DNA from: a virus
Lineage: Duplodnaviria > Caudoviricetes
Virus record (IMG/VR): IMGVR_UViG_3300033463_000015
Length of the DNA stretch: 64,000 bases
Direction: 5' to 3' (one strand)
In this document: one piece after another, positions 1-64,000 of the stretch
Position numbering within the stretch: the stretch's first letter is position 1
How the letters are laid out: the number at the start of each line of letters is the position of its first letter
The notes under the pieces: generated by a model
The model's input: the letters and a program-made list of their open reading frames with translations, nothing else
Databases searched by the model: none
Told to the model about the DNA's origin: nothing
Program-made: the position numbers and the translations under genes

Positions 1-23
1 AAGCGTGAAAACGCTTCTTGTAT

Positions 24-157
24 CTGGGTGTAGCGCAGTTTGGTAGCGCATCAGATTTGAAAATCTAGCATAACGGTAATGCTTTATATCAGAGTTCGAT
101 TCTCTGGATTTTCACGGGATCTGAGGGTCGTGAGTTCAAATCTCACCACCCAGACCA
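24..157 (+). tRNA. tRNA-Pro (UGG, or CGG in the alternative register) interrupted in the anticodon by a 57-nt tRNA-like insert
   Basis: Acceptor CTGGGTG/CACCCAG plus ACCA; D-arm GCGC-AGTTTGGTA-GCGC; anticodon stem TCAGA(51-55)/TCTGA(120-124); T-arm GTGAG-TTCAAAT-CTCAC. Removing 59-115 gives loop TT-TGG-GA; removing 58-114 gives TT-CGG-GA. Confidence 0.9.
59..114 (+). ncRNA. Nested anticodon-less mini-tRNA acting as intervening sequence in tRNA-Pro
   Basis: 7-bp acceptor GAAAATC(59-65)/GATTTTC(107-113), TA, D-arm GCAT-AACGGTA-ATGC, 7-nt linker in place of the anticodon arm, T-arm CAGAG-TTCGATT-CTCTG, discriminator A114. Confidence 0.85.
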
Positions 158-222
158 ACAGGATGGCATGAAACCTGTCACAATCTGCATAGCTGAGTGT
201 AGATAAAAACATGCCTATCAGC
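158..222 (+). ncRNA. Candidate double-pseudoknot RNA directly 3' of tRNA-Pro
   Basis: Pairings ACAGG/CCTGT, GGCATG/CATGCC, ATCTGCAT/GTGTAGAT, and loop GCTGA/TCAGC. Confidence 0.45.
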
Positions 223-325
223 ATTTAGCGCCGTTGGGAACCTTATGGTGGAAGAGCCCTACAAGAAAGAGGCCGAGTAGTATCCGCAACTCTTCCGGCG
301 CATTTTTTTATTAAAAGGAGAAAAT

Positions 326-736
326 ATGATAGCAAATATTTGTGAGCATTGCCAACACTTTTTAGAAGATCAAGCAGAATATCATTATTGCCATGTATGT
401 AATATGGATCATAGTTGTTTTTTACTAAAAAACAAAGAAAAAGTTTTTTATCGTGTAATTACATTTTGTAATTTACCAAAAGAAGATGACAATTTTCCAC
501 CAGACTATGACACACCAGCTTATTATGAAAATAAAGATGATGCTATTCAATGTGTAAAAGAAAATTGCTGTGATATTTATGAGGGTAGCTATCCAGCCGC
601 AATGGTAATTGAAACTGGATTTGGATGCTATCCATATTGCCCCAATCGTTGGTACTTTGAATGGGAAGGCGATTGGAGAACTGGTAAGTATGTGCAAAAA
701 GAAGAACCTAAATCATTGGAGCATTGGGGACTATGA
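326..736 (+). CDS. Hypothetical protein (N-terminal Cys/His cluster)
   Basis: ORF with AAGGAG RBS; CxxC...CxxC at N-terminus. Confidence 0.75.
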   Translation: MIANICEHCQHFLEDQAEYHYCHVCNMDHSCFLLKNKEKVFYRVITFCNLPKEDDNFPPDYDTPAYYENKDDAIQCVKENCCDIYEGSYPAAMVIETGFGCYPYCPNRWYFEWEGDWRTGKYVQKEEPKSLEHWGL

Positions 737-748
737 AAGGAGATAATT

Positions 749-1111
749 ATGGGATACTATACTAGTTATAATCTTGATGTAAAAGGCGTTGAAAATAAAG
801 AAAGATTTGAAGAATTGCAAAATGCACTAAAACAAATTGGCGTTATATACTATGCTTTAGATAGTGGTGAATATTTAGAGAAAATTAAACTTGCTTCATT
901 TTATACTTATGATTCTGCAAAATGGTATGAATATAATGATGATATGAAAAATCTTTCACTTATTTTTCCTAAATTTCTTTTCTGTCTCGAAGGAGTGGGA
1001 GAAGATTGGGATGATAGATGGCGTGCATATTATCATTATGGAGAAAGTGAATTTTGCCCTGCTCAAATTATATTTAAAGAACCAGAACGAATTAAATGGA
1101 GCGAAGAATGA
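749..1111 (+). CDS. Hypothetical phage protein
   Basis: ORF with RBS; MGYYT start and GVGEDWDDRWR motif resembling small phage proteins. Confidence 0.75.
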   Translation: MGYYTSYNLDVKGVENKERFEELQNALKQIGVIYYALDSGEYLEKIKLASFYTYDSAKWYEYNDDMKNLSLIFPKFLFCLEGVGEDWDDRWRAYYHYGESEFCPAQIIFKEPERIKWSEE

Positions 1112-1551
1112 AAATTTACACTTCTTATTGGGCTATGGTACGTCATTTTCCTACCAATCTTATTGGTTTAAATACTACAATTTGGCCTCCTAAATGGCGG
1201 CCACTAGGTAAAGACGCAAGAGGTGTCATTGTTATAGACTGCCCGCCCCTTAAACCCGGAGCCGCGTGTGAAGGTTTATGTAATGGAAAATGTAGCCCTA
1301 AACATCCACAAGATTGTGAGTTTCTAAATGTATATCAGCGGCAACTAGATGAAATTGATTTTAATCAATTTATGAACTCATTACAAAAATTACACGATAA
1401 GATTTGTGCTGAAGAAGGATTTGAGGATGTAGATTTTGCTCTCATTGTATATGAGACACCGCAGAATCATTGTAGCGAGCGTTTGCCACTATGGATATGG
1501 CTTCAAATGAATGGTATTGAACCTCAGGAATTTAACAAAAGTAGTATTTGA
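1108..1551 (+). CDS. Hypothetical protein (possibly DUF488-like)
   Basis: ATGA overlap with the previous gene; MKIYTSY start and ALIVYETP..HCSER. Confidence 0.6.
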   Translation: MKIYTSYWAMVRHFPTNLIGLNTTIWPPKWRPLGKDARGVIVIDCPPLKPGAACEGLCNGKCSPKHPQDCEFLNVYQRQLDEIDFNQFMNSLQKLHDKICAEEGFEDVDFALIVYETPQNHCSERLPLWIWLQMNGIEPQEFNKSSI

Positions 1552-1575
1552 CAATTATAAAAATTATGATATAAT
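1548..1575 (+). promoter_or_regulatory. sigmaA-type promoter
   Basis: TTGACA-16-TATAAT with extended TG. Confidence 0.8.
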
Positions 1576-1605
1576 ATAATTGAACAAAAGGAAAGGAGCA
1601 TTTAT

Positions 1606-1821
1606 ATGAAGCCTAGGGTAATCAAGAATCGCATCGAGTTTAATCTGTATCCTGATGAGGATAGCTATCAGCAGGCTGTAAGTCTTGGTTTTGATGTAGA
1701 TCAGGATATGCCGCTTGAAGCGCTTCATCGTATGTGCCGTTATTTTGCGCTATGTCTAGGTTTTGCAGAATCTAGCGTAGATGAGATGTTCGGTGAAGAA
1801 AGTTATAATGACCTCTGTTGA
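1606..1821 (+). CDS. Hypothetical protein
   Basis: RBS AAAGGAG; directly after promoter. Confidence 0.7.
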   Translation: MKPRVIKNRIEFNLYPDEDSYQQAVSLGFDVDQDMPLEALHRMCRYFALCLGFAESSVDEMFGEESYNDLC

Positions 1822-1990
1822 TATTGACCGACTCTTTAAAGATTTAATTAATTATTGGGGTACAGCTCCATTTGGATTTGTACTCGCGGCAATCGCAGAC
1901 GCAGAACAAGCGTGGGAAGAAGAAAACTACGATCGCATTGTAGAATGGGCAGTACAAGAAGGATTTAATTTGGAGGATTATTATGTTTAA
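1808..1990 (+). CDS. Hypothetical protein
   Basis: Coupled short ORF, MTSVDID start. Confidence 0.6.
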   Translation: MTSVDIDRLFKDLINYWGTAPFGFVLAAIADAEQAWEEENYDRIVEWAVQEGFNLEDYYV

Positions 1991-2189
1991 GTATAAGGTT
2001 CATTACTGGGATGAAGTTGAAAATAAGAATCTTGATGATACTGGTCTTGTCGCCGCAAAGTCTTGGGGCAAAGCAGTCGAAAAGGTTCGGGAATATTATG
2101 GGCCTAAGAATGTATATAGTATTACCGTTGAGGAATGGGATGAAGTTGTATATGCTGAAGAGGTTCTTAATGGACTAACTGAAGAGTAA
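1983..2189 (+). CDS. Hypothetical protein
   Basis: GGAGG RBS; coupled ORF. Confidence 0.7.
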   Translation: MFKYKVHYWDEVENKNLDDTGLVAAKSWGKAVEKVREYYGPKNVYSITVEEWDEVVYAEEVLNGLTEE

Positions 2190-2209
2190 TCGCGGCGAAA
2201 GCCGCATAT

Positions 2210-2495
2210 GCGGGTATGGCGGAATAGGCAGACGCCACAGACTTTAATAAAAAGAGCACTAGAATAGGAAACTTTCTGAGTGAATGCTGGCTAATTCGGT
2301 GAAAGTCCTTATGGGATAACGCCGAGCTAAATGGTTTAAAACCTAAATGTGTAGAGACTATATACCAGCCACCTAAATCATAAGATATGGTGAAGACATA
2401 GTCCAGACTACAACGTGTAAGCGGCCATAGTAATATGGAGTAGTAGGAAAATCTGTTGCCCTCTGGGCGTGCCGGTTCAAGTCCGGCTACCCGTA
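2210..2495 (+). tRNA. trnL: tRNA-Leu(UAA) containing a group I intron
   Basis: Acceptor GCGGGTA/TACCCGT; anticodon stem ACAGA/TCTGT; spliced loop CT-TAA-AA; long variable arm; T-arm GCCGG-TTCAAGT-CCGGC. Confidence 0.92.
2245..2447 (+). mobile_element. Group I self-splicing intron (IC3-like, no ORF)
   Basis: Inserted after U34 and ends in G; short P1 (CTT/GAG); core R GTAGAGACTA and S AAGACATAGTCC; same architecture as cyanobacterial tRNA-Leu(UAA) introns. Confidence 0.9.
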
Positions 2496-2546
2496 CTTAT
2501 AATCAAAACACCTCCCTTTCTCTACGCGGCGGAAACGCCGCATTAT

Positions 2547-2634
2547 GCCCTCGTGCCGCAGCTAGTGAGACGGGGTAGTCTCAAAAACTACTACACAAGA
2601 AACATCGTGGGCGCACATCCCACCGAGGGTACCA
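2547..2634 (+). tRNA. tRNA-Leu(CAA), atypical D/T loops
   Basis: GCCCTCG/CGAGGGT-ACCA; GTAGT-CT-CAA-AA-ACTAC; T-stem GTGGG/CCCAC with non-canonical loop CGCACAT. Confidence 0.75.
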
Positions 2635-2707
2635 GTGGCTTTTAGAACAAAAGAGGTTAGCCTGCGCAAGAACCCATATGTCGTTGCGGTGACGTGAAGC
2701 CGCACCA
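2635..2707 (+). ncRNA. tRNA-sized element with acceptor stem and ACCA but no canonical cloverleaf
   Basis: GTGGCTT/AAGCCGC 7-bp stem followed by ACCA, 73 nt, packed between two tRNAs. Confidence 0.45.
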
Positions 2708-2708
2708 C

Positions 2709-2779
2709 GCACCATTAGTGTAATGGCAACATTCCTGCCTTCCAAGCAGTAGTTGGCGGTTCAAATCCGCTATGGTGCT
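2709..2779 (+). tRNA. tRNA-Gly(UCC)
   Basis: GCACCAT/ATGGTGC; CT-TCC-AA loop; GGCGG-TTCAAAT-CCGCT. Confidence 0.9.
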
Positions 2780-2780
2780 T

Positions 2781-3152
2781 TGGGGAGGAGTTAAAAGCGT
2801 CCTCTCTCTGGTGCAATGCGGTAATACCTGTATACGGGTCCCAAAAGTTACCCTACCAGTAGTTAGAAGTCTGTAAAACTTCCATTGGGCTGGCTGAGAG
2901 GCCCGGGTCCACCTTGTAGGTTTCGCTTGACCGCAGGGGATGTATTCCCGAAACAAGCATTTAATATTATAAGCTGCCGACGCCTCTGCTGACGAGCAAG
3001 CGTACCACGGGGCAATGGGCTCGTTAATAACCTCCTCAAAACCGAGGAAGTAGGTACCTTGAGCCCTTCATTAATCAATAGGAGTCTTGAGCGGTTATTA
3101 GACTTAATACTCAACCGACCGATCGTACGCGGCAAAACAAATCCTATTGACG
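2781..3152 (+). ncRNA. Unidentified ~370-nt structured RNA inside the tRNA cluster
   Basis: GC-rich with no credible ORF/RBS; many nested stems (CTGGT/ACCAG, GGTAA/TTACC, GGGCTC/GAGCCC, TCAATAGGA/TCCTATTGA); bounded by tRNA-Gly and tRNA-Ser. Confidence 0.55.
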
Positions 3153-3156
3153 TTAT

Positions 3157-3243
3157 GCAGATGTGGCTGAGTGGTCTAAAGCAGCGGTTTGCTAAACCGT
3201 CGTACTTTCATCGGTACCGAAGGTTCAAATCCTTCCATCTGCG
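3157..3243 (+). tRNA. tRNA-Ser(GCU)
   Basis: GCAGATG/CATCTGC-G; GCGGT-TT-GCT-AA-ACCGT; long variable arm; GAAGG-TTCAAAT-CCTTC. Confidence 0.92.
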
Positions 3244-3261
3244 CTTTAAGGAGATGATTCT

Positions 3262-3525
3262 ATGGAAAATAAAGAAAATACTTCGATGTTAGAGGGATGG
3301 CGTTGCCCTTAGTGTGGAGCAGTAATGTCTCCATTTGTACGTAGCTGTGTAAATTGTGTTGGTAAATCTTCGCCTACAGTTGTTCAACCAAATACGACTA
3401 CTCCATTAACTGAGCCATATCCATCTACAACTACACCTATATATGAAGAAGTTCCTTGGTGGATAACATACAATAGACCAATTACTATTACTTGTGAAAC
3501 AAAACCAGTTCAATGCTGGTTGTAA
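3262..3525 (+). CDS. Zn-ribbon protein (TAG=Gln)
   Basis: RBS AAGGAG, then MENKENTSMLEGWRCP*CGAVMSPFVRSCVNC; readthrough restores CPQC...CxxC. Confidence 0.8.
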
Positions 3526-3531
3526 AGGAGA

Positions 3532-3774
3532 ATGATTATGGATAGATTACGTATTCGTATTTTAAGCCAGAATGATGTAGTCTCGCTAGTAAATAGTCTA
3601 AATACTTGGACTGATAAGTTTATTCTTGAAAGTGAAGATGGCACTTATAGAGTAAATGCCAAGAGCGTTCTTGGTGTTCTTTACTTTGTGTCTGAACACC
3701 CAATGGATACTTATCTTATAAATATGACTAGCGGCGGCTACTACCCTGATGGTGCTATGCGTTTTCGCTTTTGA
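3532..3774 (+). CDS. HPr/Crh-like phosphocarrier homolog
   Basis: 80 aa; RVNAKSVLGVL matches the HPr Ser46 regulatory motif; no His at the His15 position. Confidence 0.7.
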   Translation: MIMDRLRIRILSQNDVVSLVNSLNTWTDKFILESEDGTYRVNAKSVLGVLYFVSEHPMDTYLINMTSGGYYPDGAMRFRF

Positions 3775-3787
3775 AAGCGCAATTTAA

Positions 3788-3859
3788 TGAGGATTCGTAT
3801 AACGGCGAGTACACACGGCTTTGACCCGGGTAGCGATGGTTCGATTCCATCATCCTCAG
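3788..3859 (+). tRNA. tRNA-Gln(UUG)
   Basis: TGAGGAT/ATCCTCA-G; CT-TTG-AC loop; GATGG-TTCGATT-CCATC. Confidence 0.9.
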
Positions 3860-3864
3860 CTTAT

Positions 3865-3950
3865 GGGCATGTGGCCGAGTGGTTTAAGGCGGCGGTCTTG
3901 AAAACCGTTGATGTGATGAACATCCGTGGGTTCAAATCCTACCGTGCCCG
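3865..3950 (+). tRNA. tRNA-Ser(UGA)
   Basis: GGGCATG/CGTGCCC-G; GCGGT-CT-TGA-AA-ACCGT; variable arm; GTGGG-TTCAAAT-CCTAC. Confidence 0.92.
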
Positions 3951-3974
3951 TCAATCTTATAAGGTGGTGATACT

Positions 3975-4241
3975 ATGCGCGAAACAGCTGAACGACGTCA
4001 TAATGATTGGACAAAGGCTATTCGTAAGCGTAATTTATATCCCGATTATTATGATAATCTGCACCAATATAGTAAAAATAAAATTCATTGCTCTTGTCCA
4101 ATGTGCGCGAGAAAATCTAACAATAAAGGCATATACGCCTTCTATCATGGATCGCATAATTTAACCATTGCGGACCGCCGCAGACAAGAAGAAATGGATG
4201 ACCAACTTGAAGATTTGACTTTTGACGAAATTGATGTATAA
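3975..4241 (+). CDS. Hypothetical protein (HCSCPMC motif)
   Basis: RBS AAGGTGG; basic protein with Cys/His motif. Confidence 0.7.
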   Translation: MRETAERRHNDWTKAIRKRNLYPDYYDNLHQYSKNKIHCSCPMCARKSNNKGIYAFYHGSHNLTIADRRRQEEMDDQLEDLTFDEIDV

Positions 4242-4242
4242 T
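4215..4242 (+). promoter_or_regulatory. sigmaA-type promoter
   Basis: TTGACT-16-TATAAT. Confidence 0.65.
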
Positions 4243-4265
4243 ATAATTGTAGAAAGGAGATAAGT

Positions 4266-4751
4266 ATGCCTACATTGTATATTATGTGCGGTATTCCGGG
4301 GTCTGGTAAAACTTATTTTGCACGGAATTTTCTTCGTGCAGATGTAACAGTATCTCGTGATAATATTCGTTTCATGATGCTGGATGATAATGAACAGTAT
4401 TTTGACCATGAGGCTGAAGTATTTAACGAATTTGTAAAAACTCTTGTGCATCATCTTCATCATTTTGAAACAGTGGTAGCGGATGCGACTCATCTCAACA
4501 TCTGGTCACGTAAAAAGCTTACAAATGCTATTGACAAATATATTACGGATTATCGCATCGTATATGTGGTATGCGCTCCTTCACTACAGGTATGCCTCTA
4601 TCGTAACAGCAAGCGCACTGGCCGTTCTCGAGTACCAGACGAAATCGTAAAAGAAATGGCCGACAAATTTCATCCGCCCGTAACTGACGCTTATAAATTG
4701 GAAGATGAGCGAGCAGTAGGAGTTTGGTGGATTAATGGCGAACCAAAATGA
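4266..4751 (+). CDS. Polynucleotide kinase-like P-loop kinase (AAA_33)
   Basis: MCGIPGSGKT, SRDNIR, VADATHL, RNSKR..RVP motifs. Confidence 0.85.
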   Translation: MPTLYIMCGIPGSGKTYFARNFLRADVTVSRDNIRFMMLDDNEQYFDHEAEVFNEFVKTLVHHLHHFETVVADATHLNIWSRKKLTNAIDKYITDYRIVYVVCAPSLQVCLYRNSKRTGRSRVPDEIVKEMADKFHPPVTDAYKLEDERAVGVWWINGEPK

Positions 4752-5362
4752 ATAACATTTGGTTTACAAGCGATACACATTTCTTTCACGAGCAATCATT
4801 CATTTACGAACCTCGCGGTTTTACTACCACTATGGAAATGAATGAAGCGATAGTAGAACGATGGAACGAGGTAGTCCAAGAAGAAGATACTGTCTATCAT
4901 CTCGGCGATGTATTAATGGGACATTATGATGTTAATATCCTAAAAAGACTAAACGGTAATATATTTTTAATTCGCGGCAATCACGATACATTGCAGAAAA
5001 TTAGCGACATCTACGAAACTGGCAAGGTAACTAATATTATACACACTAGCGAACTTTTAAAGTTCGGCAAACTAAATTTCTTTTGTTGCCATTATCCAGT
5101 TCTTACTGCTAATTTTGATGATAAGCATTTTTCGCAGCATATTATTTCCCTACATGGTCATTCACATCAAACTTCTAACTGGCTATTTCCTGAAAACCCA
5201 TTTATTTATCATGTTGGACTTGATTCGCACGATTGTAAGCCTGTTCATCTAGACGAAATTACTACGGATATACGAAATAGATGGAATCAATTAGGCTAGC
5301 TTCCAATCATGTTAAATAAAGATTATCATAAAAATTTCACCTCCGAAGAAAGTCAAGATTAA
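4748..5362 (+). CDS. Calcineurin-like metallophosphoesterase (TAG at 5297 read through)
   Basis: FTSDTHF, HLGD, RGNHD, HGHSH motifs; next TAA is at 5360-5362. Confidence 0.88.
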
Positions 5363-5394
5363 TTTCTTGACTTTTTTTAAATTTATAGTATAAT
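5349..5394 (+). promoter_or_regulatory. Terminator hairpin fused to a sigmaA promoter
   Basis: AAAGTCAAGA/TCTTGACTTT plus T-run; the 3' arm contains -35 TTGACT; -10 TATAAT at 5389-5394. Confidence 0.75.
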
Positions 5395-5426
5395 ATAAAT
5401 GTAAAGAGGAAAGGGGAGATTATAGG

Positions 5427-6278
5427 ATGGCAGTCGCTAAATCTTATGAGAATATGGAAATTATGGGCGAGCCTTATGCGCATGATGGCGATGCTAAAAA
5501 GCTTTATGTGCGGGTGAAAGGTCCGTGCCATCGGTGTGGCGGCTCCGGCCAGTATTCCTATAATCCTATGGATGGCACTCGTTGTCTTGCTTGCCGCGGT
5601 TGTGGCTATGAAATCAAGGAAGTCCGCTGGTATACTGACAAACAGCGTGAAGCTCTTGACCGCGCGGCTGAAAAGCGTGCTGCGGCCAAAGCTGTGAAGG
5701 TTGAAGAGCGGCGTGTGAAGTTCGCGGCTCGTAATGCCTTTGGCTTTGGTGAAGCTGGTTTCATCACTCTTTTCAAGGGTGATAACACCATTCTTAATGA
5801 TTGGGCTCATGAAACCAATCCCTGCCGTGCTCGGTTTAATCTCCTGTTCGGCTGGTTCTGCCCTTCTAAGCTTGAGATTGTTAATCTTCCCGCTGAAATT
5901 ACTCCTGTTGTCCTCAAGTGGGAGGATGTTCACAATCCCGATGATCCGGAAGACCTGACTATGCGCGATGAAGCCGAAGTCCGCAAGCTCATTCACGAAC
6001 TACTTGATGATCAGAGCAAGAGTGAATATCAGGGTGAAGTCGGTGATTGGCTTGAGCGCGAAGTTACCATTAAGAAGAATGTTCCTGTTAATGGCCGCTT
6101 TGGTGAAAGCCGCGTCCATATTATGGAAGATACTGATGGCAACGAATATGTTTGGATTACTGCTTCCAAAAACCTTGAAGTTGGCTTTAAGTGCGTGATG
6201 CGCATGAAGGTCAAGGAGCACAAGGAATATAATGATGTGAAGCAGACTGTCGTTTACTACTGCAAAATGAAAGGATGA
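5427..6278 (+). CDS. Hypothetical protein, Zn finger plus probable C-terminal OB-fold
   Basis: CHRCGGSG...CLACRGCG; C-terminal 'MEDTDGNEYVW...KVKEHKEYNDVKQTVV'. Confidence 0.75.
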   Translation: MAVAKSYENMEIMGEPYAHDGDAKKLYVRVKGPCHRCGGSGQYSYNPMDGTRCLACRGCGYEIKEVRWYTDKQREALDRAAEKRAAAKAVKVEERRVKFAARNAFGFGEAGFITLFKGDNTILNDWAHETNPCRARFNLLFGWFCPSKLEIVNLPAEITPVVLKWEDVHNPDDPEDLTMRDEAEVRKLIHELLDDQSKSEYQGEVGDWLEREVTIKKNVPVNGRFGESRVHIMEDTDGNEYVWITASKNLEVGFKCVMRMKVKEHKEYNDVKQTVVYYCKMKG

Positions 6279-6526
6279 TGAATATGACTCTGTATTTTGA
6301 GAATAGTCACGGTGTATGGCGCCCTATTGCGGAATGCGCTAACAAGGTTGATGTTGCTATTGCTATCAAGAGATTTCTCGATGAGCATAATTACAAGAGC
6401 TATTATACTCGCATTTGGGATGAAGATGGCTGGCGGCATTATGATGTTGGCAGCTGGAGCGAGTTCTTTCATTGGCAGATGAGTTCGGAGGCTAAGATTC
6501 CTAATGGTAACGAGAGCAGCAGTTAA
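6275..6526 (+). CDS. Hypothetical phage protein
   Basis: Coupled ORF; YDVGSWSEFF. Confidence 0.7.
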   Translation: MMNMTLYFENSHGVWRPIAECANKVDVAIAIKRFLDEHNYKSYYTRIWDEDGWRHYDVGSWSEFFHWQMSSEAKIPNGNESSS

Positions 6527-6770
6527 AATCTTTGATAATAAACAACAAAAAGAAATTATTATTCCATGCCATCGACATTGCGATGCTTTTCAGATTTTAC
6601 ATAATTTTGGATATACTATTAGAGATTTTAAAGAATTAGGACAGGGTTTCTTAAATGAGCATGATGAATATATGAGCCGTTTAGAAGCCATGAAAGAAGC
6701 TAAACGATGCCGTCAAGTGTCAGATTTTAAATTAGTGACTAGTGAATTATATAGTGAAGATTTGTGGTAA
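6504..6770 (+). CDS. Hypothetical phage protein
   Basis: HRHCD...QGFL...LYSEDLW motif. Confidence 0.7.
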   Translation: MVTRAAVKIFDNKQQKEIIIPCHRHCDAFQILHNFGYTIRDFKELGQGFLNEHDEYMSRLEAMKEAKRCRQVSDFKLVTSELYSEDLW

Positions 6771-6781
6771 GGAGTTAAAAT

Positions 6782-8002
6782 ATGTTAAATTCAAAACAGG
6801 AACGCGAATTAGCTTATGTAGGAATTATTGATGGTATTGAACCCATCCTCGGATATGACCGTGTTGAACACGCTATTGTTGGCGGCTGGCGTGTTATTGT
6901 TCAGAAGGGTCAATTTAATGTAGGTGATCCGGCTATCTACTTTGAAATTGATTCCCGCGTGCCTTCTGATAAAGAATGCTTTGCTTTCCTTGAGAAGCGG
7001 CATTATAAGGTAAAAACGCTGAAGATGTGTAAGACTCTTTCACAAGGTTTGCTTATGCACGCCGAAGATTTTGGTTGGCACATAGGACTAAATTGTGGAG
7101 TGATGATGATTTATGATGGAGAAGAATGGCATAATCCTCTTGATGAATCCCGCTTCCTGACTAAACAACTTGGCGTAACTTACGCCGATGAAGAAGACAA
7201 TCAGCGTAAGGCTCCTACTGTAGATAAGTATAAGAAAATGGCCGCTCGTCATCCCGAAATTTTCAAGAAATCTTGGGCTAAGTGGATGATGAAACATAAT
7301 TTTGGCCGCAAAGTGATGTTTTTCTTCTTTGGTAAAAAGAAAGATAAGAAGAATGGTTGGCCTTCTTGGGTTCAAAAGACCGATGAAGAGCGAGTGCAAA
7401 ATATGCCTTGGATTCTAAATGATGATGGTGATTGGATTGCCACTGAGAAGATTGATGGAACTAGCACTACTTTCTCTATGAAGCGTGGTAAATTTAGACA
7501 TAAATCTTTCTATGTCTGTTCCCGCAATGTATGCTTTGGAGAAGAAAGTAAAGAATGCTATTATGATACCAATGTATACTGGGAAATGGCTAAGCAATAT
7601 GATATGTTCAAGGTACTATCTAATTTGTTGGCCGCTTATCCTAATGAAGAATGGATTACCATTCAAGGTGAAACTTTTGGTGATGGTATCCAGCGGCGAG
7701 ATTACTCTCTCTGCGGTGAACACGATTTTCTAGCATTTAATCTAATTTTCTCATCTCGCGGTCGTGTAGGAACTCTTGAAATGATTGATATTCTCGATCC
7801 ATATGGAATTGAATGCGTGCCTGTGCTTAATTGTAAGATGAAAATTAATCAATTTGAAAATGTAGATGCTATTCTTACTTATGCAGAAGGTAAATCTTGT
7901 CTGGATAATTTACCTCGCGAAGGTATCGTATTCCGTTCTACTGATGGCTCTAAATCTTTTAAAGCTGTAAGTAATAGTTTTCTTCTAAAGTATCACTCTT
8001 AA
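6782..8002 (+). CDS. ATP-dependent RNA ligase (Rnl2/DRB0094-like)
   Basis: YFEIDS, KTDEERVQN, adenylation motif TEKIDGTS, IQGE, REGIVF, SFKAVSNSFLLK. Confidence 0.9.
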   Translation: MLNSKQERELAYVGIIDGIEPILGYDRVEHAIVGGWRVIVQKGQFNVGDPAIYFEIDSRVPSDKECFAFLEKRHYKVKTLKMCKTLSQGLLMHAEDFGWHIGLNCGVMMIYDGEEWHNPLDESRFLTKQLGVTYADEEDNQRKAPTVDKYKKMAARHPEIFKKSWAKWMMKHNFGRKVMFFFFGKKKDKKNGWPSWVQKTDEERVQNMPWILNDDGDWIATEKIDGTSTTFSMKRGKFRHKSFYVCSRNVCFGEESKECYYDTNVYWEMAKQYDMFKVLSNLLAAYPNEEWITIQGETFGDGIQRRDYSLCGEHDFLAFNLIFSSRGRVGTLEMIDILDPYGIECVPVLNCKMKINQFENVDAILTYAEGKSCLDNLPREGIVFRSTDGSKSFKAVSNSFLLKYHS

Positions 8003-8007
8003 TTTGT

Positions 8008-8052
8008 AAGTCAAGGATAAAACCTTGACTTTTTTCTAATTCATGTTATAAT
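8008..8052 (+). promoter_or_regulatory. Terminator hairpin fused to a sigmaA promoter
   Basis: AAGTCAAGG/CCTTGACTT plus T-run; TATAAT at 8047-8052. Confidence 0.75.
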
Positions 8053-8081
8053 AATTATAGAATAAAGAAAGGAGAAAATCT

Positions 8082-8288
8082 ATGACACAAGCACCAGTAG
8101 ATACACTTCACGAAAAGCATAAGCAATATCTTTTTGAACATTCACCCGCCGATCGTATTATTGAAGATCGCGGCATTTATAGAGGTCGTGGTGAGCCAAC
8201 TAGTGAGTTTGTTATTAGTGCTGGCGGTGATGTAAGTGTGTATCGTGTAGTTGGTCGTGGCCCTAATTTTAGACTATATGAGAGGTAA
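8082..8288 (+). CDS. Hypothetical protein
   Basis: AAAGGAG RBS. Confidence 0.7.
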   Translation: MTQAPVDTLHEKHKQYLFEHSPADRIIEDRGIYRGRGEPTSEFVISAGGDVSVYRVVGRGPNFRLYER

Positions 8289-8290
8289 TT

Positions 8291-8701
8291 ATGAGACTTT
8301 GGCATACTAAACTAATTTCTGTCCTACCGCGAGAACAGCTTGTAGCGCAATGGCGCGAACTTAGTAGCATCGCGGGCGCCATCCAGAAAAATGGCACTCC
8401 TAATCATGTACTTGTTAATTTCGTAATGGATTATAGTTATGACCATTTTATCTCATATGCTTACTACGTGCGACAAGAAATGTCTCGTCGTGGTTATCGT
8501 ACTATGAATAGCGTTTGGGATAAGATTTGTTCTCTAGAGCCTAATTGGAAATGTCTACTTCTAGATGAAGTTTATCAGCCTAAAATGGATAAATTTTATC
8601 TTACTGTATGCTATTATAATCTATACGAAAAATATGATTGCGGTATGTTCAAAGATTTTGATGCAATTCAAGATGTATGGAGGAAAGAAATTGCCGATTG
8701 A
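8291..8701 (+). CDS. Pyrimidine-dimer DNA glycosylase (DenV-like)
   Basis: MRLWH..LISVLPREQLVAQWRE, NHVLV, EMSRRGY motifs. Confidence 0.8.
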   Translation: MRLWHTKLISVLPREQLVAQWRELSSIAGAIQKNGTPNHVLVNFVMDYSYDHFISYAYYVRQEMSRRGYRTMNSVWDKICSLEPNWKCLLLDEVYQPKMDKFYLTVCYYNLYEKYDCGMFKDFDAIQDVWRKEIAD

Positions 8702-8861
8702 TTATGATGCCTTATGGGATGAGGCGTATGAAATGGCTTGCCAACGTGGCCACGAAGAAGGTACTTATGGAATTGATTATGAGGAAGAAGATGTTGAACG
8801 TTGGGCGGAGGACTATTACTATTATCTAAAGGACTTAAAAGAGGTAGAAAGTGATGAATAA
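8691..8861 (+). CDS. Small acidic hypothetical protein
   Basis: GGAGG RBS, TTG start. Confidence 0.55.
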   Translation: MPIDYDALWDEAYEMACQRGHEEGTYGIDYEEEDVERWAEDYYYYLKDLKEVESDE

Positions 8862-8982
8862 AGAACTATTAAGGCTCAAGTATGAATATAGAATTAAGTT
8901 ACTAATGGCTCGCAATGAAGTTGGTAATATGGGAATTATCAATAAGTTGAAGAGAAAATTGAGAAATCTTGAAGCCCGCTAA
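8854..8982 (+). CDS. Small basic hypothetical protein (42 aa)
   Basis: GAGGT RBS; MNKELLRLKYEYRIK...; below the ORF-track cutoff. Confidence 0.55.
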   Translation: MNKELLRLKYEYRIKLLMARNEVGNMGIINKLKRKLRNLEAR

Positions 8983-9000
8983 AAAGCGGGTTTCTTTTTA
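8972..9000 (+). terminator. Rho-independent terminator
   Basis: AAGCCCGCT-AAAA-AGCGGGTTT followed by T-run. Confidence 0.7.
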
Positions 9001-9016
9001 TTTGCGGGGTGAAGAA

Positions 9017-11392
9017 ATGAGTAAAGAAGACTTTTCATGGCTAAGTTAGGGCAGATATATTTTTTTTAGTAGCTTATATAATAAAAATAGAGAAATTTAT
9101 GATATAGGTCAATCACGTTTAAGTAATTTTAAAACTAATCATACGTTAAATTCAAACGATACAAATGGTGACGAATATGAAAATTTTACGCAACAAATTG
9201 ATGCGTATCTTAATATGCTACAATCTTGGCACTAGATGCTGTTAAATTCAGAAAGAATGTTTTTAAAATCTAATTTAAGTATTCTAAAAGAAAACAATTA
9301 GTTTAATAATATTACAAGTATCTTAGAAAAAATGCAAGATGGGACTTCTATTACTGAAGATGATTATAGCAATATTATTGCTTTTATAAACTTTATTCAA
9401 AATCACGGAGACTTAACTACCATGCAAGAAAATATTAAAACTTCTTTAAATAATATCTCCCATTTAAATAAAAATTTCTTATCTTTAACAAAAGAAGAAA
9501 AATAGAGTGTTATTCATAATTATATTACGTCTCCTAAAAATTATAATATAAATGCTGGAAAACTAATGCGTACTATTCGTATAGATGATACTTTTATTAG
9601 TGCTTATATTAAATCAAATAGCCAATATTATGCAGAACGTGTTAATAAATTATTATCATCTTTAAGTGATTCAGAATAGTTTAAACAATTAGTGTATCGA
9701 CAGTACGAAAAATATAAAAATGATAAAACTATTACTGTTGTAGGCTCTAATTTAACTAAATTAATTTTAAATATTGTTAGTGATACTATTACAAAAGATC
9801 AAGGTCATCATAAAGGTGAACATACGAATAAATTAACAGAATTAGTAATACAAAGACTAGAAGACGCATTAAAAATTACTAATTTACATAAAGATATTAT
9901 TACTCCTGCAAGTGGCGCTTTTACTCATGGAGGGAAACGTGAGTCTTTTGAAGAAATCGCAATGCTACATGTTAGAGAAAATTTAAGTCAATTATTAGAA
10001 ACTGCAACGAATGCTGAACAAATAATAAATAAATATGATAAAAATCAAGAGTTATTAAACAAATGGAAAAATTTAAAAAGATTAATTGCTCAAGGAACTG
10101 CAAAGGAGGAAACAATTGCTAAAAAAAGAAGAGAATTTAATGCAAGTTTACGAGAAAATATCAAAAATGCTTTTTCTAATAGAGAAGTTAATGGTCAAAT
10201 TTATAGTGAATTAACAGAAAATACAGATAAAATAAAATTTTTTTCTAATAGACAAATACAAAAAACTTTATCTTTCATGGAGAACCCTTTAGAGGCTATA
10301 TTGCCTGAATTTGCTAATGGATGTAAATTAACTATTAGTAAAAACACTATGGCTGAGTTATTGGCGGCTAACCATATTGAAGAAAATATTCCAGGAATGA
10401 TTACTGGTAAACTACCTGGTAGTTTAAATATGAAAGATGACGTTACTTTTATTTTAGATACTCAAACAGATATTTAGACCTTATTAGAAAAAGAAACTGA
10501 AGCTTCTATAAAACCCTTAATTACAGATATAAATAATACAATAAATTAGTATCTTGAACAAACGTTAGGTAATTTTGTTAAACATTATCATGATGCAGGC
10601 GGCGGTGCTACAGACGTAGAATTAGCAGAAAAAACATATATAGAAGATATGAAGACGTTAATTGACCTTATTGAAAAATATTTATCTGACATCAATGCAG
10701 ATGAAGATATTAGAGCAGCTGTATTAAATAAATTAAATAATACGTTAGTTGGCGGTATTAGTGTTAAAGATTATTCATTATATAATAATGAAATCGGATA
10801 CCATGGCGGTTCTTTAGGCGGCAGCGGAGCTCCTGAAGCCGTTGTAAATAATATTACAAAAATGTACGAACTTGGCGGAATATCTCCATATGATAAAGAT
10901 GCTTTATTATTTGCAATTTTAAATTGTGCCCCTAGTGCTATCGGATCTCATTTAAAAGATTCATTAGAAGCATATTTACTAGGAGGCGCAGCAATGATCA
11001 TGTTTGATGAAGGATTTTCAATAGGTAAAAAATATTTATAGGATATGAAAGAACAGGTAAATATAGAAAATTTTAGTGGCCCAAAAACTCTGGGATTATA
11101 TTATTTAAATTTAACATATGTACCATCTTCTTATATTCTATATAATATTTATCAAAGCTTATTACAATTTTATCATAAGTTACCATCAGATATTCATACT
11201 GTAAAAGTACGTAATCGTGTAGTAATTAATAATAACGCTTCAGAAAGTTTAATTCCTGATTCAGGGTCGTTACCAGAAAGATTCAAAGCCGCTGCTACCG
11301 CGGCAGAGAAACAAATTACTATTCAATTCTTATTTATGGCCGGAATGTTAGATATTCTTAATAATTTATAGAATAGTTTTAATATAAAATAA
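9017..11392 (+). CDS. Large (~791 aa) hypothetical protein, TAG-recoded
   Basis: ORF fragments 9692, 10649 and 11045 are all in frame with ATG 9017; the breaks inspected are TAG; ends TAA 11390-11392. Confidence 0.8.
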
Positions 11393-11450
11393 TATTTTCT
11401 ACTTTTCTCTACATATATATCGGGGATAAGCCCCACGGAGGTGAAATCTT

Positions 11451-11888
11451 ATGAATGAGAATGAAATTCTCAACTGGCTATCTTCCAATATAGTACAAGT
11501 AATTATTATTCTATCCATTTTCATCCAAATATCCCCGATAAAATGGAACCCAATTACTTCTCTCTTCAACTGGTTAGGGAAAATTATTACGAAAGATGTA
11601 TCTAAACAAGTTGAAGATATGAATAAAACTATTGACGATATCCAAAAACAAATTTATACAAATGAAAAAGACCGCATCCGTTGGGAGGTCCTTGATTTTG
11701 CTAGATCTTGTCGCAATGGACAAGAACATACATTTGACGAATTTCGTCATATTATCAAACTAAATGATAAATATGAGGATCTACTTGCAAAAACTAAAGA
11801 AAAGAATGGTGTATTTAAGCTGGAAATAGAGTACATTAATGATCTTTTCGATAAATATAAAAAGGAGAACAAAATCTCCGAAGAATAA
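11451..11888 (+). CDS. Holin-associated membrane protein
   Basis: N-terminal TM (VIIILSIFIQISPIKWNP); RIRWEVLDF...HT.DEF motif; upstream of holin. Confidence 0.7.
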   Translation: MNENEILNWLSSNIVQVIIILSIFIQISPIKWNPITSLFNWLGKIITKDVSKQVEDMNKTIDDIQKQIYTNEKDRIRWEVLDFARSCRNGQEHTFDEFRHIIKLNDKYEDLLAKTKEKNGVFKLEIEYINDLFDKYKKENKISEE

Positions 11889-11906
11889 TATAAAGGAGTG
11901 ATTCAT

Positions 11907-12161
11907 ATGAATTTTAAGAAATGGTTAATCGCAGCCGGTATTCGTGCAATTAAGACCGTAGCACAAACTGCTATTGCTACTATCGGCACTACCGCAGTTC
12001 TAGATCAGGTTAATTGGGTAATGGTAGCTTCCGCTTCTGCTTTAGCAGGTATTTTAAGTCTTCTAACTAGCATTGGCGGCTTACCTGAATTAGAGCTAGA
12101 AAAGAAACTTGAAGAGGTTAAGGAAGAACCTGAAGAGGTTAAGGAAGAACCTGAAGCCTAA
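11907..12161 (+). CDS. Phage holin (r1t-like family)
   Basis: KKWLIAAGIRAIKTVAQTAIATIG...SLLTSIGGLPE. Confidence 0.85.
   Translation: MNFKKWLIAAGIRAIKTVAQTAIATIGTTAVLDQVNWVMVASASALAGILSLLTSIGGLPELELEKKLEEVKEEPEEVKEEPEA
12111..12156 (+). repeat. 21-nt tandem duplication in holin C-terminus (EEVKEEP x2)
   Basis: GAAGAGGTTAAGGAAGAACCT repeated twice. Confidence 0.9.
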
Positions 12162-12164
12162 TAT

Positions 12165-12193
12165 TTGCCTTTTTTCATATTTTATGCTATAAT
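12165..12193 (+). promoter_or_regulatory. sigmaA-type promoter
   Basis: TTGCCT-17-TATAAT with TG. Confidence 0.7.
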
Positions 12194-12220
12194 AAATTAT
12201 ATGAAGAAAGGAGAAAAATT

Positions 12221-12718
12221 ATGGATAGACGAAGCAAAGAGCGAGTAATTCCACTGGAAATTTACACTGACGGTTCTTGTAAGAAAATAGCTAATAAGAA
12301 TTTTGGTGGATGGGCTTACATCGCTGTTGAAGATAGTCAGCAAGTCTATTATAAAACTGGCGGAGAACTTGATACAACCAATCAACGAATGGAACTTCAA
12401 GCTATCCGCCAGGCTCTCATTTATGCGGCAGAACATCGTAAAGAAAGTCAAGCTGTAATTATTTACAGTGATTCAGCATACGCTATCAATTGCTATTCGC
12501 AGCGCTGGTATGAAAATTGGCGGCGAAATGGTTGGCGCAATGCGGCTAAAAAAGAAGTCGCCAATCAAGATCTATGGATTGATATTATTCCATATTTTGA
12601 AAATGTGTGGTTCTACTTCAAAAAAGTAGAAGGGCACAATGGCGTTTTCTGGAATGAAAAATGCGATGAACTAGCGCAAAACGAAGCACAAGAACTAAAA
12701 ATAAATTGGCGAGGATAA
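12221..12718 (+). CDS. rnhA: Ribonuclease HI
   Basis: IYTDGSC, TTNQRMEL, YSDSAY, KVEGH, NEKCDELA. Confidence 0.93.
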   Translation: MDRRSKERVIPLEIYTDGSCKKIANKNFGGWAYIAVEDSQQVYYKTGGELDTTNQRMELQAIRQALIYAAEHRKESQAVIIYSDSAYAINCYSQRWYENWRRNGWRNAAKKEVANQDLWIDIIPYFENVWFYFKKVEGHNGVFWNEKCDELAQNEAQELKINWRG

Positions 12719-12721
12719 GAT

Positions 12722-13042
12722 ATGAGAGAAGAATTATATAGTGTAACCCGGGATGAGTATGTAGGTTTTGTCAAGTAGCTTATCCCGCAAAATATGCACA
12801 CAGAGCATATTGAAAATGATGATGAAACAGCAAGTCTTAAAATTTATGCTAATCGAGATGGTATGCTAATCGCCGAGCAATATCTAAATGCAGATGGCAT
12901 TTATGAATATTATGTTTATAATATGCCAGCCAATGAAGATAGACGTGCAGCAAAACCCGTTCAAAAAATTGTTCTTGAAACACAAGAAGAAGTTCAAACA
13001 TTTTTTAATATTCTACAAAAGGCGATAGGTAAAAAGAAATGA
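12722..13042 (+). CDS. Hypothetical protein (TAG at codon 19)
   Basis: ATG 12722 with GAGG RBS, in frame with fragment 12794. Confidence 0.7.
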
Positions 13043-13257
13043 CTGAATTATTTACAGATATTTCAGATTTTGATAAACATATTACAAGACTTGCTATTGA
13101 TACTGCATTTATGCTAAATGATGTTCCAAAAACTATCAAGCGCATTGAAGAATATAGAGCAGCATGTTCCCCTGCTGTATAGGAGTTTGTAGATTTTTAT
13201 GTACAACTCAAATTGGAGGAAATGAAGAATGAAGAAGATAATTCTAATTAGCGGTAA
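13039..13257 (+). CDS. Hypothetical protein (TAG-recoded)
   Basis: ATGA overlap; MTELFTDISDFDKH...; fills the gap left in the ORF track. Confidence 0.65.
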
Positions 13258-13789
13258 AAGTGGATCCGGCAAGGATACATTTGCAAAATTTTTACAGGAA
13301 GTATTAGAGGCAGATGGCCAGCGTATTTTAGTTATTCATTTTGCCGATATGGTAAAAGAATATGCCAAGCTATATTATAAATGGAATGGCGAAAAGGATA
13401 TTAGCGGCCGCCAGCTACTTCAACAGATGGGCACGAATGAAGTGCGCTCTGTGTTTAAAAACTATTGGGCTGATTTGGTAGCGCAATTCATTAAAGCAAC
13501 AGAGAACGATTGGGATTACGCTTTAATTCCAGACCTTCGTTTCTTAAATGAATTAAAAAGAGTAAAGAAGTTTAATAAAGGTAAGTGCGTATCTGTTGGT
13601 ATTCGCCGTTACACAGATGATGGCGAAATATGGGAAAATCCATTGCTAACAGAAGAACAGCGTAATCATCCTTCAGAAGTTGATCTAGATGATTATTGTC
13701 TTGATTGGTATGTCGATAATATTGGCCCATTCGCTGGTATGAAAGATTCAGCTATTGAATTTTTAGAGAAGATAGGAGAAAGAGAATGA
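13229..13789 (+). CDS. Deoxynucleoside monophosphate kinase-like P-loop protein
   Basis: ISGKSGSGKDT, HFAD.VK, RQLLQQMGT, IPDLRFLNE, HPSE. Confidence 0.85.
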   Translation: MKKIILISGKSGSGKDTFAKFLQEVLEADGQRILVIHFADMVKEYAKLYYKWNGEKDISGRQLLQQMGTNEVRSVFKNYWADLVAQFIKATENDWDYALIPDLRFLNELKRVKKFNKGKCVSVGIRRYTDDGEIWENPLLTEEQRNHPSEVDLDDYCLDWYVDNIGPFAGMKDSAIEFLEKIGERE

Positions 13790-14910
13790 CAAATTGGTTT
13801 GAACTTGGAGTAATGAAGTATTGGGCTCCAACTAGCGCTATGTCTCCTGAAGTGCGGCAACAGCATCTTGAAGATATGGCGGCTAGTGGTAAATATCTAT
13901 GGAGCGAGAAGTTTGATGGCAATTTTAGTCGTGCGGTTATTACGCCAGACAGAAATGCGCTTCAAACTCGTGGTATTAGTAAAGTTACTGGAACTTATTC
14001 AGAGCTGCAAGATAAAGTATTTTTCTGGGATAATGTATTAAACGCCTTCCAAAATACAACTGTAATCCTTGGAGAAATATATTTACCCGGCGGCATTGAT
14101 AAGGATGTTGGTAGCATTACTAGATGTCTAGTTGATAAGGCTCGCGCTCGTCAAAAGGACGTAAAGCTGGAATGGCGCATCTTTGATGTGCTGGCGCTAG
14201 ATGGCGAAGAGTTTCTAGACAAACCTATTGAATATCGTGTTCAGTTTATTCCTGATGTTGTAAAACGTATTAATTCTCCACTTGTAAAAGGCATTACTTA
14301 TCATCAAATGGATGAAACATTCTTTGATGAAATTCTAAAAATTTTTGAACGCGGCGGTGAAGGAGCTGTATGCTATAAGAAAGGCATCCTATATACCCCC
14401 GATAAGCGTTCAAGTGCTTGGACTACTTGTAAGGTAAAACAAGAAATTTCATCTGATATTGATTGCTTCATTACAGATGTTGAAAAGCCAACTAAACTTT
14501 ATACTGGTAAGGAACTTACTTCTTGGCCATTCTGGGAAGAAGCTAGAACGAGTAAACTAGTATATGGTGAATATTTTGGTGAATATAGAACCGGCGGCGC
14601 TTACACTCCAGTTACTAAAAATTATTATTATAATTATCCCGGAGCTATTTATGTAAGCGTTTTTAACCGTAAAGGTGACCCAATTCAGCTCTGTAAAGTA
14701 GCTGGCCTAACAGATGAACTTAAAGCAGAACTACGAGATAATTTTGAAAATTGGTATATGTGCCCGCTAACTATTGGTGGTATGATGGTTTCAACCGCAA
14801 ATGCCGCTAAAGATGGCACTGGTATTTCCATTCGTCATCCTTATATTAAACGTATTCGTAAGGATGATTTGAACCCGGAAGATTGTACTCTTGAAAAAAT
14901 TATTTCTTAA
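13786..14910 (+). CDS. ATP-dependent DNA ligase
   Basis: SEKFDG, LGEIY, IFDVL, GEGAV, KVK, IRHP..KRIRKD. Confidence 0.85.
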   Translation: MTNWFELGVMKYWAPTSAMSPEVRQQHLEDMAASGKYLWSEKFDGNFSRAVITPDRNALQTRGISKVTGTYSELQDKVFFWDNVLNAFQNTTVILGEIYLPGGIDKDVGSITRCLVDKARARQKDVKLEWRIFDVLALDGEEFLDKPIEYRVQFIPDVVKRINSPLVKGITYHQMDETFFDEILKIFERGGEGAVCYKKGILYTPDKRSSAWTTCKVKQEISSDIDCFITDVEKPTKLYTGKELTSWPFWEEARTSKLVYGEYFGEYRTGGAYTPVTKNYYYNYPGAIYVSVFNRKGDPIQLCKVAGLTDELKAELRDNFENWYMCPLTIGGMMVSTANAAKDGTGISIRHPYIKRIRKDDLNPEDCTLEKIIS

Positions 14911-14951
14911 TTATTATAAAACTGTCTCATTGAGATGGGAGGAGGGCAAAT

Positions 14952-15560
14952 ATGGACCCAGATTTCAATTTCCTAGTCCAAGATGATACATCTGGATTAG
15001 ACCCTGTAATGTATCAGTATTATCATCAAATGAATGATAATCGAACCCTTATTCTCAATACAGAAATTGATGAACGTATTGTAGAGATGATTTATCTACC
15101 AATGAGAGATTGGGAAAATGACAGTGATACGCGCCCTGTGACGCTTATATTAAATTCACAAGGAGGTTGTGTATCAGACGGATTTTTCCTCGCTTAGTAT
15201 ATTAGCCAGTATAAGAAGCCGCTACATATTATTGTTCCTGGTTATGCTGCGTCTATGGCGGCTGTAATTCTAGCTGGCGGCGGCAATAACGAAAATGTAA
15301 CTCGTTTCTGCTTCCCAAGCACTTATGCGTTAATTCACGATGGATATGTGGCATTAAGCGCCAGTGAGGCTAAAACCGCTAATGATATTATGGCTTTTAA
15401 TAACAAGGTAGATGAAGACATTCGTAAATTCATCATTGATAATACTAACATTACCGCAGAAGAATATGATACCCACGCTAGGCACCAATGGTTTTTATCC
15501 GCTGATGAGATGAAGAAGTATAATCTCGTGGATAAAATTTATGGTGTTGATGCTGAATGA
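14952..15560 (+). CDS. clpP: ClpP-like serine protease (one TAG at 15195-15197)
   Basis: Two in-frame fragments: LILNSQGG, then GYAASMAAVIL (catalytic Ser), LIHDG, WFLSADEMKKYNLVDKI. Confidence 0.88.
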
Positions 15561-16795
15561 ATATAAACTTTTTAGATACTTCTGCGGTGCTCAATGGGGC
15601 TTATAAGAGATTTGAAAACGTATATATTAGTCCTATTGTATTAATGGAACTTGAAAATATAAAAACTTCACAAAAAGATGAGAAAACTAAGTATCTCGCA
15701 CGGCAAGCTGTGCGAGATCTTATTACATCAAAAGATATACATTTTATTACTGCTGATATTAATTGTAAAAAGAAATTTAAAAAATATCCATTTTTACAAG
15801 ATATACACGATCATTGGCTAATAGCAGAGGCCGCGGCATTAAAGAATCATAAAGATGAAGTATTTTTTATGACCGCCGATGGCGCTTAGTTTTTGATTGC
15901 TAAATAGGTGCCGGAAATACAAGCTATTTATTTAGGAGAAATTGAACAACCACATATTGAGCATACTGAATATTGTGGATGGGGAAAATATTATCCAACT
16001 ACTTAGCAAATGGCGCAACTATATTAGTGCCCAACAATGAATACATTAAAATGTCCAACAAATTCTTTTGCTGAAATTTTTGTAGGAGAAGAATTAAAAG
16101 ATGTATTATTCTGGAACGGACACGAATACACACCATTAAATTGTAAAGATATTAAAAATGTATATACTGGCGAAGTAATTAAACCTAGGAATTTAGAGCA
16201 AAAAATGGCAATACATTTGCTACAAAACCAAGACATAAAAGTAAAGCTACTTACTTCTGCTTGGGGTAGCGGTAAAACATTATTGGCTTTAAATTACGCA
16301 TTAGAACAAGTAGCCCGCGGCCGCTAGCCTAAAATTACTTTTATTCGTAATAATATTATTGTTGCTGATACAAAGGACATTGGCTTTGTGCCAGGAGATG
16401 TGCGGCAAAAGATGAGTATGTGGGGTGGAGTAATAGCTGACCATTTAGGCGGTCAAATGATGCTGGACCAACTTATTGATGATGGCATTATTGAAATATT
16501 CCCTATTTCTCATATTAGAGGTCGTTCTATAAAAGGTATCATCTTTTGTGATGAATGTGAAAATTTAAATGATAAATTAGTAACATTATTACTTAGCCGC
16601 GTTGAAGATGGCGGCGAAATTATATTCTGTGGCGATGTTGCACAAATTGATAGCCCACGATTTGAATAGAATAATGGTATTAGAGCTATGCTAGATAATT
16701 TAGTCGGCGACCCATTATTTGGAACTGTAAAATTATTAAAATCAGAGCGTGGCCCAATTCCACAATTGTGCGATAAAATTATTCCGCCAAGATAA
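15557..16795 (+). CDS. phoH: PIN-PhoH (PhoH2-type) ATPase, multiple TAGs
   Basis: FLDTSAVL PIN motif; PRNLEQ, GSGKT, IGFVPG, IRGRSI, DECEN, CGDVAQID; all fragments in one frame; ends TAA. Confidence 0.9.
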
Positions 16796-16801
16796 CTAAA
16801 T

Positions 16802-16825
16802 GGGGTAAGTCTAATGACTTACCCC
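16802..16825 (+). terminator. Intergenic hairpin, probable terminator
   Basis: GGGGTAAGTC-TAAT-GACTTACCCC. Confidence 0.6.
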
Positions 16826-16853
16826 GCATATTTTCGTTTATAGGAGAGATTAT

Positions 16854-17528
16854 ATGAAAGTATTAGTAGCTTGCGAAGAGTCTTAGAGAATAACTATTGA
16901 AATGCGTAAATTAGGAAATGAATGTTATTCTTGTGATATTGATGAGCCATCTGGCGAGCATCCTGAATGGCATATACTTGGAGATGTACTGCCATATATA
17001 AATGGTAATTGTACTTTTAAAACTATGGATGGCACCGAGCATACCATATACGGTCAGTGGGATTTACTTATTGCCCACCCGCCCTGTACTTATCTCACAG
17101 TATCTGGTAATAGATGGTTCAATGTAGAAAAGTATGGTGAAAAAGCATTAGAGAGAATTAAACAGCGCGAAGATGCTGTAGAATTTTTTCTTAAATTTAT
17201 TAACGCTAAGTGTGACCGCATATGTGTCGAGAATCCAGTAGGATATATGAATACACATTATCGCAAACCGGATCAAATTATTCAACCATTCTGGTTTGGT
17301 GATCCAGAGCGCAAAACTACTTGCTTGTGGCTAAAAAATTTACCCGCGCTAAAACCAACTGATATGGTAGACCCAGATATTACAGATAGTTCTACTGGCC
17401 ATAGCGGCTATAGTTCTTGGCATATGGATATGCAATTTATTGGTAAGTCTAAAAAAGAAAGAAGTAAATGGCGCAGTAAAACATTCCCGGGAATAGCAAA
17501 AGCTATCGCAGAATAGTGGGGACAATAA
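16854..17528 (+). CDS. DNA (cytosine-5) methyltransferase, two TAG=Gln
   Basis: MKVLVACEES*R, IAHPPCTY, VENP, KTTCLW, RSKTFPGIAKAIAE*WG. Confidence 0.88.
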
Positions 17529-17531
17529 TAT

Positions 17532-17560
17532 TTGACAAGATTGGAAAATTATGTTATAAT
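17532..17560 (+). promoter_or_regulatory. sigmaA-type promoter
   Basis: TTGACA-17-TATAAT with TG. Confidence 0.85.
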
Positions 17561-17585
17561 AAAGAAAAAACGAGGTATTTTTAAT

Positions 17586-18212
17586 ATGGAACAAAATAAG
17601 CCACTCGGTTATCTCGGCGGCGATATTATGACTTTTGGTTCTAATTTAGCGCGCCAGTATGAGTATGATAAGTTTAAAGAAGCGGGTATCCCCGGTTCTG
17701 TATATAGTCCTGTAATGAACAAGTCTATTAATGACAAATCTAATATGACAGAAGAAGAAAATAATCATCTAGCAGAAAAGATTTGTGAAGCCGATATTGA
17801 GCGGCTTTGGAATAGCGATTATACCGTGCTTTGTCCAGAACAGTCAGCTATTGGCACAATGTGCGAAATGGGCGTTCTTTATGGATGGAAGTATATGTGC
17901 GAAAAATTACTTGACGTTTTTATAACCGCAATGGATAATGATGAGCCAGATTGGAAAAAAATTTTGAATCAAATGATGAATGAAATCTTACGAATTGATA
18001 GAAAGGCTAATTATGCTCATTATTTTGACATCCGTACAAATCATCTTAATGAGAAAGATTGGCGGCGAAGCTTCTCAATTAATCAAATGCTTTATGGTAT
18101 GATTTTGTATGCCACGCAAGATCATACACTACATAATTCATTTGATGAAATCATTCCTCTCTTAAAAGAACAATATGGAAGTGAGGCGAATGAATCATCC
18201 GGTTCTAATTAA
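17586..18212 (+). CDS. Nucleoside 2-deoxyribosyltransferase-family protein
   Basis: YLGG, YSP, ADIERLWNSD, SAIGTMCEMG motifs. Confidence 0.7.
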   Translation: MEQNKPLGYLGGDIMTFGSNLARQYEYDKFKEAGIPGSVYSPVMNKSINDKSNMTEEENNHLAEKICEADIERLWNSDYTVLCPEQSAIGTMCEMGVLYGWKYMCEKLLDVFITAMDNDEPDWKKILNQMMNEILRIDRKANYAHYFDIRTNHLNEKDWRRSFSINQMLYGMILYATQDHTLHNSFDEIIPLLKEQYGSEANESSGSN

Positions 18213-18726
18213 TCATAATACACACACTTTAATCGCAACAAAAATTGAACCTATATTAGACCAATATGACAAACCTTCACCATATCATATTCGCCAGCTA
18301 ACTTGGAGATATTGGACAAAAGACCAGAAACAGCATTACGATAAAATTGAAATTCAAGTTCTTTCAGACAGAGAAGAATACTTTACATTTGCTCGTAATT
18401 GCCCAGATACCCCTCCTCTTTTGTATGTAAAACAATATAATGAAGAATTTATTGTCACATCTGGCGATTATCAATGTATATCAATTTACAATTTAACTCG
18501 TCGTGAATTTAAAGAATATGTATATCCCAGAGATGACGTATTAATTCATTATAGAGGTTTTTGCCCTAAAGAATATGAATGGAGAGACTTTGATGATACA
18601 TTAACAATTACAGGACAAGTTCCATATGGGCCTATGGAAATTATGCTTATACATCATATAGATTTAAATAATATAACATTTCAAGAAATTGATTGGGATG
18701 ATTATTATGAGGATAAAGGAGAATAA
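18190..18726 (+). CDS. Hypothetical protein
   Basis: ORF with GAGG RBS. Confidence 0.7.
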   Translation: MNHPVLINHNTHTLIATKIEPILDQYDKPSPYHIRQLTWRYWTKDQKQHYDKIEIQVLSDREEYFTFARNCPDTPPLLYVKQYNEEFIVTSGDYQCISIYNLTRREFKEYVYPRDDVLIHYRGFCPKEYEWRDFDDTLTITGQVPYGPMEIMLIHHIDLNNITFQEIDWDDYYEDKGE

Positions 18727-18728
18727 AT

Positions 18729-19997
18729 ATGCTTTATGATATTAATGATAGACTACCCATTCGGCGACTAATTGTTGCCGCATTCCAGCAAGTAATTGCT
18801 TGCTTTGTTGCTACAGTACTAATTCCTTCTATCTGCGGAGTGCCTATTGCTCCAGCAATGGTAGGTGCGGCAATTGGTACTCTTATTTATCAGTTATGCA
18901 CTCGTGGCCAAAGCCCTATGTTTATTAGTTCCTCTGGCGGTTTCGTGGCAGCCGTCATTGGCGCTTTAACACTAGGCACTGCACCTAATTTCACTGCTGT
19001 TCTAATTGGCGGCGTTATTGTATGTCTAATCTACTGTATTGTAGGTTTAGTAATTAATAAGTGCGGAACAGCTTGGATTAATAAGTTGCTACCACCATAC
19101 GTTATTGGTCCTGTCGTTATGGTAATTGGTCTAAACCTTGCTACATTCCTACCAACTTACTTCCAAGTAAATGGTGAATATAGTCTCATTGGTTTTGGAC
19201 TTGGTATGCTAACTTTAGCTGTAACTGCTCTCATTTCACATTATGGAAAAGGTTTTATTAAAAACTTACCATTCCTATTTTCAATTTTTATTGTATATGG
19301 TATTTCTGTAATTCTTACACTATGCGGCATTCCAATTGTCAATTTTGAACCTTTCCATAATTTACAGATTTTCCAGATGCCAGATTTTGCATTCTTCCAT
19401 CTTGATTTTGCTAACTTTGATTGGAGTACAATGCCACAGATTCTCTTACTATTTGCACCACTCTCATTGGTTTGCCTATGTGAGCATATTTCAGACCATA
19501 AGGCACTTAGTGCAGTTATTGGTACTGATCTAACCCAAAATCCCGGTGTTGGCCATACTCTAATTGGTGATGGTATTGCTACCGCTTTTGGTACTCTAAT
19601 TGGCTCTATTCCTAACACTTCTTACGGTGAAAGTGTAGGCACAACTGGCTTTAGTAAGATTTGCTCTAAGTATGTAATTACACTTGCCGCAATTATTATG
19701 GGCGTAGCAGCCTTCTTTGGCCCGCTACAGGCACTACTTGTATCACTACCATCCGCTATTTTTGGTGGTTGCGCGGCTATTTTATATGGCTATATTACCC
19801 TTTCTGGTGTTCGTACTATTAAAGACAATAATCTTGACCTAAACGATAATAAGGTTGTGACAATTATTGCCTCAATTTTAACCATTGGCGTCTCTGGTGT
19901 TGTATGTAATTTTGGCGTAGTAAGTATTGGGACCACAGCACTTGCTATGTTTGTAGGTATCATTTTAAATCTAATTTTAAGAAATAAGGAGCATTAA
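18729..19997 (+). CDS. Uracil/xanthine permease (NCS2, UraA/PyrP-like)
   Basis: Polytopic membrane protein; FQQVIA, SSSGGF, GPVVMVIGL, EHISDH, GDGIAT, PNTSYGES NAT signature. Confidence 0.92.
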   Translation: MLYDINDRLPIRRLIVAAFQQVIACFVATVLIPSICGVPIAPAMVGAAIGTLIYQLCTRGQSPMFISSSGGFVAAVIGALTLGTAPNFTAVLIGGVIVCLIYCIVGLVINKCGTAWINKLLPPYVIGPVVMVIGLNLATFLPTYFQVNGEYSLIGFGLGMLTLAVTALISHYGKGFIKNLPFLFSIFIVYGISVILTLCGIPIVNFEPFHNLQIFQMPDFAFFHLDFANFDWSTMPQILLLFAPLSLVCLCEHISDHKALSAVIGTDLTQNPGVGHTLIGDGIATAFGTLIGSIPNTSYGESVGTTGFSKICSKYVITLAAIIMGVAAFFGPLQALLVSLPSAIFGGCAAILYGYITLSGVRTIKDNNLDLNDNKVVTIIASILTIGVSGVVCNFGVVSIGTTALAMFVGIILNLILRNKEH

Positions 19998-20001
19998 TTT
20001 T

Positions 20002-21315
20002 ATGACAGCATTTCTAGATAAGCATTTTCATATCACTGAACGCGGTTCTACAATTGGCCGCGAAATTATTGGCGGCCTTGTAACCTTTATGGCTATGGCC
20101 TATATTATCTTTGTAAATCCCTCCATTCTAGGCGCAACTGGAATGGATTATACTGCGCTAACATTAGCTACTTGTATTAGTGCCGCAGTAGGCACACTAC
20201 TCACAGCCTTTATGGCTAATGTGCCGTTCGCGCAGGCTCCGGGTCTAGGTATTAATGCGCTATTCACATATACTCTATGTATGAAGATTGGTTATACTTG
20301 GCAGCAGTGCCTAGCTATTACCTTTATTAGTGGTCTAATCTTCCTAGGTATTACTCTATCTCCACTACGTAACAAGATTATTGAGGCAATTCCAGCGCAG
20401 CTCAAGCGCGCAATTAGCGTAGGTATTGGTCTCTTTATTGCTCTAATTGGTTTAATTAATGCAGGTATTGTAACTGCTAATAACAATCTACTTGACCTTG
20501 GCGCAATTACAAGTGGCGCTCCACTATTAGCCCTAATTGGTCTAGCAATTACAGCTATTTTACTTGTATTTAAGATTCGTGGTGCAATTCTATATTCCAT
20601 TATTGCAACTACAGTTATCGGTATTCCTCTTGGCGTCACTAGTACAGCTGTAACTTTCAATTTTGAAAATCTCTCACTCGCACCAACATTCTTCCAACTC
20701 TCATTTACTGGCCTAACCGCCCTAGGCATCTTCCCGCTAATTACATCCATTCTAACTCTATGTATGTGTGACTGCTTTGATACTGTTGGTACTCTTACTG
20801 GATGCGCGGCCGGTTGCGATATGCTAGATGAAGATGGTAATATGAAGAGCAAAGATATGTCTCGCGCCCTAACTGCTGATGCTATTGCTACTTGTACCGG
20901 ATCTCTATTAGGCACTAGCACTGTAACTACATTCGTTGAGAGTTCTACTGGTGTCGCGACCGGCGCTCGTACGGGTCTAGCCTCTATTGTAACAGGTGTT
21001 CTATTTGCGCTAGCTTGCTTATTTGCGCCAATTGCTGGTATTGTACCTTCCGCCGCAACCGCTCCCGCTCTAATTATCGTTGGTATCTTTATGATGAAGA
21101 ATGTAATTCATATTGATTGGAGCGATATGGAAATTGCTATTCCCGCTTTCTTAACAATTACAATGATGCCATTCTCTTATTCAATTAGTGATGGTATTGG
21201 ATTTGGTCTAATTTCTTATGTTCTACTAAAGGTCATTCGCGGCAAGTTTAAGGAAATCCCAATTTTGATGTATTTCTTGGCGGCATTGTTCGTTGTAATG
21301 TATATTGTAGCATAA
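20002..21315 (+). CDS. Adenine/guanine/hypoxanthine permease (AzgA/PbuG-like NCS2)
   Basis: REIIGGLVTFMAMAYIIFVNP, APGLG.NA, DTVGT, FVESSTGV..GARTG, YSISDGIG.G. Confidence 0.92.
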   Translation: MTAFLDKHFHITERGSTIGREIIGGLVTFMAMAYIIFVNPSILGATGMDYTALTLATCISAAVGTLLTAFMANVPFAQAPGLGINALFTYTLCMKIGYTWQQCLAITFISGLIFLGITLSPLRNKIIEAIPAQLKRAISVGIGLFIALIGLINAGIVTANNNLLDLGAITSGAPLLALIGLAITAILLVFKIRGAILYSIIATTVIGIPLGVTSTAVTFNFENLSLAPTFFQLSFTGLTALGIFPLITSILTLCMCDCFDTVGTLTGCAAGCDMLDEDGNMKSKDMSRALTADAIATCTGSLLGTSTVTTFVESSTGVATGARTGLASIVTGVLFALACLFAPIAGIVPSAATAPALIIVGIFMMKNVIHIDWSDMEIAIPAFLTITMMPFSYSISDGIGFGLISYVLLKVIRGKFKEIPILMYFLAALFVVMYIVA

Positions 21316-21320
21316 TTTCA

Positions 21321-21345
21321 AGGAGCCAAAATTTGGCTCCTTTTT
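21321..21345 (+). terminator. Rho-independent terminator
   Basis: AGGAGCCAA-AAT-TTGGCTCCT plus T-run. Confidence 0.75.
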
Positions 21346-21347
21346 AT

Positions 21348-21375
21348 TTGACTTTTTTTAAAATTAGTGTATAAT
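21348..21375 (+). promoter_or_regulatory. sigmaA-type promoter
   Basis: TTGACT-16-TATAAT. Confidence 0.75.
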
Positions 21376-21407
21376 ATAATTGAAGAAAAGGAAAGGAAGT
21401 GCTGAGT

Positions 21408-21782
21408 ATGGGTATGGATATGAATATGTGGCGTGCGCGGCGGGCCGAGGATATCAACGCTTACTACCACGGGGATTTCGGTTTTACCGAATACGATTAC
21501 TACAACGATGGTGATGAGGAAGACACCGCTCCAGTCGTAGAGATCTATTATTCTCGCAAGTTTTGGGATCTCTACAATGCTATGTCTTTTACTCACGATT
21601 ATGAATGCGGTGAATATATTCGTCTTACCAAGGCCGAAGTAAAGGAAATGCTTGACTTTTCTATTGCCAACCCTGACTATTTTGATGACTTTGGAACTGT
21701 TCAGTCTCTTTGCCGCATTTATTATAAGTTTGATGAATGGGAAGCTCGTGGGCTTCACGTATTCTTTGAATGCGATTGGTAA
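21408..21782 (+). CDS. Hypothetical phage protein
   Basis: MGMDMNMW start, YYSRKFWDL, terminal W. Confidence 0.7.
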   Translation: MGMDMNMWRARRAEDINAYYHGDFGFTEYDYYNDGDEEDTAPVVEIYYSRKFWDLYNAMSFTHDYECGEYIRLTKAEVKEMLDFSIANPDYFDDFGTVQSLCRIYYKFDEWEARGLHVFFECDW

Positions 21783-21809
21783 AGAATTTATTATAGATTT
21801 ACTTTAAAT

Positions 21810-21840
21810 ATATTACCTATCTATTATAGATAGGTAATAT
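21810..21840. promoter_or_regulatory. Perfect 14-bp inverted repeat (operator/cruciform candidate)
   Basis: ATATTACCTATCTA-TTA-TAGATAGGTAATAT upstream of the HTH gene. Confidence 0.6.
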
Positions 21841-21866
21841 TGTTTTTACTGGAGGTGTGTGATTGA

Positions 21867-22061
21867 ATGACACAAACACATAATAATGTAAAAGAAATAT
21901 GTGATCACTTTATTGATTGGATGTGGAAAAATGGATATACACAACAAGAAGTCGCAAAAATATTAGAAGTCTCACGCTCACATTTCAATAAAGTTATTAA
22001 TGGAAGAACTAATCCATCTATTTATTTATTAGAAAAAATAGAAAAACTAATGGAGGAGTAA
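21867..22061 (+). CDS. Cro/XRE-type HTH protein
   Basis: YTQQEVAKILEVSRSHFNKVINGRTNPS. Confidence 0.88.
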   Translation: MTQTHNNVKEICDHFIDWMWKNGYTQQEVAKILEVSRSHFNKVINGRTNPSIYLLEKIEKLMEE

Positions 22062-22063
22062 TT

Positions 22064-22237
22064 ATGGCGCTTTATGCTGTATTTAATATGAAAGTAGCAA
22101 ATGAATTAGAAAAGCAAGGATTTAAAGTTGTAAAAATGGATAAAAATCATAAAGATCCACGATATATGGTATATTATTTTGAAGATAGTGTAGAATTTAG
22201 AGAAGCATTACGTCCACTAATTACAAAAAAGAAATAA
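22064..22237 (+). CDS. Small hypothetical protein (DUF5659-like)
   Basis: GGAGG RBS; VANELEKQGF...NHKDPRYMVYYFEDS. Confidence 0.65.
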   Translation: MALYAVFNMKVANELEKQGFKVVKMDKNHKDPRYMVYYFEDSVEFREALRPLITKKK

Positions 22238-22263
22238 CCTAAACATATAAACAAATAAACGAG

Positions 22264-22665
22264 GTGTATAATATGAATTATGCCAACCAATTAAAATTGG
22301 TTTTAACCAATTTAGAACAAATACTTCATAAAGCAGGAAGTAAAAATAGATTTATTCAGCCTATTGATTTCAAATATGAAGCCGCCGCAATGCGTAATCT
22401 CAACGGCAATACTTTTAAGGTATGGAGATATTTACTTCGTTGGTACGGTAAGCCAACACAGTTTTACTATTCTCCTGCGGCAATTCGTAAGGAATTAGGC
22501 TTAGGAGAAAATGGTGCTACTTCTGCGCGAAAAGAATTAGAGTTAAAAGGATATATTCAACCAGTAGATGGCAAACCTAATGTATATACTTTTACTCCAG
22601 TTCTTCCTATTGATTATGAAACATTAAAAAATAAGAATGATTGGGATGAAGGTGAAGACGAATGA
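22264..22665 (+). CDS. Winged-HTH protein, candidate replication initiator
   Basis: AIRKELGLGENGATSARKELELKGYI; lies directly upstream of the iterons. Confidence 0.6.
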   Translation: MYNMNYANQLKLVLTNLEQILHKAGSKNRFIQPIDFKYEAAAMRNLNGNTFKVWRYLLRWYGKPTQFYYSPAAIRKELGLGENGATSARKELELKGYIQPVDGKPNVYTFTPVLPIDYETLKNKNDWDEGEDE

Positions 22666-22667
22666 TG

Positions 22668-22858
22668 CCACGAAAAAAGTGGTATTGATGGACACGAAAA
22701 TCGTGGCAATATTCCACGAAAATCGTGCCATTCATAGGGACAAAAATCGTGGATATGCCACAAAAATCGTGGAACATTCCACGAAAATTGTGTAAGTAAT
22801 ATAAATATAATATAAATATAAATAATAATATAAAATATAAATATCAAATAAAAATATG
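22668..22858. repeat. Candidate replication origin: six quasi-palindromic iterons plus AT-rich unwinding element
   Basis: CCACGAAAATCGTGG-like 15-mers at 22668, 22692, 22714, 22738, 22758 and 22779, followed by ~65 nt of almost pure A/T. Confidence 0.75.
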
Positions 22859-22885
22859 GTTGGCGGCCGCCAACATAATAAAAAT

Positions 22886-22914
22886 TTGACAATTTTCAAA
22901 AACTATGATATAAT
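22886..22914 (+). promoter_or_regulatory. sigmaA-type promoter
   Basis: TTGACA-17-TATAAT with TG. Confidence 0.85.
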
Positions 22915-22936
22915 AGAAGAAAAAGGAGAAATTATT

Positions 22937-23263
22937 ATGTAGATATTAGATAGTTATCCTTCAATGTCTCCATCGTTCTGGTTTATATTATCATTAATTG
23001 GTATTGTTGGCGGTGTAGCTGGAGTAGTTATATTAATGATGGATAATAAAGAAATTCCTGCTGTCATATGCTCAATTATAGTACTTATAAGTATAGTTTG
23101 TTCTGTTATACTTCCAGAAGATGTTCCTAACGGAAAAACAACTTATGTTATACAAGTAGATGATACTATAAACTTTAATGAATTTTATAGACAATATGAT
23201 ATTTTAAGTAAGGAACCATACACAAATATTTATAGAGTTGAGGAGAGAGAAAACAATGATTAA
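22937..23263 (+). CDS. Two-TM membrane protein; TAG at codon 2
   Basis: AAGGAG RBS is spaced for ATG 22937 (ATG TAG ATA...), in frame with 22964. Confidence 0.7.
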
Positions 23264-23540
23264 ACTAATTGGCGCCCGCAATACAGGTAAGACAAAACTA
23301 CTACTTGAGGCCGCGAATAAGGTTCAAGGCACTGTACTTGCGGAAAATAAGGAAGCACTAAAAGTAAAGGCAAATGCTTATGGCTTCTATGATGTGCATA
23401 TTATTAATTATCAAGACCTAATTGACGGTAATTACTATTTCGGCGAACCTTTTTACATCCAGAAGGCAGAATTATTCCTCGATGCTCTATCTAAAGAACA
23501 CGGACTTGACCTTCAAGGAATTACATTTACGGAGGATTAA
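23256..23540 (+). CDS. Small P-loop-containing protein
   Basis: GARNTGKT. Confidence 0.65.
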   Translation: MIKLIGARNTGKTKLLLEAANKVQGTVLAENKEALKVKANAYGFYDVHIINYQDLIDGNYYFGEPFYIQKAELFLDALSKEHGLDLQGITFTED

Positions 23541-23541
23541 A

Positions 23542-23922
23542 ATGAAGAAGTACGATTATTATGATGCTATGTATGGCGATATTGATGATTACATAGCAAC
23601 TAATAGCATTGATCTACATAGCTATGGTGATGATATAGAAGAAGTTGCTGAAAAATTAGAAGAAGAACTATGGGGCGAAGATGTAATAACCGGAAACGGC
23701 GGCTTCGGTTATGATAGTAATTCTAATTGTGAAGAATATTTGTGCCATAATTTAGACATTCTATTTGAAGCAATTTATGATTTTGATTTTGACACTAATT
23801 ATCATCATTTAGATAAAGACAATTTGCCAAAAACACTTGATAGCCTAATTCGTTGCTATCTACTAAATAGCGTATTGTATGCTTATGTAAAAGATAATTG
23901 GAGGGATGATGAAAATGGCTGA
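23542..23922 (+). CDS. Hypothetical phage protein
   Basis: GGAGG RBS; VITGNG...IRCYLL motif. Confidence 0.7.
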   Translation: MKKYDYYDAMYGDIDDYIATNSIDLHSYGDDIEEVAEKLEEELWGEDVITGNGGFGYDSNSNCEEYLCHNLDILFEAIYDFDFDTNYHHLDKDNLPKTLDSLIRCYLLNSVLYAYVKDNWRDDENG

Positions 23923-24094
23923 ATATCCATACATTAAAATTAGTTATACCATTGATATAGATGCTATTGAAAAAGATGTAAAAACGCTTAAAGAAATTCT
24001 AATGCGGCTATCTACTGGACTTAATCAAGAAATTATTCTTATTATGGGCGATGAAGTTATTAGAATTGATGAAAGTAATAAGTCAAGTAATTAA
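23915..24094 (+). CDS. Hypothetical protein
   Basis: Coupled short ORF. Confidence 0.55.
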   Translation: MAEYPYIKISYTIDIDAIEKDVKTLKEILMRLSTGLNQEIILIMGDEVIRIDESNKSSN

Positions 24095-24125
24095 AACTTG
24101 ACTTTTTTCTAACTTATGGTATAAT
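24080..24125 (+). promoter_or_regulatory. Terminator hairpin fused to a sigmaA promoter
   Basis: AAGTCAAGT/ACTTGACTT plus T-run; TATAAT at 24120-24125. Confidence 0.75.
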
Positions 24126-24154
24126 ATTATTATAAGGAAAAGGAGGCTGATAAA

Positions 24155-26014
24155 GTGGCTTACGATATTAACTCAATTGAAAGTCTTACTTTTAAAGAAG
24201 GTGTAAGACAGCGTATTCAGATGTATTTGGGATCAGATGATATTGAAGGCACGTATCAGGCCCTTAAAGAAATCATCAATAATAGTACTGATGAAGCTCT
24301 TGCTGGTTATGGTAAGAAGATTGAAATTACTCTTTATCCAACTACTAATGGTATTCGTGTTCGTGACTATGGCCGTGGAGTTCCATTCGGTATTAGAGAA
24401 AATGGTGAAAATGTACTCGTATCTATTTTTACTAAATCTCATACTGGTGGAAAATTTGACCACGATGCCTATAAGAATGCCTCAGGATTAAATGGTATTG
24501 GCGGAAGTTGTGTATGTCTTTCTTCTTATTATTTTGAAGTTACCAGTTATAGAGATGGGAAAAAAGCAATCGCAACCTTTTCTAAAGGAGAATTAAATAC
24601 CTATAAAGAATCTTCTGCCAAGAATGAAAAATCTGGTACTGATATTTATTTTGTACCAGATTGGGAAGTATTCTCTAATGGTAAAATTGGTTATGACTTT
24701 ACACGCATTTGTAAAGACATCCAAGATATTTCGTATCTCTATCCAGGAATTGAATTTGTAGTTTCTAATGGAAATGATACAAAAACATATTGTGCTAAAA
24801 ACGGTATTGTAGATTTTGTAGCTGAGCAAGTTACAAAACCTCTTCAAAAGCATATTATTACCGGCTCAGCAACTGATGGTACTGACCAAGTAGAAATTGC
24901 TTTTCAATGGGGTAGCCGCCGCGAGATGCCGTATGTCTTCGTAAATGGTCTTCGTTGCCCAGAACTTGGAACTCCAGTAACTGGCGCCCGAAGTGCCATC
25001 ACAAAAACCTTTAATACTCTATCTGGTCAAGATTTTGAAGGCGAATATATTCGTAATAATCTATTTTATGTAATTAATTGTAAAGTAGAAAATCCTTCAT
25101 TTGCTAACCAGACTAAGACAAAGATCAACAATCCATCACTTCGTACTCTTGCGACTACTGCTTTCACTAATGCTCTAAAGGATATGTATGTAAAATATCC
25201 TTCAGAATTTACTACTATTGTAGAAATGCTGAAGAAAGTAGAGAAAGCAGAAGCCGCGGCAGAACGTGCCCGCAATGCAGTTCTTAATCTTGAAAAAAAA
25301 GAAACTGAACAAAAGAAGCAGAAGATTACTTCTTCTGACAAATTCAAAGATTGCGAGAAACACGGCCAAGACTCAATGCTAATTATCTGCGAGGGTAATT
25401 CAGCACTTGGCGGTCTAATGCCTGCACGTGATGTTAATAAGGAAGCGCTTTATGCCGTGCGCGGTAAAGTAAAGAATCTTTTAAAGCATCCGCTTGATGA
25501 ATGTCTTGAGAACCAAGAAATTAGTGACATCATTATGGCGCTTGGTTGCGGCATTCAGGAACGCTACAATGGCCGCAAACTTAATTATGGTAAAGTAGCT
25601 ATCGCAACCGATGGTGACGTTGATGGCTATTCTATTATGTGTCTAATCTCTACAATGTTTTATGTCCTTATGCCAAAGTTTATTCTTGAAAATAGACTTT
25701 GTTGGCTCCGGGCTCCTCTTTATAAGATTGAAAAAGGCAATAGTAAGTTATTTGCTTATAATGATGAAGAGCTTGCGAAAATTAGAAAAGGACGCGAGAA
25801 TTGGGAAATTACGAGGGCCAAAGGCTTGGGCGAGTTGAGCAGCGATGATATGGAGCGTTCGATGCTTCATCCTACTGAACGGCGCCTTGAGGTTCTTTCA
25901 ATTCACGATGTAGAACTAGCGGCTGAAAGTATTCAAATGCTTATGGGTCCGGAAGTTGAAGGTAGAAGACAGTTCTTGTTTGACAATGTTGATTTTAGTA
26001 TAATCAACAGATAA
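24155..26014 (+). CDS. gyrB: Type IIA topoisomerase B subunit (GyrB/ParE-like)
   Basis: EIINNSTDE, DYGRGVP, HTGGKF, GLNGIG, EGNSA, RGKVKN, TDGDVDG, KGLGE. Confidence 0.95.
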   Translation: MAYDINSIESLTFKEGVRQRIQMYLGSDDIEGTYQALKEIINNSTDEALAGYGKKIEITLYPTTNGIRVRDYGRGVPFGIRENGENVLVSIFTKSHTGGKFDHDAYKNASGLNGIGGSCVCLSSYYFEVTSYRDGKKAIATFSKGELNTYKESSAKNEKSGTDIYFVPDWEVFSNGKIGYDFTRICKDIQDISYLYPGIEFVVSNGNDTKTYCAKNGIVDFVAEQVTKPLQKHIITGSATDGTDQVEIAFQWGSRREMPYVFVNGLRCPELGTPVTGARSAITKTFNTLSGQDFEGEYIRNNLFYVINCKVENPSFANQTKTKINNPSLRTLATTAFTNALKDMYVKYPSEFTTIVEMLKKVEKAEAAAERARNAVLNLEKKETEQKKQKITSSDKFKDCEKHGQDSMLIICEGNSALGGLMPARDVNKEALYAVRGKVKNLLKHPLDECLENQEISDIIMALGCGIQERYNGRKLNYGKVAIATDGDVDGYSIMCLISTMFYVLMPKFILENRLCWLRAPLYKIEKGNSKLFAYNDEELAKIRKGRENWEITRAKGLGELSSDDMERSMLHPTERRLEVLSIHDVELAAESIQMLMGPEVEGRRQFLFDNVDFSIINR

Positions 26015-26042
26015 TTGACTTATTTCAAATTTATGATATAAT
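26015..26042 (+). promoter_or_regulatory. sigmaA-type promoter
   Basis: TTGACT-16-TATAAT with TG. Confidence 0.75.
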
Positions 26043-26066
26043 ATATAAAAAGGAGGATGATGAGAA

Positions 26067-28442
26067 TTGATTTATGAAACCGACTTTCAAAAATCAATTG
26101 AGGATGCTTTTCTTGCCTATGGCGCATCTGTAGCACAGGAAAGAGCTATCCCCGACGTGCGTGATATGATAAAAATCGGCCTGCGGCAAGGGCTATATGC
26201 ACAATATAGCAATAAGCTAACTTATAAGGATAAGTACCAGAAGGCGCAGAAGTCTGTAGCCGCCGCAATGAGCCAGTCATATGTTCATGGCGATGCCGCA
26301 ATGTATGATACCTTTATTCGAGCCGCACGTCCTTGGTCTTATCGTTATCCTCTTGAAGCAGTTCAGGGTAACTTTGGTAACCCAACTTCTCCTGATAGTC
26401 ACGCTGCCGCTCGTTATGTAGAAATGAAAGCGGCAGAAATTAGTAATGTGCTATTTGATGGACTAAAGAAGAACGCAATTGGAGACCAGTATTATAACAA
26501 CTACGATGATACTGAACTTATTCCTTCTGTGTTCCCATCCATTGGCTTCTGGAATATTGTGAATGGATGCTCCGGTATTGCGGTTGCATTAGCCACCAGT
26601 GTTCCAACATTCAATCTAAAGGAAGTCAATCAGGCTCTTATCACTCTTATTAGAAATCCAAACGCAACATTTGATGAAATCTATTGTGCTCCGGATTTTC
26701 CGTGCGGTGGAACGATTACAAATGCGGCCGCAGTTAAAGAGTCTCTAAGAGCAGGAAAGGGAGAGTCCGCTCGTATTCGTGCTCATTTGGAATATATTCC
26801 GGATCAAAATATGATTCGAGCGACTGAACTGCCATACAGTGTTTTTACTAATACAGTAATTGACCAACTTGCTGAAATTACTTCAGAGCATCCAGACTAC
26901 GGAATTGAACGCGTAGTAGACCATACAAAGAAAGAAGCAGACATTAGGATTTATCTCACAAAAGGGATTAATCCTAATCGTATGATGGAGAAGCTATATA
27001 AAGACACTTCTCTTGAAAACTGGTTCTCAATTAATATGGTCTTACTAGATCAGGGTCGCTTTCCAAAGGTATTTGGATGGAGAGCAGCCTGTGAAGCGTA
27101 TATTACTCACATCAGGCAGTGTAAGCGCAATATTATCCAATATGATTTGGATAAAGCATTAGCGCGAAAAAATATCGTAGATGGTTTAATTAAGGCGTAC
27201 TCAATTATTGACGAGATTGTCGCGCTTATTAGGTCTTCTGCTAATCCTGCTGAAGCTTCAGAAAAACTCATTTCAGTATATGAATTCAATGAAGAACAAG
27301 CTAAGGCAATTCTAGCGATGAAACTATCTTCGCTTACTCGACTGGATATTGTAAAATTAACTAATGAGCAGGCGCAACTTGTACAAGATATTGAGAAGTA
27401 TCAACACTTATTAAATACCCCCTCTGCACTTGATGAAGAACTCATTAAGTCACTTGAGGCGGTTTCCATCCAATACGGCGACCCCCGCCGTACATCACTC
27501 CAGAACACGCTCGCCGCCGATGCTGAAGTAGAATTGCCCCAAGAGAAGGAAGTCGGTATTATGCTCTTTGATAACGACGTTCTTCGTATCGTCGAAAAAG
27601 ACGAACTTCAGGGCGGCAAGCGTGGTCGTAAAGGCGTAAATATCAAGCCACCAAAGAATGCTAATCTTATGAATACTCTTTATACTACTAATCTTGGTAG
27701 CGTATTGGCATTCACTACGAGCGGTAGAATGTATAGTTTCTCAATTAGCGATCTAAATCTAAATAAGGACTATTCAATCTACGAGATGATTACGCCGCAG
27801 GATAATGAAAAGGTTATTCTTCTAATTGATGGCACCTCTTTCTACGCATACCATCATTTAGTTACTATTAGTAAAAATGGTTACATCAAAAAGAGCCATA
27901 CAGAAGAATATCGCGTGCGCGCAAAGAGGGGCACTCCCGCAGTGAAGTTGGAAGATGGCGATAAACTAATTGGCGCTTATCTATCTATGGATGATAGCGA
28001 TAAGATGTTTATTGTATCCAGTAGCGGTAATTACAATTTCTACGATTTAACAGAAGTAAGTTCTACTGGCCGGACAACAAAGGGAGTTCGCGCAATTAAG
28101 TTGGATAAAAATGAAAGCATCCAGACCGCAACAATTATTAGAAATGGGACTACTTATAAAGGTATTCTTTCCATCACTAATAATGGCAAGGGCAAGATTA
28201 CTTCAATTGCTGACTTTCCAATAACTTCAAAAGGCATCAAAGGTAATCAGGTAATGTCTCTAAAAAATGAGACTTTGGCCCTCGTATATGCGGTTCCGGA
28301 TGACCAAGAAAAGTTATTCATTTCAGCGAATAACAAAGCAGTAGTAATTGATGTAAGCACTATTCCTATTCAAAACCGAATGACTAGCGGCTTACTCATT
28401 ATTGATGCTCGCAACTCAAATACTACAATTGAAATTATGTGA
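26067..28442 (+). CDS. gyrA: Type IIA topoisomerase A subunit (GyrA/ParC-like)
   Basis: RAIPDVRD, HGDA, QGNFG, AAARY (catalytic Tyr), PDFPCGG, C-terminal beta-pinwheel repeats. Confidence 0.95.
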   Translation: MIYETDFQKSIEDAFLAYGASVAQERAIPDVRDMIKIGLRQGLYAQYSNKLTYKDKYQKAQKSVAAAMSQSYVHGDAAMYDTFIRAARPWSYRYPLEAVQGNFGNPTSPDSHAAARYVEMKAAEISNVLFDGLKKNAIGDQYYNNYDDTELIPSVFPSIGFWNIVNGCSGIAVALATSVPTFNLKEVNQALITLIRNPNATFDEIYCAPDFPCGGTITNAAAVKESLRAGKGESARIRAHLEYIPDQNMIRATELPYSVFTNTVIDQLAEITSEHPDYGIERVVDHTKKEADIRIYLTKGINPNRMMEKLYKDTSLENWFSINMVLLDQGRFPKVFGWRAACEAYITHIRQCKRNIIQYDLDKALARKNIVDGLIKAYSIIDEIVALIRSSANPAEASEKLISVYEFNEEQAKAILAMKLSSLTRLDIVKLTNEQAQLVQDIEKYQHLLNTPSALDEELIKSLEAVSIQYGDPRRTSLQNTLAADAEVELPQEKEVGIMLFDNDVLRIVEKDELQGGKRGRKGVNIKPPKNANLMNTLYTTNLGSVLAFTTSGRMYSFSISDLNLNKDYSIYEMITPQDNEKVILLIDGTSFYAYHHLVTISKNGYIKKSHTEEYRVRAKRGTPAVKLEDGDKLIGAYLSMDDSDKMFIVSSSGNYNFYDLTEVSSTGRTTKGVRAIKLDKNESIQTATIIRNGTTYKGILSITNNGKGKITSIADFPITSKGIKGNQVMSLKNETLALVYAVPDDQEKLFISANNKAVVIDVSTIPIQNRMTSGLLIIDARNSNTTIEIM

Positions 28443-28451
28443 GGAATGGTT

Positions 28452-28826
28452 ATGAATAAGGAATATTAGAACCTATTTAAGGAACTCGCTCACGCGGTTG
28501 AACTACTCGCTGAGCAGGTTATGGAATATGACCATAACCATAACGATGATGAAGGCGAAAAGACTGCGCAAATTATGCGAGATGACTTTGCCGCCCTCAC
28601 AGAAAAGTTCAACGCAGAGGAAGTTGCGCTTGAGCGCAATGATTATATCAAGCTACTAACTGGCGTCTATATTATTGTCAATAACCTTCAAGATAAGATT
28701 ACCAATCTAAAGAAGACTATTGATGGTTACCAGACAAATGTTAGCGCCAAGCTACAGCGAATTATGAACGAGACCAAGACAGACGAAGAAGCAAATACAT
28801 TAGCAAACGAATTGTTTAGTATTTGA
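28452..28826 (+). CDS. Hypothetical helical protein (TAG at codon 6)
   Basis: ATG AAT AAG GAA TAT TAG in frame with fragment 28521. Confidence 0.7.
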
Positions 28827-28938
28827 CTTTTATAAAAAATATGTTATAATATAATTGTCAAAGGGAAAAGGGCTCTAAAAATTATTGAGCATTTGATGGA
28901 GATAAATATTTGACAAATATAAAAATATCTGGTATAAT
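28823..28938 (+). promoter_or_regulatory. Two tandem sigmaA promoters
   Basis: TTGACT...TATAAT (28823-28850) and TTGACA...TATAAT (28910-28938). Confidence 0.8.
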
Positions 28939-29025
28939 AAATACATAAAGAGGAAGAGGAAAAGGAAACCCTTACCGCTTTACAAAATAAAATAATAAAA
29001 AACAAAACAAAGGAGATTGATCATT

Positions 29026-29391
29026 ATGACCGTAAATAGTGAACTAGTACTAAATTTTCTAAAGAAGAACTATGGTAAGGAATTTAGCAAGGCTGAGATT
29101 GCTGAGGCTCTAGGCATTTCTATCCCCGCCGTAACTGGCACTATGAATGCTCTAGTTAAGAATAAGCTAGCTGAGAATACCCGTGAGGAAACCGTTGAGG
29201 TGACCCCCGCTACTGAGACCCGTAAGGCCGTAACCAAGGTTGTGAAGTATCACACCCTAACTGAGGCCGGTCTAGCCTATGATCCTGTTGCCGCAGAAGC
29301 TGAGAAGCTAGCCGCGAAGGAAGCCGCAAAGGCTGAGCGCGCTGCTGCTCGTGCCGCTGCTAAGGCCGCAAAGGAAGCCGCTGGCGAGTAA
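29026..29391 (+). CDS. Winged-HTH DNA-binding protein with Ala/Lys-rich tail
   Basis: SKAEIAEALGISIPAVTGTMNALVKNKL...LTEAG; tail AAKEAAKAERAAARAAAKAAKE. Confidence 0.8.
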   Translation: MTVNSELVLNFLKKNYGKEFSKAEIAEALGISIPAVTGTMNALVKNKLAENTREETVEVTPATETRKAVTKVVKYHTLTEAGLAYDPVAAEAEKLAAKEAAKAERAAARAAAKAAKEAAGE

Positions 29392-29397
29392 TCTTGA

Positions 29398-29440
29398 GAT
29401 AAAGGCGGCGGTTCCTAAAATTGGAACCGTCGTTTTTATA
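29398..29440 (+). terminator. Rho-independent terminator
   Basis: GGCGGCGGTTCC/GGAACCGTCGTT plus T-run. Confidence 0.75.
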
Positions 29441-29442
29441 TC

Positions 29443-29471
29443 TTGACTTTTTGTCAAATTTATAATATAAT
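29443..29471 (+). promoter_or_regulatory. sigmaA-type promoter
   Basis: TTGACT-17-TATAAT. Confidence 0.75.
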
Positions 29472-29519
29472 AAAGTTGTAAAGAAAAAATACACATTAAA
29501 AAGAAAGAGGTAAAAGTTT

Positions 29520-30410
29520 ATGAGTAAGAACATTATGACAGAAGCTAACAACAAGGTAAATATCGTCGGTAAGCTAATGGATGTTACGCTAGGTAGCGGA
29601 ACTCTTAGTGATGGCCGCAAGTATGAGCGCGCATCTCTAACCGTTCGTGTGAACCAGACTTTTGGTGGTCGTGAGGAAGTTAGCGAGATTCCGCTAAGTA
29701 TGTTTGCGACCCAGTATACCAAGACTAATAAGGTAAATCCTGCGTTTGAGCAGATCCAGAATCTCAAGAAGATGAAGACTGCGCAGAATGTAGGTATTGA
29801 TGATGCGGATACTGTTCGTGTCAGCGGAGCAACTCTTCGTGAGAACAATTTCGTATCTAAGAGCGGCCAGCTAATCAATGGTTGGCAGATTAACACTTCT
29901 TTCATTGGAACTACTAGCGCAAGCGATGTAGCTACTTTCCAGGAAGAGATTTTCATTATGGATATGCACGATGAGGTTGATCGTGAGGGTGATCCAACTG
30001 GTCGTCTTGTAATCAAGGGTGGCCTTGTACAGTATGGTGGCAAGCTTGATGTACTTGAGTTCATCGTTGAGCAGCCTGAAGCGGTTGAATTTATTAGCCG
30101 CAATTGGAATGTCAATGATACAATTGGCACCGTTGGCCGCATTCGTGTAACCTCTCAGGAGGAGAAGTCTAGCGGTAAGACTAGTTCTTGGGGTGAGGAT
30201 ATTCCCGAGACTACCACTCGTTTTGTCCGCGAACTTATTATCACCAAGGGTGATGATGAGGGACATGAGGAAGAGTTCGCATATGATCCTACTGATATTA
30301 AGAAGGCATTTAATGTGCGTAAGGCTCTTATTGAGCAGATGCAGACTGAGGCTACTCAGCCGAAGCCCGCGGCAGCTGCTACATCCGCTTCTAAGTATAG
30401 TTGGGAGTAA
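29520..30410 (+). CDS. Probable single-stranded DNA-binding protein
   Basis: NKVNIVGKL start, beta-rich tandem OB-like segments; adjacent to the Sak4-like ATPase. Confidence 0.6.
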   Translation: MSKNIMTEANNKVNIVGKLMDVTLGSGTLSDGRKYERASLTVRVNQTFGGREEVSEIPLSMFATQYTKTNKVNPAFEQIQNLKKMKTAQNVGIDDADTVRVSGATLRENNFVSKSGQLINGWQINTSFIGTTSASDVATFQEEIFIMDMHDEVDREGDPTGRLVIKGGLVQYGGKLDVLEFIVEQPEAVEFISRNWNVNDTIGTVGRIRVTSQEEKSSGKTSSWGEDIPETTTRFVRELIITKGDDEGHEEEFAYDPTDIKKAFNVRKALIEQMQTEATQPKPAAAATSASKYSWE

Positions 30411-30443
30411 TCCTAACTATACTTTCACAGGAGTGTGATGATT

Positions 30444-31439
30444 ATGGATTTGGATATTTTCTCTCTTGAACCATCTAAAATTTCTCGTGATTTAAAGGGT
30501 AAATACATCCTGATTTATGGCCAGCCTAAAACTGGTAAATCTACGTTCGGTAGTCAGCTACCACGTGGATTGTTCCTAAACTTTGAGTAGGGCACTAATG
30601 CGCTCGCAGGTATCCGCAGCGTACCAATCCTACGGTGGTCTGATTTTAAGAAGGTTCTTTCGCAGCTGCGTAAGCCGCAGGCTCGTGAAATGTATGACAC
30701 TATTGTTGTTGATACTGCGTCTATCGCGTGGCAGCTTTGTGAAAAGTATGTATGCCAGCGTGAAGGCGTAGAGTCAATTAGAGATATTCCTTGGGGACAA
30801 GGTTGGGGTATGTTAAGAAATGAGTTCGCAGAATGCTGGCGTGAAATTACTCTTCTTGGCTTTGGCATTCTTTTCATCGCCCATAGTAAAGAAAAGCCTA
30901 CAGAAATGCAGGACGAGGAAGGAAATACAATTACCGCAGTTGCGCCTGACCTACCCAATCAGTGCTATACAATTATCAACTCTATTGTTGATATTATTGG
31001 ATACTTACAGGTTCAAATGAACAACGATGGAACCTCAGAGCGCTTTCTATATACTCGTTCAACTCCAACCGTATTTGCGGGCAGCCGCTATCAGTATCTC
31101 GCTCCAAAAATTAAGTTTGGTTATCAGGAGCTTGTAGATGCTATTGGCTCCGCGATTGATATGGCGGTTGAACGCGATGGCGCGCAGGTAACAGACCACA
31201 CCGAGTTCGCCCAGATTAAGGACCGCCCATTCCCAGAAATTATGGAAGAAGCGAAGGCTATCTGGATGAAGTATCTTAATGATACTACTACTGATGAAGA
31301 GAAAGATCAGCATCTCAACATTATGCGTGATATTATCCGCAAGGTGTTTGGCACCGAGGACTTCAAGTTAAGTCAGGCAGTGCCTTCACAGGCAGATTTG
31401 CTTGAACTCTTCATTTCAGAAATGAAAGACCTGATCTAA
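30444..31439 (+). CDS. Sak4-like AAA_24 ATPase/recombinase (TAG at codon 49)
   Basis: IYGQPKTGKST Walker A lies upstream of TAG 30588; YDTIVVDT Walker B; FIAHS. Confidence 0.85.
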
Positions 31440-31445
31440 CAATTA

Positions 31446-31466
31446 AGACCCGTAAGGGTCTTTTTA
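31446..31466 (+). terminator. Rho-independent terminator
   Basis: AAGACCC-GTAA-GGGTCTT plus T-run. Confidence 0.8.
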
Positions 31467-31467
31467 T

Positions 31468-31496
31468 TTGACAAAATATGAATTTTATGTTATAAT
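31468..31496 (+). promoter_or_regulatory. sigmaA-type promoter
   Basis: TTGACA-17-TATAAT with TG. Confidence 0.85.
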
Positions 31497-31526
31497 AATT
31501 ATAGACTATTAGAAGGAGATGTTCGT

Positions 31527-32018
31527 ATGGCGGGTAGAGCTATAAAGAAATGTTATGGTTGTAAGCAAGAATTTAGAAGTGAAGAACTTGTATATTATGC
31601 GTCTCCAACCGCAAACACAGGCTATAATTATTGTCCTAAATGTTTAGCTGAAAAGCAGGCGCGTGAGCGTTTTAGTTATAAGGTATGTTCCATTTTTGGA
31701 TTGAAGGCGCCAGGACCTCGTATTTGGGCTGAGCGTAAACGACTACAAGAGAATTATGGATATACAGATGATGTAATTGTAGATTGTTTAGATTATATTT
31801 ATAATGTAGAACACAAGAAGAAATTGTCTGAATCTCTTTATCTTGTTAATCCAACTATGGTTGAAAGAATGAAAAGACATAAGTCTGCAGAAGAATATAA
31901 CGCACAGAAAATCATTGATGCTATGAGCCAGAAGATTCAAAAATATGTAGTGCCAGTAAGAGAAAATAAAAAAGAAGATAAAAACGCTATTAATCTTGAT
32001 GAATGGTTAGAAGATTAA
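31527..32018 (+). CDS. Zn-finger replication-associated protein
   Basis: CYGC...CPKC; directly upstream of the helicase. Confidence 0.65.
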   Translation: MAGRAIKKCYGCKQEFRSEELVYYASPTANTGYNYCPKCLAEKQARERFSYKVCSIFGLKAPGPRIWAERKRLQENYGYTDDVIVDCLDYIYNVEHKKKLSESLYLVNPTMVERMKRHKSAEEYNAQKIIDAMSQKIQKYVVPVRENKKEDKNAINLDEWLED

Positions 32019-32031
32019 GGCGGTGAGATGA

Positions 32032-33630
32032 GTGGTTCTATCAGATAAAAGAGCGTATCAAAATGTGATAGGCTGTTTGATGCTGAATCCGTCGCTTTTG
32101 TTGGAATATACAGATATTAATGCGAAAGATTTTGACGTAAAGTGTGCAAGATATAGTTTTGCGATTATAAAACTATTGTATGAAGCCGGCGCACAGGTGC
32201 TTACTCCAATGGATGTAGATATGGAAATGGAGAAGCATAGCGCAAGTTATATTACATATCAAAAGGAACACGGATTAGACTTTCTTAAAGAAAGTTATGA
32301 AAATGCTCAACCGAGCAACTTTAAGTCATCATACAACAGTCTAAAAAAGTATTCATTGTTGCGGCGACTTCGTGAAGAAAAATATGATATTAGTGAATAT
32401 TATTTGGAGGATAAGGATATACAAAATCCTATCCAAGAAATTGAAGTCCAGCAGCATTTTGATGAATCAAGTTTGGAGGATATTCTAAACACAATTGAAA
32501 GTAAATATAATGTCATTAGAAATGATTATCTAAATGGCGGACATTTAAAAGGAGATCCGGCGGAAGGATTGGCAGAACTAATTGATGAATTAAAGACAAG
32601 TCCAAGTATTGGACCCAGTTTAGAGGGTTCAATTTTTAGTACTGTTTGCCGTGGTGCGCGTGAAGGATGTTTTTATTTGAAGTCAAGTTCAAGTGGTTCT
32701 GGTAAAACGAGAACATCGGTATTTGATGCGTGTCATATCGCGTTTCCAGAACGATGGTCTTTTGAAGAAGAGTGTTTTGTTGAAGAAGTTGATTATAATG
32801 GTGAATTTAGAAAGCCACGAAAGACATTATTCATCGTAACTGAGATGGATAAAGAGGAACTTCAAACAATTATGTTGGCATACTTGTCTGGAGTAAATGA
32901 AGACCATATTCTTACTGGTAAATATGACTGGGATGAAGAAAGAAGAGTAAGGTATGCGGCAAAAATTATTGATAAATATCGTGAGTATTTTATCATTGAA
33001 GAAATAAGCGAACCGAACCTGGTAAATGTTCAAGTGACAATTAAAAAGTATGCGACATTAGAGCATATTAAGTATTGTTTCTTTGACTACATTCATTCAA
33101 CTTCAAGTATGGTAGCACAGTTTGCTCATAATAATCTACGTGAAGATAGTATTCTAATGATGATGGCTAATCAGCTAAAGCAGCTCGCAAAAGATTATCA
33201 TCTATTTATCTTTTCAGCAACTCAGGTAAATATGAGTGCGATGGATGATGATGGCGAGTTTAAGAATGAAATGAGTATTCGTGGCGCGAAAAGTATAGCT
33301 GATAAAGCGGATATGGCATATGTAATGACAAAGATTGGGCCGAAGACTTGGAACAGTTTAGTTCCAACTTTAAAGTCAGCAGTGCGTCAAGGATATATTG
33401 CCGCAGAATATGTAGATGACGAGACACAAAAGCCAACTCATATTCTTGATATTTACAAAATGAGACGCGGACGTTATAAGAATGTTCGTATCTGGATTAA
33501 TCTTAATCTAGGCACCGGCCGGAGAAAGGATTTGTTTATTACTTCTGCAGATAATCAGCCATTAGGAAATGTAATTGACATATTTGAAGATTGTAAGTTT
33601 ATTAAAATAGAAGATTGGCGGGGAAAATAA
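32032..33630 (+). CDS. dnaB: DnaB-like replicative helicase
   Basis: SSSGSGKT, VTEM, FFDYIH, ATQVN, IRGAKSIADKAD, KMRRG. Confidence 0.88.
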   Translation: MVLSDKRAYQNVIGCLMLNPSLLLEYTDINAKDFDVKCARYSFAIIKLLYEAGAQVLTPMDVDMEMEKHSASYITYQKEHGLDFLKESYENAQPSNFKSSYNSLKKYSLLRRLREEKYDISEYYLEDKDIQNPIQEIEVQQHFDESSLEDILNTIESKYNVIRNDYLNGGHLKGDPAEGLAELIDELKTSPSIGPSLEGSIFSTVCRGAREGCFYLKSSSSGSGKTRTSVFDACHIAFPERWSFEEECFVEEVDYNGEFRKPRKTLFIVTEMDKEELQTIMLAYLSGVNEDHILTGKYDWDEERRVRYAAKIIDKYREYFIIEEISEPNLVNVQVTIKKYATLEHIKYCFFDYIHSTSSMVAQFAHNNLREDSILMMMANQLKQLAKDYHLFIFSATQVNMSAMDDDGEFKNEMSIRGAKSIADKADMAYVMTKIGPKTWNSLVPTLKSAVRQGYIAAEYVDDETQKPTHILDIYKMRRGRYKNVRIWINLNLGTGRRKDLFITSADNQPLGNVIDIFEDCKFIKIEDWRGK

Positions 33631-34758
33631 ATGATTACAACATTACGCAATTTGGATACAGAGTTAGATAAAATAAATCTAACTACATTTGATATTATTA
33701 ATTCTCTTACATTAAAAGATGTAGAGTATTTTTTAACGAGTTTGGGCGTGGATCAAATTGTTGTTAATCAAGAACGTGAATATATTATTTGTCCAACTAT
33801 TTGTCATAATCCATTACACGAAACTGCGAGTATGAAATTGTATTGGTATCACGATCATAAAATTTTTAGATGTTATACCGAGTGTAATGAAGCGATGTCT
33901 ATCTTTAGGCTCTATCAAAAGTTCTGCGCGTTGAACTTTAATAGAGAAGTAAATGATGTAGAAGCAAAAGAATATGTGTTGTCGTGTATTAAGCACGATA
34001 TAGTCCATATTGATTATGATGAAAGCGAATATACATTAGATTTAGATAAATATAAATATACAAATAATATTCCAGAACTACCAGAATATCCAGCGGGAAC
34101 AATTAATTATTTTATAAAATATTATCATCCCAGCTGGCTGGCAGATGGCATTTTGCCGCAAGCTATGGATAAGTTCAATATTCGCTTCTCAATTGGACAA
34201 AATAAAATTATTATCCCCCATTATGATATAAATGGACGATTGATCGGCATTCGCGGCCGAGCCCTAGAACGAGCAGAAATAGAAAACTATGGTAAATATC
34301 GTCCAGTTCAAATTGGTAAAACAATGTATTCTCATCAGCTTCAATTTAATTTGTATGGTATTTATGAACATAAAGAAGCAATAAAGAAGCGGCGAGTAGC
34401 TGTCATTGCGGAAGCAGAAAAGTCTGTATTGTTGGATGACGGTTATTATGGTGAATGGAGCAATTGTGTTGCGTGTTGTGGCTCCAATATAAATAAATAT
34501 CATATTAGTTTATTAACAAATCAATTGGGAGTAAATGAAATTATTATCGCTCTTGATAAAGAATATACAGAAAGCTATGATGAAAAAGGTAAGGCTTATC
34601 GCCGCAAGTTAGAAGAAATTTGTAAGAAATATAACACGCAAGCATCTTTTTCATATATATGGGATTATGAAAATTTATTAGAGGAGAAAGATTCTCCATT
34701 TGATAAGGGCCGAGATATATATGAATATTTATTAAAGAATAGAGTAAAGGTAAGGTAA
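33631..34758 (+). CDS. DNA primase
   Basis: Zn motif CHN...CYTEC; IIIPHYD..GRLIGIRGR; TOPRIM EAEKS, ALDKE, KDSP. Confidence 0.88.
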   Translation: MITTLRNLDTELDKINLTTFDIINSLTLKDVEYFLTSLGVDQIVVNQEREYIICPTICHNPLHETASMKLYWYHDHKIFRCYTECNEAMSIFRLYQKFCALNFNREVNDVEAKEYVLSCIKHDIVHIDYDESEYTLDLDKYKYTNNIPELPEYPAGTINYFIKYYHPSWLADGILPQAMDKFNIRFSIGQNKIIIPHYDINGRLIGIRGRALERAEIENYGKYRPVQIGKTMYSHQLQFNLYGIYEHKEAIKKRRVAVIAEAEKSVLLDDGYYGEWSNCVACCGSNINKYHISLLTNQLGVNEIIIALDKEYTESYDEKGKAYRRKLEEICKKYNTQASFSYIWDYENLLEEKDSPFDKGRDIYEYLLKNRVKVR

Positions 34759-36545
34759 TGCGTATGAGATATAAACTAAGAAGTCATTTTACAACAGACC
34801 CAAATCATGCCCTAGAAGCAATTCTCCGTAATAGAGGAGTAGAAGATATTGCTGACTTTGTGGCACCAACTTTTTCCTGTGAATTGAACCCATATGATTT
34901 AGAAAATATTGAAGCCGGTGCTGAAATGCTGCTAAAACACTTGCGAGCGGATCATAATATTCTCTTTATTGTAGACCAAGACGCTGATGGATTTACAAGT
35001 TCTAGTATCCTATGGCTCTATATTAAAAAGGTTTTCCCAGATGCTAAACTCAATTTTATGATTCACGAACATAAGCAGCACGGTTTAAGTGATGTAATTG
35101 ATAAGATTGAAATTAATCCTATTTATGATTTAGTTATTTGTCCTGATTCTGCTAGTTATGATGTAGAAGAGCATCGCCGTTTAAAGGAACTAAATATGGA
35201 TTGTTTGATTCTAGACCATCACGAACAGCTTTATAATGATAGCGGCGAACCTATTATCAGCAAGGAACCGAATACAATTATAATTAATAATCAGTTGTCT
35301 CCTAAATATGCAAATAAGTCATTGTGTGGAGCCGGTGTAGTATATAAGTTTTGTGAAGTATTAGATGATACGCTAGAGCTTGTTGAACCGCTAGCTACAA
35401 ATTATTTAGATTTAGTAGCACTTGGTGAAATTGCTGATGTTATGGATAGAACTAATGTTGAGACTAATTATCTAATGCTTACTGGTTTAGCTAATATTAA
35501 AAACAAGGGCATTAGCACATTAGTAGAATCACAGTCATTCTCATTAAAGGATAAAGCAGTATATCCATATGTAGGTTTAACTCCTATTGATATTGCTTTC
35601 TATATTGCTCCACTAATTAATGCTATTACTCGCGTAGGCAGTATGGCAGAAAAAGAAACAATGTTCTATTGTTTTATTGAACCAGATAGACCCTGCCAAA
35701 GTACAAAGCGTGGCGCGAAGGCTGGTGAAATTGAGACAGCCGCAGAGCAGACAGCTCGCGTTGGCAAAAATGCTAAGTCGCGACAAGATAAGTTGAAGGA
35801 GAAAGCAATTGAATTAATTGATTTTAAGATTCAAAAGAATGATTTACTTTCTAATAACATCATTATTGTGGAAGTTGATGAAGAAGATAATATTCCACAG
35901 GAACTAACCGGTCTAATTGCGATGGCAATTGTATCTAAGTATCATAAACCTTGTATGATTGGCCGCCGCAATGAGTTAAATAAAGTCCAGGGAAGTATTA
36001 GAAGTGATAGCAACTTTAATGGTCTTCCAAGTTTTAAGGCATTCCTAGAGCAGAGCAGTCTAATTGATTATGCGGCCGGCCACGATAATGCTTGCGGCTT
36101 CGGCATCAATGGTAATAGAATTGAGCAACTTCTACAGTATGCTAATTCAAATCTAAAAGCTGAGGATTTTGAAAACTGTTATATAGTCGATTATATTCTA
36201 AATGCTAATGACCCCAATAATGCTGATTTGATGGCCACACTAGCTTCACACCCAGAGTTCTTCGGCAACCATATTGATGAGGTAAAATTTGTAGTAGAAG
36301 GCATTCCACTCGGTTCTCCGTTCCTAATGGGACAGAATAAAGATAGCACAAAGATTTCCTATAATGGAATTGATTATGTGCGTTTTAAGGATCCGGACTT
36401 TGCTATGGAAGTATTAGAAGATAAAACTAAACTACTTACAGCATATGGTCGCGCCAATCTTAATAGTTGGGGCGGCCGCACCACAGTTCAGCTATTTATT
36501 GATGATTATGAATTAAAGGATGATAGTCATAAATATGATTTTTGA
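34758..36545 (+). CDS. recJ: RecJ-like ssDNA exonuclease (DHH)
   Basis: VDQDADG, HGL, ILDHH, LCGAGV, GSIRS, AGHDNACG. Confidence 0.92.
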   Translation: MRMRYKLRSHFTTDPNHALEAILRNRGVEDIADFVAPTFSCELNPYDLENIEAGAEMLLKHLRADHNILFIVDQDADGFTSSSILWLYIKKVFPDAKLNFMIHEHKQHGLSDVIDKIEINPIYDLVICPDSASYDVEEHRRLKELNMDCLILDHHEQLYNDSGEPIISKEPNTIIINNQLSPKYANKSLCGAGVVYKFCEVLDDTLELVEPLATNYLDLVALGEIADVMDRTNVETNYLMLTGLANIKNKGISTLVESQSFSLKDKAVYPYVGLTPIDIAFYIAPLINAITRVGSMAEKETMFYCFIEPDRPCQSTKRGAKAGEIETAAEQTARVGKNAKSRQDKLKEKAIELIDFKIQKNDLLSNNIIIVEVDEEDNIPQELTGLIAMAIVSKYHKPCMIGRRNELNKVQGSIRSDSNFNGLPSFKAFLEQSSLIDYAAGHDNACGFGINGNRIEQLLQYANSNLKAEDFENCYIVDYILNANDPNNADLMATLASHPEFFGNHIDEVKFVVEGIPLGSPFLMGQNKDSTKISYNGIDYVRFKDPDFAMEVLEDKTKLLTAYGRANLNSWGGRTTVQLFIDDYELKDDSHKYDF

Positions 36546-36610
36546 AATAATAGTGCTAGCAATTGCTATTTATCTTATATGTTTAATATTAGAAGAGCAA
36601 GAAAATAATA

Positions 36611-36639
36611 TTGACAAAAAATAAAAATTGTATTATAAT
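36611..36639 (+). promoter_or_regulatory. sigmaA-type promoter
   Basis: TTGACA-17-TATAAT. Confidence 0.8.
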
Positions 36640-36663
36640 ATAATTAGAAGGAGGAGTGGTAGA

Positions 36664-39600
36664 GTGAGTTTATATCCTATGAGTCTGCATAATCACACTG
36701 ATTATAGCAATGAAACTTTACGTGATTGTATTAATACTGTACAAGGTCTTATAGATTTAGCAGTAGAATTAGGCCACGAAGGCGTAGCAATTACAGACCA
36801 CGAAACTATTTCTAGTTATATTAAAGCTGAACAATATTATAAGAAAGTCAAAGAAAAGCATCCAGATTTCAAACTTATCCGTGGTAATGAGATTTATCTT
36901 ACACGAAATGGTTTGAACGCAAAGAACTTTGATAGAACAAAGGATAGATATTTTCACTTTATTCTTCTTTGTAAGGATTTAGTTGGCTATCATCAAATCT
37001 GCGAACTATCAACTCGTGCGTGGATGCGTTCGTATATGAGCCGCAGACTTCGTAGGCGGCCAACCTACTATCAAGATTTAAAAGAAATTGTAAAGCCAAA
37101 TCAAGGTCATTTGATTGCATCAAGTGCTTGTCTTGGTTCGCAGCTTGATAGATTTTTGCTTCAATATATGGAAACCGGTGATGAAGAATTTTATACAACG
37201 GCTAAGCGTTGGTGTTTATATATTGAAGATATTTTTGGAAGGGGCAATTTCTATCTTGAGATGCAGCCTTCTAACAATAAAGAGCAGATTTTTGTTAATA
37301 AGCAACTTTTAAAGATTGCAGAAGAACTAAAACTTCCATATATTATTACAACAGATAGTCATTATGGAAGGCCAGAAGATGCGCCAATCCACGAAGCTTT
37401 TCTAAATGCGCAGGAAGGCGAACGTGAGGTTAGAAGTTTCTATGCAACTACTTATATGATGAAGGATGAGGAAATTAGAAGTTTCTTCCCATATTTAAGT
37501 GAAGAAGAGATTGAGACTGCTTATTATTGGATTCGTCATATTAAGGATGAATGCGAAGATTTTAGTATCTTGCGGCCGCTAGAGATTCCTCAGCTTCCTT
37601 GGCGAACTTATTATGACCCAGGTGATGAAAAGATTGTTGATGCAATTAGTAAGATGCCAGCAATCAAAAAGTTTATTTATTCACCACATAGTTCTGATAA
37701 TATCTTGGTGTATGCAATAATTGATGGTATTGAACGACATCAAGATTTACAAAATGAAAAAGCATATCAAGCAATTAATGAATGTCTTGAAATGACTTGG
37801 GAGTCTAGTGAAGTAAATAATGCTAGATGGTCAGCATATTTTTTGAACCTTCAAAAGATTATAGATGAATGTTGGAATGCGGGAACATTAGTTCTTCCGG
37901 CGCGTGGTTCCGGTATGGGATTTGTTCTTCTGTATGTATTGGACATTATTCAAATTAATTGTCTAAGAGAAAACACAAAGACTTATCCTTGGAGATTCTT
38001 GAACCCAGCTCGTGTATCAGTTCTTGATATTGATGTAGATATTGAGGGCTCAAAGCGTGATCAGGTATTAGCGCATTTAAGAAAAGTATATGGCGCAAAT
38101 CGTGTATCAAATGTAGCAACGTTTAGAGTTGAAAAATCTAAGTCAGCTGTCCAGACCGCAGCACGCGGTTTAGGTATTGATGTTGATGAAGCGCAATATG
38201 TATCAAATCTTATTAGCGCAGAACGTGGAGCAACTTATACATTATCTCAAATGTATTATGGAGACCCAGAAAATGGGATTGAGCCCAACCAGACATTTAT
38301 TAATGAAATTAATAAATATGATAGATGGTGGGAAGTTGCCAGCAAAATTGAAGGATTGATTTGTGGTGTCGGCATTCACGCTGGTGGTGTAGTATTCAAA
38401 GATAAGAACTTTACAGAAGCTAGCGCATTAATGAGAGCGCCTGATGGAACTGTTATTACACAGTTTGAGCTTCATAATTTGGAAGCAGTTTCAGAGATTA
38501 AAATGGACTTGCTTTCAGTTGAAGCCGCGGATAAAATTCATACTTGTTTGGATTTGCTGGTAGAGCAAGGATACGTTCAAGCGGGTAAGAATTTGCGCGA
38601 AACATACATGAATGCACTGAATGTATATAAAATTGAACGAACTGATGATAAGATGTGGGATATGGTTCAAAACCACGAAATTGTATCGTTGTTCCAGATG
38701 GAACAGCAGAGCGGTGTCCGTGGTATTGCTCTTACTCATCCAAGAACGGTTGATGAATTAGCCATCTTAAACTCGGTTATTCGTCTAATGGCGACTGAAA
38801 AAGGAGCTGAGTCTCCGCTAGATAAATATACGCGATTCAGGAATGTTCCTGATGCGTGGGATAGAGAAATGAAGATGTATGGTTTGACTGATGAAGAACG
38901 AGCAATTCTTCATAGAGAACTAGACATCTCAAATGGTTTGTCTATTACCCAAGAGCAATTTATGCAGTTAGTTCAGTTGCCAGAATGCGGTGGTTGGGAC
39001 TTACAGTTTGCCGATAAACTTCGTAAGTCAATTGCAAAAAAGAACCCAAAGGAATATGAGGAACTTGAAGTTAAGTTTTTTGAAAGAGTAAAAGAAAAGA
39101 AGTTAAGTGAAAAGTTCTGTAATTATGTATGGAAAGTAGAAATCGCGTTAAGCCGTGGATATGGATTTAATGCAGCCCATACGTATTCATATTCTATGAT
39201 TGCTCTACAAGAAATGAATTTGGCATATAAATATCCAACAATCTTCTGGAACACTGCAAACTTGATTGTAGATAGCGGCGGAGCCACTGAAGTTGAATAT
39301 GATGACGATGGAGAAGCATCGTTAATTGTAGAAAATGAAGCAGACGAGGATGAGGATGAAGAAGAACTGGAAGAATGGGAAGAAGAAAATGATATTGACG
39401 AGGATGTAAAAGAAGAAAAGAAGAAAGAAAAGACAAGGACAGTAGATTATGGTAAAGTTGCGGCGGCCATTGGTAAATTTGGAAACTATGGTATTAAGGT
39501 AGCTGCACCGAATATCAATTCTTCTTCATTTACTTTTACACCAGTTGTAAAAGATAACACCATTCTTTATGGATTGCGCGGCATCACGCGTTTGTCAGCA

Positions 39601-40623
39601 TCTACAATTAAAGATATAATGGCAAACCGTCCATATAGTTCAATGGAAGATTTCTTATCAAAGGTAAAAGTTAATAAGGTTCAAATGATTAATCTTATTA
39701 AGTGCGGAGCATTTGATACATTAGAAAATCTTCCAAGAGAAGAAATTATGAAAAAGTATCTTGAAAGTATTGCTGATAAGAAGCAGCGGCTAACACTTCA
39801 AAATATGCAGATGTTGATTACAAAAGAACTTATTCCAGATGAGATGAGTTATTATGCGAAGTTGTTCTTGTTTAATAAGTTCTTAAAATCTCAAAAGGCA
39901 AAAGTTGAGTATCAATTAAATGAGAGTGCAATCAACTTTATCTCCAATCATTTCTCCGCCGATTACATTGATAATGGTGTAAGCATTGGAGTAAAGACTT
40001 GGGATAATCTGTATAGTCGTGGAATGGAACCAATGAGAGTATATTTGAAAGAGCATAAAGATGAAATGTTAAAAGCTCTTAATGATTCTTTGTATAAAGA
40101 AGTAGAAGACAAATATGCACAAGGTAATATTGGTCATTGGGAGATGGAATCAGTTTCATTCTATTCTCACGAACATGAACTCGCGGCCGCTAGTAAGTAT
40201 TATGATGATTTCTTTGAACTTCCAGAGGAACCAGAAATTGATAATGTTTTCACTAGTAAAACTGGTGATGAAATTAAAACTTATAAGTTAGCGAGAATTG
40301 TTGGAACTGTAATTGATAAGAGTAAGATGAAGAATACGGTTACACTTTTAACTCCAAGCGGAGTAGTAAGTGTAAAGGTATATAAGAACCAGTTTGCTCT
40401 ATATGATAAACAGATTTCTCAAATTGGAGAAGATGGCAAAAAGCACGTTGTTGAACCTTCGTGGTTCAAGCGTGGAACACTTCTAATGATTCAGGGAATT
40501 AGACGTGGCGCGGACTTCATTCCAAAGAAATATCGTTCATCTTCATTCCCAGTAATCTCAAAGATTACAGAAGTTTCAAAGGATGGACAATTAAAGTTCC
40601 AATTTGACCGCAAGGAGGGATAA
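36664..40623 (+). CDS. dnaE: DNA polymerase III alpha subunit
   Basis: LHNHTDYS PHP domain, ITDHE, ARGSG, LDIDVD, HAGGVV, KMDLL, GYGFNAAH. Confidence 0.96.
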   Translation: MSLYPMSLHNHTDYSNETLRDCINTVQGLIDLAVELGHEGVAITDHETISSYIKAEQYYKKVKEKHPDFKLIRGNEIYLTRNGLNAKNFDRTKDRYFHFILLCKDLVGYHQICELSTRAWMRSYMSRRLRRRPTYYQDLKEIVKPNQGHLIASSACLGSQLDRFLLQYMETGDEEFYTTAKRWCLYIEDIFGRGNFYLEMQPSNNKEQIFVNKQLLKIAEELKLPYIITTDSHYGRPEDAPIHEAFLNAQEGEREVRSFYATTYMMKDEEIRSFFPYLSEEEIETAYYWIRHIKDECEDFSILRPLEIPQLPWRTYYDPGDEKIVDAISKMPAIKKFIYSPHSSDNILVYAIIDGIERHQDLQNEKAYQAINECLEMTWESSEVNNARWSAYFLNLQKIIDECWNAGTLVLPARGSGMGFVLLYVLDIIQINCLRENTKTYPWRFLNPARVSVLDIDVDIEGSKRDQVLAHLRKVYGANRVSNVATFRVEKSKSAVQTAARGLGIDVDEAQYVSNLISAERGATYTLSQMYYGDPENGIEPNQTFINEINKYDRWWEVASKIEGLICGVGIHAGGVVFKDKNFTEASALMRAPDGTVITQFELHNLEAVSEIKMDLLSVEAADKIHTCLDLLVEQGYVQAGKNLRETYMNALNVYKIERTDDKMWDMVQNHEIVSLFQMEQQSGVRGIALTHPRTVDELAILNSVIRLMATEKGAESPLDKYTRFRNVPDAWDREMKMYGLTDEERAILHRELDISNGLSITQEQFMQLVQLPECGGWDLQFADKLRKSIAKKNPKEYEELEVKFFERVKEKKLSEKFCNYVWKVEIALSRGYGFNAAHTYSYSMIALQEMNLAYKYPTIFWNTANLIVDSGGATEVEYDDDGEASLIVENEADEDEDEEELEEWEEENDIDEDVKEEKKKEKTRTVDYGKVAAAIGKFGNYGIKVAAPNINSSSFTFTPVVKDNTILYGLRGITRLSASTIKDIMANRPYSSMEDFLSKVKVNKVQMINLIKCGAFDTLENLPREEIMKKYLESIADKKQRLTLQNMQMLITKELIPDEMSYYAKLFLFNKFLKSQKAKVEYQLNESAINFISNHFSADYIDNGVSIGVKTWDNLYSRGMEPMRVYLKEHKDEMLKALNDSLYKEVEDKYAQGNIGHWEMESVSFYSHEHELAAASKYYDDFFELPEEPEIDNVFTSKTGDEIKTYKLARIVGTVIDKSKMKNTVTLLTPSGVVSVKVYKNQFALYDKQISQIGEDGKKHVVEPSWFKRGTLLMIQGIRRGADFIPKKYRSSSFPVISKITEVSKDGQLKFQFDRKEG

Positions 40624-40624
40624 T

Positions 40625-41686
40625 ATGATAGGTTTAATAGATTTAGATTTATAGACTGAAAAGTCTATAAATCTATGCCCTCCTAATTTAGAAATAATGA
40701 AATTAGCCACTTATTACAGAACAGAAGAAAATCTGTTCTGTAATCTTATATCTTTAAAAGACCCCATAATGGAAGGCTATGATGTAATATATTGTTTTAG
40801 TGAATAGTTTGACCCAATTATTCCAGATGTATTAAAGCGCTAGCCCAATGTTGTTTATGGCGGCACAGGATTTACGAATGGAGAATATATTCCATTTCAA
40901 AATTCAATTATTGATTTTACATTACCTAAAACTTGGATTTATAAGAATTTCTTAAAAGAGAAATACGATGATGGCATTAAAACGGCGGTTATCAATTAGC
41001 TATTAGATAGCACATATTATCGCCGCTATGCTGGTGAAGAAAAGCTTCCAATGCCTTCAATAAAATCAAATAAATTATTATATTTATATGATGTTGATTT
41101 CTTCTCATATGATTGGGAAGATACAATACAAGAGGCAACAAATAGAAAAGTAAGAGGCATCCATAGTATTCATCCTATTGTTTGTAAAACATTATCATAG
41201 TATTTTAAATTACGAAACTATTCCAAAATTACTCGCTCTAATGATATTCTATTAGACACAGAGGTGCCGCTAAACGAAGTAGGATATATGTTAAAAAAAT
41301 ATTAGAATATGTTTTTAGCTGATATAAATAAAAGCACAGCAGTCTATATTCCTATTGGCGGCACGTTCCAAACTAATTTACAATATTATAAAGATTTAAT
41401 TTACAAATTAAATCTCTTATACTCATTCTGGGCGTGTAAGATACCAATTAAATTGAAATATATCCCCCCTAAAATAGGAACTACAACAAGTATTATAAAT
41501 CTATTACAACTTGTGGCATATTGGAGCCACTTAACAAATCCAAATAGTAGTATAAATGATAGATTATTACGCAAAATGGCGGTAATGGACGAGAAAAAAA
41601 TATTACTCAAACTTCATCCTTCTGCCGCCGACTTATTTACACAAACTTATAACGACTTATCAAAGCGAGGAGTGTGGAGAGTATGA
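40625..41686 (+). CDS. Hypothetical protein resembling the phage radical-SAM-associated family, TAG-recoded
   Basis: MIGLIDLDL*...PNLEIMKLATYY...YGGTGF; in frame with fragment 41309. Confidence 0.6.
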
Positions 41687-41889
41687 CGATGGATGAAATT
41701 ATTTCAAAGCACGAAAGTTTGAATTAGCGGCTAAAGGTAGCAGCGTCAAATATGGTGCTAAATGAAGATGTGAGAAATATTTTTAATGAGCTAAAAGATT
41801 TGCAAGAACAGTGCCCGCATTTTAGCACTAAACATAATTTTGTAATGGTAGATAATAAATGCCCCTACTGTGGGAAGAATTTGGAGTGA
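41683..41889 (+). CDS. Small Zn-ribbon protein (one TAG)
   Basis: ATGA overlap; QCPH...KCPYCG. Confidence 0.65.
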
Positions 41890-41895
41890 TATTAT

Positions 41896-42111
41896 ATGAT
41901 AAAGTTATATACTAGCCCTACTTGCGGGACGTGTAAAATGATTAAAATGAAGTTAAGCAAGAAAAATATTCCTTATGATGAAACGCACGACATTAAGCCG
42001 CTAATGGAAAAGGGGATTCAGCGGCTACCCGTAATGGTGCTAGAGGATGGAACAACTTTTACTTCTCCAACCGAAATGAACGATTGGATTAAAGCTCAAC
42101 CGGAGGGATAA
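41896..42111 (+). CDS. nrdH: Glutaredoxin-like protein (NrdH-like)
   Basis: YTSPTCGTC...RLPV. Confidence 0.8.
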   Translation: MIKLYTSPTCGTCKMIKMKLSKKNIPYDETHDIKPLMEKGIQRLPVMVLEDGTTFTSPTEMNDWIKAQPEG

Positions 42112-42113
42112 GT

Positions 42114-44039
42114 ATGGATATTAAAGTTAGATTAAATAAGAATTTCCAAACTGCCTATAACCGGATGAGCGAAAAGTATGGAGAAGAAATGGCTTATCTA
42201 AATGGCTTTGGTGATAAGCAGTTATCATATACCGATTTTATTGATAATTTTATTGATAAGGATACAGTTGCTGATGTTTCTGTTGATGGCAACTCAAATG
42301 TTGGCAATAAAGATATGCGGACACTAATGAATGAAATGCCAAAGCCGCATCGTAAGCTATTAGCTTTTAATAAGATTTATTATGAAATGAATAAGCGTTA
42401 TGGCTTTCAGGCCGCGAATGAATGGCTTGAAAAAGAATGGACTAAGGCACTATATATGCACGACGCCGATACTTCAACATATATTCATTACTGCTTTGCT
42501 TACGATTTGAAGGATGTAGCAGAAAAGGGCTTGTTCTTCCTAAATAATTTCAACGCGGAGCCTCCAAAGCATTTATCTACCTTTGTAGATTTTGTAAAAG
42601 AATTTATTAGCTTTGCGGCAAACCGCAGCTCCGGTGCTGTTGGACTACCCAATCTTATTCCATATATGTATTATTTCTGGAAGAAAGATTGTGAGAATGG
42701 CTATGCTACAAAGTCTCCTGAATATTATGCCCGTCAGCAAATCCAGCGTTTTGTATATGCTGTAAATCAGCCCTATGTAAGAGATGGTATGCAGAGCGCT
42801 TTTACAAACTGTTCTGTATTTGATATGGCTTATCTTGAGGCATTATTTGGAGGTTCAATGTTCCCGGATGAGACATTTATGATTGATGAATTACAGGGCA
42901 TCCAAGACTTCCAAAAGGTCTTTATGGAAACAATTGCTGAAATTAGAAAGCATAATATGTTTACATTCCCAGTATTAACAATCAGCCTTCTTCGTAAGGA
43001 TGGCAAGTTCGCAGATATTGACTTCGCCCGCTGGGGCATTGAGCATAACCGTCTTTGGAGCGATAGTAATCTTTTCATTGACGATAGCGTCAATTCATTA
43101 AGTAATTGCTGCCGTTTAAAGAGTAACATTGAAGACCTTGGATACTTCAATAGTATTGGCGGCACGGCCCTTAAAGTTGGTTCTGTTAAAGTTTCAACAG
43201 TTAATCTTGCGCGCCTTGCACTTGAATATCCTGGTGATGAAGATGAATATCTTATTGCCTTAAAGGAATTAGTAGAACTTGATTGTAAAGCGCTTGATTG
43301 TGTTCGCAACATTATTGTCCGTAATGTAGAGAAAGGACTACTACCAAACTTCACAAAGGGCATCGTAGATTTTGACCATCTCTATAATACCGTTGGTATC
43401 ATTGGTGTCTATGAAACAATGAAGACCTTCGGCTATACAAGAACTGATGAACTAGGCAATACTTATTATACAGAAGCGGCCGACAAGTTTGGTAAACGCA
43501 TTTTTGAAATGATTCACGCTGTAAAAGATAATTTCGCAGCAGATAAGGATTATAAGATTAACCTAGAGCAAATTCCCGGTGAGTCTGCAGCAGCTAAGAT
43601 GCAATTAGCAGATGAGTTTTTATTCCCAGAAACGGTTGTAAAAGATTTGCCGCTATACGGCAATCAGTTTATCCCACTAGGCATTAAGACTACGATGGCC
43701 GAACGTATCCGTATTGCTTCTCTATTTGACAGCTATTGTAATGGCGGTAGTATTGCTCATCTAAACATTGATGCTCCATTTGATAGTTTTGAGAAGGCTT
43801 GGGAAGCAGTAAATTATATTGCGGATCAGGGGCTAACATATTTCGCTTTTAATACTAAAATTCAGGCTTGCGCGCACAATCACGCTTTCTACGGTACCAA
43901 GTGTCCTATTTGCGACGGAGACGTTGAGACCGAATACACAAGAATTGTAGGCTTCTACACACCTATTAAGTCTTGGTCTAAAGAAAGAAAAGCCGAATTT
44001 AAGATGCGGCAATGGGAGCATTTGAATGATAAGAATTGA
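42114..44039 (+). CDS. nrdD: Anaerobic ribonucleoside-triphosphate reductase (class III)
   Basis: YMHD, SNCCRL, EQIPGES, C-terminal CPIC and TRIVGF glycyl-radical motif. Confidence 0.95.
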   Translation: MDIKVRLNKNFQTAYNRMSEKYGEEMAYLNGFGDKQLSYTDFIDNFIDKDTVADVSVDGNSNVGNKDMRTLMNEMPKPHRKLLAFNKIYYEMNKRYGFQAANEWLEKEWTKALYMHDADTSTYIHYCFAYDLKDVAEKGLFFLNNFNAEPPKHLSTFVDFVKEFISFAANRSSGAVGLPNLIPYMYYFWKKDCENGYATKSPEYYARQQIQRFVYAVNQPYVRDGMQSAFTNCSVFDMAYLEALFGGSMFPDETFMIDELQGIQDFQKVFMETIAEIRKHNMFTFPVLTISLLRKDGKFADIDFARWGIEHNRLWSDSNLFIDDSVNSLSNCCRLKSNIEDLGYFNSIGGTALKVGSVKVSTVNLARLALEYPGDEDEYLIALKELVELDCKALDCVRNIIVRNVEKGLLPNFTKGIVDFDHLYNTVGIIGVYETMKTFGYTRTDELGNTYYTEAADKFGKRIFEMIHAVKDNFAADKDYKINLEQIPGESAAAKMQLADEFLFPETVVKDLPLYGNQFIPLGIKTTMAERIRIASLFDSYCNGGSIAHLNIDAPFDSFEKAWEAVNYIADQGLTYFAFNTKIQACAHNHAFYGTKCPICDGDVETEYTRIVGFYTPIKSWSKERKAEFKMRQWEHLNDKN

Positions 44040-44349
44040 ATATGATATAAAATTACCCAAAAATTGTTTTGATTGTCCATTATTGGATGATGAATTCAAT
44101 TATTGTCATGGTCATATAAAGGAAAACAAAGCTTGGGAATTAGATGATTATCAATATAGTGGAAAGCCAGATTGGTGCCCCTTAATAGAAGTAAGGAAAA
44201 GTTGTAATGAATGTATGTTGGGCGCGCCTTTTGAAACTTGCTGGCGAACTTAGTGCTCTAATTATACAATAAAAAAAGAAAAAGAAGAGCAATGGAAAAA
44301 TCAAGTAAAAATATGTCTTGAACATATGGAGAAAAAATATGAAACTTAA
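44026..44349 (+). CDS. Cys-rich hypothetical protein (TAG read through)
   Basis: PKNCFDCP, PDWCPL; frame continues past TAG 44251 to TAA 44347-44349. Confidence 0.65.
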
Positions 44350-44815
44350 AGGAATAATTGATTGTGATTTCACTAACTATAAAGAGCCAGTAATGACACT
44401 AGAATGTCCCACTTGTGATTTTAAGTGTGATAAATTAAATGGCTGCCAAGTTTGCCAAAATAGCAAACTTGCGGCTGAACCTGATATTAACGTTAGTGAG
44501 CACACACTTTGGGATTTATATAAAAGCAATCCATTAACTAAGGGCTTCTGCCTACAAGGATTAGAGCCATTTGATAGTGAGCCGCAACTATTAGATTTTA
44601 TAGAATTTATTCGCTATGGTATGGATTGTAAAGATCCAATAATTATTTATACAGGTTATAACAAAAATGAAATTAAATGTCTTGATTTACTTCAAGAGTA
44701 TGGCAACATTATTATTAAGTATGGCCGCTATATAATGAACCAAGAGCCTCATTATGATGAAGTTTTAGGAGTAAATTTAGCATCTAGTAATCAATACGCG
44801 GAGTTGATAGTATGA
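44339..44815 (+). CDS. nrdG: NrdG-like RNR activase (radical SAM)
   Basis: CDFKC...CQN, GLEP, IYTGY, KYGRY, LASSNQYA. Confidence 0.88.
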   Translation: MKLKGIIDCDFTNYKEPVMTLECPTCDFKCDKLNGCQVCQNSKLAAEPDINVSEHTLWDLYKSNPLTKGFCLQGLEPFDSEPQLLDFIEFIRYGMDCKDPIIIYTGYNKNEIKCLDLLQEYGNIIIKYGRYIMNQEPHYDEVLGVNLASSNQYAELIV

Positions 44816-45009
44816 AAATGCATGTTACACCAGATATTCAACTTGCTTATTTTATTCGCGAAGGATTAAAAATGAATGAAGGCTATTGTCCCTGTGTTTT
44901 AGACAGTAAAGGTAAAGAAGAATATAGATGCATTTGTAAAGAAATGCGCGAACAGATAAAAGTAGGCTAGTCTTGTCATTGTGGATTATACATAAAAGAT
45001 GAAATGTAA
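44812..45009 (+). CDS. Ferredoxin-thioredoxin reductase catalytic-subunit-like protein (one TAG)
   Basis: GYCPC...CIC...G*SCHCGLY. Confidence 0.8.
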
Positions 45010-45014
45010 AATAT

Positions 45015-45043
45015 TTGACTTTTATGAAACTTTATGTTATAAT
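45015..45043 (+). promoter_or_regulatory. sigmaA-type promoter
   Basis: TTGACT-17-TATAAT with TG. Confidence 0.8.
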
Positions 45044-45075
45044 AAAGTATAAAGAAAAGAGGTGGCGAATGTGTA

Positions 45076-46071
45076 GTGCTGTATGGCATAATTGGAGCGT
45101 TGTGTGTTGTAATTATTATTCTAATTATTAGACTTAATCATAAAGTTAAAAGTGATAGAGCTAATATAGAATAGGAAAGAAAAGAATTACAAGAAATAGG
45201 CACACAATTATATAGTGCAAAATTATAGTGTAGTAAATTAGAGCAAGAAGTTAATATGCGCGAATAGCAACTTAATAAACTTCAAACCGATACTGCCGCA
45301 GCATAGGATTAGTATCGTGAAGCTCTCTATCAAAGCACTACAGAAATAACTGATTATATAGAGACACAACGAGCCACACGGCTAAATGCTTTAGAGTATG
45401 AACTTAATAATAAAAAAGAAGTTTATGAAAAGGCATTGCAAGAGGTTCTGAAAAACTGTGAAGAATAGTCAGAATTAGCTAAATAGGCTACTGCAGAAGT
45501 TGTAAAAGAATTACAAGATAAGATAAAATCTTGTGAAAATGCGGCCGCGTATGAGTAGCAAAAATATGAAGCACTATTAGAGCCACTAAAACAGTATGAA
45601 AAAGATAAATAGTAGAAATTATTCTATACGATTTATCTTCCAGAAGAATTTAGAGATGATATTGATTTCTTACTTAATACAGTTGCCAAAAAGGTTCAAC
45701 ATCCAGACATTATTAGTAAATTAGTTTGGGCTGAATATGTTAAGCCGTATTTAGATGAAACACTTAAACGAGTAGGAATTAAAGCAGAACCCGGTATTTA
45801 TAAATTAACTAATATAGATAGCGGGAAAGCCTATATAGGAAAAAGTACAGATATTAAGAAACGTATTCAAGACCACTTTAAATCAAGCATAGGAATTAAA
45901 TCAATAGCAGATTAGTTCGTTCATCACGAGATATTACGCACTGGTTTCTGGAATTGGTCTATTGAATATATAATATATTGCGATAAAGATGATTTGAGTG
46001 ATTTAGAGAAATATTATATAGACTTCTTTAAGACACAAGAATTTGGATACAATCGCAAAGAGGGCGGTTAA
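45076..46071 (+). CDS. TM-anchor + coiled-coil + GIY-YIG nuclease (about 11 TAGs)
   Basis: GIIGALCVVIIILII TM; long helical region; PGIYKLTNIDSGKAYIGKSTDIKKRIQDH...E...GYN; absent from the ORF track. Confidence 0.85.
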
Positions 46072-46072
46072 A

Positions 46073-46354
46073 ATGGCAGAAGAAAAAGATTTACTTATAG
46101 ATGAAGCAGTAGTAGATGATAAAAATGCTATTGATAATCTAAAAGATTTCCTTGGAGAAAAGATGGGAATTAAGTTGAATAGAAAGTAGCGGCGCAAGCT
46201 AGCTAAAAAGGGCGGTAAGAAAGGCCGCTAGCAACTTAGTTCAATCACAGATACAGCAAAGAAATTAAATTATATTGACTTAATTGAAAAACTAAGAATA
46301 TTAAATGAGAAAAAGGAGCACGAAAATTATGAAGATGCTGATGAAGACAACTGA
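46073..46354 (+). CDS. Hypothetical protein (NRK*RRK = NRKQRRK motif)
   Basis: Open frame apart from two TAGs. Confidence 0.7.
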
Positions 46355-46535
46355 TGTTTATAGGGTAAATGATGAAGATGAAGCTATGCGGCTGATTGAT
46401 GAGTTTAAGAGTAGCCAGAATGCAGAAGGCTACACGCTTACAAAGTCTGGCTACGTGCTAAAGACCAAGAAGTCTAAGGGCGAGATTATTGATAGCTGGG
46501 CTGTTGTAACAATTGAGAAGACTTTTGATGAGTGA
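46329..46535 (+). CDS. Hypothetical phage protein
   Basis: AAGGAG RBS; KTKKSKGEIIDSW. Confidence 0.7.
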   Translation: MKMLMKTTDVYRVNDEDEAMRLIDEFKSSQNAEGYTLTKSGYVLKTKKSKGEIIDSWAVVTIEKTFDE

Positions 46536-46545
46536 GGGGAGAATT

Positions 46546-47355
46546 ATGAGTGAAGTAAATCTATTCCAAGATTGGACACAAACTTCCTAGGAACTTGATC
46601 CAATTGTAGAATTAATAAATCAAATTATGGCGCTTCCAGAAGATGGATTAAATGATCAAAATGTTGACATCATTCGAGGAATGCTTGAAGGTGCAATTAC
46701 TCCTAATATTAAAGAGAATGTAATTAATGAAACATTAACTTTATTTAGTTCTCAAAATTATACTCGCAGTTATGTTGAAACCTTGATTAAGTCAGGGCGC
46801 ACAGCATTAACTGATTATATTGATGAGCTTCAGCCCAGCGAGCATAAGAGAACACTCTTAAAGGTCATTTCAAATTTTATGAATGATATATTTAATGCTA
46901 TTGATGAGCATTATAATTCACACGATTTTGTTCTTCCTGTAAAGCTAGAAGAAGACGCGCATATTCCAACTTATGCACATAGTACCGATGCTGCGGCCGA
47001 TATTTATGCTCTAGAAGATATGACATTGCCGCCTCATTCATTATCTAATGTAGTTCATACTGGATTAAGAATTGCTCTACCAGAAGGTTGGGCTGCTTAT
47101 ATTCTACCACGTTCTAGCATTGGTATGAGAACTGGTTTGCGGCTAAGCAATAGTGTTGGTGTTATTGATAGCGAGTATCGCGGTGAAATTGGCGTAATGT
47201 ATGATAACCATTCTGATTCTGATTATAGAATTCATAAGGGCGATCGTATCGCACAAATGATTGTGATGCCAGTTCATCAGTTTAAGCCTCAAGTAGTTGA
47301 TACTTTGGATGAAACTTCACGAGGCGAGGGTGGATTCGGTTCCACTGGTAAGTAA
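46546..47355 (+). CDS. dut: dUTPase with long N-terminal extension (TAG at codon 15)
   Basis: AAADIYA, PRSSIG, GVIDSEYRGE, RIAQ, RGEGGFGSTG. Confidence 0.92.
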
Positions 47356-48101
47356 TGCCAATAAATATATATACTGTAAAAAATCATTTAGAATCAGAAC
47401 ATTGGGTTTTAGTCTCTGATACATATAAGAATTTAAATACAGAACTTGAAATGATTTGCCCACAAGGTCATCGTTAGCTACAAACTTATGCTAACTGGCG
47501 CAAGCATATGCTATGTGAATAGTGCTTTGCGGGCGACCCTTTCAAGGGCAAAAAAAATAAAGTGCCCGCCAAAGAAGCGAACACGCAAAGAATATTAGCA
47601 TTAGATGCTGCCACCAATATAACTGGCTATGCTATTTATGATAACAAAGTGTTAGTTAGTTATGGTACTTTTAAGACAAAAGCTGAAGATAACGCTACTA
47701 GCCGCATTAATGAAGTAAAACATTGGCTTTTAGCCGCTATTGATGAATGGGAGCCAGATTTTGTAGGAATAGAACATATATAGCTGCAAACTTATGGCGG
47801 CAATTCATCTTTCTAGGTTGAAACTTATCGTGTGCTTGCTAATTTACAAGGTGTAATAATGGATACATTATTTGAAAAATCCATTGATAGCGATTTAGTT
47901 TATCCTAGTGAATGGCGTAAGTACTGCGGTATAAGTAGCGGTGACGCGCATCGTGAAAACAAAAAGAAAGCTGCGCAAGAAAAAGTTATGGTGTGGTATG
48001 GGTAGAGCTGTACATAGGATGAAGCTGATGCTATATGTATTGGAAAATATTGGTGCGGCAAATTGAAAAATAATAAGTTACAATGGGGAGAAGATATATG
48101 A
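47355..48101 (+). CDS. Zn-ribbon + RuvC-like Holliday junction resolvase, TAG-recoded
   Basis: CPQGH...CE*C; ILALDAAT..TGYA, GIEHI, PSEWRK, DEADAICIG. Confidence 0.85.
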
Positions 48102-48481
48102 TTGAATTAACTGTTCAGGAAATGATTGATAGCATTCCTACTCTAAGAGATTTAGCAAGTAAGCAGCTAAAAAGCAAGGTAGCATTTAGAGTCGCAAGAT
48201 TGCTTCGTGAAGTACAAGCAGAAAGTGAGACTTTTGAAACCGCGCGAATTAATCTCGTAAAACTATACGCCGCGAAGGATGAAAATGGCGAGATTAAGAC
48301 TGACGAAAATGGTAATACTTATATTGAGCAGGATAAGATTGAAGAATTTAATAGTGAATTAAAGGATTTACTTGAAAACACTATTACTATTAATGGCGAT
48401 AAACTAAAGTTATATGATTTAGATGATATAATGTTTACACCACAGCAAATGGTTAGCTTTGGAGCCTTTATTGAGGAATAA
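48098..48481 (+). CDS. Hypothetical phage protein (DUF1617-like)
   Basis: LVKLYAAKDENGEIK...EEFNSELKDLL. Confidence 0.65.
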   Translation: MIELTVQEMIDSIPTLRDLASKQLKSKVAFRVARLLREVQAESETFETARINLVKLYAAKDENGEIKTDENGNTYIEQDKIEEFNSELKDLLENTITINGDKLKLYDLDDIMFTPQQMVSFGAFIEE

Positions 48482-48483
48482 AA

Positions 48484-48522
48484 ATAAGAGCCCCTCCCAG
48501 TAATGGGAGGGGCTTATTTTTT
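48484..48522. terminator. Bidirectional terminator between convergent operons
   Basis: AGCCCCTCCCA-GTAA-TGGGAGGGGCT with flanking A and T runs. Confidence 0.85.
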
Positions 48523-51500
48523 ATGTATAATAATATACATCACATACTGTTCTACCATCGGTGCCTTGTGCATATCCTGTTAATGTTAAATCTGTAATTT
48601 TACATCTATGTGTAGATATCGTTCCTCCGCCTCCAACCGTAATTGCAGCATTTAAAGTCCAATTAATTGTAGTTTCATTAACAAAAATATGTTTATCACT
48701 TGAGGCTATACTTATAGTTATTTCTTTACTCGCTCCATTTACACCCCAATTAATTGTAGATGAAGGCATACCAAATGTAATTGTATTTTGATTAGAAGCA
48801 TTAGTAAAACTCATTGAAAAACTAGTTAACTAAGAATAGCCCGCTGTAGAAGCTCTTACAGGGCCTTGCATATAAAAATGTAATACATATCTATAACCAG
48901 AAGAACTATTTCCTAAACCATTAGTCATATAAAAATTACCACTAGTATTAATAGAATCACTGTTTCCAGAGCTAGTAGCAGAAATAGGCGTATCATTACT
49001 AATATTAGCATTATAATTAGGAACAATTAAAATCCAGTCGCTACTATTTGCCATATGAGTTTCTATGGAAGCAATTGATTTACGCCATCCATTATTTGGA
49101 TCATCTGAAGAAACATTTGGATTCATAATAACAATATTTTCATGACTCCATATTGGTCTATCATTAATTTTAATATTATTACCAGATAATGAAAGACCAG
49201 CTTCATCCATAATAATACTTGCCGTACTATTATAAGTTCCGTTTTCAGTATTAGAAGTAGAATAATTTAATGATAATCCATTTTCATTTAAATTAAATTC
49301 TTCTTTTGCCCATTTATTAGTTGTAGTATCCTAATGTAACTCATTTAATGCAATGCTGCCGCCACTAAGAGCAATATTACCACCTGCTAAATTTATATTA
49401 CCACTACTTAAAGAAATACCAGCATTTGAAGCTAATGTAATACCAGCAGTTCCTAACGCTAAAACATTTTCATTATTAGAAGTGTTTAACGAAATAGTAG
49501 CTCCTCGTAATCCTATACCAGATGAATTTAGTACTACTGCTGCGTTTCCACTACTATTAGTTCCAGTATAATTAGGTTTAACGCTAGCGATTGTAATTCC
49601 ACTATTAGAACCAATTAATAATGGATAATTTGAATTATTACCAAGAATTAAACCATATGATGTACTATTCCATATTGGCCATCCATTTGCATCTTTATTT
49701 GTCCAAACAGTTGAATTTCGTCCAACAATACCATATGCCGACATTCCTTCATTCGCAGAAGCGGCACTCGCCGCTGTTTGACTTGCATCTGTAGCTGTAT
49801 TTATGGCGTATGTTGTCCCGTAATCAACTGTTACAGTTGAAAATTGTGGGTTGCCAGAAGAAAATTCAGTTTTTTCGCATTTAAAATAATAATATAAATT
49901 ACCATCATTTGGATAAGCTGGTATAACAATAGTCCAATGATTTGCCCCCTAATCAGTAGTTTCTATTGTTATATTATTATTTATTGTAGGAGCGGAAGGA
50001 ACAGCATTATTACTACCAGCCTTTTTTAAATAATATAACGGAGTAATTGAAACTACAGAAGTTCCTGCTTGTCCTGCTTCTCCTTGACTACCATTAGCCC
50101 CGTCTTTTCCTTTATAAGACACGGAATATGATTGAGAAGTTGAGCCACTACTATAGGTTGTAGTTGTTCTTGTCCATAACCAAGGTTTTGCATCAGTAGT
50201 CTACTAAACTGTAGTTTTCCAAGCACTACTATCAGTTGGATAATTAATTCCGGAAGTATGAATAGCATAGTGTATAACTGCGCTAATAGCATTAATCGCT
50301 GCAATATTATTATTAATAGTTCCAATTGTAGACGAATTAGCAATAATATTATTCAGCTAACTTGTTACTGTTTCATTATTAGCTAATATAAAACTAGTAG
50401 CAACAATATCACCAGTAAACGTTCCACCAGTAGCAGTAATTCGACCTTCAATTTTTAAATCACCAGTATCAGGATCAGCATAAAATACTTTTCTACCTTC
50501 ATAATTTCTTAAAGTTAATCCGTCCCAACTAATAGCAACACGATCTATTTGTTTAATTGCACTAATTTCACTTGATGTATGCTATCCAGGCTCGCTATAA
50601 AAATAATCACTAGCTGATACACGAATTAAAGCATTATCTTTATAACCAACTGGCGCGCCAACACCTGCCGTTAAGAATAATCCTTGACTATTATGAACAA
50701 CATACTAATTATAATCAATTCCATTTTGTACTATATGTGCATCCTAACCATCATTATTTATTTCAAAATGTTCTGAATAATCCTACATATCAAATACTGT
50801 TCGATAAGCAAACAATCCATCACTATTAAGCTAGAATCTTAATTCGTCGCCAGCATATACCTTGATTCTATTTGTATCTAACTGGCCACTAGTAATTAAA
50901 TTAGCATTAATACCAGAAGGAATAATACCAGTATTCCATTGCCAAGTACCATCAGCATTCTTCTATGTTGCAGTAAAAATACCACCGCCACTCATAGCAA
51001 CAACACCACTATCGCTTATGGCCCAAATACCTTCAGTCTCACTCCAAGTAAGTGTACCTTTCGAGAAAGCATCTTGTAAATTAACTTTCATAATACTCTT
51101 TTCTAATGAGCTAGCAATTAATTCACCTTGCGCATTAAATATTGCACCAGCATTAGCAATAGTAGTTGAATTTTTCTGCATCTATTCAGTTGATGCCACT
51201 ATTGTAGTAAATAAATCTTCAAATTTGGTTTTATAATTTTTAATTGTGACCTCGTCTTCTTGAGGCTTATCTAATTTTAAATGAAGCTCTGATACATAAC
51301 CCTGAACATTTTCAAATTTTAATTCTCTATCATTAATATGAGCTATATATCCCAAATAATTATAAGCTTCATCAATAAAATTTTTATTAACTGCATTGAC
51401 AGTCACAAAATATGATACTTTTGGCCGCGAATTTTCTTTACTAACCTATAAAGCATCTAAATAAATCATTGTATTTGCGTTTGATGTTATATACTAGATT

Positions 51501-54217
51501 TTTCCACTTCCATTATATCCATAACGCGCAAAAATCTCGGGTTTTAAAGTAATATAATAACTATTATCTCTAATTAGTAACTAGTAATCTTCATAATTTA
51601 CTAAATTATTATCATTATATTTAACTAAAATTTCATCATTATCTGTTCTTAAATTTAAACTATTAATTTGAATACGTGGATATAACATAGTTGTTGTATT
51701 AAAAACAATTATTGTTGCATCCCTAGCATCATTTTCATTAATATTATAATTACTATTAGATCTTAAAGTATAAGAGCACCAATCACTATTAGAAACTGAT
51801 TGAATAATACGATTTCCATTAGCTTCCTCAACAGTTGCGGTTAATGGATCAATAACTGCTAAACAGGTATCTGCGCCGCTCACTTCACCAACCATACTTT
51901 TTAATTGTATATTTGTAAGATTATCATTTATGGCACCTGTAACAATAATTACAGGAATAGCTGTATCATTTTCTCTAATAAAGCCATACTCACACTATGA
52001 ACCAATATGGTATATTTTTCTATATACATCGGTTCTATGATTAGCATCCAAATCAGTTACGTCATAAAAAATAATACTAAAATCATCTGGATGTGCTTGT
52101 ACAAAATCTAAAATTTGACCAGTAATTTTAATGCAAGGATAATAAATATTTGGCCCATCATCTATTGTAAATGATTTAGTATAACTTAATGCTTCACCAT
52201 CAAATGGCTCCTAATCATAAATAAATTTTGTTTCTACCGCAGTATCATTATTTTCATCTAAATAATTTTCTTTAGTATTATTATTGTTAGTATCAATATA
52301 AGCTATAACATTCTAGCAACTATAATTATTTAAATGTTTATCACCATAATCATTATAACTTTCCGGCTGCCAATAACCTTCACGCAAAGCCGCACCCATA
52401 ATACGCTCAAATCTAGATAAAGTTAATGATTTTTCTGTTAATAAGGCTTCTTCTTGAGCATAAAGACCAATAGTCTCCTACTCTTCATTGCCATTAAGTA
52501 ATGAACGAATTTCTGCTAATCTATCTTTTACTTCTTCTAATTGCCTATTATCTTCATTCATCCTTTGACGCCATATCTATTTAACTCGCTCATAATATAA
52601 ATGCGGCTCATAATCATATGTCATATATACACGAGCAGATTCATTTAAATTTGGATTAAATCCTACAAAATTATAAATTTCAGTTAAATTCTAAAATTCA
52701 TCATATTTTGGAGAAACAGTATACTATGTTGAAAGAATATGGGTTGAATTATTATATTCCTTATAAACTTTTAAAGTAGAAAAAATAATTCCTAATTCCG
52801 TAATTGTAATATAAGTTTTGATACTACCGTCTGATTCTTTAGAGGTAATAATAGTATGAATCTTAGGATTATCGGCTGTAACGTGTAAAATACCAGTATT
52901 ATCGGTTAAAGCATTTAATAAATCATCCGCCGCTCCAATGCGTTCCTAATCTAAATTAATAGAACGCTATAGAGTAGTTTCCTTTGCTTCTAGTTCTGGT
53001 AATTCATCTTCTAAAGCTATAATCTAATTTTGAATTGGAATTAACGCCATATTAATATTATATATATCTGTTTCAAACTATCTTGCGGCCACGTACTATT
53101 CTTGAGTAATAGCGCCAACCTACCACAAATAATCAAAATTTAATATATAATCTTCTCTTGTTTTATTAGCAGAAGAATTAACAATAGTAATAGGTTCTCC
53201 ATTATCATCATTACTATCACTCTAAATATATAATTTAGTTACTAAATCAGTACTATCACTTTCACGACTTATTGTACTAGCATTATAAGGATAAGTAATA
53301 TCAATCGCGCCTTCTTCTTCCATTATAAAGTTATTGTAATAGATAACCTTGCGGCCGCAAATATGAAAATTATCGTCGTGTTCATATTCATAGCGGCAAA
53401 AGACCCCAAATTCTTTCGCCAAATCCTATGTTAAATTATACACATTACTTTCTGTCAAATCAACAGTGCGTTCCTTTTCCTACGCATCTTCATATGCCAT
53501 TGCTGTCACAAGATTACTTGCCTAATCATAACTCCAAGATGATACATAATTATCTTCATATACTTTATGAATATCGAATTGTTTACCTGGATTATTGGCA
53601 TAATTCATATTAATTTCGTAAGTCCAATTCCATTTCCAATTCCCATTAGACAACTTAAATACTTTATCATTCCAATACTATAAAGTACCACGAGGTTCTT
53701 CAAGAGGATATAATTTACCATCTTCTCCGCGTATACCTACAGGTTCATTATCAGCATATTCTACAGTTCCTTTAAACCACTAATAATTTTCTTCAATTAA
53801 GTCATCAGCTTCAAGCGCGATTTTATAACCAATTTTCCCAAGTTCGTGGAAAGCCAAACCCTCACAAGTAACTTCACACATTAACTAATCGTTTTCGTGC
53901 TTTTCAGTCAATTTAGTAATAAGAAATTCATATACTTTCGGCCTTATATCTTTCTTAAAAATAATTTTGGCTTTTCTCATATTGGCGATAATAACACCAT
54001 TTATAATATTAGCCCATAATGGATTTTGTAAAATAGTATCATTTAATGAATAATACATAGGCAATTTAAATGTAAATTCTAAAGTACCATCATCTACTAT
54101 TTTTAAATCGGGATCTTGTATTTGCCCCTTTAGCTCTATACCATAGGGCTTCAGGACAGTTATGAAACTGTCCTGAAGCGTCCATATAGAGACTTCATAA
54201 TCACGTACAATTCTCAT
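48521..54217 (-). CDS. Large tail/baseplate protein (Tal/central-fiber-like, ~1898 aa), TAG-recoded
   Basis: Eight ORF fragments share one frame and each internal stop checked is TAG; GINANLITSG*LDT spike-type motif; short collagen-like GKDGANGSQGEAGQAG; located after Dit and TMP. Confidence 0.8.
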
Positions 54218-54241
54218 TATTTAGTCTCCTCCTTTTACTCA

Positions 54242-55867
54242 TTATAAATACATATGTTTATACTGAATATCAAAATTATTTAATGCTGTAGGATAATCAG
54301 TAGAAATCGGAGTACACTCTTCTGTTGTAATTTTTCCTACATCATTATAACGATTTGTTTCATCTAAATATAAGTATTTATTATATATCATATCTCCAAC
54401 ATTTTCTTGATGAGTACCACTTGAAACTACGTCTAAATTATCATCATATTCATATATATTAAAAGTACCGGTGGCAATCCCTGTTTTAGAATCAAAAGTA
54501 AAAGTAGCAGGAGAAATTGTATTTCCAGATGGACCTACTAAAAATTTCTTCATCTATAAACTAAACGCTTGTTTAAAATTACCTTTAATATTTGAAGTAG
54601 TAGAATCTACTACACTAACATTATTTTGAGCTAAATATTCAAGAGTACCTAAAGCAAAAGCACGGCTGTAATATTCATTAACACCCTCAATTAATTTAAT
54701 ACGAATATCTACAATTGATTCACCAATTTCACAAGAACTAATAATACTTAAAGCCTAATTATATCCGGTATATATACTTGGAGTAGTAAACTAGAATTCC
54801 TATTTTCCAACTACAATTTTATTATAATTTGGCCAATTAACAGTTGTTCCTGTGCTTTTTTCGTATGCTTGTTTATATAATTTATTTAATGGATTACTAA
54901 TATAGTTACCATTTACAGTATCAATTTGAGGAGTAATTTCAAATGAAAGAGCGGTTGGCGCTGGCGCGTTTCCTGCGTAATATAAATAAGCGCTTGGAAG
55001 ATTATTATTAGAAGTAATAATTAAACTGCTACTAAATAATCTATCACCAACTTTAACAACAGTTCCACTATAATTGCCACCGCCAACCCTAGGATGTGTA
55101 CTAACATTATTTTTTATATTACCAGTAATTAGCTATGTTACATTATCAAACATCTCTTGCGCAGGAACACCATCTTCTAAAATAATTTTTAAATAGTCTT
55201 TATTAGCCATTAGTGAATTGGCGGCTGCATCGCCAGTTAAATTTATCCCCAATGTTTTAAACCAGTCTTCTGCGCCATCCTGCCCATAAGTTGGTAAAAC
55301 ATTATAAATAGAATACCAAAATGGGTCATCCATTATAAATTCTAAATTAATATCTCCACGATATACAGTTGTACTAACTTCATATATAATATTATTAAAT
55401 TTTTGCTAAACTCTTTTTTCAAAAGGCAACATATGATATTCAGGTGCTTTACTAACACGAGCAATAATACCTCTATTAGGATATTCTGCTAATATCAATT
55501 CTTTACCCGGGCCTGGTCTAAACCACGCTTTAAATTCCTATAGTTTCTACTCAGTTATTTCATCAGTAGATAACTATAAACTTAATGTATTATTATTAAA
55601 ATGACTGCCCCAATAAAATTGTCCATCTATAACATCATAAGTAGATGTTAAATCATTAAATTCACCATACAACTAGCGTTCCATCCTATCTCCATTTATA
55701 GTAGCAATAAGTGAAAAATCTTCAATATGTTTGCCGCCATAAGTAAAACTTATAAAAGAACGCTCACGATGGGGCAGACGTTTGTCTGCCCCATCGTGAG
55801 TTGCTAGGTAAACCTAAGTATGGGCTGGCTTATTAGACCACTCTTCGTGGCCGATTAAATTACTCAT
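54242..55867 (-). CDS. Distal tail protein (Dit-like, ~541 aa), TAG-recoded
   Basis: SFTYGGKHIEDF start region, DDPFWY, YAGNAPAP, FDIQYKHMYL end; fragments in frame; located between TMP and Tal. Confidence 0.75.
55763..55800 (-). repeat. Perfect 17-bp GC-rich hairpin inside the Dit-like CDS
   Basis: CTCACGATGGGGCAGAC-GTTT-GTCTGCCCCATCGTGAG. Confidence 0.85.
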
Positions 55868-55873
55868 ACTCCA

Positions 55874-58800
55874 TTACCTCCTTGCTTGTTGTGCGGTTGT
55901 TTTACGCGCAATGCGTACCATTTCTTCCATTACGGTGTCCGCCGCACGACGAGCATCGTAGTCATTGGAGATTGTCGCGTTCATATTAACAGTTGCGTTT
56001 TCAATATTAATGCCAGAACCAGTGCCAATACCACTATAGTCTTCAGAATTAACCATACCAGCCATCATATTCTAAAAGTCGATTAACATAGAAGTTAAAG
56101 AACCACTGTTACCGCCAAGTATTTTGTCGCGCCACATATGAGTTTCTTCAGCATTAAGGAAAGCTTCCGGATCTTGCGGAGTGCCGTGAACCATTGCAAG
56201 ACCAGTATAATCAGCAAGACCACCAGAAGAAAATGCTTTACTTTTTCTATAATCCTATTTTGAATATAATGTAGAAGTATTGTTAGCATTGGTGTCTGTA
56301 GTAGCATTAGTATTGGTAGTAATAATTGCATTGTTAGGCATATAATAACCAGTACCAACCAAAGTTCGACCCCCAACTACTCTTTTTTCACCAGTAGGAG
56401 TAACAAATACCAAACCATATCCCTGTGGCTAATTTGCTAATGCTATAGAAAGAAAATTAATTGATGTCCCAGCTTTTCTCTATAAAGTAATATCAGAAAA
56501 AGTGGTTGCCCCATTTTTTGCTTTTCTATGCAAAATAATTATACCAGTATTTCCATTACCATTACCATTACCATATGAAGAATTATCATCATTCATATTT
56601 TCATTATTGATATTATTATTTCTACGATCACCAAGCCGTGCTTTAAATACAGCATCCGCTGCGGCAGCAGCCTAAGTTTCATCACCAGTTTCATTATATC
56701 GTTCCTCATAAGCCTATTTGGCTTCTGCAATTACTTCTGCATCAGTTTCTTCATTTAAATTGAAGTTATTTTTAGCCGCAGGATAATATGTGTCCCAATT
56801 ATGTTCAGGTTCTGCCGCAACAACATCTTCAGTATCATCTCTACGACTAACCCATTGTTCAATTTCAGATCTAAGCGATCTTAAATCTTCAGCAATTTGA
56901 AGAGTTGACTTACCTTCTAAATCCTTAGAATTTGTAAGTAAAAACTACTCAATTTCTTCTGGTGTTTGTTGCATTACAACGTAAACATCATTCCATAATA
57001 ACCCGTGCTCTTTCTCATAAGCAAGCTGTTCTTCCATAATAGAGATTTCGTGATCTAAACGTTCTATTTCAGCATTAGAAGCCTCTTGAATAGCATCAAT
57101 CTATTCTTGCTATGCATTGAAATATTGGTCTTGTTCACGAGAAGCAATATCTTGCTATAGTGACCGAATTTGAGAAGCAGAGCCGCCAGACCGTTGAAGT
57201 ATTGCTAATTGTCTACGCATTCTATTAAGCTCATTATCACTCTAAGAATTTTCATATAACTGACGTTCTTTCTATAAGGAATTATTTAATCCATCTAAGA
57301 ACTTATCAGCAGATTCTTGAATAGCATCTTTTTCATTTTTAGCATTATCAATAATACGTTGACGCATATTTTCAATAGCACTTAAAATATGATTTTCTAA
57401 TGATACTTGATTATCAACAATCTTCTATAATACTTCATTACGTTTATTAGCATTTTCTAATAGTTCCTTATCCAAATCTTTACGTTCATCATAAAGTTCT
57501 TCAAATTCTTTCTAAGTACCGTCAAATTTATCACTTAAAGCTTTTACTGCATTAGCATAACCTTCATCCTTGGAAAGATCAATTTCTTTACCAGAAGAGT
57601 CATATTTCATATATTCTTCCCAACCAAAAGCTTTAGCCATTTCATATTGCTCTTCAGCAGTATATATTGGCGCACCAGTATCGGCATCTCGTTCATAAAT
57701 TTTAGAGAATGCTTCAAAACCAGTTCCAGTAAATTCATATTTAGTTCCTTGTCCAAATGTATAGGTCTAATCTTCTACTAATTGTAATAATCCATTTTCA
57801 TCAAAGGTAAATATAGTATTGAGTTTAGAATTTTTTAACTCTTCTTGCCTTCTCTCATAATATTCTGCCTATAAATATGCTAATTCGTGCTATCTAGTCA
57901 TTTCATCATCTAATAATTTTAATGACTCTTTTTGACTCTTATAATAAGCTTTACCATCAATAATACGATCAGATTCTAATTTCTTACGTAATGTTTCTTG
58001 ATGTGTAATATCTTTTTCCAAATCAGCAATTTGTCTTAATAAATTATACCATCTTTCAAGATCTCTTACAAAGCCGGCATCCTTATTCTTGCCACCTCCG
58101 CCTCCACCGCCAAGTTGAGCGAGGTCAGTTAAAGAAGAATTAAGTAATGATTGCCACATAGCCCGTAATTGCTTTAATGCTGCTAGTGCGGAAGAAGCGC
58201 TAGCCATAGCAGGACCAGAAGTATTACCTTTCGCAAATGAAACGGCATTGCGCTCATTTGTAATAGGCTTGCCGCGACTGCCAGAACCACTTCTTAACAA
58301 ACGTTCAGTTTGTAAATGATTAAATACTATAGCATCATCCGCTAAATCTACAAATTCAGCACCATTTTGGCCAACTAAATAATAACTACCATTTGAAACT
58401 ACCATTTCAGGACCCAATTCACCCATAAGAGTTGAAGTACCTTTTGCCAACGCACCGCCTATGGAGAAAGACTAGTTTCTGCCACTAACAACCGCTGCGC
58501 CCTTAGAGTCAGTATCAAATCGTACACTTACAGTTGCATGGAAATTATATGGTTTAGCTACTAATTGTTTTAAATTAGCAGATAACTTTTGAATACCAGA
58601 TGACGCGGCATCAGCATCAGAACCTATATTTTCAAATATATCTGGATTAAAATAATTATATTCACCCTCTATATTAATTCCTTCGAACGCTGCCTAAATG
58701 TCTTTTACTATTTCTTCCATACGTTCTATAGAAATTGATTGATCTGCTCCAACATTATTAGCATAATAAGTAATATAATCCATTAAATCAAAGCTATGTG

Positions 58801-61800
58801 CAGGTATCATTTTTTCCTATAACTATTCAAAATTAATCTAACCAGAAAAATAACTGCTAATTGCATCTGCTAAAGTTTCTGTGCTATCGCCACGAAGAGG
58901 TATCGTTAGTTCATATTCTAACCCGCTTAAAAGATTAACTTGTCTCTCTTCATAATATTGTTGATCTAGTTGAAATCCGCGACTATTTATGTCAAATAAA
59001 TCACTTAATTTAATCTACTATTCTTCAGGAGGAGTTTCAGCAGGCTCTTCAGCAGGAGCAGCCGGCTCTTCTGCGTCACCAACAGCGTCAGTAGCGTCAC
59101 CAACAGCGTCAGTAGCGTCACCAACAGCGTCAGTAGCAAATGCTATTACGCGCTATAATTGAGTTGAGGCATCATATATAGTAAAAAGACCTTCTCCTGG
59201 ATTTACATAAGAACCGGTAGTTTCCTAATATTGAAAACCAGCAGCTCTTAAGTCATCGACTGAATAAACACCGCCAACTTCTATTGTTGTATCTGACGGA
59301 GATGAATCATCACCAGCATTATCTTCAGCAGGCTCAAATGTAACAAAAATTGAATCCGGTGCATCGGCCACTTCTGCTAATGCACTTGTAGTAGCTTGTC
59401 TTGCACGAGCCTCTTCTGCAGCTTTTTGTACTGCAGCATCTATAGCACGCTATCTAGCCGCTTGTTCCGCTTCCACACGTGCTATAGCAGTTGCGTGTGC
59501 TTTAATATTTTGTTTAGGAGATTCAGGCGGTGTTTCAGAAGACCTCCCATGAGTTATCTCATATTCATCAGCAGGCGCATGCGCCCTGTGCGCTTCCGTG
59601 CTCGCTCCTTGTACTTCCGTACTCGTACCACTAATAAGTGATAACCGTGAAAGAATATCCGCATAATCAATATTAGAAATACCAGTTAAACTTTGTAATA
59701 TACTCTGTAAGGCGGCGGCTGCGCCTTCTAATCCTTCTGGATCAACATCAGATAATTCATTAATTATAGAGCTACTAGCATCAACGATACCGCGAGTAAT
59801 AGTATTTAATAAATCTGTATCTACTCCAAAGTTGCGACCAAGCATTTGTTCAAAAGCCCGCGCAGCTGCTTCATCACCTGTTGCATTAAAAGTATAAGCA
59901 AAATCACCTAAATCAACAGTATAACTTCCATTCTAATTATTATGCATATTAGCACGGAAATATTGTGCAATACCTTCACGCCCGCGGTTAAAAATATCAC
60001 GTAACGTATCCTATAATGCTTGATTATTTGCTATCTCATTACTATCAATAACACTACCATTACTACGAACGGTAAATTGTGGCGTAATAGAAAGCGGAAT
60101 ACCAAAAGTTTGATATATAAATTGATCTCGTGTTAATCGAACGTTTTCTGGAGTAGTTTTCTAATAATAATCCCATTCATGACTTAAAAATTCATCCTAA
60201 CTATCACACCATGCGCCATCGCTCGAACGATACTTAACCGCTAAAGTATTAGTATCTACCTAAACTGCAACGCTTGATTCCCCCATTGTAATTTGCATGG
60301 TGGCAATACCGTTCTCTAACGCATACTCATTCTATCCACGACTTAAATTAACCTACTCAAGAGCAAAATCAACCATTGCCGCTGTAAAATCAGTAGAATT
60401 ATTTCTTCTTATCCAACGCCCATTTACCTAAACTGCATCAATTTGACCATCAGCATTTAATTGTATTTTATTTTCCAAGGCGTAAACATATTTTAAATCT
60501 CCAACATCAATAGGCCCTTGAGTTTCAACTAACTACTATAATTCTTGCTAAGCCTATTGAGGGTCTGTTATTCCTTTATCTCGCGCAAAAGCATCAACAA
60601 TTGCCTAAGTGCTATCAGTACTCCAATCAATGGTGGCAATTGAATTAGCCCCAATTCTATAAGTAATATCACCAATCGTGAGTGAAATTATTCCTCCGTT
60701 CGGTACGGAATCCTATAAAATCTCTCTCATACTTTCATAAATATGATCTAAATCATAATCTCCAGAAATTGCGGCCCTATATAAAGCTTCTAACATTGCT
60801 GCATACGCGGCTTGTTCGCCTTCACTTAAGCTTTCTCGTAACGTTGCTTCATCCATCCCAAATATTCGAGCTAAAGTAAATCTTCCTATTTGAGTGCTAT
60901 TGGCTATTCTAGCTAAGTCTTGATTATATTCTTCACTACCTTCAGTAATCATATTAATAATATTCTGTCTCATTGTTTCATAAGTTTCAGCAAAATGATC
61001 ATAATCACGACGGTTATTATCATCTAAAGCAAATAAATCACTAAAATCAATACCATTGCCTTCAACGTCAATATCTCCAAGTTCTTCCATAGCAACAATT
61101 AATTCCATCATACTAATTAGACCATCAAGCATTCTTATCTATGCTTCAGCAACAGCCTAAATACCGCTATTTATTCCATCGCTCATTAAATCAGCGCCAG
61201 ATGAAATACCAATACCAACATTCATTAAATTAACTTTTAATTCACCAGTACTAACAGTTTCAAGTGCATTACAACCAGCTTCAATTGCGGCCGCAGCACT
61301 CTCTAAACTACCATCAAAACGTAAAGCACCAACCTAAATTGGACCACTTAACGCGGCTAAATTATTAATTTCATTAGCAATATTATACCAACTTTCATAA
61401 TCAATAAAGCCAACATCTTTATTACTCTTAGAGGATTTAAAAGCATCTCTAACTAATGTGAATGCTGACATCCAATCTCTAGCATAATTTAATGGATTAT
61501 TTTGAGCACCCGGAATATTACCTGACATAAAGTTAAATGAATCATCTTCAGATGTAGAACGCACTGCTAAAATTTCTCTAGCCAATTCCAACTCTTCTCT
61601 ATATTGCTGTATACGAGCATCAGTAGTTGTATTATTTGAACTATTAATTTCATTAGACAAATACTATATTCTAGCAAGTATATCTGTAGATGTTCTATAA
61701 TGCTCATTACTTTCTTGTAATGATTCATTCAACTAATTAAATACAATCTACGATGCAACAGCATCAATATCTCTTAACTCATTATATAACTAAATCGCCG

Positions 61801-64000
61801 AAGCCTAACTAATTTTTAAGCCCTCTGAAGTACGAGTAAAATCAATATCAATTCCTAAACTAGTAGCCCATTCTTGTAATTGCTAAGCGTCGGTATTTTT
61901 AAGACTTCCTGTAATACCGTTCTTAATTAAATTTGCTAAATTTTGTAAATAATCACTAATACTATCAGCAATTTGTGCTAAATCAGAACTAATTATACTA
62001 CCACTACTTTCTGCTAAATGACCAATATATGCAAGAAGTTGTGGAATCTTTGCTTCATTACCTATAGTAAGAATCCCGTTGACTAAAGTTGCGCCATACT
62101 GCTCAAATAACTATGTACTAGTATCATCTAATGCATTACTTAAATAAGTTAAATTAATTCTATCTCCAGCATGTGCTTCAGCAATAGACTATATTTCACT
62201 AGTAATATTATGAGACATTTGCTAATCTAATTCAATTAACGAATCTACATATTGAGAATATGCTTCTAAATACGCTTCACCGCCACGCTCCCATCCCATA
62301 TGTCTAGCAAAAGCTTCAAAATCAGTAATACGTACAGTACCATTCCCTAATGAAGTAATACCATATTCTAACGAATCTCGCATAGCGTCTTCTAAACTAA
62401 TATTATACTACGCTAACAATGTACCAAGTTCATCATAACTCATACCCATAGCATTATTAAGAGTACTAATAGCATCAATATTAGTTTGATCACGAGCAGT
62501 TAACATCGAAGCAAAGACACTATTAAGTTGTGCAGTGGTAGCTTCACCAGTCGCTTCCATCTCACGATAAATACGAAGATAAACATCCACTAAATTTGTC
62601 ATTCTTGTAACGACTGCGGTACCGTCACCGAGTTCATGAACCTCTCCACCCGCGGCCCGAAGAATACGAATTAAATCACCAGTAATAATAGATCCAACTG
62701 TCATTTCAGTAACTTGTTCAATAGCGCTTTGTAAACGATTTACTTGTGCTAAATATGCGGCTTGAATTTCTTCAGAAGTAATATTTTCTTCACCTTTTAA
62801 TTCTTTTAAAGCTTCAATCGCAGCCTTTCCGCCCTGAGAAAGCACATTCATAAAGTAATTAACAACTTGTTCATTTATTTGAGTTAGATCTTCACCACTA
62901 ATACCAATTCTTTTCGCAATATCCTATTTTGTAGTATCATCTAATAAGTCATACCAGTTACTAATAGCGTTCATTAACGATCTAGATGATTGAGATCTTG
63001 CACTAATATCATTACTAGTTAAAAATGAAGTAACATCCATTGCGCTACTAATCATCTGTTGACGTTGATCGTCTATATATGCATTAATAACACTATTTGA
63101 TAAACCTAATCTTTGTAATATAAATCTACGTTGTTCTAAATATCCATTAAGTACATCAGCATTTAGTGTAAAATTTTGTAAATCAGTATCATAGTTAAAA
63201 TTAGATAAACTAATCTCTTCCTATCCTTCTATTAAATTTCGATTATAATCTTCAATAAACTTCTAAATTTCTGACATATTAGAAGTCCCAGAAAATACTA
63301 ATTCTAATCCAGTATTAATAGCCTATAATGCTGCATCCTAAACAGAAGCAACATTTTCAATAATAGTGTTAATAATATCATTTTTAGCATCGTCACTAAT
63401 ATCAGATCCACGAATTGTACTAATCAATTGATCAACATCTAATCGGCCTGCAAAAAGACCACCTAAAAGTTCTCCGTTAAGTGCTACACCGAGAGAACTT
63501 AATGAATCCTATAAAGTATTCACAAATGTACTAATTGTATCTGCTGTCGCGGTTCCACTAAGAATATTTTCCCATTTTAAACCTGTAATAGAAGCAATTA
63601 AGACACTTTCTGCTTTTATCATTGCTTCATCAATCTAACGCTAAACATCTGCAGGAATATTACTTATACTACCATACTATCTAACTGCCTATTCAGTTAA
63701 CAAATCATAATAGTTTTGAAGCGTAATAATATAATGATCGCCTGCTTCAGTAAAATATTCATCAATTTGAGTCTAAGATAAGCCTAAATTAGTTAAATTA
63801 CTAGCTTTAAGTGAAGTAAGATTGCTACTTAATCCTAACCAATTATTAACTCGATTATTTATTTCAGTATCAATATTAGCAATGGTACTATTAACTTCAT
63901 CAAGAGTTAAACCATATTGATTATATAAGTCATTTGCGTTCATTTCACTTAATCCTTCATAAAAGCGACGCAATGAAGCTAAATAAGCGTTACGATTAGT
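55874..64000 (-). CDS. Tape measure protein (partial, >2700 aa; 5' end outside the window), TAG-recoded
   Basis: All fragments (56068, 58450, 59845, 61132, 61660, 62851, 63973) share one frame; helical repeats; GELGPEMVV and FSSGGLADYTGLAMVHGTP motifs; ends TAA 55874. Confidence 0.85.
59073..59137 (-). repeat. 21-nt tandem repeat x3 in TMP (ATDAVGD)
   Basis: GCGTCACCAACAGCGTCAGTA three times. Confidence 0.9.

Follow-up and report, generated by a model that had tools for sequence, protein, structure and literature searches.

The locus considered here raises a simple question: how could a tRNA-Pro gene that is split within its anticodon by a second, smaller tRNA-like sequence ever give rise to a tRNA? 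The gene lies at positions 24-157 of a 64,000-nucleotide stretch of phage DNA (Caudoviricetes; IMG/VR record IMGVR_UViG_3300033463_000015), which we refer to throughout as the window. Bacteria and their viruses are not known to remove tRNA introns other than by group I self-splicing, and protein-dependent tRNA splicing is regarded as an archaeal and eukaryotic trait. The explanation that best fits the comparative sequence data, and to which we assign a probability of about one half, is that the insert is a tRNA-shaped intron that would be excised by RNase P and an RNase Z-type endonuclease, with the two tRNA halves sealed by a phage-encoded RNA ligase.

The anatomy put forward in the original prediction, a tRNA-Pro split by a tRNA mimic devoid of an anticodon arm, holds up well. 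Aligned to the Rfam tRNA family (RF00005; gathering score 29), positions 24-154 reach 57.2 bits, the anticodon loop accommodating 59 inserted nt. Positions 59-114, the insert by itself, also exceed the threshold at 42.5 bits (E = 1e-8); the only part of the model they leave unmatched is the anticodon arm, 18 positions long. When 24-157 is folded, the minimum-free-energy structure recovers the outer arms and all three insert helices (z = -3.5), none of 200 shuffled sequences folds as well, and the insert folded by itself forms the same three helices (z = -2.7). ARAGORN does not call the gene in its default mode and does call it when introns are allowed. The identity rules of E. coli tRNA-Pro (C1-G72, A73 and G35 G36) are all obeyed: C24-G153 and A154 supply the first two, and G116 G117 become G35 G36 once 59-115 is removed. 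The insert was also considered as a decoding tRNA in its own right and rejected in that role, as it has no anticodon arm and its AC tail runs directly into exon sequence. The coordinates of these elements, of the neighboring genes and of the related inserts described below are collected in Table 1.

Table 1. Features of the interrupted tRNA-Pro gene, its genomic surroundings and related inserts. Positions refer to the window unless a contig is named; those given for related inserts are the loci of the interrupted tRNAs.
Feature	Position	Strand	Basis or remark
tRNA-Pro 5' exon	24..58	+	Rfam match, fold; acceptor 5' strand, D-arm, anticodon-stem 5' strand
Outer acceptor stem	24-30 / 147-153
Outer D-arm	33-49
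Outer anticodon stem	51-55 / 120-124
Loop bases of 5' exon	56-58		U32, U33, U34
tRNA-shaped insert (putative intron), 57 nt	59..115	+	Rfam, folds, copy in L001, remote homologues
Insert acceptor-like helix	59-65 / 107-113		7/7 paired
Insert U8-A9 equivalents	T66 A67
Insert D-stem	68-71 / 79-82		loop 72-78 contains GG
Insert linker, 7 nt	83-89
Insert T-stem	90-94 / 102-106		5/5 paired
Insert T-loop	95-101		canonical
Insert 3' end	A114, C115		discriminator-like A, then C; without CCA
tRNA-Pro 3' exon	116..157	+	sequence, Rfam, fold; begins with G35 G36 G37 A38
Outer T-arm	130-146		preceded by variable loop, in 3' exon
Outer discriminator and CCA	A154; 155-157
Conserved non-coding element, 66 nt	158..223	+	alignments; flush against CCA
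AAA_33 / polynucleotide-kinase-like P-loop kinase	4266..4751	+	Pfam AAA_33, E = 2.6e-20
Calcineurin-like metallophosphoesterase	4748..5362	+	Pfam Metallophos, E = 1.3e-7
ATP-dependent RNA ligase, NgrRnl/Rnl5-like	6782..8002	+	Pfam PHA02142 OB + RNA_ligase
Thr insert	L242:303-492		insert 117 nt
Lys inserts	L292:833-986; L322:13234-13369(-)
Ile inserts	L277:651-799; L325:7855-8002
Leu inserts	L250:17434-17569; L322:15877-16033(-); L324:10014-10205
Gln inserts	L314:12045-12241; L318:10675-10873
Asn insert	L319:1485-1612
Pro inserts	L320:10016-10178; window; L001:1068-1201		L001 and window form one lineage
Amber-suppressor insert	L325:17826-17975

The established classes of intron do not describe this insert, and the original prediction was right that it has neither a group I or group II core nor a bulge-helix-bulge. 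An Rfam search of 24-157 returned nothing besides tRNA at E <= 1, group I and group II included. A group I intron is rejected because there is no P3-P9 catalytic core (RF00028) at 24-157 and 57 nt is far too short for self-splicing; the sole group I match within positions 1-4100 lies at 2235-2420, and the tRNA-Leu(UAA) of the window holds a genuine group I intron (2210-2496; Rfam 65.5 bits). A group II intron is a six-domain ribozyme of several hundred nucleotides, and at 57 nt and without an Rfam match the insert cannot be assigned to that class either. The bulge-helix-bulge motif requires a 4-bp helix flanked by 3-nt bulges, one on each strand, in which the splice sites lie; the fold of our pre-tRNA has just one such bulge, at 115-117, and its 5' strand is free of bulges.

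Any account of the insert depends on its being real. An independent IMG/VR contig (L001, identical with L002 and L241; record G001) carries the same interrupted tRNA-Pro, with its copy of the insert at 1103-1159, and encodes a ligase that is 89% identical to that of the window. The two inserts differ by one D-loop base and two T-loop bases, all three at sites that are variable in tRNAs, and both retain the GG and the T-T-C-R-A motifs; the exon T-stem shows one compensatory double change between the two. Uninterrupted alleles of the same gene, a tRNA-Pro(UGG) with the loop CTTGGGA and the same flanks, occur at L242:1639-1714 and at approximately 2331-2402 of L304. An assembly artefact is thereby rejected: with a copy in L001 and intron-less alleles at the syntenic site in L242 and L304, the insert is real and optional. 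Further copies are scarce. Exact and degenerate scans of IMG/VR returned one copy only; loose end-motif scans of the same database gave more than 200 matches, all of which proved to be chance upon inspection of their flanks except the known relative; scans of metagenome contigs gave no further copies and two chance matches in coding DNA; blastn of window positions 1-400 against GenBank phages gave no match; and a synteny search with the downstream protein found three loci only. With only two near-identical copies in hand, selection on the window insert is not directly measurable.

Broader evidence comes from more distant relatives. We sampled loci around the ligase, around an intron-borne endonuclease and in tRNA-rich stretches of 20 related records, and screened them for inserts with ARAGORN and a script. 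The resulting tabulation holds 15 short inserts from 13 lineages, namely the window lineage and 12 further ones, in related large phages. In all 15 the insert has a 7-bp terminal helix, and directly next to the 3' strand of that helix comes a 5-bp stem closed by a 7-nt loop. The acceptor-like helix is paired at 93 of 98 positions, as against 45% after exchange of strands among the elements, and the strand sequences are only 29% alike; the T-stem is paired at 70 of 70 positions, and its G53-C61 equivalent, the pair that closes the T-loop, is G-C in every one of the 15. These counts were made on segments extracted by position. Acceptor pairing and a CCA end were criteria of the search and the perfect, abutting T-arm was not, so that the latter serves as an independent confirmation. 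Moreover, the introns of two orthologous tRNA-Gln genes differ by six double compensatory changes in these same two stems, with exons that are nearly identical.

As for the ends of these inserts, nine lineages have an NCCA tail, one has ACTA and one CCCT, such that a 4-nt tail is found in 11 of 13 lineages, the exceptions being the window lineage and the tRNA-Asn of L319. Where the insert ends in CCA, excision of exactly "+1 to tail" leaves a tRNA that ARAGORN recognizes and whose loop is 7 nt long; inserts with a near-CCA tail or none were parsed manually. The CCA-less Asn insert fits a cut after the discriminator exactly. The junction ranges across the family from between tRNA positions 32 and 33 to between 36 and 37 (34 and 35 in the window), and despite this variation 14 of 15 inserts have U immediately ahead of the 5' junction, U(-1) being a preference of bacterial RNase P. 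Otherwise the inner elements are highly diverse, spanning 49-123 nt and differing in their middle sequence.

The 12 further lineages have their inserts in tRNA genes for Thr, Lys, Ile, Leu, Gln, Asn and Pro and in an amber suppressor. A covariance model, R1, found the closest remote homologues of the window insert at L322:13274-13333(-) (Lys) and L319:1520-1573 (Asn), at 39 and 64 bits respectively, both of which resemble the window insert in having the same D-stem, a canonical T-loop and no anticodon arm. A free-standing, arm-less tRNA-like element may also exist at L313:19650-19708. With regard to the ligase, PF09414 matches strongly in carriers G001, G002, G005, G016 and G027, G023 has a ligase of the T4 Rnl1 type, and G022, G024, G033 and G038 have divergent OB+RNA_ligase open reading frames (ORFs) that fall below the Pfam cut-off; G032 has a weak ligase match only, and G037, a fragment that is 64% complete, has none. 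The window insert shares with the family its anticodon-loop site, its 7-bp helix and T-arm, the restoration of the loop upon removal and the accompanying phage RNA ligase. On sequence grounds we assign positions 59-115 to a recurrent, ribozyme-less family of inserts in large phages of gut or rumen type, many of which recode TAG. Within that family the window insert is a variant, characterized by the lack of an anticodon arm and of CCA, a 2-nt tail, and presence and absence alleles at a single locus.

The departure of the window copy from its relatives bears directly on where it would be cut. Its tail consists of AC only, with the exon bases GGGA next, in place of the 4-nt NCCA-like tail of the family, and simple cuts by RNase P and RNase Z would here leave a loop of 8 nt. 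The original prediction had flagged this ambiguity of register, and correctly: removal of 59-114 leaves 8 nt in the loop, removal of 59-115 gives the 7-nt loop TTTGGGA (UGG) with U33 kept, and removal of 58-114 gives TTCGGGA (CGG). The UGG register requires the 3' cut to fall after C115, one base past the discriminator; the CGG register requires RNase P to cut between 57 and 58, comparable to tRNA-His. A ruler-like cut 4 nt past the helix would destroy the anticodon in this copy. A cut after C115 is plausible if U58 pairs with A114, which would make C115 the first unpaired base. We favour the UGG register as the probable one, given that UGG loops result in the orthologues at the syntenic site and in two further Pro genes with introns, and given that 76% of Pro codons are CCA or CCT as against 14% for CCG (window counts: CCA 284, CCT 211, CCG 91, CCC 62). 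The predicted spliced junction is UCAGAUUU joined to GGGAUCUGA in the UGG register, and UCAGAUU joined to CGGGAUCUGA in the CGG register. It must be kept in mind that a clean insertion keeps x + y = 7 by construction, and restoration of the loop alone is consequently no evidence of splicing.

The surroundings of the gene include three candidate enzymes of RNA-end metabolism. The window comes from a 174-kb ENA contig of a large phage in which TAG is read as sense: when TAG is allowed, the summed open frames (six-frame, stop to stop, frames of at least 100 codons) rise from 16.9 to 27.2 thousand codons, and the chosen window ORFs contain 186 in-frame TAGs. Its first 4 kb hold a tRNA array (Pro, Leu(UAA), Gly, Ser, Gln, Ser), and between these tRNAs and the ligase lie the P-loop kinase, a candidate 5'-end healing enzyme, and the metallophosphoesterase, which contains one in-frame TAG and is a candidate for the healing of 3' ends. 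The ligase itself is the candidate exon-sealing enzyme. The original prediction had called it Rnl2-like, an assignment that does not survive closer scrutiny. Rnl2 enzymes have an N-terminal nucleotidyltransferase followed by an Rnl2-specific C-terminal domain; the window ligase has an N-terminal PHA02142 OB domain (3.7e-20) and a C-terminal RNA_ligase nucleotidyltransferase domain (3.2e-21), and its best solved relative is the Naegleria gruberi RNA ligase 5COT (E = 1.5e-28). We take the latter, NgrRnl, to be of the Rnl5 type, which seals 3'-OH/5'-phosphate nicks. No phage RNase Z or RNase P protein was found among the approximately 40 window ORFs scanned.

These elements can be assembled into a route as follows. 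The pre-tRNA-Pro would fold such that the acceptor/T minihelix of the insert and its D/T elbow are stacked on the anticodon stem. RNase P of the host would cut 5' of G59, leaving U58 with a 3'-OH, and an RNase Z-type endonuclease would cut at the 3' end of the mimic, in this copy after C115, leaving a 5'-phosphate. The outer cloverleaf would hold the two tRNA halves together while the NgrRnl-like ligase sealed the nick to give tRNA-Pro(UGG) with the loop UUUGGGA, and a free mini-tRNA of about 57 nt would be released. RNase P and RNase Z both leave 3'-OH and 5'-phosphate ends, as an ATP-dependent ligase needs. On this proposal the intron mimics a tRNA from its +1 to its 3' tail, for which reason the universal end-processing enzymes would excise it; the features under selection appear to be those read by RNase P and RNase Z, namely the acceptor/T minihelix and the elbow. 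As for the earlier claim that tRNA-end enzymes set the ends of the intron, it is strongly supported by comparison with the other 12 lineages, whose inserts run exactly from "+1" to a tRNA-like tail with covarying helices, and less well by the window, whose CCA-less copy is off that rule. The properties of RNase Z itself cut both ways. In PMC7479834, and in Minagawa 2004 as cited there, some RNase Z enzymes are described as cutting directly after the discriminator in CCA-less precursors and directly after CCA in CCA-containing ones, as needing a matured 5' end, and as tolerating the loss of the D, T or anticodon arm. For RNase Z of the Bacillus type, however, CCA inhibits cleavage (PMC7479834), which counts against an RNase P/RNase Z route. 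Most simply, the insert would be a selfish element that is tolerated because its tRNA mimicry gets it removed, and a by-product of its presence would be that maturation of the tRNA depends on the phage ligase.

The fold and the neighboring genes can also be read as pointing to a true intron removed by some other nuclease, be it a phage enzyme, a host double-strand RNase or a PD-(D/E)XK protein, with healing and sealing of the ends if needed. Thus the anticodon stem is extended in the fold through the terminal helix of the insert with one 3-nt bulge, and the kinase and metallophosphoesterase are enzymes for which the RNase P/RNase Z route has no need, though phages also commonly counter the anticodon nucleases of their hosts with such a set of kinase, phosphoesterase and ligase. 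Relatives of this phage hold ribozyme-less introns with PDDEXK_5 ORFs and without a T-arm (approximately 450-490 nt; ARAGORN placed the ORF inside a tRNA at 26 of 45 loci, and a group I search at E <= 0.1 gave no match in 20 of the PDDEXK_5-ORF tRNA loci), and these introns, with no visible T-arm, must be removed in another way. Gene calls show two PDDEXK_5 ORFs in the present phage as well, 2.4-4.5 kb upstream. Such ORFs are homologues of PDB 2OST, presumably the DNA homing endonuclease I-Ssp6803I, a resemblance that makes it more likely that they confer mobility than splicing, and G001 keeps the insert with no PDDEXK_5 gene in its 77 kb. Against another nuclease, the conserved, covarying part of the inserts is specific to tRNA, comprising the T-arm that abuts the acceptor helix, the invariant G-C pair of the T-stem beside the loop, a C56 equivalent (C at position 3 of the T-loop) and the NCCA tail, none of which would be needed by an enzyme that cuts duplexes; nor do the terminal helices have any sequence in common for a specific protein to recognize. 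Altogether we consider removal by such a nuclease unlikely.

Excision by tRNA-end enzymes with ligase sealing, our preferred reading, has also to be set against two accounts in which the window copy does not, or does not chiefly, serve to make tRNA-Pro. This copy might no longer be spliced correctly and represent a decaying, CCA-less intron in a dead or dying tRNA-Pro gene: its AC tail departs from the 4-nt tails of 11 of the 13 lineages, no register satisfies both the canonical RNase P site and a post-discriminator cut, and only two close copies are known after scans that found no others. Decay would nonetheless be difficult to reconcile with a gene in which all 16 base pairs of the insert and all those of the outer tRNA are intact, in which the differences from L001 fall at tRNA-variable loop positions of the insert or are compensatory in the exon, and which is the only tRNA-Pro in the otherwise near-complete set of L001 (approximately 24 tRNAs and a tmRNA). 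The second CCA-less member of the family (the Asn insert of L319), moreover, fits a post-discriminator cut exactly, and we regard decay as distinctly improbable. More doubtful still is the view that the mini-tRNA is the selected product, for example a decoy or cofactor freed by RNase P and RNase Z in the manner of mascRNA from MALAT1, with the tRNA gene as a processing scaffold and re-ligation secondary or regulated. One would cite in its favor that the insert alone passes the Rfam tRNA threshold, that the bases forming the elbow are retained in both copies, and that the element in L313 could be a free-standing counterpart. Against this, inner elements differ so widely in length and middle sequence that only the processing-relevant minihelix is common to them, and inserts reside in many tRNAs, including amber-suppressor and only-copy ones, whose loss would be costly.

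In what respects would splicing by tRNA mimicry be new? The original prediction held that no example had been described, which is too strong: Devoto et al. (2019; PMC6784885) remarked on "enigmatic" tRNA introns in Lak megaphages, one of which, in a tRNA-Thr(UGU), may encode a tRNA, and did so without a mechanism, a family definition or a link to a ligase. Like the window insert, the Lak introns lie in phage tRNA genes, belong to no known intron class and occur in large, alternatively coded gut phages; the window insert differs from the Lak tRNA-Thr intron in residing in tRNA-Pro and in lacking both an anticodon arm and a CCA tail. Our literature search found no paper describing a mechanism for tRNA-shaped phage introns. 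The use of tRNA-like structures as cleavage signals for RNase P and RNase Z is familiar from mascRNA/MALAT1 and from the t-elements of plant mitochondria, where, as proposed here, a tRNA mimic within a longer transcript recruits end-processing enzymes and yields precise ends. In those systems the flanks are not known to be rejoined, whereas here they are tRNA halves that need religation in the anticodon loop. The tRNA introns of archaea and eukaryotes (EndA/TSEN with RtcB or Trl1) are likewise ribozyme-free, situated in the anticodon loop and dealt with by an endonuclease and a ligase. They are distinguished by the bulge-helix-bulge and a junction between positions 37 and 38, as opposed to no such motif and a junction between 34 and 35 in the window, and by cyclic phosphate and 5'-OH ends in place of the 3'-OH and 5'-phosphate predicted here; we know of no EndA homologue in bacteria. 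Phage T4 repairs tRNA after PrrC cleavage through healing by Pnkp and sealing by Rnl1, and the likeness extends to a kinase/phosphatase and an RNA ligase acting on a break in the anticodon loop, with the same gene set adjoining the window tRNAs. In T4, however, the break is damage inflicted by the host and the ligase is Rnl1, whereas here it would arise from removal of an encoded insert and be closed by an Rnl5-like ligase. Group I introns, such as that of tRNA-Leu(UAA), share the anticodon-loop location and possess the catalytic core that an insert of this size does not have.

That inserts of this type represent a third kind of tRNA splicing, guided by mimicry, in which a phage ligase rejoins the loop and could time decoding, is a proposition to which we give slightly less than even odds. 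If it is true, ribozyme-free introns excised by RNase P and RNase Z and sealed by a ligase would constitute a new splicing pathway, and phage RNA ligases would gain a housekeeping role beyond the repair of nuclease damage. It would also account for the failure of standard tRNA finders to detect essential tRNAs of phages, as the default mode of ARAGORN missed the present gene. The tRNAs dependent on the ligase would include only-copy ones and, in relatives, the amber suppressor through which TAG is recoded, such that ligase-dependent maturation might act as a timing switch for stop-codon recoding. The window would add to this pathway a CCA-less, arm-less variant whose 3' cut falls one base past the discriminator. 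A final observation concerns the conserved non-coding element that follows the gene. Its fold is not significant, and it is at most a possible part of the intron system; it accompanies the intron-bearing allele only, occurring in the window and in L001 and being missing in L242 and L304, whose alleles have no intron.

The phage carries a genuine group I intron in the anticodon loop of its tRNA-Leu(UAA), and this, together with the tRNA-shaped insert in tRNA-Pro, places two kinds of tRNA intron in one phage, within 2.5 kb of each other. Ribozyme-less introns interrupt tRNAs in relatives of this phage as well, and nearly their whole length is taken up by a PDDEXK_5 open reading frame (ORF) homologous to PDB 2OST. 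At most loci these introns occupy position 36|37 of tRNA-Thr(UGU), and no group I match was found in them. Both of their ends pair into a long helix, of which the anticodon forms part, with a conserved CATTG ahead of the helix's 3' strand.

TAG is a sense codon throughout the window (e.g., at 3262-3525); the chosen ORFs hold 186 in-frame TAGs, one of them within a C-P-x-C zinc-ribbon motif. In relative G016 the amber-suppressor tRNA is itself split by a tRNA-shaped insert, such that splicing would be a prerequisite for stop-codon recoding.

Intron and additional RNA features of the window and of related phages (L, loci; G, phage records)
Feature	Location	Remark
tRNA-Leu(UAA), group I intron	window 2210-2496	Rfam match 2235-2420, 65.5 bits
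Ribozyme-less tRNA introns, about 450-490 nt	L258:946-1495, L276:930-1493, L282:932-1458	about 25 other loci
Putative introns of the same PDDEXK_5 class, window's own genome	2.4-4.5 kb upstream of window	gene calls only
Conserved 66-nt element	window 158-223 (continuing to about 301)	directly abuts tRNA-Pro CCA
Amber-suppressor tRNA (CUA)	L001:974-1064	directly upstream of tRNA-Pro
Amber-suppressor tRNA (CUA), split	L325:17826-17975	G016; CCA-ended 75-nt insert at 35|36
Long GC-rich non-coding stretches between tRNAs	window 2500-2700, 2780-3150	
ROOL RNA (341 bits) and tmRNA	L004:12998-13571 and 14533-14886	tRNA array of G001
tRNA-like RNAs, about 115-125 nt	L260:65-188, L268:89-208, L313:17057-17175, L291:355-478, L291:521-637, L316:10226-10349(-)	
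tRNAs with 39-53-nt inserts	L313:11158-11295, L319:5039-5160	
Possible tRNA-like element, 59 nt, no anticodon arm	L313:19650-19708	outside any tRNA; model R1, 18.7 bits

The element 3' of tRNA-Pro is confined to the intron-bearing allele (window and relative L001) and is missing from the intron-less alleles of L242 and L304. One proposal for this region is a double pseudoknot, another an HDV-like ribozyme. The element has no match in Rfam, and its predicted fold does not reach significance (z = -0.5). Only one substitution falls within a proposed pair: C215 is T in L001, and G-U pairing is retained. The GC-rich stretches are apparently structured, and their Rfam similarities are weak: cow-rumen-3 scores 35.7 bits (gathering score 86.7) and DUF3800-XI 29.5 bits (gathering score 37.8).

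Relatives encode further tRNA-like RNAs. Those of about 115-125 nt have normal acceptor, D and T arms, with a hairpin and a recurring C-W-G-C-A-A ... T-T-C motif in place of the anticodon region; they fall outside the rule for tRNA-shaped introns. The 39-53-nt inserts, found in Leu(UAA) and ochre-suppressor-like (anticodon UUA) tRNAs, sit at the anticodon stem, on its 5' side, and not in the loop; they are flanked by a 5-nt direct repeat. The 59-nt element found with R1, the covariance model for remote homologues of the window insert, is possibly a free-standing tRNA-like element.
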